Positions 1 to 64,000 of a DNA stretch of 64,000 nucleotides are shown one piece after another. How positions within the stretch are numbered: the first letter of the stretch is position 1; each line of letters begins with the position of its first letter. The position numbers were made by a program, and so were the translations under genes. The notes under the pieces were generated by a model. The model worked only from the letters and a program-made list of their open reading frames with translations, made no database searches and was not told where the DNA came from. This DNA is from Rhodosorus marinus CCMP1338 (taxonomy: Eukaryota; Plantae; Rhodophyta): assembly GCA_029953675.1 (NCBI GenBank), contig JAMWBK010000001.1, positions 2,914,001 to 2,978,000 of the forward strand, written 5' to 3'.

Positions 1-1296
1 ATATGTATATGACAGCCTGTCGAACTCATAAGTAATCAGAATCCAAAATAAACTGACAGCCTGTCATATCGAGAAGTATTCATGATTCAATATTTGGAGC
101 GGAGATGATTGATTATTGACCTGACGTTGATTGAATCTCACAGGTTTTAACAAAAGACCTTCTAAGTGGACAATCTTTTTTTAGAAGCACTTCTGTCAGG
201 CACATTTTGTTTTCTACATTTATTCAATATTGTATCGCACAGAAGAAAAGGGTGTTTTTACCATATATAGAAGTGGGAGCGCAACAGCAAAACAGTTGTT
301 GCTGTTGTTGTTGTTGTTGTTGGTGATGGTGAAGTGCGAACATTGTGCACAGGAGAGACGTTCTGGTATACTGAAAAAAAAAAAGCTCAGGGAAAAAAGC
401 CAAGGCTACATACGGGGTTGCACAAGTCCGTCCGCATCCTCCAGCCAAAGTCAGGAAAACTCTCTCAAGCCTTCGGGGGGACTGACGGGGCCTTTTAATG
501 GATCGAAATGTGTAAAAACGCTATTGAATGAATGGGTTTAGATCATTTTACGCTCTGGCGCTGTACTGCTGCCCTAGTTTTGGAGGCACGCTCTCTAACG
601 TCCTTCCAGGGTACCTCATTCGGGGACCTTAGCCTCCGACTAAATAAAAATAAAAACAAGATGATGATGTGTGGAGTGTGTAGGATGATGAAATGTCGTC
701 TTTTGAATACTTTTACACACGCTGACCAGGAAACGGGAGAAGAATCTACCCTCCATACCAAAGGGATTTGGAGCATGCACGCGAGATTCCGCCGGGCCCC
801 CGTGGATGCTTCCAAGAGTCCTACCCTGCGTAATGGTGTAATCTTGGTAGAACTGATCTTGCGCTGGGCGTGCTGTTGCGGGGTTCTTGAGTGAGTTCTG
901 CAGGGGATCCTCACTCGTGGATGGTTGTTTGGAGTTGGAGCCCATCGCGTGGGACTTGGAAGTTAGCAAAAAGTTCTTGTGTGGAGCTGAAGGCTGTCTA
1001 CCGCTACACTGACACTCGCTCGTTGGGCCCTGTCCGAACACCACCAACAGTATCACTTTGTCTTGCACCCCTCATCGCGGCACCCTTTCGGGAATCCTGG
1101 CCTCTGGGCTAAAGCGATGATGCCGATGATTGTCACTTTGCAAACCGTCCAAGGGTTGCAGTATCTGCTGTCTCATTCCAACTGGTCCATGGCCTCCCAC
1201 CCTCCCCCACCCCCCCGACAAAGTCCATGTCTGGTATAGCTTCCATGGCCCCCCATCCCGCGTTAAAGGGGCATGCTGGCGTTCAGTCGCCATGCC

Positions 1297-1462
1297 GCAC
1301 CAACGGAGCCTGCCTGACGATCCATGCAGTAGCTCGTGGTCTAGCACCAACCTGACGATCCATGAAGTTGCTCGCGGTCTAGCACCGACGGAGCTGACCA
1401 TCCATGCAGTAGCTCGCCGTTAGCGCCAACGGAGCCTGAAGATCTATGTAGTCACTCGCCGC
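1297..1462. repeat. Degenerate tandem repeat, about 4 copies of a 39-46 nt unit
   Basis: Units begin at about 1297, 1343, 1382 and 1423 and share gc(a/g)cc(a/g)ac(ggag)...ctga(c/a)(g/c)atc(c/t)atg(c/a/t)agt...ctcg. Confidence 0.75.
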
Positions 1463-1814
1463 CCAACTTGTCAAGGTGCGTAGTAAAAACAAATTAAAAC
1501 TGAATTTCGCAATAACCGTCCCCGCAAAATACTAAGAATGTCCACAAAAAGCGCCTGTGGGGATCGAGCCCTAGCTTTGCGCGGTACTGACGCCGCATCG
1601 GGCTGTGCACCACCTCTACCATACAGTGCCGTCCTCCTTCAAATCCAAACTGGAATCGACACACCGACGCACATCTGCGGGAGTGCGAAACACACCTATC
1701 GCCGGCGAGAGGTCAGTTCAACCTCGCCAGTGGAAGCAGTGCCCAGTTCGCCCAGCACGAATTCCAGACGAATAAGGTTGATGGTCCGATATTATTTCCG
1801 TCGCCTAGTTTTTG

Positions 1815-1915
1815 GATGAGACCCCTGGACAAGGGGTCTGGGTATCTTTAGAGCTTACCAGGACTATCAGCGGTGCGTTGCAGAGGTATCTGCCGAAATA
1901 AAGCCTATGGACGTG
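1815..1915 (+). repeat. Dispersed repeat copy A with an 8-bp hairpin; inverted partner at about 22975-23118
   Basis: gatgagacccctggacaaggggtct (1815-1839) matches the reverse complement of 23051-23075 at 24/25. The downstream blocks tttagagc and aggta-ctgccgaa(a)taaag are also shared. Confidence 0.7.
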
Positions 1916-3686
1916 AATTATTCCGACATGTCCGCTAGTAAATCCTTCGCCGCGACTTAGACGATAGGCTAGCATCGAGCAAAACAATAAACTTTGTTTA
2001 ATAAAAACGGTGTTGACTGCCCCGCCCCCAGTCAGCGCGGGCCATTCCCAACCAGTTCTGTTTTGTTTTTTTTGCTCAGCCCCGCTCTGGGCTCATTCTT
2101 TGAACGACTGTGCGTTCCTAGAAGAGGTGAGCTGAGGTCAATACAAGGAGCACATCCAAAACACGAAATCGGGATCCTGTTCCGAGACACAAAAATTCTT
2201 GAACAAGAGAAGATTTGTATAGGATCGGACGGGACCGGACTTTGGTTATCGTCCATCATCACCCCCGTCCGCCCCCGTGCGCTCGTGCCGTAGAGGGCCT
2301 TCGAGACTTTGCCCAAGCGACACGCAAGTCTTTATTTAGCACTTCCGACTCCTACTCTTCTTTTTTTTTTCCTACGTTGTTTCTATCCGACAACAAACAA
2401 ACAAAAAAAACTAAAAAAAACTGCCCGCTCCCACCGCACAATCATCATCCGACCGAGAGCCATGAGGCTCCAGCTAGCTGGGAAGAGCTCTGTCCCAGTC
2501 CGATCAGGACTTCCGTGTTTAAATATTGTTTTCTCGCAGAAAAAGCGAAATCAAGCCAAAGCGTTTAGCAGGTATAGTTAAACCTATGCTAGGCCCATAT
2601 AAGTCAACTATCAGTCTAAAACGATATATTGACTAATATTATATCATTTAATTTTGATAAAATCTAATATCAATCGTTTTACCATCGAAATAGAAATAGC
2701 CTGACAGTGCGCAGGCTACCCAGTCCATACATTTTGAATGTACGCGGTACAATATGTTTTTAGCAAACTTTCTACAAATATTGACGAATCTGTGGCATGC
2801 CATTTTACCCCCCTACAGTTTAGACATTAGAATTATATACAAAGATACGATATATTTATACGTTACCGATGACGTAATTGTTTTTGGCGTGCACATCGCA
2901 CAAGTGGGAACCTGAAATATGGATAAATTTGATGCTGTAAACAAACCCGGGTCCGTGCGGAATTTCAGATTCGGTGGATGGCGATTGGATGAACGGACTG
3001 AAAACTGTCAAGTTTTTTCTTTTTTGTTTTTTTTGAAGGACAAGGAATGACAGTTTCTGTAAACAGAATTGGTAGCCTCGTTTATCTTTGGTAAAATAAA
3101 AAAAAACACGAAAAGTAAGTTTTCCGGGGTGTCGACGAGATTTATTTTACTTTTTGTACAGAAAAAAAATTGAATCGACCACGCAAGAAATAGAAACGAC
3201 ACGATGATTGGATAAATAGTGGGTTTTTGAGTGTTGTGATTGGATTATGTAAAAGATCATTGTATTTTATTTTTAAATAATAGATAGGTTTTTCGGGGGA
3301 CAGTTTGCTTACTATGTAAAATTGATGGTGTTCCCGAGTGATTTCATGTTTTTAGGATAAACTATTGACACTGTAGGATAGCTGACACTTTGATTTTTAA
3401 TCACTTTTGGCGGGCTGGGATTTTCTCCCTTTTATTTGATACTGTTTGTGGGACTTTCAGATATGCGGTGGATTTTGGGGAAGGAGGATGGGTAGGTTGA
3501 TGGGTTGGGGTGATCGATCTGATAGCACGAGGGGTATATAAAGGAGGTGAACGGGTTGAGGAGGCTGGATGGATATCATTGCTTTTGAGTAGGGATTTGT
3601 GGAGAAGTGTGGTTGATGAACTGCGGTTACTAATTACTGAAGATTTGGCGAGGTGGTTAAGGTTGTTGGTGTTTTTTTGAAACAAG

Positions 3687-4169
3687 ATGGCGATTAGCGA
3701 TAAGATGAGTCTGGAGTTCCTCATGTGCACGATAGCAGAGGACGAGGTCATGAGCGATATATCTGATGGGGAGACAACGAGCCAAGAGAAGGATTCAAAG
3801 TTTTTTTGCGATGTGTGCTCGAGCCCCTGTAAATTTAAGGGGGAGCTTCTTTACCATCAGAGGCAGCATGGACTCAGGAAGGATCTGATTCCCTGCCACG
3901 ATTGCAAACTTGCCTTCACGAAGATGTTTGCGTACAGAAATCACTACAAGTGCGTTCACGAGAAGGTGAAGAGGCACCAGTGCACGATGTGCGATAAGTC
4001 CTTCTTCTTCAAGAAGGATCTGCCGAAGCATGTTCTGGCGGTCCATGAAAAGTTGAAGCCATTTGAATGCCCAACATGCTCGAGGGCGTTTGCGAAGAAG
4101 GAGCACATGCAGAGGCACGTGAAGGCCCTCCACTCGCCTTCCACTCGCCTTCCACTCGCCCAGAGCTGA
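3687..4169 (+). CDS. C2H2 zinc-finger protein, 4 fingers, intronless (alternative start 3705)
   Basis: Four C-x2-C...H-x3/4-H fingers: FCDVC..HQRQH, PCHDC..HYKCVH, QCTMC..HVLAVH, ECPTC..HVKALH. Linker HEKLKPFEC. Confidence 0.9.
   Translation: MAISDKMSLEFLMCTIAEDEVMSDISDGETTSQEKDSKFFCDVCSSPCKFKGELLYHQRQHGLRKDLIPCHDCKLAFTKMFAYRNHYKCVHEKVKRHQCTMCDKSFFFKKDLPKHVLAVHEKLKPFECPTCSRAFAKKEHMQRHVKALHSPSTRLPLAQS
4130..4161 (+). repeat. 11-nt tandem repeat x3 in the last codons of the zinc-finger gene
   Basis: ccactcgcctt ccactcgcctt ccactcgccc. Confidence 0.85.
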
Positions 4170-4864
4170 GGTGACCATCCAAGCCTGAGGAGCACGCCAT
4201 AACTTAATACTTTAATTTAATACATAATCCTGAACACATACAACGTCAACTAACACTGACCAAAACAAACGTCAGAAGATTAAAAACAACCAACTTGAAA
4301 TCTACTCACACCACCTCTCGCAGCCTCTAAGTCCATATCAAAATACCTTCGGGAATTCATCCTTCCACTCACACTTTCGACTGAAAAAAAGCAACCTGGA
4401 AACTCGGTTCCTACCAACCGCTCCAACGGAAAAAAAAAAGTTGCCACGTAGTCCTCCTCATGCGGTCTCCAAACGCTGGAGTCTCTGCGACTCGCGTCAA
4501 TCTCCTTACTCATAGAAAAGAGAACGCGATCGTTGCGACACAAACGAGTGGTCCCTGACGGGGCTATGTTGACGAGCAACACACTATATCCAATTCAGAA
4601 GATCTAAAAAAAGAAACAGTTGAAACGGAGCCGTTTGGCGGGAAGCTGAACTCTTGGTTTTCTTGAAGTTTTTGCTGAGTTGAAGCCAGAAAAAAATTTG
4701 GTAGTTTCGTGTCGGACAGCTGTCACGAAAGTTTCTTTGGGGCAGCTCAGTTGGCATTTCGAGTGAGTGTCTCTTCGTCTCGCGGAATCGTGACTGTAAG
4801 GGCAAGCACAGACTGTGGCGCGAAGTGACGATAAGACAAGAGGAGAATGAAAGGAACCCCCTAA

Positions 4865-5097
4865 ACCGGGTAGTAAACTAGATTCTAGGGGTGAAAATTA
4901 CTCTGTGGACGCGAATCGCGTGCCATCGCCATTGACCGCTAGCTGGGCGTTACCACGCTCAGAGTTTACGGCTAATTTCCGCCCTCAACGAACCAAAATC
5001 CTCACCCTTGCGCTAAGGATGTTGAAAAATTCCGCAAAGAGTTCCGTTGCCGCCTTCCCAAGCCGTTCAATTATGCCTCCACAATACGGTGGGCAAA
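4865..5097 (-). pseudogene. Diverged duplicated segment, copy 1; possible decayed coding fragment of unknown family
   Basis: Aligns with 5960-6154. The minus-strand frame RGNAQLAVN vs HGNAQLMVN shows synonymous-type changes but contains stops. Confidence 0.4.
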
Positions 5098-5959
5098 GAT
5101 GAAATCATTTGCGATCGCCCAAAGCATCTCGGCAATGGGCTAACTTCCTAGCGCTTCAGTTCGGGCACTCGTATATCCCGATGAAAAAGGTGCGCAAGAC
5201 AAGTCCCGTCCAGCCAGAGAGGACGGGACATTCATGTCCATGACATATTGTTTGCCGTTTGCGCTGATGTAGGACCACGATGTCCGGACGCAGACGACTT
5301 CCAGAAAAATATTGCTCAGGTTGTACGACTGTATCGCTTCGATGCCGCTTTCGCGGAGATGTGCCGCTAGCTAGTCTCGGAGAAAATTGTGTCTGATGGT
5401 CCAGTTGCCAGAAGAAGATCGGCAATGGAAGAGTTTTAAGACCCCTCAGGGTGTACGCGGAACGGCAAACTGAGCCGTCCGCAGTCGATATTAGTCCTGA
5501 CAGGGGCAATATTAGTAGTAAACGTGGGCTGCATTTGTGACCCTGGGGTGGTGAGAGCTTGGCTACCTTCACTAGGTAAATCGCGAATCCAGGAGCCGGC
5601 ACTCAATCCCGCAGATGAGCGTGAACTAGCTTGAACAGTTCCGAGAGGTCAGATATGGTCCACAAGTTCCTCAAACCTGCACTGGTCACTCTTCTGGGAG
5701 AAAAAACCCCGGAGGGGGAGAAAATAGTAACACGCGAAGGACTAAATCGCATGCCTCCAACATCCAAGCAGCATTCTGACGCCACAGGAGAAAACTCACG
5801 ACGGTAAACTGCGAGGAGAGCCGGTCTGCGTGCTCACGGAACACTTCGCGTGGCCACCAGGAACCAGTCGAATCCGCTAAAGTGGAAAATTTCACCGAAA
5901 ACCCAGATGCTGGTGCTAAGAAAAGGTAAGCCGCAGGGGAGGGGCTAAGGGGACTGGTC

Positions 5960-6154
5960 ACCGGGGTAGTAGACCAGATTCTAAAAGAAAAAAAATAGTC
6001 AGCATCTTACCATCGCATTAACCATCAACTGCGCATTACCGTGCCACAGCTTTCGATTAAATTCGGTCCTCACCAAACCCAGCAACTCCCCTCAACGTCC
6101 AAGATATTGTGTAACTTCGGTTGGAAAATCCATTGTTTCCCTCCGGTGGGCAAA
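5960..6154 (-). pseudogene. Diverged duplicated segment, copy 2
   Basis: Shares accggg(g)tagta(a/g)ac(t/c)agattcta, ccatcg(c)catt(g/a)acc...ttacc and cggtgggcaaa with 4865-5097. Carries indels relative to copy 1. Confidence 0.4.
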
Positions 6155-6482
6155 TAAACAAACTATGGATGGGAGGACTGGACGGGAAGTAGAACTGCTT
6201 AGATATCAAAGCCATGGCCTGGTTTCATTCACGAGCATTGCGTTTTTCGTAACGAACTGTCCGAAAAATACGCTCGATATGAAATAGGTTCTAAGAGCAG
6301 CTCAATGTCGCGAGTTGATCGTCTGCGGTGCCCCTGACTTGAGGTCATTTGTGAAGAAAGAACCGCGAACGCTTTACTGAAGAAGTCCCTAGTGGAGCCC
6401 TTCAAAAGGGAATAAAGAGTTTATCGATGCAGTAGAAATCCTCCAATGGGTTGTGTGGCTACGTTCTACTAGAAGGACAATC

Positions 6483-6775
6483 TCATAGTTCCCCTTGTCG
6501 ACTGGACGAGCGAGTGAGGCAAGTCGTGCATTCCCTTTCCACAGGGACCGGTTGAGTGCTATCCGAACTGGTGCGGGGCGCCCTCGGCTTGGTCTTCCAG
6601 CGCAGTGTCATCAGCGGCCTGATTTCAGGGAACACTTGCTCGATGATCCGGTTCGCGATGCGTTTATCGACCTTGTTGAACGCGGTGGGGCGGTTGAGTT
6701 TGCACAGGACGGCATCCGGTCGCTCTGCGAGGTGAGCTTCCGCGATGTCTCCGATGTGGGCTTGCGCAAATTCTC
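6483..6775 (-). CDS. Possible internal or terminal exon of an unidentified gene
   Basis: Stop-free frame EFAQAHIGDIAEAHLAERPDAVLCKLNRPTAFNKVDKRIANRIIEQVFPEIRPLMTLRWK..., in register with the + ORF 6495..6932. A minus-strand G/T-rich leader and a gtgag donor lie upstream (7000-7400). No start codon resolved. Confidence 0.25.
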
Positions 6776-7842
6776 ATATTTGCATCAAGCCGATCTTTCA
6801 CTAAACGTGCGTTCCATCAAGATAATGCAACAGACACGACATTGCTCAAATCCGTGCGGACGCGCGACGAAACCCTCATCGCCGCAGAAGAAAGTTGACG
6901 TGGGAGCAGAACTCGGCACAGGACCCTTCTAGATTGGCTGGGCCTTCTTCTAGCTTCCAGTTCAAAGCTGTAGAATGGGTGTTCCAGGCACCACGCTCGC
7001 TCTAATTTCTCACAAATCAAAAACAGATCACGACCTATCGTTTGCACAGGGAAGGAAATCATCCCAATTCCGACCGCAAAAAAACGAAAAAAAACAGATC
7101 CAAACAATTCATACCCTCCCGCTCCAGCCTTTTATAAAACGAAGAGAAAAAAAGAAGAAAAGGGTCAAATCCTCAACCTTATCTCACCTGAGATTCAGTT
7201 GTGGGAATGCTCCCCGACGACAAGCAAGCAGACCCTCTCCAAGGTCTCCAACTCTTCCCCCCCCCCTTTACCCGAACCCATCCCCAACATGTATAAAATA
7301 ATCCAAAACATATAAAGTAAAGGACAGCTGTATTTCTAAAATAAAGGCAAAAGGAAAATATTCCCCCCAAAATACATCAAAAATATGAAAAAATGAAGGA
7401 CTGCTGTCTAGATTTTCTTTTTTTTCGGTTGTGGGAATGTCAGGTTCTTTGCCCTCGCATGAAAGAGGACTGGGAGTTGCGGCGATGGACTGAGTATGAA
7501 TGGAAGGTGTAGGGCAGAGGGAGCGGGGAGGGGGATGTGGTTTGAGGAGGAGGGAGAAAGGAAATGGATTTGTGAGTTTCTAAAAACGGAAATGATTGGG
7601 GGTTTCAATTTTGTTGGTGGCCGGGGCCTGAGGGGGTTTTAGTCTCTGTTGGGGGGAGGTGGGAATTTTTTTTGGTAACGGGGTTGTGTTCTTTTCTGGT
7701 TTGTTTTTTTTTGAGTTGAGAGGGCTGAGGACCTCGGTTGGAATAATATAATAGGATGCTGACATGGTTGAAGGATGGGCTTGCGGATGTGGGAGGTTGT
7801 CGTTGTTTTCGAGTGGAGGTGGTCGCTCTTGTGTAGCGGAAA

Positions 7843-8259
7843 ATGGCGGTCGTCTTGCCGGCAGCGAAGATGCAGATTGAGTTTCTCCTGAACTCAAGGG
7901 CTGCTTCCCCAGAATCTGCTGAGCATCTGTGTAAGGAATGCTTCACCAGGTGCCGGAGCGCGGCTCACCTTCGGTACCACAGGTTCGTCCATGGCGAGAA
8001 CCGGTTTCATCCATGCCGGCGCTGCGAGATCGCTTTCACGCGAAAGTTTTCACTTCGAAGTCACGTGCGGTGTGTACACGATAAGGAACGAAAATTTGCT
8101 TGCGTTTCATGCAGCAGCAAGTTTTTCTACAGGAAAGACCTCCTCAAGCATAAAGCCGCCGTGCATGAGAGGAAACGACCCTATCGATGCGAAGACTGCC
8201 CTGCAAATTTCGGAAAGAAGGAGCACCTCACGAGGCACAAAAGGAGCCTACATCGCTGA
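7843..8259 (+). CDS. C2H2 zinc-finger protein, 4 fingers; paralog of 3687..4169
   Basis: LCKEC..HRFVH, PCRRC..HVRCVH, ACVSC..HKAAVH, RCEDC..HKRSLH. Linker HERKRPYRC. Confidence 0.9.
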   Translation: MAVVLPAAKMQIEFLLNSRAASPESAEHLCKECFTRCRSAAHLRYHRFVHGENRFHPCRRCEIAFTRKFSLRSHVRCVHDKERKFACVSCSSKFFYRKDLLKHKAAVHERKRPYRCEDCPANFGKKEHLTRHKRSLHR

Positions 8260-8474
8260 AAATAAATTTGCTTGCTTCCAACGAGACCTGAAACATTGGC
8301 GAGGAACTAACTGCCAGAAGAAGAATGATTCCACTGCGACCTCTAATCCATCTACCAAGCTTGATGATGTGAAGAACAAAGCTCGCCAATACGTAGTCTT
8401 TACATTGAAACTATAAATAATCTTTCTCTCTTTTCACCCACACGGGGAACGATTCAAACGCACACCGCACTATC

Positions 8475-8993
8475 TTACGAACTAACCGTACGGGATTCGT
8501 CGAAAAAGAGGATGGCATCCCAAGCGCCCATTCTTGTCTCCGAAAGGTCCGTGACGTTCGAGAGCTCTCCCGGCTTTACGTCCTCGACCTGGTAGGAAAG
8601 TTTTTCCACATCCAAGGGATTGAACGCATCTCTTCTATTCACGGCTTCATAACTAGGCTCCTGCTCGGTGTCCCCCATCCACATGTCCTTGACATCCGGC
8701 GAGATATCATACAAAGCGTATGTTGAATCTGTATAGACAAGCTTTTCTACTCGGCTTTGCACGGTGGCTTTTTGCACGGCCTCTTTCTCCATGTTGCGCT
8801 CATGGGATTGCGCGTGACATTGCAAGCTCGACTTCCATCTGAACGCCTTCTCACATCCTTCAACAGTACATTTAAACGGAGTATTCTCGGAGTGTACCCT
8901 TCTATGGACCTGGAGATTGTAGTTCCTTGGAAAAACTCTTACGCATCCCTCAAAATCACACTTGTAGATCTTGTTCTGTCTCTTTCGTCCCAT
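8475..8993 (-). CDS. C2H2 zinc-finger protein, 2 fingers of C-x4-C type, acidic C-terminal half
   Basis: YKCDFEGCVRVFPRNYNLQVHRRVH and FKCTVEGCEKAFRWKSSLQCHAQSH, linker HSENTPFKC. ATG at 8993. Confidence 0.88.
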   Translation of the reverse strand: MGRKRQNKIYKCDFEGCVRVFPRNYNLQVHRRVHSENTPFKCTVEGCEKAFRWKSSLQCHAQSHERNMEKEAVQKATVQSRVEKLVYTDSTYALYDISPDVKDMWMGDTEQEPSYEAVNRRDAFNPLDVEKLSYQVEDVKPGELSNVTDLSETRMGAWDAILFFDESRTVSS

Positions 8994-11760
8994 CCTTCAA
9001 TCCACGATTCCCACTTTAGCCCCACAACCACAACGACATCCTCACCTTGACCCTCCTCCAAGCCCACCCCAGCGTCCTTCCTGCTAAACTCCTCCTTTTC
9101 AATATCGTTTGCCGAGCAACACCTCTTCTCCAGTTGTGCAGCTGATATCCCGCCAGACCCGTCTCCCTGTTCAATTACTATTTATCCCCAGTCAGGCCCG
9201 ACCGCACCTCCTCTCTCTCCCCCTTAAAAAACCAAATTGACTTTTCTATAATAAGTGGCTGTGGTAAGTGGTCTCCATCCTTCCCGACACAACATTCCAG
9301 GCCACAAAAAAAAACCCCCAAAAATACCCAACTCCCCTTCCCGATCTACAAGATAGATCGACTCATTTAGCTCAGCAAGGCCGTCCGCATTGCCAACAGG
9401 CAGAGCAATCGATCCTCCTCGCGCTCTCCACGAAACCAGGGAAGACTTAGTGATCCCATGCTCCCCTTATTCAAGTACCAGAACAGTTAAATAATTAAAC
9501 AATATTAGATTAATAATAGTCCCATTCATAATAAAAATAGACATTTCATTCGTATATCCAATTATACTATGCTTTGTACTCTCCATTAACCAATAAAAAA
9601 GCCTATAACAAATTCGCTTAACCAGTCATAATAGCATAATCAAAGAAGCATAATATTTTATTCTTATTCAGTATTTATATGTGAGGCGACTTTCGGAAAC
9701 AATGAGATTGATAGGATCTATTTTTTGATATATTTAGAATTGATATGTATGTATTGGTTATATCGTTTTTCGCTTAACCAATGGTATTTCATATCCCTTA
9801 TTTAATTTTATAAAACATGATTACCAAGGTACGAAAATAGCTTTTCGCTTACAGTCACGAACTATGATGTTTGCGAAAAACCAATCATTGTAGAGAAGAT
9901 ATTGAGTGTCACAGACTGATTGGAAGCTTGAAAGTAATCGAAATGATTGCTGTTCGACCATCCAATAATAACAAAAAAATTGCTTATAATGTATATTCGA
10001 AATAATTCGCCTTACCCAAACTCAGTATGGAAAAAATTGTCCGCATCCAGTAAAGTTTTTAAAACAAATAACTTTTTGTATATGTAAAAAAGTGTGCGTT
10101 GGGAAAACGGGGAAGGTGGGGGTGGGGAAATCTGATAATGGCTGTCGGAGGCTTTTGATTTTTTTGTGATTAATTTTATTTGCTAGTCTTTCAGAGTATT
10201 TGTAACCAGTAGGGGGGGGAAGTTAGTAAAATTGAGTTTTGTCTGGTTTGTTTTCCTTGGATTGGGAGGAAAAGAGAAGGAATGGACGAAAGTGTGTTGG
10301 GTGAAGGGGGTAATCATTACAAGAATTCGACAAAGCTGTTTGCTTTTTTGATGGGAAAAAGATGTTTTTGATTGGTTTGGTTTGGGAGGGGGGAAGGGAT
10401 TGGGGATCTAAATTTGGACCGAATTTTTTGTTTTTGTTTGGTGTCCTGGAAGAGCGAAGGAAGCGAACCAGCTGACTTGCGATGTGAGTATAGGCTCGAG
10501 GGACGGTTGGGCATGTCGTCAGGCCCTTCCCCTTCTTCCTGCCTCCCCCCCTTCCCCCCGCCGCTTTTTTTGCCTGTGCGTTGTTTTTTTTTTGGTCTTT
10601 TGCGTTGTTGCCAGTGGGCACGATGGATCCACTACCGGATCCATCATTAGGGTCGTCTGATTAGTTTATTCGAAGTAACGGGAGGGGGGGGGGTAGGTGG
10701 GTCCGTTGTGAGGTTTTGGGTGAGTGAAGCTTCGGAGGAGGTTTTCTTGTTGGCCCCCAACCCGTAACCAGCCGTTTGCTAATTTTGGCTACTACAAATT
10801 GGGTCCCTGAGGAGGAGCCTGAGTGGGGTTTGGAACACCCTTAATGACGCGTTATACGTTGTTGGCTAGCGCTTACACCGCACGGGACGATGGTCAGGCT
10901 TGTCCAGCGTACTTGGAGGCTGTGCAAATTATCAATTATTGTTGGACGATTGAGTATTGTTCTGCGCGAGCGGAGCGGGGACGAGGGGACGGGCACGCGC
11001 CTATCTGATAGGCTGCGTTGATGATCAACCCACTAACGTTCTTAAGTTAAAACCAAAAGAGATTCTTGAGCGATGAATGTTGTTTTTTTTGGCAGTGGTG
11101 AATAAGTCCGGTTTGGTTAGGTCATGGTCTCCTTACAAGTGTCCGATCCTCGTTCTCGTTTACAGAACAGCTCTCCCTCACAATCCGGTTTGGAGCAGGA
11201 GAGTCAGTACACGCTGTCGCAGTCGTCAATGACGTTGACGAACCCGATCACATTCTAAACTAACTGCTATTGAACCTCCGTGCTGATTGCAAAGCTGCTG
11301 TCAACAGCTTTGCCTTTGGTGTAGACCTGGCGGCGACTCATGTGGTAAAAGATGGGGGCGATAAGGTGTGCGTCCAGAGGGAGCAATCGTTGCAGAGCTG
11401 AGGGAAATGCAATTCGGCTTCTACAACGGTGGTTCCACCACATTCTCTATCTGCTTGCTAACGAAGATTCAATACATCCTGCAAATAAGACTTGGCCGCG
11501 TGTCCGCTGCGCACCAACGCATTTGAGAAGCTTTGGTGAAGCATTGGCATGGGACCTGTAGGTTAGCGACCGAGCAGCCAGTTCTATGGCGTCCACACAG
11601 AGCAATCGAGCACTGAGGCTGCGCTTTCGTGGTCCAAGCCCAAGCTGGCGTGTCTGACAGTAGCATATTGGGCCAGGAAGGACGCAGAACTGGCCCGCTC
11701 CCAAGTGGATTGTCGCGTTTCTCCTACCTTCGATTCCCAGCGTACACTCTTTTTAAAGAT

Positions 11761-11848
11761 TTGCTGACTCAGCCGCTTGATGCCAAAACAAAAAACGACT
11801 GTGCTTGCTGACTCAGCCGCTTGCTGCCAAAACAAGAAACGACTGTGC
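11761..11848. repeat. 44-nt tandem duplication (2 mismatches)
   Basis: ttgctgactcagccgcttg(a/c)tgccaaaacaa(a/g)aaacgactgtgc x2. Confidence 0.9.
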
Positions 11849-13819
11849 CCGACCGTGAGCCATTACTTCTAGAGTCTCACACGGAAGAAATCACCCAGGC
11901 TCGCGCATGCTCCTCACAGGAAGAGATGCGACCTTGCAGATCTTATCCTCTACGCATCACTCTTGTCTGCCCTACCCCATCCGTTGGAAACCAACCGTCA
12001 GTGATCCTACACAGCCCCGCCAATTCAAATTTGACCCAAACTTAGGTTGAATTCGGGAGGAATGCAATTCCGAAATTTTTACTACTGTTTGTTCTCGTTT
12101 CGCAGGCTCCTTGTGGCAGTTTGCCTATATGATTAAAGTGATCTATCGGCTCAGGGCACAAATTTCCTTCCCGAGTAGATGATTCGCATATCAAGTACCA
12201 TGACTTGGAACGCATGAGTGTCATGGAGGCTGTTCATTCTAGCTGCCCGCTCTAGAGGATCTCAAGACCAACAGCCCTACTGCCCACTGATAGGAGATGT
12301 CTTAGGTCCTATCGCGCTGGTGGCTGCTCTGATAACCACCGAGGACTACCTAGTTTAGTATCCCCTCAAGACATGTGCACATATTATTGAGGCTAACTAC
12401 CTTACCAAGGGTTACGAACTTCAAACAACGAGGGGTTCATTCGCCATGGCAGAGCCGTGTGCACACCGGAATGTGTAGCCTGGGCCTCACGGGAGCTTTT
12501 TTTTGAGCATGTGGCTCCCTTATCATCAGCAAGCCGTCACGACTCAATCCCGAGCGGAATTAGACAATGCGTCATCCCCTTCACTGTCCACTCCAATGGT
12601 ATGTTGAGATCCAAACAGTCACTGGATCGGAGTGTGTTCAGCTCCGGTGCCCGGTGACCGATGCGCTGATACGCCTCCGGGCTCGCTAGTGGTACTGCAG
12701 TACCTGCTGACACCCTGGCATAAGTGCCGAGCCCGTCACTTGACATTTCTACGAGGCGGGAAGGATTTATCCACCCCTGGGGTAGCCTGAGCCTTCTGGG
12801 GCTGATCCTTCTTCGCCCAGTTTCTACCCGACGGAAGCAGACTTTTGCACCTTCCTTTGCCTCTAGCTGACTGGTAGATCCAGCACATTTTGCACCCGAG
12901 TTGAGCTTCAGCAGTGCCAGTTGAAAATCTAGAGAAGATACTCACGAGCTACTCTGGCGCACCAGGTTCTCGGATTTCGCGCCTTCGAACGCCTAGCAAG
13001 AAACTGTGTGACTGCTGCGATGGCGATCCTATTCTATGCCGTGCGGCGAACTCTCTATGCAGAGCATCCCTATGCTGACCCATGTGCACTGGATCGTTAA
13101 TTGATCTGATGCTACCTCTTTTACCATGTGCAACGTACGCCATCGCTCCTTTATTTAATTGACACGACTGCTCATTCAAGCCCCTCTTCGGGGGGACTAC
13201 ACGTTGCCGTTCGAGATCAATTCAAGCACCCCGGCAGGGCAGAAACTAAAACTGCCGTCGTTTTCAACGCCGTTAATGCTTCCATCATCAAAATGTGGAT
13301 TCAGTCTGACTTTCGAAAATTTCGGATCCACCGTCTTCCGAAGGCTCTGCTTGTCTTGGACCTACCTCTTCGACCGCTCCACAATCCTCGAGCACAGCAA
13401 TCTGGACCTGATTCATTACGGACGTGCACAAGACCAGGATGGAGACATAGGTTCGTTTTGTCCTAATCTGTACAATGAAGTCGGTCATATGCTCTTTGGT
13501 CTTTCAGCGCCGGTCGTCGGATTATCAAAGCTATCCGACTCAACTCATTCTACAGTAGTCAGCGCCAATCAAATCAATCAAGCTAGTACGTTCCCACCTG
13601 AATCTGCACGGGAACCATGCCAGTTTCGAATTTGAGAAAAAGAGGGCCCCTTCTTGAAGTACGGAACTTTAGAAGCCGTGTGCTCATCACCATGGGCACG
13701 ATGCTGGCCTAGGAAAACGCGCATTCCGGTTGACATCTCGAGGGATCTTTGCTTTCCGGCTGGTCCCATCTTACAACGACCTTGCTGTGCTACATTTCTG
13801 TTCTGTGCGATCCGAAGGT

Positions 13820-14225
13820 TTATAAATAATCTTCATTTCGAACTCGTACGCGCTTGATTGCCTCCTTGGGAACAATAACAAGCCCCATCCACAGGAGCTC
13901 TGTCTCATCTACGCACGGTGCGAGAGATAACAAACAATCAGTCGAACAATGGGGACAGCAAAAAACGAGCAAAAAAACACGGAGCAGACTAACTCGCACC
14001 TTGATTTGAGCTCTCCATCATGCGCTCCTCCGCACTCGAAAGGATAATGTTGTGAAGATGGTCGATGCAGTGGAAAAGCCCCTGAATCACCCGACCATCC
14101 GTCATTTCAATTAACATAGGACGATTGATCAACTCGCGTACTCTCGTAACGTACTCCTCTCGATCTGCAAAGGACTTACCCATGTCTTCTCTTCTAGTTA
14201 GCCATTCTCTTTCCTCCCTAAACAT
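13820..14225 (-). CDS. NAA38: Sm/Lsm-fold protein, NatC auxiliary subunit (NAA38/LSMD1/Mak31)-like; intron 13909-13999
   Basis: Sm1 motif RELINRPMLIEMTDGRVIQGLFHCIDHLHNIILSSAEE. GT-AG splicing yields Sm2 WMGLVIVPKEAIKRVRV then TAA. Subfamily assigned from memory. Confidence 0.6.
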
Positions 14226-16291
14226 CTCCAGATCCTCCTCCCTCCCCTCCGAGAAACATTCTCAAGAAATTCCGTTTCGACCGCGTTCGTTAGTACCGTA
14301 ATAGTATCAGAACGCTGCTCTGAAGGAACTAACGTGCCGATGCCGAGGTGTGACTTAGCCTACCATTCGGGACCCGGGGCTGTTTCATCGGTTTGTACTG
14401 CTCATTATCCAGCTTTGTGGTCTTTTAGACAGTGTCTAGTCATGTTTTTCATAGTGACCCCGGACGTCTTGACCACCTCACCACGGAGCTGCTTTTGATC
14501 CGCTGAGGCTCTACTGCTGGGTGCTCTGCTGGTCCACGCGTCGTCAACGCTCCACAGAGTATGTAGGCTCTGAATAACCTCATGGTGACGAAGATGAACT
14601 TCAGTGCCAACCGCAGAGTGTAGCAGTATAGGTAGCTAAAACAATTGGGATGGTAAGGAGCCCCCTCTGCCGGGCTTCTTGAAATCGGTATCGCATCGAC
14701 ATGGAAAGACTATGGGGATGGGGGAGAGGGGCACCTCCACGCCAACGCTGAAGAGTGAGCAAGACGCCGAGGCGTGTCGAGGGACCCTCAGGAGGTGAAG
14801 GGTGTGTTCATATTTTCGTTGTGGACGGATTTTGGTCAAGAATCATGAAGTTGGAATATTTTGTTTGGGGTAAATTCAATGTAGCCTGGGCGGCGAAGAA
14901 AAACAACTAGAGGAATTTCCTCAGTCTATTTGTTTTTACCTCTTTAGAATTGCAATTCCAGCATTGCCCGATCCTCCTCCGCTTGTTCCGCCACCCAGGG
15001 CGTACAGATACATCGTTCACGAGCAGCCGCGTGGTACATCAAGCAGAATTGACAAGCAAAGAAACAACTGCAATCACAGAGAGGATTGATGACTTTGCAG
15101 ATGGAGGAATGCCTGCGCGCGAGGGCTGGGTGGCCTGGCTCATAGACCCGAGGCTGTGCGGAGTAGGGCTGAGCGCTGGTCAGAAGTAAAAGATTATTTC
15201 GTACGCGAAAGGTAGTGCTACTTGGCATCAGCGCGCTGAATTTCTCTCCGCATAGCTCGTTTACTTGTGAATTCGGCGGCAATGCTGGTCACCGGAATAT
15301 TCCCGCATGCCGCAGATTGCGAGAGAATGTGGAGCCTCGCTTCGCGGACGCACCATATTAAGCGTTCTCACTACCTTAACCATCCAACAGAACCGATCTT
15401 AGAAGCTCAAACCGTTCCCCATCCACTCACAACTCACCCAGCTCTTAAAAGAGGTCCACACCTAACACGTTGACATAGGGCAAGACATAGGGCATCAAAG
15501 TTTGGTCTTGCCGGTTGGATAAGTCACATTTTAGGGCAAAACCGTTGAAATTAGTACCGCATGCGGCATAGGGCATGCCCTATTACCACAATAAATTGTA
15601 CGTTTAGTGATTTATTAGTACAGTGGGACTTGCGAAGCAGAGGAGTTTCAGATGCAAAGAGGTGAGGTTGGTCCGAGCGGAGCTGCTACCCATAACATCA
15701 GACAAGTTTAAACCAGGAGAGAATGAAGCAAACGGGTATATCGAGGACAAAGAAAACGTAAAGTGCGGGCTTCAAGGGACAACTGCAAGCATTTGCCCTG
15801 CCAGAGCAAAACGAAACTGGGCCGGGGAGGGCAGGTGCTTTTTGGGGGGTCTCGGTCTGGCTGAGCGAGAAACTGAGTAGAGACCACGAATGTATATTAC
15901 TCCTTAGCGGTTAATCTACTTCAGATGTTGCTAGGTAGAAAGTAGCCAGATTGTTTTTCAAAGAAAAATGAAGAGTCCTCCGCGCCCGATAAGAAGGGAG
16001 CCCTTTTGCAAGACATTTAGAAAGCCTGGCTGCTCATCTCGATGCGAGGCCGTTCCGAACTGATATCGATGCTAAGTTTCCTGTTTCGACCTCGTAATGT
16101 CATGAGCGATGACCCAAATAACGAAGAACAAAGAAGCTTTGGCTTTTGTTTGCTCTGCTGAGCGAGGGGCATGCTGTGGTGAGGTCTGACCACATCTACC
16201 ACGCTAGAAACGGTGTCGTGCTGACAGGGATGGGCGGGGATATCAGTGGAAAGGTGAATGGCGGTTTTTCCATTTTAAGTAGCGGAGTAAG

Positions 16292-18071
16292 ATGAAGAGG
16301 AAGAGAGAAGCGACATGGTCCGATCTTGTACAGACTCTTCGTTCCGGAGAGAAGTCTGTGAGGGAGCTTTTGCCTGAACTCGAGCGCCTGTTGCCTGTCA
16401 GTTATGGTGGACGTGAACCAGACGATCGCGAAAGCGAGGATGGCGACGACGATCAGGACAGTTTTTCCTCCAGGAGAATCTTAGAACGTGGGTCGACGAC
16501 TAGGTCCGGTAGTACCTTCCGCCTGCACTACCTGGAAGTTCCCTTTTCCATTTGGGAGGACCTTTTCGACGAAGAATGGCCGTCCGACGCGGCTAGAACG
16601 CTCGACACGGAGCTCCACCTTCCGGAAGCAGATCTTTTCCCTGCGTTCACCGACGATCGCGGCAACGAAGAATCAGGACAGGTCCAAATGGACGCAGACG
16701 TGGAGTTTGTTAGTACGATCCTCCGGAACACTGGCAACCATCCCACATGCACTGGCCGCATCCATTTTACCAACACCTCCAAAGATTGGTAAGCCATCCG
16801 TTGAAGTTAGTAGCCCGAACCGCAGAGATTCCATTCATCTTGGGAGGCAAAATTCATTGCGTGTGAGTCTCTCAAGCGACTTGAACGGCATTGAATCTGT
16901 TCAAAGCGGTTCCTTTGTCTTCCCGCTGATGCGCTAGGGCCGTCTGTTAGGAGCGGGTTCCGTAGCTCCGTGAGGTGCTCATTAACCTTAGCAAAATCTC
17001 TTCTCTTGATTGTTAGGATGCGTCTTCTGCACGATGTTGTGATGGAGGGAGGCAAGGAGCTTGAAGTCAGCGACTATATCAGGCTCTTAAGCTGTCTATC
17101 CAATTCAGATCTGGCGGATGTGGTCTTAGTGAGGATATTCCCCGGGCTGTTGTTGCGTGAACGCTCCAACAGGGATGGCGACTTGTCGAAAGAAATGGAT
17201 CAGCTGTTGGAAGTTGCGTTTCACCGCAGCAGTTTCTCGTCGATGAGCCTTTCAGTACTTCAGAAGACCATTGCTGCGATGAGGTTGGCTTGACTCCGTC
17301 AAGTACAAGGTTCCCAAGCAGACATATTGAAAGTGTTTTATTCCGTTTTTCCTACAGTCTCGAGCAATGCGGGCTTCTAGGGGTATTCTCGCAAGCAAAG
17401 CTGCTTCGGCTGTACTTGAATGGGACGATGGAGGGCCACAGGCAACCCGGAGGGTGATATCAGGGACTCCGTGTTCATATCGTCAAGTCCTCACTATTTA
17501 TGACTGTGGATGGTCAAAGGTAGAGAGTTTGGTGCTCTACGTAAAGGATCTCGAGATTCCAGAGCTAGAACGGAGGATCAATGAGTAGCTCGCCGGCCGG
17601 AAAAAGTGAACTCCTTTACATTCTGCGAGTAGCTCATGACAGCTCTTCACTTGCCACACTTAGGATTGGACAAGGCTTGGAATCAGCCGGCGGGTGCTAT
17701 TGGTAAACAGCTCGTCGACGATTCGCTGAGATGCGACCGGTTTTGAGAGGACGAAACTTTCCAACTCCCCACGAGGGCCTTCACGCTTTCTTTGAGCTCC
17801 TATGCGAAAATCGCCTTAGTATCCGTTCATATGCCGGGCACGGGAGATCGTTCGGGAACTCCGTGAAGAGGGTGCAGGCGACTACTTAGGCGCGTATAGG
17901 CATTCCAATGCTATTCGAAACGATCTTGCATCGTTTCCAGTTCCGGAAATCATAGTATACAGTGAATTCAAAGCCGCCCTCACCTTCTGCGCCAGGCAGC
18001 TGCCCAGTCAAGTTTCTAGGTGTACTTGCTCCAAGATGAAACCCAACGGCTTCAGCGTTCGCCCGTGGTGA
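16292..18071 (+). CDS. Multi-exon hypothetical protein; exon structure unresolved
   Basis: ORF1 has an NLS-like MKRKRE and an acidic tract, ending at a gtaag donor (about 16789). Further protein-like frames lie at 16970-17293 (Leu-rich helical), 17367-17588 and 17820-18071. No family recognised. Confidence 0.35.
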
Positions 18072-18500
18072 AGCCGACAAGCTAACTTGCCCGGTGAGGC
18101 TTTCATACGAGTGGCCATTAACGACTTATCACCCTGTCCTAACATGGACGCAAAGGAATTCAACCGATTTGCGGCGTGAGCAAGGTGGTCGAAAAGTCTC
18201 TTAAGACCTCCTCATGGGGTGTACAGTACTACTACTTCAAAGATCAGGCTTTTGATGTATAAAAGCGAAAACAAATGTCGTTCAGTTTTTTTTCTTTAAT
18301 CTCATCTGCTCTCTTATACATATTCGCGAGCAACGCCCGAACCAACGATCTCCCCTCGCCCACCAAAATCTATCCACCCTGAAACAATTTCCCCCCCTCC
18401 CCCGAACCACCAGAACAGGACCACCTGGACCCTTTCTGGTATCATTCGACACCCTCAAAGCTCTGGCCGAGAAAATTAATTCTTAAAAAACAATTATCGC

Positions 18501-18522
18501 TATATATATATATATATATATA
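18501..18522. repeat. (TA)11 microsatellite
   Basis: Direct read. Confidence 0.9.
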
Positions 18523-19421
18523 TTCTTCATCCGCTTATTGTGTCCTTATACAGAAATACAATACGCTTATTCAAAATACTCATCAAATTACGGTCCGATT
18601 TTTTGATTTTTTTTTTGGAAAGCCCCTCCCTCCTCGCGCTCGCGCGGCGAGCACACGCGCGAGATATCCAATTCGGTAATAAGTTTTAAGTATTTCAATA
18701 AACTGCAGCAATAGCAACGGGCGAAAACGGTATTCTTTGAAATTCGGAATAAAAAACTAAATCGCAATCAATTTACGAAAGTGATGGGGAGAAAGGATTG
18801 CACTATTCCCAATTATTTCTTCCTAAATATTCGAAACATGGAAACTTATCAATCAATATAAGGACTCAGAGATTGAATGAAGTGTATATTTTCTTTTATA
18901 CAACTTCCTATGAATTAGGATGTGTATGTCCATTATTTTGGAGAGAGCGGAGACTCAGCTCGGTATTTTTATCGGTTTTTAGTTCATTGGGAAAACCATG
19001 ATCAATTTTGTTGGTCCTTGAATTTGATCTTTCACTGTCTAGATATCCCAACGGGTGGGATGTCAAAAAAATCTCGGCGATAATGTTTTTGGGGAAATTT
19101 TTGATCGCTGGCCGAAGGCATAGCATTTCTCTCCATCTTGGCGAATGATACAAAGCAGGATCGTTGGCTTTGGAAGGAAAAAAGGACGTGTATTATTTAA
19201 TGGTTTTTTAGGGTTTTTGGATTCCTCGAAAGGAGTCGGATAGTTTCGCTATGGCTGCTGGGCGGTTGGCAATAAGATGAGCTGTAGATGTGGTGGTAGG
19301 GGGGGAGGTTGGGGAGTGGACTGATCTGGTTGACAATTCTAAGGACGATTACGGAGCTTTGTGAACTGAAGGCTGTAAATTGACTTTGTTTTGGGGTAAC
19401 CTCTTTGAGAAATTGTTCGCT

Positions 19422-21129
19422 ATGGCTTTTGTTTTTGGGAGCAGTTTCGTCGGGGGAAGAGGGGCTGGTGTACAGACGCGAACCTCTTCTTGCAGGAGAG
19501 TAAGTGCTTTCTTATCTTGAGTTTAGCTTGGATCCCTTCAATGTTTCTCATCTTTGTTTGCCAACCGTTATCGTTATGTTTCTGTTCGTTTAGGTCGGCG
19601 TGACCAGCCTGGAGATGAAGATCAGCGTCGCTGTGGTCGGTGGAGGACCTGCTGGAGCTTGCGCCGCGGAGGCGTTGGCAAAGGGCGGGATCGAAACTTA
19701 CATTATTGAGAGGAAAATGGACAATGCCAAGCCTTGCGGTGGTGCTATTCCGCTTTGTATGGTCGAAGAGTTCGATCTACCCCCAGAGATCATCGATCGT
19801 CGAGTCAGGAAGATGAAGATGATTTCTCCGAGCAACAGGACTGCGGACATTGGGCGCACCCTCAAGCCGGACGAGTATATCGGAATGACAAGGAGAGAAG
19901 TTCTTGACGGATTCCTCCGCGATCGCGCGATCGACCTCGGCGCGAAGCCGATCAACGGGCTCGTTACTGAAGTGCTGGTTCCTGAAGGTGTCGGCAAGTA
20001 CAAAATTATGTACTCTGACTATAGCACCAAAAAATCCGGGAAGGGAGAACAGGTAACTTTCAAGTTTCGGCGGAACACCTGTAGCCAACGATCCGTAAAC
20101 TGATCAAGCTAGTGCTTGCTCCACTTCTGCGCTTGTAGAGCTCCATCGACGTTGACATGATCATTGGGGCAGATGGAGCGAATTCTCGAGTGGCGAAGGC
20201 CATCAATGCGGGAGAGTATGCGTATGCGATCGCGTTCCAGGAGAGGATCAAGCTCCCTGAAGACAAGATGGAATACTATGAGGAACTCGCAGAAATGTAC
20301 GTTGGAGACGACATCTCCCCTGATTTCTACGGATGGGTCTTCCCCAAGTATGATCATGTTGGAGTTGGTACGGGGACGGTCATCAACAAGAACGCCATTA
20401 AGCAGTACCAGACCGCAATCCGTGACAGGGCTGCGGAGCGATTGGCTGGAGGAAAGCTCCTCAAGGTGAGAGTGCTTTGAGCACAATCCGTGCATCGCAG
20501 TGAAGGGGGATATATCTTCTAAGCCAACTACAACTACGACTGTTCAGGTTGAGGCACATCCGATCCCAGAGCACCCGAGGCCGCGCAGAGTATCTGGACG
20601 AGTCGCCCTAGTTGGTGATGCGGCGGGTTACGTAACGAAGTGCTCAGGCGAAGGCATCTACTTCGCTGCGAAGAGTGGAAGAATGGCTGCGGAAGCGATT
20701 GTTAAGCTGTCCAAAAACGGAGAGGTGACAACCCCCCTTCCCCTTCCCCCGCCCCAAGTCCTGTTACAAAAATGATTTTCGGTTCTGACTGAAACTGTTC
20801 TCCTTCAGGTTCTACCAACTGAACAGCAGATCAAGGACACTTACATCCGAGATTGGGACAACAAGTACTGGGCAACTTACAAGGTGCTGGATATCTTGCA
20901 AGCCGTTTTCTATCGAAACAACGGTGCACGAGAGGCCTTCGTCGAACTCTGCGAGGATGAGTATGTGCAGAAGGTGACCTTCGACTCCTATTTGTACAAG
21001 AAGGTCACTAGGGGCAGTCCGGTGGACGATATTAAGCTTCTCTTTAAGACGTTTGGGAGTCTGATTCGAGGCAACGCTTTGGCCACACCGGATACCCCGA
21101 TTGCAGTGATAGACACGAAGAAGCTGTAG
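19422..21129 (+). CDS. chlP: Geranylgeranyl reductase, plastid-targeted, 5 exons
   Basis: Transit peptide MAFVFGSSFVGGRG; intron 19500-19593. FAD motif VAVVGGGPAG, AKPCGGAIP, IGADGANSRVAK, YGWVFPK, LVGDAAGYV..SGEGIYFA. Confidence 0.96.
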
Positions 21130-22082
21130 ACATATACGTGCAGAAATATAGTCTTTAGAGACGAATTGTAGTTTTTCCCTTACAGCACTTAGTAGATAGT
21201 TTTAGACCGGACAGGTTTGTCATTGAAACATTAGCCTTAATTTAGAATTACATATGGAAATAAGAAACCGGCTGGCGGAGCAATTAACGAGCGGAATGCT
21301 CCACCTCCGCAACGTTTGGTTGCAGTTGCTGCCATAGGCAGTTCAGTGAACATCTGCCGATATATCCTTCGAGATCACCTGGACGGTAGTACGGGTCATG
21401 AAGTCATTGAGCACCACCGGCGTGCCAAGACGCGCCGATTAGGGCGGTAGCACACGCATTTTTTTAACGACAATGGAAATGCCCATTGGCGCTCAGCAGG
21501 AAGTTCGGGAGTCCCGATGCTTCTGGTCCGCCAACCGGGTGGCATCCACGTCCATTTGCACTGTTCGAAAAACAAACCAAACAATATTTGTGGCAAGCAG
21601 ATCAGAGGGGCTGGAAAACGAGCTGAGGACATCGTAGCAGAATAAAGATCGTCTAGTACTTCTCACAGCACACACACAGACCTGGCAAGGGCAACTGGGC
21701 CACAACCCTCAAAAGACCCGAAGAAACCACGATTGGCCAACTTCATCCTTTATTGACTAACTTACATCAAAATTTCTACATTTAACCCAATTAAAATACC
21801 CTAAATAAATGTAAGCTTACGTTGAATACATTAAATGGATAACTAATCCCTATTCCTTTCATTATTGGATATGAATTGATTGATTACTGCTAAGGGCTGT
21901 GAGATTCTCGTCGGGATTTGTGTGTGGATGGGAGCTGGTTTTTAATCAATTTTCTTTCGTTTTATTGTTTTTTTTTTTTCCTCTGGCGATGACGCTCGTT
22001 GCTGAATTGCTGAATTGATGTAGGATTTGGTGAGTGAACCTCTGTTCTTGTTGACGGGTGAGGATAGGTGATGGGCAGGGGA

Positions 22083-22140
22083 GGTTGGTGGTGGGGTTTT
22101 GGATAGAAGGTTGGTGGTGGGGTTTTGGATAGAAGGTTGG
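22083..22140 (+). repeat. 26-nt G-rich tandem duplication upstream of the HHL1-like gene
   Basis: ggttggtggtggggttttggatagaa x2 plus ggttgg. Confidence 0.85.
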
Positions 22141-22291
22141 AGAGGCGTTGAAAGGGGGTGAGATGTTTTAGAGTTTTCGCTCTCGGTTTGTGTTTAGTAT
22201 TTTTTTTGTTGATGCTCTGATTCAACTGGTAGAGTTGGAAAACAAGAAGTCTCTTGGTTGTTTGGAAGTGGCGATAGGGAGGAAATTTGAT

Positions 22292-22858
22292 ATGGCGTTT
22301 GTTGCAGGGGTTGGCGGTGGAGTGCCTGCGACAGGGAGGGAGGTTAGGACTTGTGAGAGGAGGGGGGTGATTGTGATGGGCAAAGGGAAGGGGAGTGGAC
22401 GGAGAAATGCGCCTTTGAGAAAACCGAATCAGGCCGGGCCAGAGATTCCGGATGATGGGACGCCTATTTTCACGATTTTGGTGAGGTCGGAGAAGGGGGC
22501 GAAGCTGTGGTATCCCTGCGGAGCCGTGCAAGGGGATAAGAGGTCCAAGGGGCTGGTTGAAGGAATGCAATCATCGTGGGGGAAAGCTCTTTATGGGTCT
22601 GCGCTTGACCGAGGCATTGCGGGAACCGTGTACAAGGACGGAAGTCGTTTTACTGAGAATGCCGTTCGCATGTTTCCAGCTCTGCGAAGTTCGATGAACA
22701 ACTTGCAGTTTGGCTACAGGATCTCGGCGGCCGGTATGGAGACCACCAAGACGAAGCTGATCACGGAGGAAATGGGGATGCCTTTTCTCAAGTGGGTCCA
22801 GTACAAGGTATCATCACAGTTTCAGGAACTGACGGGCCAAAAGGCGCCCGCGCAATAG
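22292..22858 (+). CDS. HHL1: HHL1-like plastid protein (PSII photoprotection/repair family)
   Basis: Transit peptide MAFVAGVGGG. PDDGTPIFTILVRS..LWYPCGAVQGD...GKALY..ALDRGIAGTVYKD..FPALRS...FGYRI matches the HHL1 pattern as I recall it. Confidence 0.65.
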   Translation: MAFVAGVGGGVPATGREVRTCERRGVIVMGKGKGSGRRNAPLRKPNQAGPEIPDDGTPIFTILVRSEKGAKLWYPCGAVQGDKRSKGLVEGMQSSWGKALYGSALDRGIAGTVYKDGSRFTENAVRMFPALRSSMNNLQFGYRISAAGMETTKTKLITEEMGMPFLKWVQYKVSSQFQELTGQKAPAQ

Positions 22859-22974
22859 GTCAAATGTGGGCACCACCTCTCTACGAAATAACAAAATAAA
22901 CTGCGAAAATAGATTGAAATTTTTCTACCACAAAAAAATGTTGGTCCTCTTCGAACTGGGTGGAGGTCCCAGCA

Positions 22975-23118
22975 CACGCCTGTATCCTTTATTCGGCAGC
23001 TACCTACCGCAGCGAAATACGACTACTCTATCTTCGCTCTAAACTCACTTAGACCCCCTGTCCAGGGGTCTCATCTAACTTCTAGCTAGTGGGAATTGAT
23101 GGTATAGAGTACCATCAA
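22975..23118 (-). repeat. Dispersed repeat copy B (inverted relative to 1815-1915), with an extra 9-bp hairpin at 23096-23118
   Basis: Matches copy A as described there. TTGATGGTA-tagag-TACCATCAA is a perfect stem. Confidence 0.7.
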
Positions 23119-23954
23119 AGACACAGGAAGTATGGGAATCAAGCACAACCAGAGAGCCGTCGAAAGGATGTCAGAAACGTGTGCGATCTCGTTCAAAGCA
23201 GCTGCTTAAACCGCAACGTCCCAAAAGAGGCCGACAAAAGCTGATCGATGTCAGGCTCGAATGACCAGGTAACAGTGGTCCTTAACCTGCAAATGGCCCT
23301 GCTGAGCGGGTAACATCAGCCATCGTTTTTGGCCTGAGGAAACCAGCTAACTTGGTTTGTGTAATAGTGGCCGTTCTCATTTGGCCAAGGAGTTGTACTG
23401 CTAAGACAAGTGTGGCAACGGCCGTGCGAATGGCCAGGAAAATCCCTTCCTTTGGGTGGGAACAATGGCCATGCCCTTTGGCCTTGAAAACCCATGGTGA
23501 TTCTGGATAGGTAGTATAGGGCTCTCTTATTTGGCCAATGAAATACACTGGAATTGAGACAAATAACATTTGCCATTTTTGTTCCAAGAAAACGGGAATT
23601 TCTGCTTTGAGGCGCTGGCCTTATCAGGAAGACCATTGTCTACCGTGGAGGGAGTCCTAGAGGCTCAGTCTGTTGCTGGGCTTTGCGTTTTGGTCCTTCA
23701 ACATTGGCGGTTTTGTGTGCAAGGAGGAAGACAGGGTTCAGGAAACGCCAAAGAGTGTAAGATCGGAGGCCAACCCCTGGCCCACAAAAACGACATAAAG
23801 GCAGAGCACCACGAGAGACCAAAACAAAAACGAGAGTGTCTTTCTTTGACAAGATAAACACAAGGAGGAAGGAAGGAACGGTAGAACAAGAAAAAGTACT
23901 AGACCCGAAAAAGTCATAGCGCCCGCATGGGCGCTAGATCGTTAAGAGGCGATT

Positions 23955-25073
23955 TCAGGGCTGATCGAGTGTAATCGCGATTCCAAACTTTTGCCCCTTC
24001 TCAAGTTCCTTGACATTAGCGGAGGATGACATGGTCAATTTTGTTGACTTGTCAATGTTCGCGATGTACGCAAGGGAAACAGTCCCGAGGTTGTCCGTTT
24101 TGGCCTTAACCGTTGCTCCATCACCGGTGTACTTGATTCCTGTGGCCATAGATACAGATGTTTTCTCCCTGTTGTATGTAGCTTCAGCAGCAACCTCGTA
24201 CTTTGGCGAGATGGTGTGGCCAAACGCAAGCTTTACAAAGCGATCAGAATCCAGCGGCGGTTTTGTGTTAGCGCTTTTTATCTTCCTGATCAACTGAGCG
24301 TGTAGGTAAGGCATCTCACCTTGAATTTATTAAACTTGTCCGCAGTTGTGAGGGTTAGCTCACTATCTTCGTGGACAAGCGAAGCCCCCAGGCCATACTG
24401 GCTTACAGATTTCGATGCGATCTCGAAGGTTGCGGCTCCTCCAATGTTGAACAATTTGTAGCCGAGGGCTACGCTGTCGGTTACTGTCTGGCTGGTGACA
24501 TCCGCCAGTACAGTTGCGGCCACCTATTTTCATTTCCAATCGAAGCGTTCGTTTGGTAACCGAGCAATCAAAAATGAATCCTCGTACTGAGAGTGCTAGA
24601 TCGTACCATATCATGCTTGTATTCAAGTTTAGTAGACGCGGAGTGGCTTGAAGATCCAAGGGCTACGTTCAATGTATTCTTCAGGCCCTTCACACCCAGC
24701 TGCTCCGAAACCACCTCATTGCTGAGGGCGTTCGCGGTCGTAATTTTGGTCGTAAACGAGTTTCCATAGACCTTGTACTTCCAGCTCAGCGAACCAGATA
24801 TTGCCCCATCTTTGTCGCTTTCGACGCCGGTGGCAGTGAAGTTAACAGCGTCCGCTGTTGTAGTTTTCACCTCGACTTTCTTTCCAACGACGAAGTCATC
24901 GTTCAGAAGCTCTGGTCGGAAGGGGTGCGAACATTAGAAACAACACAGAGGCACCATCAGATTAGCAAAAAATTCTGACGAATTCGTCAACAACAACACA
25001 CAGGGACAAACGAAGAACGGAAACCCTTACTCTTCGCGGACTTGCCGAAATCAGAAAACGACTTGACAACCAT
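23955..25073 (-). CDS. VDAC: Mitochondrial outer-membrane porin (VDAC), multi-exon
   Basis: N-terminus MVVKSFSDFGKSAK / LLNDDF. Amphipathic beta-strand pattern. C-terminus VKAKTDNLGTVSLAY..KLTMSSSANVKELEKGQKFGIAITLD. Confidence 0.93.
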
Positions 25074-26202
25074 CCTTGCTAAAACTCGCCGGGTAAAAAA
25101 ATCCAACAAGGCCCTTTCAATCCAACGTCGCTTCTAATCAAGCCAGATCCAAACGACTCTACCCTTCGCAGCTATCTAACCAGCTCCCAGGGTCCGTCCT
25201 CTCGATCTAGTTGCGTCCGTACTTACCTGAACCGATATATTGATACAAAACAAATCCCCGGCCGCGCGAGAAGAGCCCGGAAAAATTTTCCATCAGAAGA
25301 GAAATTGTATTCCACGATCTGATGGATTCTCCAAGCAAAGGACTGGCAGTGTACTGTGAATGTGGATCGCGTGTTGTTGTGGTGGTGGGCAGTATGTCTA
25401 ATTGTGTTGACCACAATCTCCAGTCTATACAGTTGGAAATCTAAAATTTCCGTGACTTCGACAACGACTGAAGGTGAGGTGACAACTCTAAAGCAATATC
25501 GCGTCCAACTTCGGCGACGCCAGCATCTGGATGACTCAACGCCAATGGGACATTGTCCCCTTCGCGTCAGGGATGTCCAGTCCTTTTCCCGGGCAAATGT
25601 GTGAGTAGCCACGATAGCAAAGACTTCAGCGAAGCCTTCCAATCTTCAACTCCAGCCCCGATCTCCTTCCAAGCCTCTCCGACAAGCGGAGCCCATAGCC
25701 AGCAAAGAACCACTCGACCTCGAACGGTAAAAATGTAATAGGACAGCCTGTCCCACTCGGTTATGCACTCAAACCCTGTCTTTCCATCTGTACTTTTTTG
25801 AACGAAAATTGGACCAATTCTATAACAGTTCTACTCACTCAGAGGAATGATCAGTCAATTTTCGCAAAATAGGATTGAATATAGTCAATATCTTTATATT
25901 GATTGATATTGAGGTGGTGGTCGAACGACAGATAAAGGGTGCCTTTGCTTTTCAGGAGCGGCGGATGAGGGGTTTGACTTGTTTCCTTTCAATTACATGT
26001 TAGAGAGACTATGGGAGCTTTCACTGTAGGTTGTTAACTGATGGGCATTTAGGAGGTGGTTCAGCTCTGTGTATATATCCGTTCAAGCTTCCGCGGTTTT
26101 GGTCCCAACCTGCGACTTTGCCGAGAAGGGTGGTGCTTGGTTTTGCTGGGTAAGCCGATTGGCTTTCTCTTTTGTGTTCTTGTTGGCTTTTTGATATTAG
26201 GG

Positions 26203-27017
26203 ATGACGATTGCATTTTTAACGCCTGTTGTGCTGAAAAGCAAGGTCTCGCCTCGGGCGCGGAGGCATTTGACAATGAGCTCGAGTCGTGGTGGAGTAAA
26301 CACCGTGAAAATCTGTGGAATGCACACTCCGGAGGATGCTAGAATGGTAGTGGAGGAGGCTAGGAACCTCCTTCCGGAAGACGTTAGCCTTATGCTCGGC
26401 ATGATTATGTGGCCGGGCTCGAAAAGATACGTGTCTACTGACGTTGCCTCGAAAATAGCTTGTATCGCGAAAGATGCTGGGATACCATCTGTTGGAGTAT
26501 TCGTCGACGAAGATGCAAACACAATGATAGCTGCCAGAGATGCCGCAGGTAAGAAGGAGCTTAAGGACTCATCTTCAAAAGATTTGTACTAACCAGGGAC
26601 CGACGCGCGTTGCTAGGTTTAGATTTCGTTCAACTACACGGAAAGGCAAGCAGAGATCAGTATGATGGCCTCCCCCCTGAAACACCCAAGCTGTACGTCG
26701 TCGATGTGAAGTCTAACGGCGAGTACACAATCGATAGACCGCTGTCGGAAAAGGATCTCGTCCTATTTGACTCTAAAGGCGGGGGTACGGGCCGGCCTTT
26801 CAACTGGGAAAAGTTCTCCAAACCACTCCACCCTCGTTGGTTGGTTGCCGGCGGCCTATCGCCAGATAATATCACCACTGCATTGACGAGCCTTGATCCT
26901 TGGGGAGTTGATGTTGCAAGCGGTGTCAACGACGAAGGCGGAATCCGAAAGGACAGGGCCAAACTTCAACGCTTCTTGTCCCATATATCAAAATTCTATG
27001 ACCTAACAGCAAACTAA
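26203..27017 (+). CDS. trpF: Phosphoribosylanthranilate isomerase, plastid-targeted, 1 intron (about 26549-26616)
   Basis: VKICGM, VGVFVDE, LDFVQLHG, LFDSKGGGTGRPFNW, LVAGGLSPDNI, PWGVDVASGV. Confidence 0.95.
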
Positions 27018-27751
27018 CAACCAATTAGAACATAGACGATGTTTCAAACTTGTGAATTATTATTGGATTCTAAACGAACAACAAAGCAAAACATATAAAA
27101 AATAAAGTATCCAGTCAAACGCTCGTAATTTTAAAAGATTGACACCCGCAATTAATTAAAAAATAAGTATATAAAAGCTGGATAATACACGGACGGCCGG
27201 AACCTTTCGAATATTATTCCAAATAAAATTTCCTGCTCTTCAATAAACTAAAACAAATTAAAACTGTTATGAATGTATTACCAAAATACAATTAATTATG
27301 ACCAATAAATATGGATTAAGAGGTAGGTGTTATTTTTAAAGGGGATTAGGAGAAAATTCGCCCGCGCTGCAGTGATGATGTGGAAGTGTCCCGGATATAT
27401 GTATCCAATGTTTTTAGGAAGAAATTTTGTTGCCAAAGTAAGAATGGCGAATGTTTGCGTTTGGTAACATTGGGAGGGACTTCTTTGGCCAATGGGATTA
27501 GGTCAAAAACGGGGTTTTTGCAAAAGAATCTTCCCTTGCACAAAATGGATAAATAGTCTTGAAATGGAAAGGACATGGAAAAATAGGGTTTGGGGAGCTG
27601 TGGGGGAGCGGGGGGAAGGGCGGCGGAGGTTTGAGTTGTTATGTGCTTGACCACAGTAGTGTTTTTGTGACTGAGAGAAGGTATTGCTGTTGCTTGTTTT
27701 TGCTTTACGAGGAGTGTAAAGTTTCTGCGCGTGAGGATTGCTTTGCGCAGG

Positions 27752-29773
27752 ATGAATGGGCATGCTCCTGCAGATGGGGATCTGGCAAACCCCAAGGCCA
27801 AAACTTCAACGTGAGCAGCTTTTCTGTTTTTCGGAAAGCGAGGATTTTCTTTGATTTTTTTGGCAGCCTTGGTTGAAATCTGGTTCGTTTTCGCTTATTG
27901 TTTTTGGTTTCAGGCCAGCTTTCCCAGAAGAAGAACTGTACAAGTACCTCGATGGCTTCCCAGCGGCAGAGGTTTTCGACGGTAGTCCGGTATGAAGCGT
28001 CGCACGTTGCTTTGTTGCTCAATGAGTGCAGCTCTAATGTTGTTTTCCTCCGTTTTCCGTTTGGGTAGGTTGGCCGCTCGTACGCGGACTTCATTCTGCT
28101 TCCCGGGCATATCTACTTTGCTGCTGACGACGTCTGCCTGGACTCAAGGGCGACAAAGAATGTTCGCTTGCACACCCCAATGATAAGCTCCCCCATGGAC
28201 ACTGTGACAGAAAGCTTGATGGTATGCGAGCACTGGATTTCCACGCTTTGCCACAGTTTCAGTTCTTGGCTTACAGGAGAGAGGGTTTGTCGCGCTGGAA
28301 ATATACAGGCTAGGAACATGGCCCTGCAGGGAGGTCTCGGTATCATCCACTACAACAATACAATGGAGGAACAACGACGTGAGGTGGACAAGGTGAAGCG
28401 ATTTGAGAACGGGTTTATTACTGACCCGAAGACCCTGAGCCCCGAAGACACGATCGCAGACGCGCTGGCTATCAAGGAGCGATATGGTTTCTCAGGCATT
28501 CCGATCACCTTGAGCGGAGGCATGTACAGCAAGCTGGTTGGGATCGTAACAAACAGAGACATTGAGTTCATTCGCAACAAGAACACCCCTCTTGCTGATG
28601 TCATGACCAAAGAAATAGAAACGGCCATGGAAGGATGTACACTGGGCCAGGCGTATGATATTTTGAAGATCAGCAAGAAGGGAAAGCTTCCGATCGTCAA
28701 TGCAAACTATGAGTTGGTGCGTGCCGGGGCCTTAGTAGTGCGAAGTCGTCCAGATGGGACAGCAATGAATTTGACGCTCGTGCTTCCTGCTGCTCGTCAT
28801 ACTGACTAGGTTGGCCTTGTTGCCCGGAACGACATAAAGAAGAACCTGGAGTTTCCGAACGCGAACGTTCACGCAGGCGATAAGAAACTCTTGTGCGGAG
28901 CTGCCATTGGAACGCGACCGGAGGATCGAGATCGGCTTGACGAGCTCACAAAGGTGAACGTGGACGTCGTCGTGCTCGATTCCTCGCAGGGGGACTCTCT
29001 GTACCAAATCGAAATGATTAAGTACATCAAGACCAAATACCCTCACTTGGATGTGCTCGCGGGCAACGTTGTAACTCAGACTCAAGCTTACCACCTGATC
29101 AAGAGCGGCGCAGATGGCTTGAGAGTTGGCATGGGATCTGGGTCCATTTGCACAACACAAGAGGTGATGGCCTGCGGGAGGCCACAGGTAAGCACTCAAA
29201 ATATGAAAAGGCATGTGATCGTCGCAGATGTTTTCTGAGATGCGTGTGGACTATCTTCATCAGGCTACCGCTGTGTACAAGGTGGCGTCGATTGCGAGGG
29301 AATATGGTATTCCAGTGATTGCAGACGGAGGCATTGCCAACAGTGGCCACGTTATCAAGGCACTTGCTTCCGGAGCGTCTGCGGCGATGATGGGATCGAT
29401 GCTTGCTGGCACTGAAGAAGCGCCCGGGGAGTACTTTTACAAGGACGGTATTCGGCTTAAGAAATACCGGGGCATGGGGTCGTTGGAAGCAATGACAAAG
29501 GGATCTGCAAACCGTTACTTCTCAGATAACAAGAAAATCAAGGTTGCCCAAGGGGTGAGCGGTGCAGTTGCCGACAAGGGATCAGTTAGGAAATACCTGC
29601 CCTACTTAATCCAAGGGGTTAAGCACGGTTTCCAAGACCTGGGGGTCATGAGCGTCGACGAGCTGCACAAAAATATCTACAATGGACGCCTCCGATTCCA
29701 GGTTAGAAGCGCGGCCGCGCAAGCCGAAGGAGGTGTCCACAGCCTCTATACTTACGAGAAGAGCGCCATCTAA
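27752..29773 (+). CDS. IMPDH: Inosine-5'-monophosphate dehydrogenase, multi-exon
   Basis: [32 protein letters not shown] pair, catalytic loop [34 protein letters not shown]. Confidence 0.97.
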
Positions 29774-30037
29774 TATTGCCGAGACGATAATAAAGACAGT
29801 AGAACTACCCAACGCACTTCAGAAACGGAATTACGAGGAGGGAAGCCTCTTTCCCTCCTGTAACTTCCTTCTTGATTAACTGATCGAAGACGGTTAGTAG
29901 TTAATATGCTTATCAACCATCACTCAACTTCCAAGAACGTCATAGCCTCTCAGGGATCACAAGAGACATGACTTGCACCAATCCAAGCCGTTCAAAAAGC
30001 TAATCCACGAGGAATTCGTACAGTGACGTTCCATGGG

Positions 30038-30112
30038 GACAGCCTGTCATTTATAAGGACAGTCTGTAAAATAAAATAGGACAAACTGTCCTAAAGTATT
30101 GGACAGATTGTC
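30038..30112. promoter_or_regulatory. Array of four GACA-N3-TGTC palindromes about 300 nt upstream of RPS9
   Basis: GACAGCCTGTC 30038, GACAGTCTGTA 30058 (1 mismatch), GACAAACTGTC 30080, GACAGATTGTC 30102. Function is inferred. Confidence 0.55.
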
Positions 30113-30401
30113 CATTTATTTTATTTGCATTTTTCAAATAAAGACGTCGACGGCGACGTTCCTCATGAAAAATGGAATGGTTGTTGAGGACGCCTCATAA
30201 TAGATTCGAAAAATGGATGACACAGGGGAATCTGGGTTTTTGGGGTTGTTTTGAGGGTTTTTGACTTGAGCTGATTCAAAAAGGGATGGTTTTGAAGGGT
30301 TTTTGAGGGGAGAGGGAGAGCGGGGTGGGATTGGGAAAGGGTTGTGTGCGGGTAGTTGGTATTGGGTGGGTTGACTGAAGCTTTTGAGTTGGTGAGGAAG
30401 G

Positions 30402-31077
30402 ATGGGTAGGAACTATAGGAACTGTTCGAAAACGTCGCGTGTGCCGCGTCGTCCATTCGAGAAGGATCGAATTGACGCTGAGCTGAAGCTGGTTGGAAAG
30501 TATGGACTGAAGAACAAGCGTGAGGTGTGGAGGGTCGGACTGGTATTGTCGAAGATCCGTGCGACTGCGCGAGAGCTGCTGACTTTGGATGAGAAGGATA
30601 CTAAGCGAATCTTTGAAGGTACCGCTATGTTGAAGAGGCTCACGCGATTGGGGTTGCTCGATGACAACAAGCAGGCGCTCGATTACGTGCTTTCGTTGAA
30701 GACCGAGGATTTCTTGGATCGCCGCTTGCAGACTAGAGTATTCCAGTTGGGACTGGCGAAAACCATTCATCATGCCCGTGTGCAAATTTGGCAGCGGCAT
30801 ATTCGGTATGAACGCCCTTCACCTCATATCTGTTCACATATGAATCCGTATTCGGAAAAACCTCAAACTGAATGGCGTTCTCGTGTTTCGTTTTGCTTCC
30901 TTCAGCGTTGGAAAGCAGGTCGTCGATGTGCCTTCTTTCACGGTTAGGACTGATTCAGAGAAGCATATCGATATCGCCTTGGGATCGGCTCTAGGTGGAG
31001 GTAAACCAGGACGCGTGAAGAGGAAGAAGATGAGGAGGGCCGAGGCAGGTGGTGGCGATGATGATGACGAGGAATAG
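30402..31077 (+). CDS. RPS9: 40S ribosomal protein S9 (uS4), 1 intron
   Basis: [73 protein letters not shown]. Confidence 0.98.
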
Positions 31078-32582
31078 ATACCCTAAATTTCGCCCCGCAA
31101 CTATCCAACGCAAAGCTCGAAAATAGAATTAGCAAAGGCGAAACCACAGAGCTGCAAAGAGAGCTAACGGTACGACTCTTTTGCTCTTAGTTTCATGTTT
31201 TTTTTATCAAGCTTACTAAATGTAAAGAATAAGCATCAACCCTAGACGCCCACTCTCGTAATACTGGGCTTTTCCTCCGGTACAAGCGGGTCCAGTAGTG
31301 GACTAAATTGTGCAAGTCCACCCACAGAAGCCTCAGCCATGATAATGAACAGGCGGGGAGTTCCTGCATGGTACCGCACCGAGACAATACATCAATTTCT
31401 CACAGTCTTTGCGCTTCGAACGATCCCTGCCTACGACTGTGGGTTTTCTCCGCACTTGGCAACGAAAGCGCTCCTCCTGTCGTCCACACACGTCAGAAAT
31501 CGCTTCGACTTCATCTGGTTGAAGCTGCTGCTGGTCGGCGGAGTGGACAAGCGAACAAAAACGACTAAAGTTCCCCGACAGAGAAGAGCTCGGAAAATAT
31601 TTGGAGTACAAGAGATACTCCAAACATTTTTCTAGGCAGTCATCAGATAAGGGTTATCTCGGGCACAGCATCAGTACAACAGACCACTTGCGCGATACCA
31701 GGCCCGATTATCGGGCCTTCTCCTCAGCGACAACCATCGCAAAACCGAAGATCGATAGCCTGTCAGAACAGATCTCGAATGTGAAGTATCAAAGCCCTTT
31801 GGCTTCGGTCGCGCGAGAGCCTCCTGCAGCAAAGTGCGACCAACAGACCCTCCGAGCAGGTCACGACATATCCATCAAGTTCGTTCGTGCAAACATCTGT
31901 CTCTCGAACGCATAAGACCTGGAAGGGAAGGAAACGGGGTACGGTAGGGGTCCCAAACGTATCAAGATTCGACAAACCAGCTCAATCGATCTGAAGAAAG
32001 ACGCTAGCTGTACCCATCCGAAGCCCACGGGACGAAACGGTCCTCAACGAAGCAACTCCACTCTAACCGAATTTTTTTTATTTCTTCATTAGATATTATT
32101 CAATAAAAATATGACACGATACCTACAATCTATTTTACAAACGCATAATTGGATAAAAGCTGATAGATATACACAAATCACCAATTAAGTTTTGACACGA
32201 CACCGTTCTTCTACGCTAAAAGTATATAATTGGATACATTCTCAAGTATGGTAAAGTAGGGTACTTAGCAGGATCATTTACTTTCAAAAGAAGTTTTTTT
32301 GATGGTTTGTGATATTGATTTGAATGCAATGGAAAAAAGGGCATTTTTGATTGCTTAGTGCTTAATGGCATTGGTGAAGGTAAAGGGGGAGATCGGTTTG
32401 CTGACTGTCTGGTCTAAGGAGGGAGAGGGTTTGGGAGATCTCTGGGGTAGATGATTGCGAATATTCTGGTTTTTAAGTGACCTATGGAGTTTTTATGAGG
32501 TTAGAGATCATCTTGAGGGAGTAATATTTTCTGTTTAACCTTTTTTGGGGCCGGGGGGGGGCGGGGGGTCATGTGTGTGAGG

Positions 32583-33571
32583 ATGGTAGGGTTTGTGGGT
32601 GGCCAGAGATTTCTGGAATGTAGGAAGGTGGGGTCGAGGAAGGTTTGTGGTGGGTTTAGTATAGTTAGGATGGCTCCGGAGCCGTTGGAGCCGGAGAAAC
32701 CGCCGGCAAGGCCTCCAGGGAGGGAGGAGCCAGTACCGAGTATGCCGTTTCCCACACCAATGGTTGCCGTTGGAGATGGACAGATGGATATTTACTCGAG
32801 GTTGGCAAAGGATAGAATTCTTGTGCTTGGAAGGCCTGTTGATGATGAGGTATGAATAGATGGGCCCCGTTTCGATTGATGAAAAGTTCTGGAGGCTGCT
32901 CGGATCGTGTGGATGTGGTTGTCAAGGTCTCTACCTCTGCCTCAAGATAAAACTATCATCTTAATGCCGCTCTTACATTCTACTTATCTCGTAGGTTGCC
33001 AACTCACTCGTAGCTCAAATGCTGTACCTTTCATCGGAGCATGCGGACAGAGACATCACAATGTACATCAACTCACCTGGAGGATCTGTATCTGCTGGAA
33101 TGGCAATCTTCGACGCCATGCAGTTCATTCCTTGTGATATTCAGACGATCTGCTACGGCGTTGCGGCGTCTATGGGTGAGTTTTAAAAGAGAAAGAAAGA
33201 ATTCCCAAAGATACTCACAGAAGCTGGCCGTATTCGGCCCTGGATCCGCAGGAGCATTCCTGCTTGGAGCTGGGACGAAAGGAAAGCGCAAGGCACTCCC
33301 CAATGCCAGAATAATGATCCACCAGCCCATGGGTGGTGCTCAGGGACAAGCAGCTGACATCGCTATCCAAGCCCGAGAGATCCTCTTCGTGAAGAATATG
33401 TTAAACAGCTACATGGCATCCTACACGGGTCAGAGCATTGACAAGATCGTCAGAGACACTGACAGGGATTATTTCCTGACCCCTGTCGAGGCCAAGGCCT
33501 ACGGGATCATCGATGAAGTCATCCAGACCCGAGTTAAGGTCCCGAGAATCTCGAAAATCGAGCTCTTGTAG
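32583..33571 (+). CDS. clpP: Plastid ATP-dependent Clp protease proteolytic subunit, 2 introns
   Basis: Transit peptide [31 protein letters not shown]. Catalytic triad intact: AASMG, MIHQP, GQAADI. Confidence 0.95.
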
Positions 33572-34449
33572 GAAACTTGTTCGTCCTGGGGATAAAATTT
33601 GGACGATTGGGTGAATTCGTACGGACCGTTACAGCTCTTCAGAGTCTTCTGCATGAACTAGCTTCAACAAATACAGCGCTTGCCGAAGGCAAGCCGAACA
33701 TCTCTTACTGAAGCTCTGTCTCATTCACCAAGCAACTTGCCTTCCCCGCCGTCACCATGTGGATCTCATCAATCTTCATCTATTTTACCATCGTGTGGTC
33801 AAAAAAACAAAACAGACTTGGCAACGGAAACACATCAGTTAATTTTCAACCTAGATATAAACTAAAAAATATAATATTAAAAATATTTTACACGGCTATT
33901 TAATATTTCTATTGGTTTTCCAACATATTCGCACAGTTTCTCATCTAAATTTATTACATAATATATTCAAAATACAGTCTCTAATATTTTAATTTCAATA
34001 TACTCATATTGTTTTTGTTATAAATTAATAAAATAGACACGTGGATAGACTACATTTGGTATATTTCAAATACGGGTACATTAATATTTATATTCAACTC
34101 TATTTTATTGAATTTAATTTCTTAAGAGCCGATCCAGAGTATTTTTCTAGTTGAATAAAATAGATGGTAATTTTGATATGTTTTTTCTTGAAAACTTAAT
34201 GGTATTTTTTTTTTGTTTGTCGTGGCTCGTCAACGAGATTTTCCATTTTGGTTGAGGTCGCGGGTCGAGGAGATGAAGGGATATTAGTGTTGGTTGGGGT
34301 TTGGAGAGAGGTTGGGGTGGGGAAGGAAGGGACTTGTATATCCTTTTTTTCTTGGGGGCGGGTTTCGTGAACTCGGAAGAAAGAAGGAAGCTATCTGGGT
34401 TGATTGGGTACAAGTCTCTTTGGATTTTTTTTTTTTTGGGGGGGGGGTG

Positions 34450-36098
34450 ATGGGGAAATCTGAGATGGAGCTTGGGTTTGTTTCTGTAGCTGGATTTGGT
34501 GGGCAGAGGAGGAGGGGATGTGCGATTCGGATGAGCGATGGTCCACCGGTGTCTCCTTTTGCATCAAAGGGCAAAGGCGGTGCGAGCTTGGAAAAATCGT
34601 TGGTAGAGATTGAACGAGAGAAGAACAGGGCTTTACAGGATTGGTTAGGTGATAATGGGGTTTATATGTCTGATAGGTCTGGATGGGGGAAGGCCCCTCA
34701 TGGTTTGGTAATTTCGAATGAGACTACGGATGAAGGAGAGCCTTGTGGAAGGGGCTTGCTTGCGAAGCGGGATATTACGCAAGGGGAACCGATCTTTGAG
34801 ATCCCAGTGGAGCTGTGCCTTACCAAGGCAAAGGCAGTGGAGGTGTTCGACCTTCCGGAGGATATGAATGAATACATTTCGATCGCGATCTTGTTGATTT
34901 CTGAGAGAAACAAAGGCTCAGACTCGTTTTACAAGCCGTACATCGATATCTTGCCCAGTGATGAGGACTTGAATCCGATGTTTCGATGGCCTAAGGAGGA
35001 TCTCGAGCTTCTCCAGGGATCGCCTGTAGTCGGCGCAGCGAAAAGCCTGGAGGAAAAGCTCACGACTGAGTACAACGAAATTAACGAGAGCTTGTTCAAG
35101 AAGAGAAGGAAGGAGTTTCCCGAGGAAGTTTTCAATTACGAAAGCTGGGAATGGGCCTTTGCCGTACTGTTCTCCAGAGCTGTCCTCTTCGATCCATTGT
35201 CGGTAAGCTGTTCTCTGTGTTGTATGGAATTCGAAGACGACCGTACAGCTCAATGCGGAAGCCCTGACTTGTTCTTTGTTTGCTCGTTTATTCACAGTTC
35301 GAGGATCAAGAATTGGGCCTGGTCCCTTACGCCGACCTGCTCAACCACAATCCCTTCTGTTCCGCCTTCATCGAAAGGCAGAAGAGAATGTTCTCCAAGA
35401 ACAAGTTTGTTGTCGTTTACGCTGATCGCAACTACAACAAGATGGAGCAGATTTACACTACCTATGGTCAAAAGGCAAACTCAGAGTTTGCGATTCTCTA
35501 CGGCTTCGTCGTTGATCGCAACCCATACGATTCCATCGATGTCACAGTGGCCCTGAGTAAGGACGATCCACTCTACGATGTCAAGGTTGAGTACCTGAAA
35601 CGCATAGGCAAAGAAGAAAGCATTGCCTTCCCCATCTATGCTGATCGGTCACCCGTCGAGATGATTGAGTTCCTGAGGTTTTGTGTAGCTGATGAAGAGG
35701 AACTGGGGATTGGTGTCTTCAATAGGATGGTCACTGTGCAGAACGAGCTTGCCGTGAGTTGCTTTGCTACACAGTCTGCCTGCGTCTTGACCTGAGACCG
35801 CATGGAGGCTGCAAAAAAAAAAAAGAGTTCCGTTCCTGATCTGAACGTTGGATTGTCTTGCATTTTTGTGCTCTAGGTCGCTGACATGCTTGTAGGCTGT
35901 TGTGAGGATGCGCTTGCTGCTTATTCGACAAGTTTGGAGGATGATAACGCGTTGATGAGTGACAGGAAGATGTATACTATGTTCGGCAAGAACGCGCGAA
36001 TGGCGATCAAGCTGCGCAGGGCGGAGAAGAAGATCTTGACCCGTACAATAGCCGACATCGAGCGGAGAAGAACCAAACCGAAAGACCTGTTCTCTTGA
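34450..36098 (+). CDS. Plastid SET-domain protein of Rubisco LSMT-like class, multi-exon (start may be 34465)
   Basis: MELGFVSV transit peptide, GRGLLAKRDI, WAFAVLFSRA, LVPYADLLNH, QIYTTYG..NSE...YGF, and a C-terminal substrate-binding region (EDD..L......RMAIKLRRAEKKIL). Confidence 0.88.
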
Positions 36099-36336
36099 AC
36101 TCGTTTATTAATCCTGGGGTTTGGCGTTTCTGTGCCCGTTTTTGACCAAAACGGACCTACTTTGCATAATGTTTAGTTTTTGGGTCGGTTATCGATCTGT
36201 TATGCAATCATGGTTTCCTGATTACTAATACTACCCGCAATAAGCGATTTCCGGGAATTCCGTCCTCGTACGTTTTCAACTCCTTTTTTACATATGGCAG
36301 AGTTTTCATAGGAAATAAAAGACACAAAGTACATAC

Positions 36337-37263
36337 TCACTTAATCATAACTTGACCAATTACGGGAAAGTTGCGTCTGAGCCTCTGCGTAATTTCCATT
36401 TTCACAGAGTTAATGGCGGAGCCAGTTCCGCTCATCTGCAACCTAACGGTAGGCATTGGGCCATCTACTCCAGTGACGCTCGTCAGCTCGATAGTGCCTC
36501 CCGCCACGTTAAGGAACGGTCGTACTTCACCAAGAACCTATGAGTCGACGATACCCAAAACGAGCATTTGCTTAGCCTTTCCAGAAAATGTGCAAGCCAA
36601 ATTAAGGTTCTTCCTGCTATACTCGTCTTCTTACCCTCTCGATGTTTTCCTCGTTCAGTTCTGGCCCATCTGGAGCAACTTGCACAACAGACTCAATCTC
36701 TGGGATCTTCTCCTTCAGACGCTTTTCGATTCCCATAGACATCGTCACAGCTGACGAAGCACATGAACCGCACGCCCCCTCAAGAAGCAGCTTCACCGTA
36801 GCTCCATCGATTTCGTGCACCGAACAATTACCCCCATCAGCCATCAAGTACGGGCGCAATTCGTCCAACACGGTCTCAACGTTGTCCAGCGTCAATTCCA
36901 TCACATCTGACGTAGTAGTTTCTGCCGCTGCAGCCGCCGCGGGCGAGGCTAATAAAATCACAATAAATCAAGCAGTCATACTGGCGTCAGGTCTCAAATT
37001 CCAAATCCAAGTGGGGCATAGCACAAAAAACCACAGACAGAGACACGCTCACCTCGAGCAAAAACTCTCACGTGGCTGGATCTCGAAAAGTTCCTATCTC
37101 TCCCACATCTGACCCGAACGAAACAAAAACAAAACAAACACAGACCAAGAACCGGTTAACACTGCCCAACAGTTCCTTCCACATCCAGGAACACTGCATA
37201 CCTTTGAACAGCTCCTCGTCCATTCGCCGCCTGTACAACTCCTCCACCATTTACAAAAGCCAT
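36337..37263 (-). CDS. NFU: Plastid-type NFU Fe-S cluster carrier (two NifU domains), 4 exons
   Basis: Spliced MAFVNGGG transit peptide. [15 protein letters not shown]...GACGSC..S..TM..GIEKRL, then a second degenerate domain without CxxC ([14 protein letters not shown]). Confidence 0.93.
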
Positions 37264-38604
37264 CATTCAACGCTCAAAAAAAAAACAACACCAGCTCAGT
37301 GGAACCAGAAAAATACACCAAGTGAGGTACAACACAACCCAAACGCACAGCACTACCTCCGTGTCAACAAAGACAAAACTTAAACAAGCACTTGAAAGCT
37401 TGTCCTACCCGACGCAACCAATCCACCTCCTTCCCCAACAACCAAACCCATCACAGAACCGTTTAAGAGCCTTTCCAGAAGAATCTGTTCGAACAAAGTG
37501 GAGTTAAAACGTCGAATCGTCAAGTAGCTACCCAAAAACCAGAAATACAATAAAATAAACCGCATTCATTGTTTTGAAGGATATGAAAGGCCCCCACCCT
37601 TCCTCTACAAATGGGCAATGGCCTATGATACCTGAGCTTTGCCAACGAAACTCTACGACTAATCAAAATCAACTAAGTATAAACTGCAATTCCCCAATCA
37701 GTGCAGGCCACCATTGCCCCACAACCAAATCTCGTTAATTTTAATCCCCTCGATTCCATAAACTTTACTGAAAAAACATAAGTTCCGTTTGATCGGGATG
37801 GTTACCGGATAATTTAGCGTTTATCTGTTCTAATAGAGTATATCATGTACAATATCGTATTTAAAGATATGGGTAATCTCCCAGCATCGCAAGTGCGATC
37901 ACCGATTTTGTTAAGTCAATATAACAGCGAACCCTCAGATCGAAAAATCGGAATTACCCAATGAAACATATCTAACGTCTCAATAATGACTAGCAACCCT
38001 AGTTTTTTGATAATTACTATGTCTTAAGCCTGACAAGTCCTTGTGTTTCATTAGTTTTATCCGCGAACTTAATGTTTTATAGATTCGTTCAGGTTTTTTA
38101 CGAATGGTGAATATTTATAAATTTGTAGCTTCGAGGATTTTCAGTAAATACGCTGTAGGGGTAGAGTTTTTATGAAGAGACCGATTCGGTTTCTTGATTT
38201 TTGGAATATTTTAAACGTTTTTTACGGTTAATCAATGGCGATCTATGTAAATTTATTAGGGGGGGGAAGGGACTGTATAAGGTAGATTGTTTTTTTTATT
38301 ATATTGTGATTGGGATCTTCGTATCTGGGGTTCAGGGATTGCCGAGCACGGTGGCTCGGGTTATCGGAGAGGGAGAGAGAGATGATGGGGGATTTCATTT
38401 CAGTCTTTTTTAGAAGTGGATGAGTGTATGGGAGGGGGGAGGAGGAGGAGGAGGAGATTGTGATTAGAGCTGGTTGGAGGACAGGAGTTTTTTTTTTTAT
38501 TAGGGGAAGAAGGCAGGTTGAACTTTCTGATAGTGAAAGGAGCTCCTTGTAACGTAGTGTAGTTAATATTTTTTTTTTGAAAGTCTCTTCCGTTAGCACA
38601 AAAA

Positions 38605-39463
38605 ATGTTGGGTTTTGTTGGTGGTGTTGCTGGTTCTTTCTCTAGGCCGTAAGCTATACACTTGTCCTGGTGGTTTTTTGCTTGCTTTGTCTGTGCAAAG
38701 GGTAATTGTGGCGGTGTACTGATAGCGCCTGTTGTTTTTTGTACTGGCTTACGCAGTGTTGTTGGCCGCTCAACCTTCTGCGGAAGCGCTGTGCGTGTCG
38801 CGGCTGTGAGACCGTCCAGCGGTCCTCAGGCTAACATGTATGGAATCTTCACCAAGGCAATGACGGAATTCAAGGACGACTTCCCTCAGTTCGCCAAGAG
38901 GGGATGGGGTGCGACTGTGAAGGCTGAGACCTGGAATGGGCGTCATGCGATGTTTGGCATGCTCGTTTTCTGGATTACCGCCTACTGCAAGGGCCATGGA
39001 CTTATCCCGAACCCAAGCATGATCCTGGACCCGAAGATGTGGGGACCCCTTGCTGACCTCGGCGGTGGTGCGGGTGGAATTCCGAACGAGAGGGCTATTA
39101 TTTTGATCGCCCATGTCCATGTCCTGCTTGTGTCGATTGCTGCAGCTATCGCTCCTTTCTCCTTCCAGGATAAACTTCTCCTTGACGAGGGAGAGACGGA
39201 TCTTGAACCATTGGGACTCATCCCGGACATGAAGCCTGGTATGACCAGAGAAGCTGAGACCTGGAATGGTCGCCTTGCCATGCTCGGTAAGTATTTGTCG
39301 ACCAACTATCAAGTGGCAGCGCTGGAATGCCCGCGAAGAGCTACTAAATCCGCCTTTTGTGCACTCAATTGCAGGAGTAATGGTGCTTGCTGGTGGAGCT
39401 TTTGGAACCGGTACCTCTGTAATCGACTTGACGAACAAGATGTTTGGCGGAGTTTTCTTCTAG
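38605..39463 (+). CDS. RedCAP: RedCAP (red-lineage chlorophyll a/b-binding-like protein), 2 introns
   Basis: MLGFVGG transit peptide. [38 protein letters not shown]. Confidence 0.9.
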
Positions 39464-40712
39464 ACGGTTGGTAGTCAAAAATCTTCCGTTTCTTTGTGGA
39501 GGAACAGAGGGAGGGGCAGAAAATTCCTTAGTTTTACCGTTATTGGAGGGGCATTTCAAGTTCGATTGATTGATTAAAGCGATACTAGAACGATTTCGAA
39601 CGTCAAACTTATTGCCTGGTCGCAGCCGGAACTTTGTCCTTCCAGCACCCGCCTGTGGAGCTCACTAGTACGTAGCACTAACTTGTACAAACTATATGAA
39701 TGTACTAACGTTGACGTCAAACCTTTACAAGGAAATCTATAGTTCGTAGCGTTTAGCAATAGATTAACCAATGACGGACACTTACTAGCTTATAGACGAA
39801 TCATATATCTTATGTTCATGTAGACTCACCATATAAACCAATGATAACTACGTAACAGTAATAAGCTTGTGCGATAGAATGGCTAACCAATTAATCAGAG
39901 CAGAAGCTCGTGACGCAATAGTGACTGGTGCCTCTAACCCCAACCTACCCCGCCCCTCCCTACGAAGCTAGAAATCCAGTTTATTGTAAAATAAGAAAAT
40001 ATCCGTAGGTTCTGGGAATCAAAAAGGCTCTCGATCTAATGGGTAAGCTGTACAAGTAGAATATTTATGCTTTATTAATATTGTCAGGCAATACGGGACA
40101 GCAGTATCTTACTCACCCCCCTCGACCTTGCACAAAAAGGACAGTGCCCAGTTCTACCCCCCCTCTAGAAATCATTATTTTTAGACCAATCAACAGCAAC
40201 AAGAAGGTCATTAACAATATATGTCTAAATCATTGGTTTATATACATGATAATTAGCCAATTAAAATTGTTAATAGTACTATTTCCTTCTAGTATAAAAT
40301 AATTGGTTCACATAACCATTTTGTTTTATTCATAATTGCTGTGTGAACTAAAAAGGAGGGGGTAGTTGAAACCTCTTTCCATAGTTGAATGGATTTTAAT
40401 ATGATGAAGGGGAAGGGGCGCCTCTATTTAGTATTTTCTCATACTTGTCACAATTTCCTTTTTTGCGCTTGTTCGTTGCAGTATTGATTATTAAATATTA
40501 TTGGTGTTTTTTTTTGTAAACTCGGAAAAGTTGGAGAGGACAAAAGGAGTAAGCTTTGAATGGGTTTGACAGATGACAGTGTCTGGAGTCATATATAAAG
40601 AAGTCGGCGAGGGAGTAGAGGAGGGCGTTTGATGGGGTTGGGGAGATTGGGAAGGGTGAGGAGTGAGAGGGGATTGAAGTGCGTTTAGGAAGGCGGGGGA
40701 TTTTGGTTTTGA

Positions 40713-41707
<995 letters not shown>

Positions 41708-42034
41708 ATGATGCGCGAGTTACATGCACCGAAGCACAGAGGCGCATTTGTTTGCCCCATAGTACCCTATTATTGATGTAGTCATGTTGAATCACTTTCT
41801 AGAAAACTTTCTATATTTTCTTGAAGACAAAAAAGTAAAATAAGAGAAACACATTGTTGCGCGAAACGGGAAACGGACATTAGTATGAACCTCTTCTATG
41901 TCCTCTATGTACACCTAAATTTTACACACAAAACCATCTGTTTTTGTTCCTCGCGGAGTTGATGTCCTGTTAAGCTCAAGACTGGCGGGGTCACCAATGG
42001 AAATTTCATAAACAAAACCGGCCGTTTTTGATCA

Positions 42035-45000
42035 TCAAGCGTTGATGTCCTGTTGAGCAAGCTCAAGAAGAAGGGGATCGTCAAAGTACTTTCCGATGGA
42101 AACGTCTTCGCTCATTCCCTTTCGTCGTCTGGTCTTCACCATACATTCCCTGGCCAAAGCATTCTGCGGTGACGGTTGTAAGGGGACGAGGTGAATGTCC
42201 TTATCCAACGGGTCACCAGGCATCATGGACCAATGATTAAACCACTGTACACATCCACAGGCGATATCACCAGATCAGATTTCATAGCTAGGTTACGCAA
42301 CATCTCCCCGGAGCAACTTACCTGTAAGCAAAATGCCTGACCTTGGGTGAACAACCGAAGATCCGACTCGAAACCGAACGAGTCGAGAACTGGAATTGTT
42401 GCCTTAATGAGAAACGTCGGAGTACCAACTACAGGCGCATCCTGTTCGACAAACCCTCGTCGTCGTGCCAAGACTGTTGCAAGGTTGCGATAGCGAATCT
42501 CCAGATCAATGAACAAAGAAAAGGAGTTGCGCAGAAACGGATGCAAGCACGAAACTTACTGTTGTAAACCGCTTCCACATTGTCAGCGGAGCACATGACT
42601 TCGGCGCTGTAAACGGGTTCCATTAGCCTCGGACTTGCTGTGAGAAACGCTGAGTAGGCAACGCGACGAGCCGTTGGAATAATCTACGTAAAAACATCCC
42701 AAGAGATAATGGTCTTCATTCTTCAAAATCCTCCTCCCCCCCCCACGCTCTTCCTTCTGTAACAGATCCCCATTGTGCGCATCAAACTACCTGTGCAACG
42801 CTCCTCTGAATTGGATCTTCTGATATCATGGCTTCCATGATTCTATACTTGACGCCGCGAACCGGTTCGTCACACAAAGGTCCTTCTCTGGTCGACCATT
42901 GGAATCCTTGGACAATGGAATCCTTGGCATGAGCCATTAACGTTTTATCCTTGCATCCAAAGACACAGATAAGCAAGTGTTCAGTCAATGGTAGCAGATC
43001 ATCTGCAGCTGTCAGTTCAGTTCGTACCGTTGTCCCTCCCGGAAGCACGTCGTCAACAAGACAATTTGGACCGCTTCGAGAATCTGGACCAAATGACCAA
43101 AGGCTTCTTGCTGCAAGAACGTCCCACCCAAACTCGCTTCGGAGGGTCGACTGTACTTGGGATTTTGAGCTTAGACTCGCACTGTCGAAGTCTCCCAGTT
43201 TACCACTCTCCAGATGCTCAGCTAGACCTTCCTCCAACGGCTCCGCAATCATTGTCAGCTTGTTGGCCTTGTTTGGAGTCTCTGCGAAGCATTTGAGCGA
43301 GCTCGTTTCCATCACAGTTTCTTTCAAAGAGCGCCAAGTTGAAGAGTAACAATATCGGGCGGATTCAGCGAAACACTGCTGGGGTGTCCAAATGCGTTAC
43401 AGCCGGAGAACTCACCAGTGAACGGAACACAAGGATCGGAGACCTTGATTTCGATATCGCCATATACAGTTCTCAAATCCGCCAAAACACAGTCCAATTG
43501 AAGCTCGCCCGTCCCCAGAAGGACATGTTCACCAGACTCCTCAACTCTTGTTTGAAGGGATGGGTAGCTCTTCGCGCACTTCCGGAGCCCTTCAACCATC
43601 TTCGGCAGTTCCGATGGTCTTAGAGGTTCGATAGCGATTCGCACTACCGCAGCCGTTGGCCCAGTCTTCAGCGAAGATGACAGCGGTCGGAAAATGTACG
43701 TCTGGAAGTCGGGAGACAACGCGCTCAGATTGTGGTAACGAACGGGTTTCTTCTCAAGGCCGTCGGAAGGTCGGTACTCTGTGGTGTATTGAATGGGACA
43801 CAAATTACCTCTTCTCCCACTCCGGCTTCCTCCACAATTGTAGCACTCTTTATAATCGATTCGGAAATGCCCTCAACCAGAACAATCTGGCCCACGGTCG
43901 CCGCTGTTACCTCAGTCCGATATCTGCCAACACTTAGGTAGATTGTTCCCACAGAGGCATGGGCCTGATCCTCGTCATCAAAATCCGGGTTGTAACCTTC
44001 GCCTAAAACTCTCACCGGTGTTGATGTGGTTAGCTTGCCGCTCATTATCCTCGCAACGACGAAGAACGACTCCGCGTCGGTTGTGGACAAAAGCTTAGTC
44101 GTCATCGCCACGAGCGGCGCAGAAACCTGACTTTCTGACATCGAAACCGCAATCTCACTGTCCAAAGGTCCAGTATACAGCCTCTCAACCTGAGCCAAAA
44201 TCGATAGGAAGAATCCAGAATCACTATCTCAGAATACGCTGACAGCCACCACACCGGAGGTGGGCCAAACAAAAAAAAACAACCTAACCTTGGCCTTGTT
44301 TCCATCGACCGGCGAAGGAACGTGCTTTGAAAGCATCTCTCCCAAGCTTCGAGTTGCACCGTCGAAGAACGTCCCCAGGCAGATCTTGAACAAGGGCTTT
44401 ACATCCAAACGAAGATCTGAGCGTCTCAGGTGCTGCATGATACCTATACAGGTTACGCCATAGGGCAAAACAGACCGAGCAAGAGCTATTGGTTGAGTAT
44501 CACACCTCGGGGAGCGATCAGCGGCGAACACGACAGGTGCTGGAAACAGGTGGTCATCCATTGGGACCTCCAGAGGCGGCGATTGTTGGTAGCGAGATGC
44601 TGCGCTGTCCTTACCTAGGTGGACCATTTTCTTTGTGAGAATGTCGACGTCATCTGCTACAATCATCGAGTACAGCTTGTAAATCGGATCGAGGACAAAC
44701 TCGATGAACGACCTCGCCGGAGGTTCACCAGATTCTTCATCTGCCGGAGGTGTTTTCTTCGTAAATGTAAGCTTCTTTTTGTCGTACCAGACATCTCCCC
44801 AGAGGCGAAGAGCCAGCGCTTTAGCTGGGATTGGGCAGTCTGGGAAATCGTTGAGATACATCGACGCGACGTCCTCCAGACTGCACAGCCAGCGGCCCAA
44901 ACAGCTCGAAAAACAGACATTGCCGAGCTCAGGTGAAATCTTATAGGCGGAGCCTGAGAGGTTTGGAGGTTTGGAGGAGCGGACTGTCAATATTCTCCGT

Positions 45001-46041
45001 GGGAGTCATTCATCAGTCCTGGTTGATTGATCGGCTTACCGCCAGGAGTATTCGAAAGTACTTCGTTGAATTGATCTATGGTGTACTTGAGCTTATGGTA
45101 GGCGTCGCGAGGGGGGAGCCTAAGCTCAAGAATCAGCCGATCGACTTTGGTGATGACTACAGTAATCGCGAGATGTCTTGAAACTGCAGCTTGGATGGCG
45201 AGTTCTGTCCCAGTAAGAACTCCCTCGGCAGCGTCGACGACGACGATGACGCCGTCACACATCTGCATGGCGGCAACGGTCTCGTCGAAGAAGCAGAGGT
45301 GACCCGGGCAGTCGATCAAGTTGATGCCGTGAGACTTTTCGTTCATGTCGGGTAGGAGCAGAGTTACGGGCATCATCTTAGTGCTCAGGCCTCGCTTTAC
45401 CTCGTCCTTCCGAGTGTCCGTGTAGAGAACCTCCCTATCAGTGGGCCAGTCCGTCTCATGCGTCTTCTCCATCAACAGGTCCATTAGCGTCGTCTTTCCA
45501 TGGTGTAAATGCCCAACAACAGCTACATTCCGAATCAAGTCCGGATTACTAAGCACAGCTCCTGAAAATCAGAAACCAGACGAAGCGATTGTTTAGAAAG
45601 GCAAGAGCCATCAAGATGGGTAAAAGCTTGTTTTAGCTACTTACCCGCCAAATATTCCTCATCGTACAAAGGCCTGATGTTCTCAACGTCGAATCCATCC
45701 ACAAGATCGATCTTCCTCTCCTTCACAGGCGCTATAATGGGCTCAGTGATAGGCTGTGCGTCTTCTTCTTCTACCAAAGCCTCCGTCCCTTCCCCGAAAA
45801 CCTCCTCAGCGGTCGGATAATACTTCTTATCCTCTGCCAAAACAATTGCGTTGCCGGCATCCTCCTCTACATCATCTACATCCGCAACCTCTTCCATCCT
45901 ATCTTCCCTTCCCACACCATCACCCTCCTCCTCCTCCTCATCCCCTCCAAGCTCATCCACCCTCTGCTCTTCATCTTCTGATGATGATGACATCTCAGGA
46001 CCAACATAATTTCCAAACTCATCATATAGTTCTTCATCCAT
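42035..46041 (-). CDS. SNU114: U5 snRNP 116-kDa GTPase (Snu114/EFTUD2), multi-exon
   Basis: [16 protein letters not shown] acidic N-terminus, [83 protein letters not shown]. Confidence 0.96.
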
Positions 46042-46459
46042 CGCAGCTCTTCCTTGTCAATACCTTTCTCCTCTTCCGATCCAAAAGCCAGCCCCACAAA
46101 ACTCCCCTCCCTCCGAAAACACCTAAACTCCTAGCACCCAAAACCTAAACTGTCCAAACCATATGCACCTCCAACAGATGTTAGACAGATCAGATCGAAC
46201 TCGTACGCTACGCTTCTAATCCGAAAAGCTCCACAAGCTCACCCACTCATCCACTTTCAAGTCGCCATCTTCCTCTCCGCTATTAAACATTCCACAAACT
46301 GACTTAATCGAGCCTTCGTCCCCACCGTGAAACGGATGAGACGGAAAAGTATTATAACTGTCACCATCTAATTCAATCTATATTCTATCGTATGTTGCAA
46401 ATACATTATTTCATTGAGGATGAAAGGACAAATTGATTGAAATTCCGTTTGACGGATAA

Positions 46460-47032
46460 ATGAGTTCGGGATGGAACGTGAAGGAAGCTCGGCTTGTTGC
46501 GACTCTGCTGAGAAGTGCGACCAGTGCAACGGCGGAAGAGTTTGCAAAGTTCGTTCAAAAGCGATTCGATCTCATTCTATGTACTCAGCGAAAGCCATGC
46601 AGGATTTCCACTATCGTCGCGAATTCTATGAGGTTCTTGGTGGTGCACAAAGACACGGAGGGCATATTCTCGCTACCCTTGGACTGTTCTCCTCGGCGGC
46701 AGCGTGCAGAAGGATGGCAGGTTCCGGGAGCTTATGAAAAAAAATTCAATAGTTTAGTTGGTTATTTGTTCACGTTGTTTAAAGTCTCTCATCTCATCAG
46801 TCAGATATTTCCTCCTCCACGTTCTGGCCCCACATGCCAGAGTACTTCTTCAGTACAATGTCTGAGCAGTCTACGGGTGTCATTTGACAACAGAGCCGGA
46901 GTTTGTCCGAGTTGTGGTGTGGAGGAAACTTCAGTCTCATGTCTTCTCTGTAGCTCCTCTTGGCCGGCAGAACTTCACCAGACACCACTTCAACTGCGCA
47001 CGTCCCACAGGTTCCCAACCCTCGGCAGTTGA
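46460..47032 (+). CDS. Possible small protein with a helix-rich N-terminus; 3' part is antisense to the ferredoxin gene
   Basis: 190-codon ATG ORF after an AT-rich spacer, divergent from SNU114. The first 70 aa or so look protein-like. No firm family. Confidence 0.25.
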   Translation: MSSGWNVKEARLVATLLRSATSATAEEFAKFVQKRFDLILCTQRKPCRISTIVANSMRFLVVHKDTEGIFSLPLDCSPRRQRAEGWQVPGAYEKKFNSLVGYLFTLFKVSHLISQIFPPPRSGPTCQSTSSVQCLSSLRVSFDNRAGVCPSCGVEETSVSCLLCSSSWPAELHQTPLQLRTSHRFPTLGS

Positions 47033-47396
47033 ACCAACTCGACTGACCATTATGCGGAGAGACCCCAGATCGAATAAGTATCGTCCTCATCGAAGTCCAT
47101 TTCCCTGGCTCAGAGTTCACCGCAATCTTCTGACCTTTGAACGTCACCGTCGACGGTGACGGCATCTCATCCGATGAATTCCTCAACGCCGAAGACATAC
47201 ACAGGCTAAACAATAACATACCTTCTTGCTTCTCGAACAAGTTCTTCAAAGTCTCCAAACCAGTCCCCAACTTGCGGAGTACCACCAGCCGCAGAACTAG
47301 CTCGGAAGGATTCCTAGTCGGTTGCCAAAATATTTGTGGCAGAGCAGCAGCGGACACCTGTTGCTTGAGGATTGAATCACATTGACTCCGGGGCAC
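46797..47396 (-). CDS. 2Fe-2S ferredoxin-like protein (start uncertain; first in-frame ATG 47219)
   Basis: NCRGLGTCGTCAVEV...FPPH..LRLCCQ...KKYSGMWGQ, giving C-x5-C-x2-C...C ligands. Confidence 0.85.
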   Translation of the reverse strand: MPRSQCDSILKQQVSAAALPQIFWQPTRNPSELVLRLVVLRKLGTGLETLKNLFEKQEGMLLFSLCMSSALRNSSDEMPSPSTVTFKGQKIAVNSEPGKWTSMRTILIRSGVSPHNGQSSWFNCRGLGTCGTCAVEVVSGEVLPAKRSYREDMRLKFPPHHNSDKLRLCCQMTPVDCSDIVLKKYSGMWGQNVEEEISD

Positions 47397-48627
47397 GACC
47401 GCACCACCCTACAATAGGGCTAAGATCTGTCTGCTCGTCATTTGCCGGGACGTGTTAGAGAAGAGGATTGCTGGTACAGTTATCCCGTACCCTCGTCAAC
47501 AGCGTTAGCTCTAGTTCCTGGTTGTGGTCATTGGACGACCAACATGAAACCAGCTTCGAGGTTCATGAAAGCGTTCGCGTCCAGTACCTGTTCGGACAGA
47601 GAAGTGAGAGAGCGTCTGTTCAACTACCACCGAGAATCGACGTTTACAGATTCCGTGTAGAGGAATTTTTGGTTTGGAGAGAGAAGACACGTGCCACGGG
47701 AATCTACGTGCTCAGGGCTCGAGGCGTGAAAACTATTGATGGCTATACGAAATATTCATTGAGGAACTGAACGACCGAGAATTTAAAAAAGGTCGCTGAC
47801 GCCCGGAGAAGAGCCGACAGAGGAGGACGTTCCAGTCCTCGCGGAGCTGCCATTCACTCTCTCCGGTTTACTCGAAAACTAACGGCCAGAGGGGGAGGGT
47901 TCCATAGACCCTACACCGAAAAGGGGGATTTTGACACGTGCGTGTCAACTAACTCATCGGTAAGCATTAGCTACAACAAAACAACTACCGGTACTCTCAG
48001 GTTGTTGGATGAGCGTCAAGAGCGTCTTCTTACCCGCTCGAAGGAGGCCCGAGCTCTCCTCCAGTCCAGGCAGTAAGGTCTTCGACCTAGAAAGCGCTAT
48101 AGAGAGGGCACTATCCCTGAATTAACCAGTCGGTCGCTGGTGAGTCCACACTTGAGAACATGACCAACGACAGTGGTCTGCAGTGAAGCAGATGCAGATC
48201 TTCCAGCTGTCGGACCCTCGGACGCTTGGGTCTTCGAATGGGGTACGCTCGGAAGCGGATTCAACTTGCTGAACGGCAGGCAGCGCCTAGCTTCAAGCCC
48301 CCAACCGCCGAAGCTCCACAGTCAAGATTGGCCTCAAAAGTCATCTAAAATCTCTAAACGGTAACCATCCTTTTTATTTATGTAATACTAGATGGGTTTT
48401 TGTTTCTGCATTTCATGCTGTATAGTTGTTTTTCGTTTAATTTGAAGATGACCAATCAATACGCTGATACGATTCTAAATTGTCCAATAATATGCTCATA
48501 GAAATTTTTTAAACCTTGTTTCTTATATTTTTAATAATTTACAGTTTGTAACGGTCATTTCTGGTGTGGAACGTCATTTTGAGGGTATTCGGGGCAGGTA
48601 GAGGTTCTCTTCCCTCCATTTGTTACT

Positions 48628-49341
48628 CTAGTAGAGGGAAGTGGAGGATAGGAGATGGAGCTGTTTCACAAAAGCCTTTCTTCGAGCTCTGATGAGGTCA
48701 TTGTTCTGAGCCTCCACTGAATCCGTGTTGATCAGCAGCTGCGTTATCACTTCCTCTCTGACTTTCTCGTCCCCGGAGCTTACGCGAAGTGTTTCTGCCT
48801 CGGCCTCCAGCTGCTTTAGTACTCGAAATGCGCCCAACAGATTTCCCCTTCTCACCAAGAACCTCCTTAGAGCACACGCAAGGAGTGGGGCGGCAACCTC
48901 TGGGCCTGCAGTATCGGAGACTGTCGTGTCTGAAGCTCCATTGTCCGCCACTGCCCCTACTGAAACTGATTCCTGTAAAAGCGCCTCTGAAGTCTCCTCA
49001 TCTGAAGTTGCCTCGTCGGAAACTGGCTCGTCCAAGACAGTCTCGTCTGCGACCGCCTCGTCTGAGACCACCTCGTCTGAGACTGGTTCTTCAGACGCCA
49101 CCAGGTCATCGGCACTTTCGGTCTCGAGCGGAAGCTGACCAGCAGGTTCTGAAATCTCTGAGACTATGTCGTCCGCATCGTAGCCTTCCTCATCCTGCAG
49201 GAAACCTTTTTCCTTACCACCGGGCTGGTCCAAGACCTTCTGCATCCATTTCCCAACATTCTCAATCTCATCACCAACGGCACTTACCAAATAAGACTTC
49301 ATCTTGACGGCTTCTAACCCAATTCGCCCTGCCGCCTCCAC
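48628..49341 (-). CDS. BAG-domain protein with degenerate IQ-like motif and acidic SDE repeats (start uncertain; ORF begins at GTG, first ATG 49302)
   Basis: C-terminal EEVITQLLINTDSVE..NDLIRARRKAFVKQL follows the BAG helix 2-3 pattern. It is preceded by LLACALRRFLVRR and about six xxSDE/ADE units. Confidence 0.65.
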   Translation of the reverse strand: MEAAGRIGLEAVKMKSYLVSAVGDEIENVGKWMQKVLDQPGGKEKGFLQDEEGYDADDIVSEISEPAGQLPLETESADDLVASEEPVSDEVVSDEAVADETVLDEPVSDEATSDEETSEALLQESVSVGAVADNGASDTTVSDTAGPEVAAPLLACALRRFLVRRGNLLGAFRVLKQLEAEAETLRVSSGDEKVREEVITQLLINTDSVEAQNNDLIRARRKAFVKQLHLLSSTSLY

Positions 49342-49637
49342 ATCGAGGGAGCCCAGGAACTTTTTTTCCCTTCTATAAACCTTCTTGCTAAGTCATCACG
49401 ACATCGTCATGTGCCCCAATCCTTCAAACTCCTAACCATTCGCTCCGCATTGGCTGCAATGCAAGCAAATTGATTTGCAAACGGCTATCTCGGGTACGTG
49501 TTGATTCACATGGTTTTGTCTTTTTGGCTCGGCGATAAAGTGGGGTTAGTACTTTCATTGAGAGAGACCACTAACCTTAATTGTATGGTCCAGAGATATG
49601 AGACTTTGAGGTCACCTCACATTAACAGCATTGACCA

Positions 49638-50450
49638 TTAGAATCTGTAATTGTTCGAAAATCTCAGTAGAGTAGGTCGCGTGTAGGCCCTGACAGATCT
49701 TGACTTGGAACAACGAGCGCCGTGCGAGTTCATGCTATAAGTAGAGTAGGGTAAGAAGATTCCTACATTGCTAGAAGTGAGCATTGTGAAATTAACGGCT
49801 CTCAGAAGCAGAAATTGGGCCCACAACAAGTGAGAAGGGAAGACAAGGTCTAGGTCAACCTGCGTTCTGGCGGGATCGCCTTGGATCTGGCCTCATTCTA
49901 TGGATCGACTAGTACTGATCCAGTAGTGAAGATACCCCTGGCATTGCCTTTAGAATCTACAATCAGTATATCTCAATAAAGTTGCTCTCGTAGAGGGCCT
50001 GAGAACTTTTGACTTGGGATAACGGCCCCGCGAGTTCATGTCCTAGATGTTCTTAGTTGTGAGCACGAGAAAAATACCTACTGGAGTGAACATTGTGAAC
50101 ATAGCAGCTCTCAAAGCAGAAACTGGGCGTCGCAATTGATGCGAGGGTTGAGTTGCTATCAACAAGTGCCGGGAGGACAATGGTCACCCTTGCGTTCTGG
50201 CTTTACCATTAGAATCTACAATCCGCGAAATTTCAATAGTTGGTCGCGTAGAGGCCGCGAGAGGTCTTGAATTGGGATAAGAGCACTGCGAGTTTACGTT
50301 CAAATTATTTGAAGTTGAAGCGCAAGAAAATCAACATGTTAAACATGAACATTGTGGAAATAGCGCCTCTCAAAGCAGAGCTGGACACCGCAAAATTGCT
50401 CGAAGGGTTGAGTTGCCATACGCAAGGGTGGGGGGAACAAGGTCTCACTT
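49638..50450. repeat. Three diverged tandem copies of a 260-310 nt unit
   Basis: Copies start with ttagaatct at 49638, 49950 and 50209. Shared blocks: cttga(c/a)ttgg, gcgagtt(c/t)a, ga(g/a)cattgtg, ctctca(g)aagcaga. Confidence 0.85.
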
Positions 50451-50511
50451 AAGGCGTGAAGTCTGCACAGTTGAGGCGGATTTGTCTGTAAATTCTCCTT
50501 AACGTTTAGTT

Positions 50512-51858
50512 CTATACATTTCCCGTGGTGTACTGGTATATCCATACCGCGCCTCGATTTTCAGCACTAGGTATTGGCCCGGTATCCCTCATCGGGGCGC
50601 TCACCACCAAGAATCCATCCTTCACTGTAACTTTCTTCCCAAAGCTGTCCTGCTCATAGGGAGTCTTCAGCGCTAGAGGCTTGGAAGTGGTCCAAGAGTC
50701 ATCTGAACACCGGACGTAGTGGGAAAACGAACCAGCCCGGTGGGTACCCTTCACCATGTTCCCCCACTGCCCCACTGCGGCAAATTTTCCATCCGTTCCT
50801 AGCCGCTGCCCATGAAGGGCCCTCGAGGTGACCCCTTCTGGAGGGTTGAGTGGCCCCGTCTGTACCCATTTCTTACCAACTTTGCGGTATGCGTAGACCT
50901 GGCCTGTCCATCTCCCCTTATCACTGGGAGCCGTCTCCCCCCCGATCATGATAGTGGTATTGCTCATCGCGATGCCTTCCCCATAGTGTTGTTTACCGTT
51001 GCCAGGATACAGGTCCGATGGGCTCAAAACCTGGGATAGCGCCCATCGATTGCCTTTTCTGACGTATAGATACGCCGCACCTTGCCCCTTCGGTGAATGT
51101 CTTGGGGCCCCTACTAGAAGACGCCTTTCGCCTTCTCCGGGTTCAAAACCATGGAGACAAAGCTCGTCGCCGTAGAACGATACCTCATTGGGGCCTTTCA
51201 AAATCTGGACCAATTTGTATGGGTCACCCACATTTTTCGCGCGGTGGTAGACGTACACTGCCCCAGCTTGTGCTTGCTTCACCCCGCCCCGTGCGTCTAG
51301 TTTGTCCTGGTATCTCGCGCCTACACAAATGAACTGACCTGCAGCTGCTACGCCATAGCCAAACCATGCGCCTCTGTGGCCCCATCCGTTCCCAGGCGGC
51401 AGCAACTGCTGTGTTCTAATCCACTTTCTACCATTGAATACCCAAACGTCTGCGCTTCCAGACTTCTCCCCAGAAGGGTCCGCAAATGGGCGTCCCACGA
51501 TCACAGTCCTCAACGACATCGCAATATTGAGGCCATAATGGTCACCAGGTCTGCGGTCATTCGGCTTGAGAACCTGTTGAAACACCCACGTAGCGTTCGG
51601 GTGTTTCCCTTCCCGGACGAACATATACGCTGCTCCCGCGTACGCGTGCAAACCGTAAGCCCCAACCCCCATGAACTTGCCGCTCATCGCCACGCTGTGG
51701 CCGAAAAAAATGTTACCAATCCTCTTCTGCGCGACGGGGACTAACCTCTGCGGTTTCGAAAGCCGCACACGGGGACATCTCACCGAGTCCTCTCCCGCCG
51801 CGTTCAGACAAAGTCCAAGCCAGACAAGCACCATCCAAAACCTCCAAACTTTCTTCAT
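50512..51858 (-). CDS. Secreted 7-bladed FG-GAP beta-propeller protein, intronless
   Basis: Signal peptide MKKVWRFWMVLVWLGLCLNAAG. Seven repeats of [FYH]G..[VI]A.....VGA.....GAAY.[FY]. No C-terminal TM segment seen. Confidence 0.85.
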   Translation of the reverse strand: MKKVWRFWMVLVWLGLCLNAAGEDSVRCPRVRLSKPQRLVPVAQKRIGNIFFGHSVAMSGKFMGVGAYGLHAYAGAAYMFVREGKHPNATWVFQQVLKPNDRRPGDHYGLNIAMSLRTVIVGRPFADPSGEKSGSADVWVFNGRKWIRTQQLLPPGNGWGHRGAWFGYGVAAAGQFICVGARYQDKLDARGGVKQAQAGAVYVYHRAKNVGDPYKLVQILKGPNEVSFYGDELCLHGFEPGEGERRLLVGAPRHSPKGQGAAYLYVRKGNRWALSQVLSPSDLYPGNGKQHYGEGIAMSNTTIMIGGETAPSDKGRWTGQVYAYRKVGKKWVQTGPLNPPEGVTSRALHGQRLGTDGKFAAVGQWGNMVKGTHRAGSFSHYVRCSDDSWTTSKPLALKTPYEQDSFGKKVTVKDGFLVVSAPMRDTGPIPSAENRGAVWIYQYTTGNV

Positions 51859-53285
51859 CTCAAAACACACAATCAAATCAAAGCCGTTCATCTACAACCC
51901 CTTTCTCACACCATCCCAACCCTCCCCTCCCCCGCCCCTACCGCCATCCGCCTCAACCCTGTCCCCTTTATCCTACCTAAGTATCTCCATCCAATTTGGA
52001 GTCATCCATCATCCAAGTATGACAGAAAACTCCTCTGAAATACAGCTCCAGTCATACGTCTCGAAGTTTTTTCTTTTTTTCATTATTTGCCTGTTCTCTG
52101 TCCCTTCATCTGACTTGACGTATTTCGCTCCCCGCAAACCTATGTAAAAATAAAGAATTATTACCGTTTTGTAGAATATAATTAAAAGGCGAATATCGTC
52201 CCGAAACTCTTTAACCCCCTACTATAGAAATATATTGGTCCAATCAATGTAGTTTTTTTGTATTTAAATATTATATTTGATGGTTTATAGTAGGGGTAGA
52301 AGCTTTGGGAGCTTTTCTTTATGCTGAACGGATGGGAATCATCAATGAAACGGCTACGACGTGGATTTGTTTTTAACTACTTTTACGTCTGGTTTAAGGG
52401 GTCCTTTGGATTTTGGTATTTGGAAAAAAATCTGGGCGGAGTGGACGCTCATCATCTGTGGTTGAAGACAGGGATGGAGAGCTTCTTGGTTGGGCAAGGT
52501 TTGCATCGGCAACGTTCTAGTGGAAAACGTATGTACTCTGTGAGGGTAGCGAGAGTCTATACGCACGACGACGTATCGACCAGCAAAAGTTCGAAAAGGG
52601 TATCCAAATACAAAGTAGATCCCTAAATGCACCAAAACCTCGGTTAGGAATGCGTTTTTTTTTGTCCTTAGCCGATGGTAGGAAACTAGTATTTTGATCT
52701 TCTAACGACGCTCAGCAGTCCAGAACAACTTTAGAAGATTCTGGCCTTAAATCGGGACGATTTCACGCGATTGTACCGATGAAACCCTTCCAACGAAAAT
52801 CGACGGAGGAGGGGGGGGGGGGGTTGGTCCGATAGTGCCACAGTCAGTGGTTGGCAGTGAAGATCCGAACAGTCCCACTGCCGTACACGGAGCACTCTCC
52901 AGCCATCGAATAAAGTGCTCGAATAACCTCTCCTGCAAGGGTGATCCTTTGTAATCCTAGTTCGGATTCGAACAGGTGTCATCCGTAAGAACTTCTCCGG
53001 GAGATTCTCGATTCGTCTAGATCTTTGCCGTCCCTCGTGAACTGTAGGTTTCCTGGTAGCCAGATCTCCATATGAACCCAGACCAGAGCTAGCCAGCTTC
53101 GACCAAAGTTCAAGACTCACGTCATCAAAGCTCGTAGTATATTGTCGAAAGGCGATAAAAATAAAACAAAAAAAAACTCGAAACAAACTCTGCATAAAGC
53201 TAAAAAAAAACTCATCACCAAACTCCTCTCCCCCCCAACCGCCTCCCACCCACCAAGAGCATTGCAAGTGCTGCCCCTGCCTGTG

Positions 53286-53335
53286 GCGGACTACCAGAAT
53301 GAAGAGCACCGTGTTGCTTCATTCAGGTAGTCCGC
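53286..53335. other. Near-perfect 19-bp hairpin
   Basis: GCGGACTACC-A-GAATGAAG / CTTCATTC-A-GGTAGTCCGC with one A:A mismatch and a 12-nt loop that can pair further. Confidence 0.8.
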
Positions 53336-53857
53336 GGTGACCTCGCTGTCACCATCGAAGAAAAGCCGTCTTGCTAAGTCTGTTGATCATGATGAACATG
53401 CATGCTGTTCCCAATACCCAGGCCTGCTGCGGAATGCCGTGGGGCTGCCGCCGTTGCTCTCGGACTTCACAATGGCGTGAAATACGCGTAGAATTTTATC
53501 CACCCCGGAAGTTCAAGCCTTAACTTTAGCCCATGGCTTGGTACCCTCGGCAATTGAGTGTTTTGGGTCCATGGATTCACTCGGGTTCATGAGCGCACCG
53601 ACCGGCTCTCCTCCCGGTGTACTAGTTTAAGTTTCCTGTTCCCGTTAATTAACGAGCTTAAGATGTTGGAGGCCCGCGCGGTTTAAGGCTTCAGTAGTCT
53701 GGTAGCATGTTTATCCCTCAGGATATCTCCAGTTGGTTGCAATAGCTTCTATTGATGTTGAAAAGAATCTGACAAGTTCAGTCAATAAAGAACACCACTA
53801 ATAGTAATTATTCCTAAACATATAATATATATAATAATTATTCCTCCCCTACCTAAT

Positions 53858-53929
53858 TCCTTCGTAGTCTAGTGGTTAGGATAGCGGTCTCTCACACCGT
53901 TGGCCCGGGTTCGATTCCCGGCGGGGGAA
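53858..53929 (+). tRNA. trnE-CUC: tRNA-Glu (anticodon CUC), intronless
   Basis: Acceptor stem TCCTTCG/CGGGGGA, D-loop AGTGGTTAGGAT, anticodon arm GCGGT-CTCTCAC-ACCGT, T-arm CCGGG-TTCGATT-CCCGG. Confidence 0.95.
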
Positions 53930-53933
53930 TAAG

Positions 53934-53938
53934 TTTTT
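53934..53938 (+). terminator. Pol III oligo-dT terminator of tRNA-Glu
   Basis: TTTTT starting 5 nt downstream of the discriminator base. Confidence 0.7.
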
Positions 53939-54705
53939 CTCATTTTGTCTTTTCGCGTGGCAACCAGTGTTGTGCCGCGACCAAGCGAGCGGCGCTTGTT
54001 TACGTACCAAGACTCCACCGGAAGAACAAACCAGCGTAAGAGCGAATATTACGATGTGAAGTGTTTCATGTTTCAGCACTCAGTGGATCAGGTTGCTGGG
54101 AGTTGGTTGCTTTGTCAACTTGTCACCAAAGGTTTCTCAAGCAGCTGATCCAGGTCACTGATCATGGGACACTGAACTGCAGCAGTGGGTAGTCGTCCGC
54201 ACACTAGTTCAGTGAGGACCCCGGTAGATTCTGGGAGCTCAGAATTCGACTGTATAGGAGCTGAACGCGGGAGGGGTTGCCGAGCGTACCAATGTCGGAA
54301 GGACGGACCGCCCACCGCTAGCTGCACCGGAGGAAGTTCGGGTGAAAACGCTTCGCCATCTCCAACTAAGGCTGTTGGAGCAACATGGGGCTGAGCGAAC
54401 GATTCCATCGGGACACTTCTTAAAAACCTGATGCAGTCAGTCAAATTCCTTTGTTTCCGCTAGATACGCCATCAGCGTTGGGGCGGCTCCGTGAGACTGG
54501 TCAACCACTTCAGCTTGGCAGTTAGACCACCAAGGTGAGCTACCAAGAGCGGGTCAGAGCCGAGGGACTCAATGGGGTTGAGATTTTGTCTCGCTCAGGA
54601 GGGTTCCAAAGTTTAATGAATGGGTTAGTCTAGATAAAGCAGATGCGAAAAGACTTCCAGCGCTGCTCTTCAGGATTTGTCAGGATTGAGTAATTCAGGG
54701 AAGCC

Positions 54706-55981
54706 TTATATTAGCATCTTCGCTTTTCTCGGCCGCTTCGTCTTCTCCACGAAGTAACTCTCCGCATCGGCCGAGGTGACTAGCGCGGCACGCAGTCTCC
54801 GCCCTAGTAAGTACGCAAGGTGGAGCTTATCTGCTGCTTCGACGGCCTCATCAGCGCTGAGGAACTCGATACACGCTAGGCCTAGGTGGTTGCCGTCGTG
54901 CGTTTTGTACCTTTTTACTCCCAATACACTCCCCAGATGGCCAGCGTACTCAGCGATTGTCTCCGGTGACATCAACGCGGGTATCCTACCGACCATGACT
55001 TTCCTGGACGCACCTGCCCCTCTCCTCTCTGAAAACGCAAAGCGTTAGAAGTAGACTTTTTAGATGCTTCAAATAGACAAACTTTAGTGTTCGTACAGAT
55101 CCCAATACGTACCCTCCATGAGCAAGAGACTGATCGTCTCTGGAGGTCTGTAGGTAAAAAGCTCGTCTTTAACCACTGGAGCCGTTTTTATAAATCTCAC
55201 TCCGTTAAGCTCCTTCACTGCACGATCCGCTTGATCCGCTGTTTTAAAAACGGCCTGGGCTCTACCTGTCAGGTCAAGCCAGTGGAAGGGAACCAAAAAC
55301 GTCAACGCGGGCTCGTAGGAAAGCAAACTTCAGTGGGATCTAAGCCGCGGGTACCAGAGTGTAAATCTGTCAACGGATCGAAGTCCAGAAGATCCAGATG
55401 TTCAACTTCACCGACGATCTGAAGCTTCTCAATGATTTCTTCCCTCTTGGAGTTTTTCGGAATGCCTGCAATGTAAACTCGCCTATAAAAAAAGTTCCCA
55501 AGATCGAACCAATGTGGGCAAATCAGAACTGTTGTTTCAGTTTCAACTAAAGGGCTCACACTCACTTTCGTACATCTCCTTCCGGAAAATCAACGCCTTC
55601 ATACACGCTTCTAACAAGCCTTCTATCCTTTGACATGTCCAATTCCAATTGGATTTTCCGCCATTCAAAGTCTTCAATCACTACTCTACTCTGCTGAATC
55701 GGTTTCGTCACGGACACAGTCTTTTTAACATCCATCATCTTCTCCTCTCTCCGACCATCGGTATCTACATCACCAGACAACCAACGTTTCAACTAAATAA
55801 AAACCGTAAAAATTCAATTCAGTCACAAAACTATTTCCTTCAAGAAAACCTAAACCAAACCCCCTCCTCCTCCTCATCAACAACCCAAAAAAAAAAAAAA
55901 CCTTACCCCCTCACCACTAACTCTCACGTGGTGACCCACCCGAGCAGATCGCTGACGAACAAGATGACCAACGTTCAACAT
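54706..55981 (-). CDS. RRM-array gene 1: two divergent RRMs, predicted mitochondrial presequence
   Basis: Exon 1 55981-55907 MLNVGHLVRQRSARVGHHVRVSGEG|LKRWLS. RRM-a RVYIAGIP..GRAQAVF..AVKELNG; RRM-b KVMVGRIP..LGLACIEF...LLGRRLRA. All joins GT-AG. Confidence 0.8.
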
Positions 55982-56284
55982 CTTTCCTTTTCCTAACTAA
56001 ATATTCATTTCATAAAAAAACTCAAATACCTTTTTCTTCAACCATTATTTGCCCGCCTCTCAAGTCTTCCATTGTCATCCCTCAAGTCTTCTATCCACAT
56101 CCCTCTTCGGTGCTCCCTTAAGGGAGGAGACCCCTCATGGAGGAGACCCTCACGGATGAGGGATTCTCTCAAGGCGAAGCCTTGAGAGGGACGGTGGTGA
56201 TGAGTATGGATGTAGAAGAATCCAAGGCTACGCCTTGGGCAGGAAGAGGGCATGGAATGATTTTGAATTTTTGTTTTCTATATG

Positions 56285-57565
56285 TTAGATGTCAGTATCG
56301 TCGTTTGAAATCTCTTCGTCGTCATGGTTTGAGGAGTCGTTTCGCCGTAACGAGGCTTCCAAGGTTCGGGAGAAGGCTCTCATCCCGTCAAGGGCGTTTC
56401 TCGCTGTGACTGCCTCTGCTCTGTTTTTAAATTGGATGTGAAAGTTGCCGGTGGGCCGGCCGGTCTTTGTTCTCTCCTCCTTCACAAAGTTAACCATACC
56501 CACACGCTTGGCTACCCTCGCGACCATCCTCGTGTCGAAGGCTGGCGGGCAGTTTCTGAGAATCAGTTCCTTCTCAAGAGCCCTCTGCACCTCATCTTGA
56601 TTTCCAAGAAGCGGGACGGATTTGTCAGTGGGGATGGAGCAACTCGATGATGGCAGTAAATTTATACCTCGTATCCGAATCTTCTCCTCCATGAATCTTT
56701 TCTCAGGCATCTTCACATTGACTTGTCCAACCGGCGGCAAGATGGTTCTAGCAAGCTCCTTCAAGTTGTAATTGACAGGGCCAAGCTCTCTGGAAACAAA
56801 AACCACTGACTCATCCAGCTTGGTGTTGGAGAGGTACCTCACCGCATCCTTGGCTTCTTCATCGTTGCTAAACTGGACGTGACATGTACCTAATCGTGAG
56901 GACGGACGGTCGTATAATTAAGCACAGCTGAAGGAGATATGAAACTCTCATGAGGAAGAAGACTACAACGCACAGTGTCCTGTCTCTCTCATCATGTCGA
57001 AGTCAATTCTGTAAACGGTGCCGATCCGTGAAGCCCAGGCTTTTATCAGCTGCAGCGACGTTTCCGGGTTGAAGTTGCGCACCTGGACGGTTGCCGTCCT
57101 AATGAAAGTTTTCAGCTTAGGCAACGTCCTCTTTGGCTCCGAACGTGACAGAGCTTCTCTTGGTCTTGGTCCGCAACTTACTGATTAACCTTTGTGAACT
57201 TTGGATGGACATAGTTACGTCTCCCTCCCTGGATGGATCTGAAAGTGGTCTCCTTCCTGGCAATGGAGTTATTTCCGTCAAGCTCAACTCAGTTCAGGTG
57301 ATCCTGGGACGAAGAAGAAGAAGAAGAAGCAGTCGCTTACATATTACGGTCTCGAACATGTTCAACACCCTCAGAGAACTTTTCAGAGAACGACAAGAAC
57401 GGGGTATGTCAAAACCACAAGAAAAATCAGAAGATCGTCTAGGAAGTCACGTCAACTCACCTGACAGAGACGACGGACAGGCACACCACCAGGAGCGTAA
57501 CATCCTACGGTTCTACCTGAAAAAGGTAGTAGCTGTGAACGGAGAAGACCTCGTAAAGATTCCAT
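56285..57565 (-). CDS. RRM-array gene 2: two divergent RRMs, predicted mitochondrial presequence
   Basis: Exon 1 57565-57461 MESLRGLLRSQLLPFSGRTVGCYAPGGVPVRRLCQ. RRM-a TVQVRNFNPE..CHVQFSNDEEAKDAVRYL; RRM-b ELILRNCPP..TGNFHIQF..ARNALDG...RTLEAS. Confidence 0.78.
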
Positions 57566-58771
57566 TCCGATATTCCATCCACTTGCCGTCATCCTTCTCA
57601 ACCAATCGATGTTTCCCGTTCTGAACTTTTAAGCAGCAGTTGCACTTCGGCTACCAGATGAACGACGGAAGCGTTTACCGCATGCTGTGGAAGGCGAACA
57701 ATCTTTAGCTTCTCGAAGATGGATTCTTCATTGTGTACTTTACAGCTGGTCAGTCGGTGAGCCCAAGACTTTGACGCTTCATTTCTTATCGTCGTTCCCA
57801 CAGTGATATAGTCATCGTCGGTGGCTGTGCAACGGGGAGGATGGTCGATCATCCTACAAGTGGGATAGCTTCATAGCAAGTCGCAAGAAGGTTGCGCCTG
57901 AAGAGGTTGCTGGACTCCTGGGGAAGCATGTGTTTTCTTTGTTCCGGCTAACCCAGCAGTATCGCAAGATTCACCGAAGCAACGAAACCTCCACGCTTCA
58001 CCAAGAGTTCAGCAACCTCTGCCGACATGACGACCCCAGAGAGGCAATTTAGGAATTGAAAGGACAGAGCAATGAGAAGGACAGGAGGAGAAGGCTAACT
58101 GCTGCGCGGGATGGAGGTTTACAGATTACTCTTCTCCTTGTCCAAGTTGAAGGGCCTGAGGATGTGGGAGTTACCAAGTAGCGGGCACCTAGCGCTATTC
58201 AATGAAAGTCCCATTCAGATAAAAAGGATAGAATATCCTCTTCATATATGAAGCATGAGTAGCGTAACAAGGGAACATGGAAGCTGTACAAGAAGAAAAG
58301 ACAGTCACGGAATGAACCACCCAAGATTTCGGGCCCCGTGGACCACCGTGCCGTAAAAGACGTAGCTGAAATTGACAATTATGTTGGGTCGAAGCCGAGG
58401 CGGGCCGAAGAGGTTGGTCTCCGTCGGCCTCGAACCCGTTGAGACTCCTGGATCCGTACTGAGACCTATACTTCTGTTCGTATATCAATTGAATACTCGA
58501 CTGTACATTCGTAGTTTATAGCTGAACAAGTACTGCTGGTATTCAGCTGTATACCGAGGTAAAAAAACGGTCTTATGGTATCAACGATTTCGCTAGACTC
58601 TAGACTTGTTCTGCGTAGGGGTCAAATCCAAGCCCTTCTACTGTTGGAGAGCGCGTGGGATAGACTTTCCTGTCATGACCAGACCCCATCGTCTAGCCTC
58701 TACGCTGGGTGATCTGGTCTCGTCACGGGAATCCTGTCTACAGTGATCATCTGAGACAACGGCCGCGAGTG

Positions 58772-60303
58772 CTATCGACTAGCGCTTCTTCTCTTTTCCT
58801 CTTCTTCCTCTTCCGAACGATCCCCCGGTACCCAAAATTCTGCTTGATCGATTGTGTCTTCATCTCTACTTGAACCAATCTTCGTAGGATTCGTCGCCAC
58901 GGTGGATCCTGTCGCAGGCGCCGGTTGCGAGTACAGCCTTGTCTGGTCTGGATTCCCACGAGGTGGGTACTCCGCTGTACTGAATTCCACATCGATGTTC
59001 CCGAACGTCCTCCGCTCCCCCGTTCGCGTTTTGAAGTTGCGAGGTCTGTCAAGGTCAGGGACGTTTGCTTTGGACACGGGCTTTCGTTCAACTGCGCTTG
59101 AGTTGTCATTCCCCACCTCTTTATGAGGCGCCGCACGGCCGGCAGTGGAGTTTGTGAGCTCTACCAACTGCTCTCGAGCAACCGACCTCTTCACAGCTCG
59201 AGTGCTCATCTTTTCATGCATTATCATCTTCCTAGCCCTTTCGCCGGAGACCATCAGATTCTCAAACGCAGTCTCATAATCTCTAGCCGCCAGCTTCCAT
59301 AGTCCAATTCTATAACCATCGCGGAGCCAGTCTCGAAGACGGTCTCTGCTCTTAACATCTTTCATAATGAAGATCGCTCTTTGGATTCTGCTGACTCGCT
59401 CCGTGTAGACTGGTTTCATGATAAACTTGGGTCTGCCCACTGAAGCCAAAAAGTCACGCATCTTATCGTGCTGGAACGGATTCGGAACTCCATGAACGAG
59501 AAGCGATCTGCGTGTCAGCTCGACGTCTGGAATCTCTCCCGTGTCTGCTTTGGAGGAAGACAAGTCCAGTAGTTAGACAGCATGGACGGCTCGGATGAAA
59601 GCGCTTGGTTTTCAAGTTGCTCACAATTTTCTGGGAAGCACAGATCATTGGTAATGGCTGAACATGTTTCAAGCCTGTATTCAGTCAACGTTTTGGGATC
59701 TTTGTAGACGAGTCCCTCTCTGAGAGCTTGACTCGCTGCGTCTTGTGTGGCGTACTCGACTGCAAGAAATCGTTCTACGCTTATATACCAAAAGGGAATT
59801 TTAAGGTTCGGAACGATCGTGGTCGCCATAGCTTTAGCCTTTTTCGTGAGTCGAGGGTGATTACCGTGCGGGTTTTCAACGAGAAAATTGGTGCCGGAGA
59901 ATGCCTCTGCAACACCGACGTACTTTTGCACTCTTTGTATTACATCGTATGGGGTGATCTCCTCAGGAAAATTGATAACCTTTACAACCCTTGGAGTGTA
60001 AGATTTCAAAGAGATTCAGGCGGAGGAAGCAAAAGCTTTTGCATGACTGCCGAGCACTAGCTTTGGTTTACCGTTTCATAACCTTGCGATGCCGGTGAAG
60101 AAGTTCTTCATACTGTCCATCGCAAACAAAAACAGAATCGGCGAATGGATCAGAAGAGCCCAAAAATCCAAGACTTAGAGCCATATCCGGTGGCTTACCT
60201 CGGGGAGTTCATCAGAGTTCAACACGAAATCAATTCCTGAGAGCCTACGCGATAGTCCGATCCCATCGTACTTCCGCAAAGCCCTGCGGAATACTCTCAA
60301 CAT
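58772..60303 (-). CDS. RRM-array gene 3: two highly divergent RRM-like domains, long charged tail, predicted mitochondrial presequence
   Basis: Exon 1 60303-60199 MLRVFRRALRKYDGIGLSRRLSGIDFVLNSDELPE. VVKVINFPEEIT...FLAVEYATQDAASQAL; SLLVHGVPNPF..RAIFIMKD. Confidence 0.68.
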
Positions 60304-60701
60304 CTTTGATCCTTCCGAAGACTAGAGACCAATCTCATCGACGGCGTGTCCATACTCAACGACCAGCTGTTGTAGATTTTCAGACGAACGTAAGGCGACA
60401 TCCTTCCACAATCCCGAAAGCAATGTGAGCAGGACTCACAGCGATCCACTCCATACTTCATCCCTACCTCAGTTTTCAAACTCCTCACATCTCAGCCTCA
60501 TAGATCTGACTCTTGTGCACTTCACCAAACTACTCACCGTGAGAGTTTACAACTATATAATCATTAAAAATCTACGAAGCTTTCAGATACGTTCATACCT
60601 CTCGAACATGCACCCGATCCTATCTCAAATTCGGAAGTTAAGCTCGAACGGGCCTGGAGAGTACTGAGGTCAGGGATGACTCGGGAACGCCAGGTGACGT
60701 A

Positions 60702-61381
60702 TCTTTTGTCTTTTGGTTTTACGAGAATGGACAGTATAGAGCCTCCTCAAAGTGTTGCTTCTTCGTTGGTCTGAATTGATCTCCCATGAAGTTCTCAGTT
60801 CCACTTCTTCTTCAGGTTTATGCAGAGCCTAACTACCCTGAGAAGCGAGATTACAAGACGCTGATGACGCGCGTCTACAAACAAAGCAGCGTTTGAGCGC
60901 CACAGGGTCAAAGAAAGCTCCGTGAGCAGACTATCTAGACGCCCTGCGTCGTTGCGAAAGATACCTCGCAGCCAGCGAGAACCTACACTATCTATCATGC
61001 AGCATTCCCGTCGCTCTTTCGCCGGCGATATTGGTGCCATCTGCTTTCGTTTGCCTGACTTGTCTTTTGTCTTTTGGTTTTATGAGAATGGACAGTATAG
61101 AGCCTCCTCAAAGTGTTGCGTCTTCTTTGGTCTGGACTAGTCTCCCATAAGTTCTCAGTTCCAGTTCCTGCCGTTCTTTCGCCGGCGGTATTGGTGCCAT
61201 CTGCTTTCGTTTGCCTGACTTATCTTTTGTCTTTTGGTTTTATGAGAATGGACAGTATAGAGCCTCCTCAAAGTGTTGCTTCTTCTTTCGTCTGGACTAA
61301 TCTCCCATAAGTTCTCAGTTCCAATTCCTACCGCTCTTTCGCCGTCGGTATTGGTACCATCTGGTTTCGTTTGCCAGACTT
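60702..61381. repeat. 160-nt tandem repeat (about 2.3 copies, 61014-61381) plus a detached partial copy (60702-60803)
   Basis: Unit starts at 61014, 61174 and 61334. Core cttttgtcttttggtttta(t/c)gagaatggacagtatagagcctcctcaaagtgttgc occurs three times. Confidence 0.92.
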
Positions 61382-61946
61382 CAGACCTATTTACAGCTTG
61401 TGACTTCTTTGGCTGTCCCTCGAGGGAACTCTTGTCTGTTTTTCATCATCTCCATGCGTTTCGCAAGGCAAGGCTGAAGCATCGTTTCTTAAAACTCAGA
61501 TTGGTAGCAACTGGTCAATGAACCGAGATACGCAAGCTCAGGTCTCTCAAACTTTCACTGATCCCATCCATCCGTTCACGTCGAACAAGCCTGTAGAGTG
61601 ATGGCTCGAAGGCATCGTCTTGGACGCGTGGAGTTAGGACGGCTTCACGACTTCAGAGTCTGGAGTTTGTGATATTCGGCTGGACTTCAGCTGGAAGACG
61701 ATCTATTGCAGTCCAACCTTGCTCTAGAGTCCCTCAGGCGTATGGAGATATCATTGTTCTGTTGAGTGATTGAGAAGAAGTGCCACTTGTCGCTAACAGC
61801 TGTGAAGGTTGTCAGGGATGGAAGAGGCCAGTCAAGCTTTCAAGAACAGGTTGTCCCGTTTGAACAAGTTGGCCTCAGTTATCTGGTAGGGTTCTTGACC
61901 CTTTCAATATGCTTTACAGTTAGTTTTATCTCTAGTCTTGCCTGCT

Positions 61947-62942
61947 TTAGCTTGCCTGCTGTACTCGTATCGTCCGTCCAAGCTTCGAGGCGAGGTCGAG
62001 CTCGTCGCAAGCTCTCAGCATTTTTTCTCTGCTGGACAGTTCGACGACGACAGAGCAGCCGGTTTCTGTGGATGTTCCGACCCTCTTGATTGATAGTTTG
62101 GTTACGGGTCCGTAGTCTTCAAGCAGTTCCTTCACAGAGCTTTGATCGATGTTCCATGGCAGGTTGTCTATTACTACCGAAGTCAACGGGCTGGGAGCGC
62201 CGAAGTCTAACGAGACAAACAAAGGAAACAGAAAACAACAAGTCAACTTCCCGAGGCAGAGTACGGCAAGTACAGGCATTTTTTGACCATGGATGAGAAG
62301 ATCTACCTTGAACTTGGTCGAGAGACAAGAAAGCAGTTACTTTCAAGCCTTTTAGAGTTGATCCTTGCAAAGCCTTGACAGCCTTCCTCGCGTCCTCTCG
62401 TGATAAGAATTGGGCGTAAACTTGTCCTAAGAAACCATCGATGCGAGCTGCTTTAGATCACGGCTTTCGTCTGCCTCTTTATGAAGCGCGTATCCCGTGT
62501 AGAATACACTTACTTGTTCCACCTTTCTCATCCTCCTTCGTTAGCAACTTCTCGACGCTGCCCACTGAACCAAGCCAAGAAGCAACGTCTTCCTTCGTAA
62601 GCGAAGAAGGTACGTTCCTAAACCACGCCCTCCTACAATCACATCGCCAAACGAGACGATCAGCTCCACGATTCCAAACCGTGGTATTGATTTCAGATCG
62701 CCAATCGTCTTTCCTCACCTCTCAAACTCTGAGCCCTCAATCTGGCTCTAGGTAGATCAAGAAGCAGTCATGACATAAACACAGACCCAGGTTTCTTAAG
62801 CAACTTTCACCTCTTCAACAGACATCTTCCCCACGGCTCTTACCTGCAGACACATCCATCTCAAACCACCAACACGATGGATGCGCGTCAATCCTGCTCT
62901 CAACGGCTCTCCATGACGAGCAACGCCTCTCATCAGATTCAT
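61947..62942 (-). CDS. RRM-array gene 4: two divergent RRMs, predicted mitochondrial presequence
   Basis: Exon 1 62942-62844 MNLMRGVARHGEPLRAGLTRIHRVGGLRWMCLQ. RRM-a RAWFRNVPSSLTKEDV..QVYAQFLSREDARKAVKALQG; RRM-b SVVIDNLPWNID..VVVELSSRE...GRTIRVQ. Confidence 0.8.
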
Positions 62943-63431
62943 TCTCCTCCACTTGGAATCAAAAAGAAGCTCAAAGTCTCCAGCTCAATGGAAACCGACG
63001 ACGGCTGCTGCGGAGCGGCTAAACGTAACACCCACCCGTGAAATGAAGGACGGCACGCCGCTCGCAAACCCTCACGGAGAGGTGGGACAAACGCATTCGT
63101 CTAGCGGAAACCTACTGACAGCTGCTGCGAAGCAGCAACAATTAGCTTGGACGAAAAAAATTGTCATCTTCTTTGAGATATTTTTGAGAGGCAGGCCAGT
63201 GAACGAGCTTCTTTCTCTGTGCTTTGGGTCTACTACCCAATGCCATAGACTTAGGTATGTGAGACGTATGGTGCTGCTTCTAAAGCTTCCCCCCCGTTGG
63301 GATATTGACGGCGATTGATCAAGTTAGTACTTGGGTTTTTGCATGCGGGATTGGTCTTTACATGGACGTGCTAGCGAGCCAGTCCTATTGCCCCGTATTC
63401 ATGCGTAGAGTTTTGTCTACGAGAAAACAGG

Positions 63432-64000
63432 TCAGACAAGTTCGTCCTCTGGCAAGGTGAGCGTTCTGTCTCTCTGATCCTCTCTGATGAGCTTCGCTTC
63501 GTCGAATTCCGTGGCAAGCATACATCTAACTTTGACGCCGCTTAGCTTCGCGTTGTCGAGCCTAGCGGCAGCAAGTTTAGCTCCCTCAACGGATCGGAAC
63601 TTGATCACTGCTTCAATGCCAAGATGTGCATTACGTTCGCCGATAACGACAGCGCACGCGAGAGGGGCGATGGACCTCCCCACGTCCTTGAGGTCTTGCC
63701 ACTCGACATGTGGCGGAACGTTGGTCAGGCGAACGGTTTTCGGGTCCGCAGTTGGACCTATCGCTCGCATTTCTAGATTTCCAGAATAAAACGGGTTTCA
63801 ACATCAGCTCAGCGGTGTCAATAGCTCGTCTGTTCTTCATGGGGACACGTCTTGAGTTCAAACCCACCTTCAAGATTGTCGCGATCTTGTCTCATGAAAA
63901 GACGGGCCCCCATAAAATTCTGGTAACCTAGCGTTGCAATCGCCTTTTGAGCAAATACTTTATCCGAGTACTCGACAATTGCGCGACCTACATGGAGATG
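63432..64000 (-). CDS. RRM-array gene 5 (5' end outside the window): at least two RRMs, Gbp2/hnRNP-M-like
   Basis: GRAIVEYSDKVFAQKAIATL..FMGARLFMRQDR, an intron, then TVRLTNVPPHVEWQDLKD..EAVIKF..AAARLDNAKLSGVKVRC. Stop at 63432. Confidence 0.8.

Follow-up and report, generated by a model that had tools for sequence, protein, structure and literature searches.

Gene content, exon models and expression

The minus strand of the window (the whole stretch of 64,000 nucleotides that was analysed) of Rhodosorus marinus (assembly GCA_029953675.1, contig JAMWBK010000001.1) carries a tandem array of double-RRM genes. Five of these (A to E, NDN08_005710 to NDN08_005714, deposited under the name 'hypothetical protein') lie within the window and three further paralogs, F (422 aa), G (260 aa) and H (217 aa), follow on the same strand just past its end, giving eight consecutive same-strand genes in total. 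An earlier note on this DNA had counted at least five genes and proposed extending past 64 kb to complete the count; the flank yielded the three additional paralogs, and the family HMM, run over what remained of the window and over the flank, detected no further RRM segment, leaving eight copies in the 73 kb covered. The five minus-strand genes that it described all exist and, as it held, are separate genes, each with its own open reading frame and stop codon, but gene B starts at 57592, 27 nt upstream of the position 57565 that had been given. The array genes go unmentioned in the paper reporting the genome and the minicircular mitochondrial DNA (PMC10250338). The features are:

54706-55981, minus strand: gene A (NDN08_005710), 301 aa, exact match to KAJ8909011.1
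55906-55793 (phase 0), 55565-55483 (phase 2), 55354-55266 (phase 1), 55112-55029 (phase 1), minus strand: introns of gene A
55775-55789, minus strand: KRWLS motif of gene A (aa 27-31), candidate presequence cleavage site, unchanged in the orthologue P0027
56285-57592, minus strand: gene B (NDN08_005711), annotated as 300 aa, model guided by transcript P0171
57460-57379 (phase 0), 57340-57257 (phase 2), 57181-57099 (phase 2), 56973-56890 (phase 1), 56667-56596 (phase 1, linker), minus strand: introns of gene B in the transcript-guided model
57464-57475, minus strand: RRLC motif at the end of gene B exon 1, unchanged in P0171
58772-60303, minus strand: gene C (NDN08_005712), 397 aa, P0183 being 99% identical to the hand model
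60198-60113 (phase 0), 60071-59990 (phase 2), 59864-59775 (phase 1), 59624-59545 (phase 1), minus strand: introns of gene C
60238-60249, minus strand: RRLS motif of gene C (aa 19-22)
61947-62942, minus strand: gene D (NDN08_005713), 208 aa, hand model identical to KAJ8909014.1
62843-62748 (phase 0), 62718-62633 (phase 2), 62513-62427 (phase 1), 62306-62207 (phase 1), minus strand: introns of gene D
62850-62861, minus strand: RWMC motif of gene D (aa 28-31), unchanged in three strain variants
63432-64000, continuing to window-equivalent position 64329, minus strand: gene E (NDN08_005714), 237 aa, exact match to KAJ8909015.1
64076-63988 (phase 1), 63867-63773 (phase 1), minus strand: introns of gene E

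Gene A encodes an N-terminal extension followed by a unique region of ~70 aa, RRM1, a linker and RRM2. The start of gene B at 57592 is given by both the annotation and the transcript, and the introns of the transcript-guided model sum to 405 nt, the annotation's total. Gene C, the most degenerate member within the window, encodes a long C-terminal tail that is helical and disordered, gene D contains a micro-exon of 29 nt, and the window holds only the 3' two-thirds of gene E.

Transcript-derived sequences from other strains bear out how B, D and E are spliced, N-terminal exons included, and intron-less JGI cDNA contigs support the models of A, D and E, with in-frame stops preceding the start codon in each. 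For gene A, the cDNA contig L002 (1074 nt, from another strain and without introns) encodes a 299-aa orthologue with an in-frame stop 5' of the ATG; the exon chain of gene B is fixed by the MMETSP complete-ORF protein P0171 (295 aa), the junction between CFPEN and YTGEIPD in gene C is supported by transcript P0184, the splicing and start codon of gene D by the MMETSP proteins P0005 and P0175 and the cDNA contig L003, and the model of gene E by the MMETSP complete ORF P0012 and the cDNA contig L004. The N-terminal exons, on which the proposal of organellar targeting depended, are thus real, as they occur in transcript-derived proteins and in cDNA contigs from other strains, with in-frame stops preceding the start. 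These are intact, spliced genes, and A to E, for each of which a transcript-derived orthologue was found, are expressed. Purifying selection acts on genes A, D and E, the between-strain dN/dS after the N-terminal motif, in the mature part, being 0.17-0.29. The stretch before the motif evolves faster than the part after it (dN/dS 0.4-1.7), and between-strain identity in A, B and D is 62-81% before the motif compared with 85-93% in the rest.

RRM domains and common descent

Two stretches scoring above the cut-off of Pfam RRM_1 (PF00076) were detected in A, B, D, E and H (50 bits for A, 64 bits for D and 68 bits for E) and one in F, while C had no match to this model and G stayed below its gathering threshold, both proteins being scarcely recognisable as RRM proteins by sequence. 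The AlphaFold model of domain 2 of C has the topology beta-alpha-beta-beta-alpha-beta with a core pLDDT of 70-85, and its best 50 matches in the PDB (Foldseek) are all RRM structures; domain 1 of C shows this order of elements too, but with low confidence (pLDDT 56-71). The presence of two RRMs in every window gene, reported in the earlier note, is therefore upheld by Pfam for A, B, D and E and by AlphaFold, with the lower confidence for domain 1, for C, and the strong divergence of the domains that it described is matched by paralog pairwise identities of ~15-25%. The canonical RNP1 and RNP2 aromatics are mostly absent from the domain sequences, RNP1 positions 3 and 5 being mostly non-aromatic (GRAIVEY, TRQVYAQF and LGIEAVIKF are examples) and the last position alone usually being Phe or Tyr. 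Since most of the RRMs lack the canonical RNP1 aromatics, RNA binding by the array proteins is itself something that we infer.

Regarding their origin, all eight proteins align collinearly (N-terminal extension, RRM1, linker, RRM2), and every one of the eight genes has a phase-1 intron 2-3 residues ahead of RRM1 beta-3. Seven genes (A-G) share a phase-1 linker intron, and A-D a phase-2 intron one residue ahead of RRM1 beta-1. Within the family, RRM1s mostly match RRM1s best and RRM2s match RRM2s, with exceptions. Common descent of the eight genes is supported by this layout, by the intron positions and phases and by the N-terminal start and motif, and together with the tandem same-strand order these features agree with the description of the array as an old, clustered and diversified family. 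Sequence searches identified no orthologue outside Rhodosorus. Repeated duplication of one gene, encoding an N-terminal extension and two Gbp2/Hrb1-type RRMs, would have made the array, which illustrates clearly how tandem duplicates can diverge to an extreme degree (15-25% identity) while the positions of their introns and a short motif at the N-terminus persist.

N-terminal extensions and the mitochondrial genome

Four of the eight N-termini start with MLR[VC], and a motif of the form R/K-[RWK]-[LM]-[SC], unchanged between strains, occurs at positions 15-40 of seven proteins; H, the start codon of which is uncertain, is without it. All four motifs previously quoted (KRWLS, VRRLC, SRRLS, LRWMC) are found in the sequences, and the likeness of their context to the R-2/R-3 cleavage site of mitochondrial presequences, of the pattern R-x-[FYL]-[SA], extends to the seven motif-bearing proteins, each of which has a candidate site by sequence pattern. 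Presequence features were scored by simple residue counts and hydrophobic moments, a heuristic rather than a trained predictor, according to which seven of the eight proteins have 4-7 Arg/Lys and at most one Asp/Glu among their first 20 residues, and amphipathic segments are present in the extensions. The exception is B, with 2 Arg/Lys in the first 20 residues and 2-3 basic residues in the first 20-30; the characterization of the N-termini as Arg-rich and acid-poor thus holds for most of the family and more weakly for B.

The M-x-F-V start with an N-terminal Phe is the plastid transit peptide type of red algae and glaucophytes, and HHL1 of plants is a chloroplast protein; in line with the distinction drawn in the earlier note, the HHL1-like protein encoded in the same window begins with MAFV (MAFVAGV). 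No array protein has an M-x-F-V start, Phe being found at position 5 in C and position 2 in F, both in Arg-rich contexts. Mitochondrial targeting and an organellar RNA role would be compatible with these sequence features.

The mitochondrial DNA of R. marinus is minicircular and highly divergent, its nad5 is trans-spliced and its rRNAs are too divergent for detection by barrnap or RNAmmer (PMC10250338). Intron-rich organelle genomes, which had been offered as context for the array, are ill-suited to this lineage, as the mitogenomes of Stylonematophyceae have just a handful of introns (PMC10250338), and the minicircular, divergent mitogenome with its trans-spliced nad5 is the more relevant oddity; because of it the mitochondrial hypothesis is worth testing. 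Mitochondrial transit peptides are rarely found even on genuine mitochondrial ribosomal proteins of R. marinus, according to the genome paper (PMC10250338), so that the presequence rules in this species are poorly known.

Known relatives and candidate functions

The nearest sequence relatives of the array proteins are generic Gbp2/Hrb1-type RRM proteins, which we take to be hnRNP M-like and of which the family profile retrieves thousands. Proteins of this type are nuclear and cytosolic; that they, and not the plant ORRM proteins cited in the earlier note, come nearest by sequence weakens the reading given there. Plant ORRM proteins, mitochondrial glycine-rich RRM proteins, human SLIRP and GRSF1 and the mitochondrial RRM proteins of trypanosomes are organelle-targeted and act on organellar transcripts, and represent the class first proposed for the array; they differ from it in having a single RRM (ORRM, SLIRP) or quasi-RRMs (GRSF1) and RIP or glycine-rich partner domains, and specific similarity to any of them was not detected in any search run. 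The helical-repeat families PPR, OPR and HPR are likewise lineage-specific expansions of nuclear genes for organelle RNA-binding proteins that accompany unusual organellar expression, but their fold is unrelated to the RRM and the likeness is one of analogy only.

The best explanation, to which we give about an even chance of being correct, is that the array comprises eight nuclear paralogs with mitochondrial presequences, the mature proteins of which bind mitochondrial RNAs. The basic N-terminal extension of 15-45 residues would be a cleavable presequence directing import through TOM and TIM23 into the matrix. It would be cleaved off by the processing peptidase at the conserved R/K-[RWK]-[LM]-[SC] motif, the sequence of which is compatible with cleavage at R-2 and the subsequent loss of a single residue (the R-3 pattern). 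The mature double-RRM proteins would bind mitochondrial RNAs, and the diverged paralogs may serve separate transcripts or act at separate stages, for example in stabilising RNAs, processing their ends, trans-splicing or associating with ribosomes, a role that would parallel that of the two-RRM chloroplast ribonucleoproteins of plants. Points counted against this explanation are the Gbp2/Hrb1-type nearest relatives, the degenerate RNP1 motifs, the barely RRM-like C and G, the weakly basic N-terminus of B, the motif-less H and the rarity of transit peptides in this species. Nuclear factors for organellar RNA in red algae appear to be little known, and literature searches found no description of an RRM-based organellar family in this group. 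Should all eight turn out to be mitochondrial, they would be ready candidates for the expression of one- or two-gene minicircles, of the trans-spliced nad5 and of the very divergent rRNAs, and would show that an organelle RNA-binding toolkit can arise from RRM domains instead of helical repeats.

It is also conceivable, though rather unlikely, that the array encodes RNA-binding proteins of the nucleus or cytosol, similar in kind to Gbp2/Hrb1/hnRNP M, with the extension acting as a nuclear localisation signal or regulatory element, in which case the finding shrinks to an ordinary lineage-specific expansion of Gbp2-like RRM genes. The best matches of the family profile outside Rhodosorus are all multi-RRM proteins with WQDLKD, GRSKG and VREDRE signatures, and the single domains E_1 and H_1 score ~40 bits against Gbp2/Hrb1-type proteins, above any paralog. 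A, B, C, D and G no longer carry signatures of this type, but E (EWQDLKD, MRQDRD), F (SWENLKD) and also H still show portions of them, keeping parts of the xWQDLKD of RRM2 helix 1 and of the RQDR/VREDRE-like RRM1 end as in yeast Gbp2/Hrb1, hnRNP M and MYEF2; RNP1 is without the classical aromatics in both groups, and Hrb1 RRMs are among the PDB matches of E. Gbp2/Hrb1-type proteins, however, shuttle to and from the nucleus, bind mRNA, have no targeting-like extension and contain at least three RRMs with RGG/SR regions, whereas the Rhodosorus proteins form a tandem array of extreme divergence, have exactly two RRMs, and none of the eight shows RGG/SR repeats, F having an Arg/Asp/Glu/Pro-rich spacer. 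Their basic extension is at the extreme N-terminus, amphipathic and nearly devoid of acidic residues, and evolves faster than the mature part while its motif stays fixed; RRLS also fits a basophilic kinase consensus, but Cys replaces Ser in three of the seven motifs, which argues against a phosphorylation site. Targeting to the plastid, as functional counterparts of the plant chloroplast ribonucleoproteins or of cS22 (PSRP2), seems improbable. Those proteins (CP29A, CP31A and CP33 among the ribonucleoproteins) are likewise nuclear-encoded and share the architecture of an N-terminal extension, with a targeting function that is putative in Rhodosorus, followed by two RRMs; chloroplast ribonucleoproteins carry canonical KGFGFV-type RNP1 motifs, and they form a small multi-gene family, the members of which bind differing sets of organellar RNAs (PMC7460601, PMC7154868). 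Spinach cS22 is the best end-to-end PDB match among two-RRM-only proteins (77 bits, in one stretch over both RRMs, with the family profile), and D by itself matches it with an E-value of 5e-4, but HuR, HuD and other ELAV proteins and Sxl score about as well, so that the match is architectural rather than one of specific kinship. Chloroplast ribonucleoproteins and cS22 occur in the green lineage, are located in plastids and are not encoded in tandem, and the acidic domain between targeting peptide and RRM1 of the ribonucleoproteins is absent from the array proteins, which have Arg within the first 3-10 residues in place of the N-terminal Phe motif of the HHL1-like protein.

Two narrower forms of mitochondrial targeting were considered. 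That the proteins are structural mitoribosome components offsetting the very divergent rRNAs, rather than factors for transcript-specific RNA processing, is very unlikely in our view: cS22 shows that a two-RRM protein can form part of the ribosome of an organelle, the failure of barrnap and RNAmmer to detect the rRNAs points in this direction and the degenerate RNP motifs of most RRMs would suit a structural role, but eight fast-diverging paralogs with no detectable orthologues elsewhere are unusual for ribosomal proteins. The array may instead, with a small chance, be an invention specific to Stylonematophyceae that evolved alongside the change of the mitogenome to minicircles, each paralog being a dedicated expression factor for minicircle-encoded genes, with possible roles in recognising transcripts of the conserved cassette or constant region, end maturation, nad5 trans-splicing or support of the divergent rRNAs. 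If so, kinetoplastids and dinoflagellates would be joined by a third, independent example in which a fragmented organelle genome has its own expanded RNA-binding set, here made of RRM domains and still kept in the original tandem array.

Gene models, transcripts and extent of the array

Exact look-up placed the window in the genome of the red alga Rhodosorus marinus (class Stylonematophyceae; assembly GCA_029953675.1, contig JAMWBK010000001.1, 3.81 Mb). Six-frame reading and splice enumeration, with exon 2 of gene B and the intron at strand beta-3 of gene C set from transcript-derived proteins, yielded five genes on the minus strand whose GT-AG introns are short (72-114 nt), and three further paralogs lie on the same strand beyond the window end.

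Genes of the double-RRM array
54706-55981, minus strand: gene A, NDN08_005710, every residue identical to the deposited protein
56285-57592, minus strand: gene B, NDN08_005711, rebuilt from P0171, a transcript-derived protein of another strain
58772-60303, minus strand: gene C, NDN08_005712, the same as the retrieved protein P0183
61947-62942, minus strand: gene D, NDN08_005713, hand-spliced model identical to GenBank KAJ8909014.1
63432 to beyond the window end, minus strand: gene E, NDN08_005714, every residue identical to the deposited protein
64662-69330 (window-equivalent; 3613-8281 of L001, the contig sequence past the window end), same strand as A-E: genes F, G and H, continuing the array
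Gene F, same strand as A-E: NDN08_005715, 422 aa
Gene G, same strand as A-E: NDN08_005716, 260 aa
Gene H, same strand as A-E: annotated with 217 aa

The five separate double-RRM genes described in the earlier note are confirmed by deposited proteins, transcripts, Pfam and, for gene C, AlphaFold, and its gene B is present, but the start it assigned (57565) is the second Met, while annotation and transcripts begin at 57592. The model of gene B, provisional at the level of single residues, agrees with the annotation in length (300 aa) and in total intron (405 nt). The same note had counted at least five genes; with three more past the window end, the count is now eight. A profile HMM built from the 16 family domains was run over window positions 1-54705 and the far flank without detecting a further RRM segment, and the array therefore has eight members. 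Beyond F-H, on the opposite strand, there is an EamA gene followed by a DUF2358 gene; the array is bounded by EamA at one edge and by tRNA-Glu and FG-GAP genes at the other.

Regarding expression, transcript-derived proteins of genes A, B, C, D and E are present in other R. marinus strains (MMETSP, JGI), and intron-less cDNA contigs carry the spliced ORFs of A (L002), D (L003) and E (L004), each with an in-frame stop upstream of the start codon; the N-terminal extensions of these three proteins are thus true N-termini. From the motif [RK]-[RWK]-[LM]-[SC] in that extension onward, dN/dS against other strains is 0.29 for A, 0.21 for D and 0.17 for E. All five genes are expressed and three of them are under purifying selection; decay as pseudogenes was rejected in view of the intact ORFs, the transcripts and dN/dS of 0.17-0.29.

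Neighbouring genes are joined in some transcript assemblies: L003 continues from the spacer between E and D into gene D, and the ORFs of both C and B are found on Trinity Transcript_6105. A single long fused gene was nevertheless rejected because start and stop codons are present in each unit separately, and the joined neighbours look like read-through or overlapping untranslated regions. The earlier note had named, as evidence against its reading, transcripts that fuse the units or lack the presequence exons; the ORFs stay separate and the cDNAs of A, D and E keep their N-terminal extensions. In L003, which derives from another strain, positions 1-1175 comprise the E-D spacer (window 62943-63431) and then the complete D ORF, and its first ORF is identical to the C-terminal extension of P0015, a 352-aa variant of E reading past the usual stop.

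The beta-3 intron of gene C (59775-59864) can be read through in frame over its 30 codons without meeting a stop, and P0184, a transcript-derived ORF of another strain, begins inside the equivalent stretch, which suggests that this intron is retained in some transcripts. For H, the annotation starts from an ATG at L001 3613 (MPDGAAVLQ...), whereas a downstream ATG in a different frame, at 3644, yields a family-like N-terminus, MLRVLARRSVRLYGGFSRSCSVVP, joined to RLKLNTLP and again a total of 217 aa; the first exon of the deposited model may be wrong. Downstream of gene A, at a distance of about 0.8 kb, is the tRNA-Glu gene (anticodon CUC; 53857-53930, plus strand); the FG-GAP repeat protein is encoded by an intron-less 459-codon ORF (50512-51891, minus strand) with a hydrophobic N-terminus, deposited as 448 aa from the second Met. 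The 1.6-kb spacer between C and D contains a 160-nt tandem repeat (61012-61381; 2.3 copies, 93% matches). No 8-mer is common to all eight upstream regions.

RRM domains and common ancestry

Two significant Pfam RRM_1 stretches were detected in each of A, B, D and E, while the Pfam search returned no match for gene C. The AlphaFold model of the last-exon domain of C has the order beta-alpha-beta-beta-alpha-beta with a core pLDDT of 70-85, and its best 50 PDB matches are all RRMs; a full-length model of low confidence places a first domain with the same order of elements ahead of it. In comparison with the family profile (hhalign), C and G gave a weak match (E about 0.004).

Pairwise identity between the paralogs is only 15-30%, and generic RRM proteins equal or beat the paralog-to-paralog matches in raw domain scores; raw similarity thus does not single out the paralogs as one another's closest relatives. 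Evidence for their kinship comes instead from introns, layout, motif and synteny. The order N-terminal extension, RRM1, linker and RRM2 runs collinearly through the alignment of all eight proteins, and all eight genes have a phase-1 intron 2-3 residues ahead of strand beta-3 of RRM1; a phase-1 linker intron, mostly about 10-25 residues ahead of RRM2, is found in A-G, and a phase-2 intron one residue ahead of RRM1 beta-1 in A-D. Within the family, the best match of an RRM1 is mostly another RRM1 and that of an RRM2 mostly another RRM2, with some exceptions. The collinear layout, the common introns and phases, the domain-wise matching and the common N-terminal features point to an array that arose by duplication of a single double-RRM gene, and the case the earlier note had set against its own reading, with a different known RRM protein as the counterpart by orthology of each gene, finds no support. 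A tandem family, taken by itself, can be regarded as nearly certain.

N-terminal extensions and a putative mitochondrial role

Seven of the eight proteins have 4-7 Arg/Lys and at most one Asp/Glu among their first 20 residues, B being weaker, and amphipathic segments are present in the extensions. Half of the proteins (C, E, G and, by our own model, H) start with MLR[VC]. The motif was detected at positions 15-40 in 7/8 (RWLS, RRLC, RRLS, RWMC, RWLS, RRLS and RKLC) and is invariant between strains. Cleavage by the mitochondrial processing peptidase and Icp55 occurs in an R-2/R-3 context, which the motif fits as a candidate site. Between strains, identity in A, B and D is 62-81% ahead of the motif compared with 85-93% for the rest, and dN/dS ahead of it, calculated from few sites, is 0.4-1.7. 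A conserved motif preceded by a faster-evolving stretch is, as far as sequence can tell, what one would expect to see in a targeting peptide whose cleavage site is constrained.

The N-terminal extension would be a cleavable mitochondrial presequence, the mature double-RRM proteins would act on mitochondrial RNA, and the paralogs may have come to differ in their RNA targets or in the step they serve, in the way that plant chloroplast ribonucleoproteins with two RRMs have diverged across plastid RNAs (PMC7460601, PMC7154868). Because the classical RNP1 aromatic residues are absent from most RRMs of the array proteins, as read from the domain sequences, RNA binding is a property that we infer for them. 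A mitochondrial RNA role is attractive in light of the minicircular mitochondrial genomes of the Stylonematophyceae, discovered in the same paper as the R. marinus genome: in R. marinus, each minicircle carries one or two genes, tRNA genes are few, trans-splicing joins nad5 from two circles, and the rRNAs have diverged beyond what barrnap or RNAmmer can detect (PMC10250338). The interpretation in the earlier note is upheld in part, for the tandem double-RRM family; its argument from intron-rich organelle genomes is inapplicable, as these mitogenomes have only a handful of introns (PMC10250338). For presequence and mitochondrial RNA role together, we consider the chances about even.

Within the mitochondrial reading, the proteins could also be structural parts of the mitoribosome. 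Plastid targeting, as in chloroplast ribonucleoproteins or cS22, is a further alternative, and the chloroplast ribosomal protein cS22/PSRP2 is the best end-to-end PDB match among proteins with two RRMs only (77 bits), with family-profile scores of HuR, HuD and Sxl level with it. A Phe-type start such as MAFV is typical of red-algal plastid transit peptides, and plant HHL1 is located in the chloroplast; in the window, the HHL1-like protein (22190-22858) begins MAFVAGV, unlike the RRM genes with their MLRV-type starts. Transit peptides are rarely predicted even on genuine mitochondrial ribosomal proteins of R. marinus (PMC10250338).

The proteins might instead be nuclear or cytosolic and Gbp2-like, with a basic N-terminus serving some other role than the targeting suggested by motif and rate pattern. 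As single queries against 5.8 billion proteins, E and C matched only Rhodosorus, and the family profile matched Pab1, nucleolin and Nop4 in the PDB. A concatenated query of all five proteins (1214 aa) matched nothing among the 5.8 billion, although the proteins themselves are among them, and is therefore uninformative. Against 1.84 billion representatives the profile gave 25,170 hits, the best 150 of which are either Rhodosorus members and their strain orthologues or generic multi-RRM proteins of the Gbp2/Hrb1 (hnRNP M-like) type with WQDLKD, GRSKG and VREDRE signatures, for example from the dinoflagellate Cladocopium. Since three true members (C, G and H) do not reach these best 150, the search leaves room for remote orthologues in other red algae. 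Judged by these matches, the closest relatives of the array proteins are ordinary nuclear-type RRM proteins.

Precedents in the literature and in other eukaryotes

The deposited annotation names the products of the array 'RRM domain-containing' or hypothetical proteins. Neither 'RRM' nor 'RNA-binding' occurs in the genome paper (PMC10250338), and a literature search returned no description of the array or of a red-algal family of organellar RRM proteins. RRM proteins targeted to organelles are already known as a kind; if the mitochondrial reading is true, the array would represent an independently derived variant, combining two Gbp2-type RRMs, a mitochondrial-type presequence and a tandem arrangement in a lineage whose mitochondrial DNA is minicircular. 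Among the generic matches to the family profile, P0096 (328 aa; L005:1785-2771, a Logan SRR30952016 contig) combines a mitochondrial-looking N-terminus, MFRLLALRYSQASISRRVV..., with three Gbp2-type RRMs behind it, and P0065 and P0164 have N-termini of similar appearance; organelle-targeted Gbp2-type RRM proteins may thus exist in other eukaryotes.
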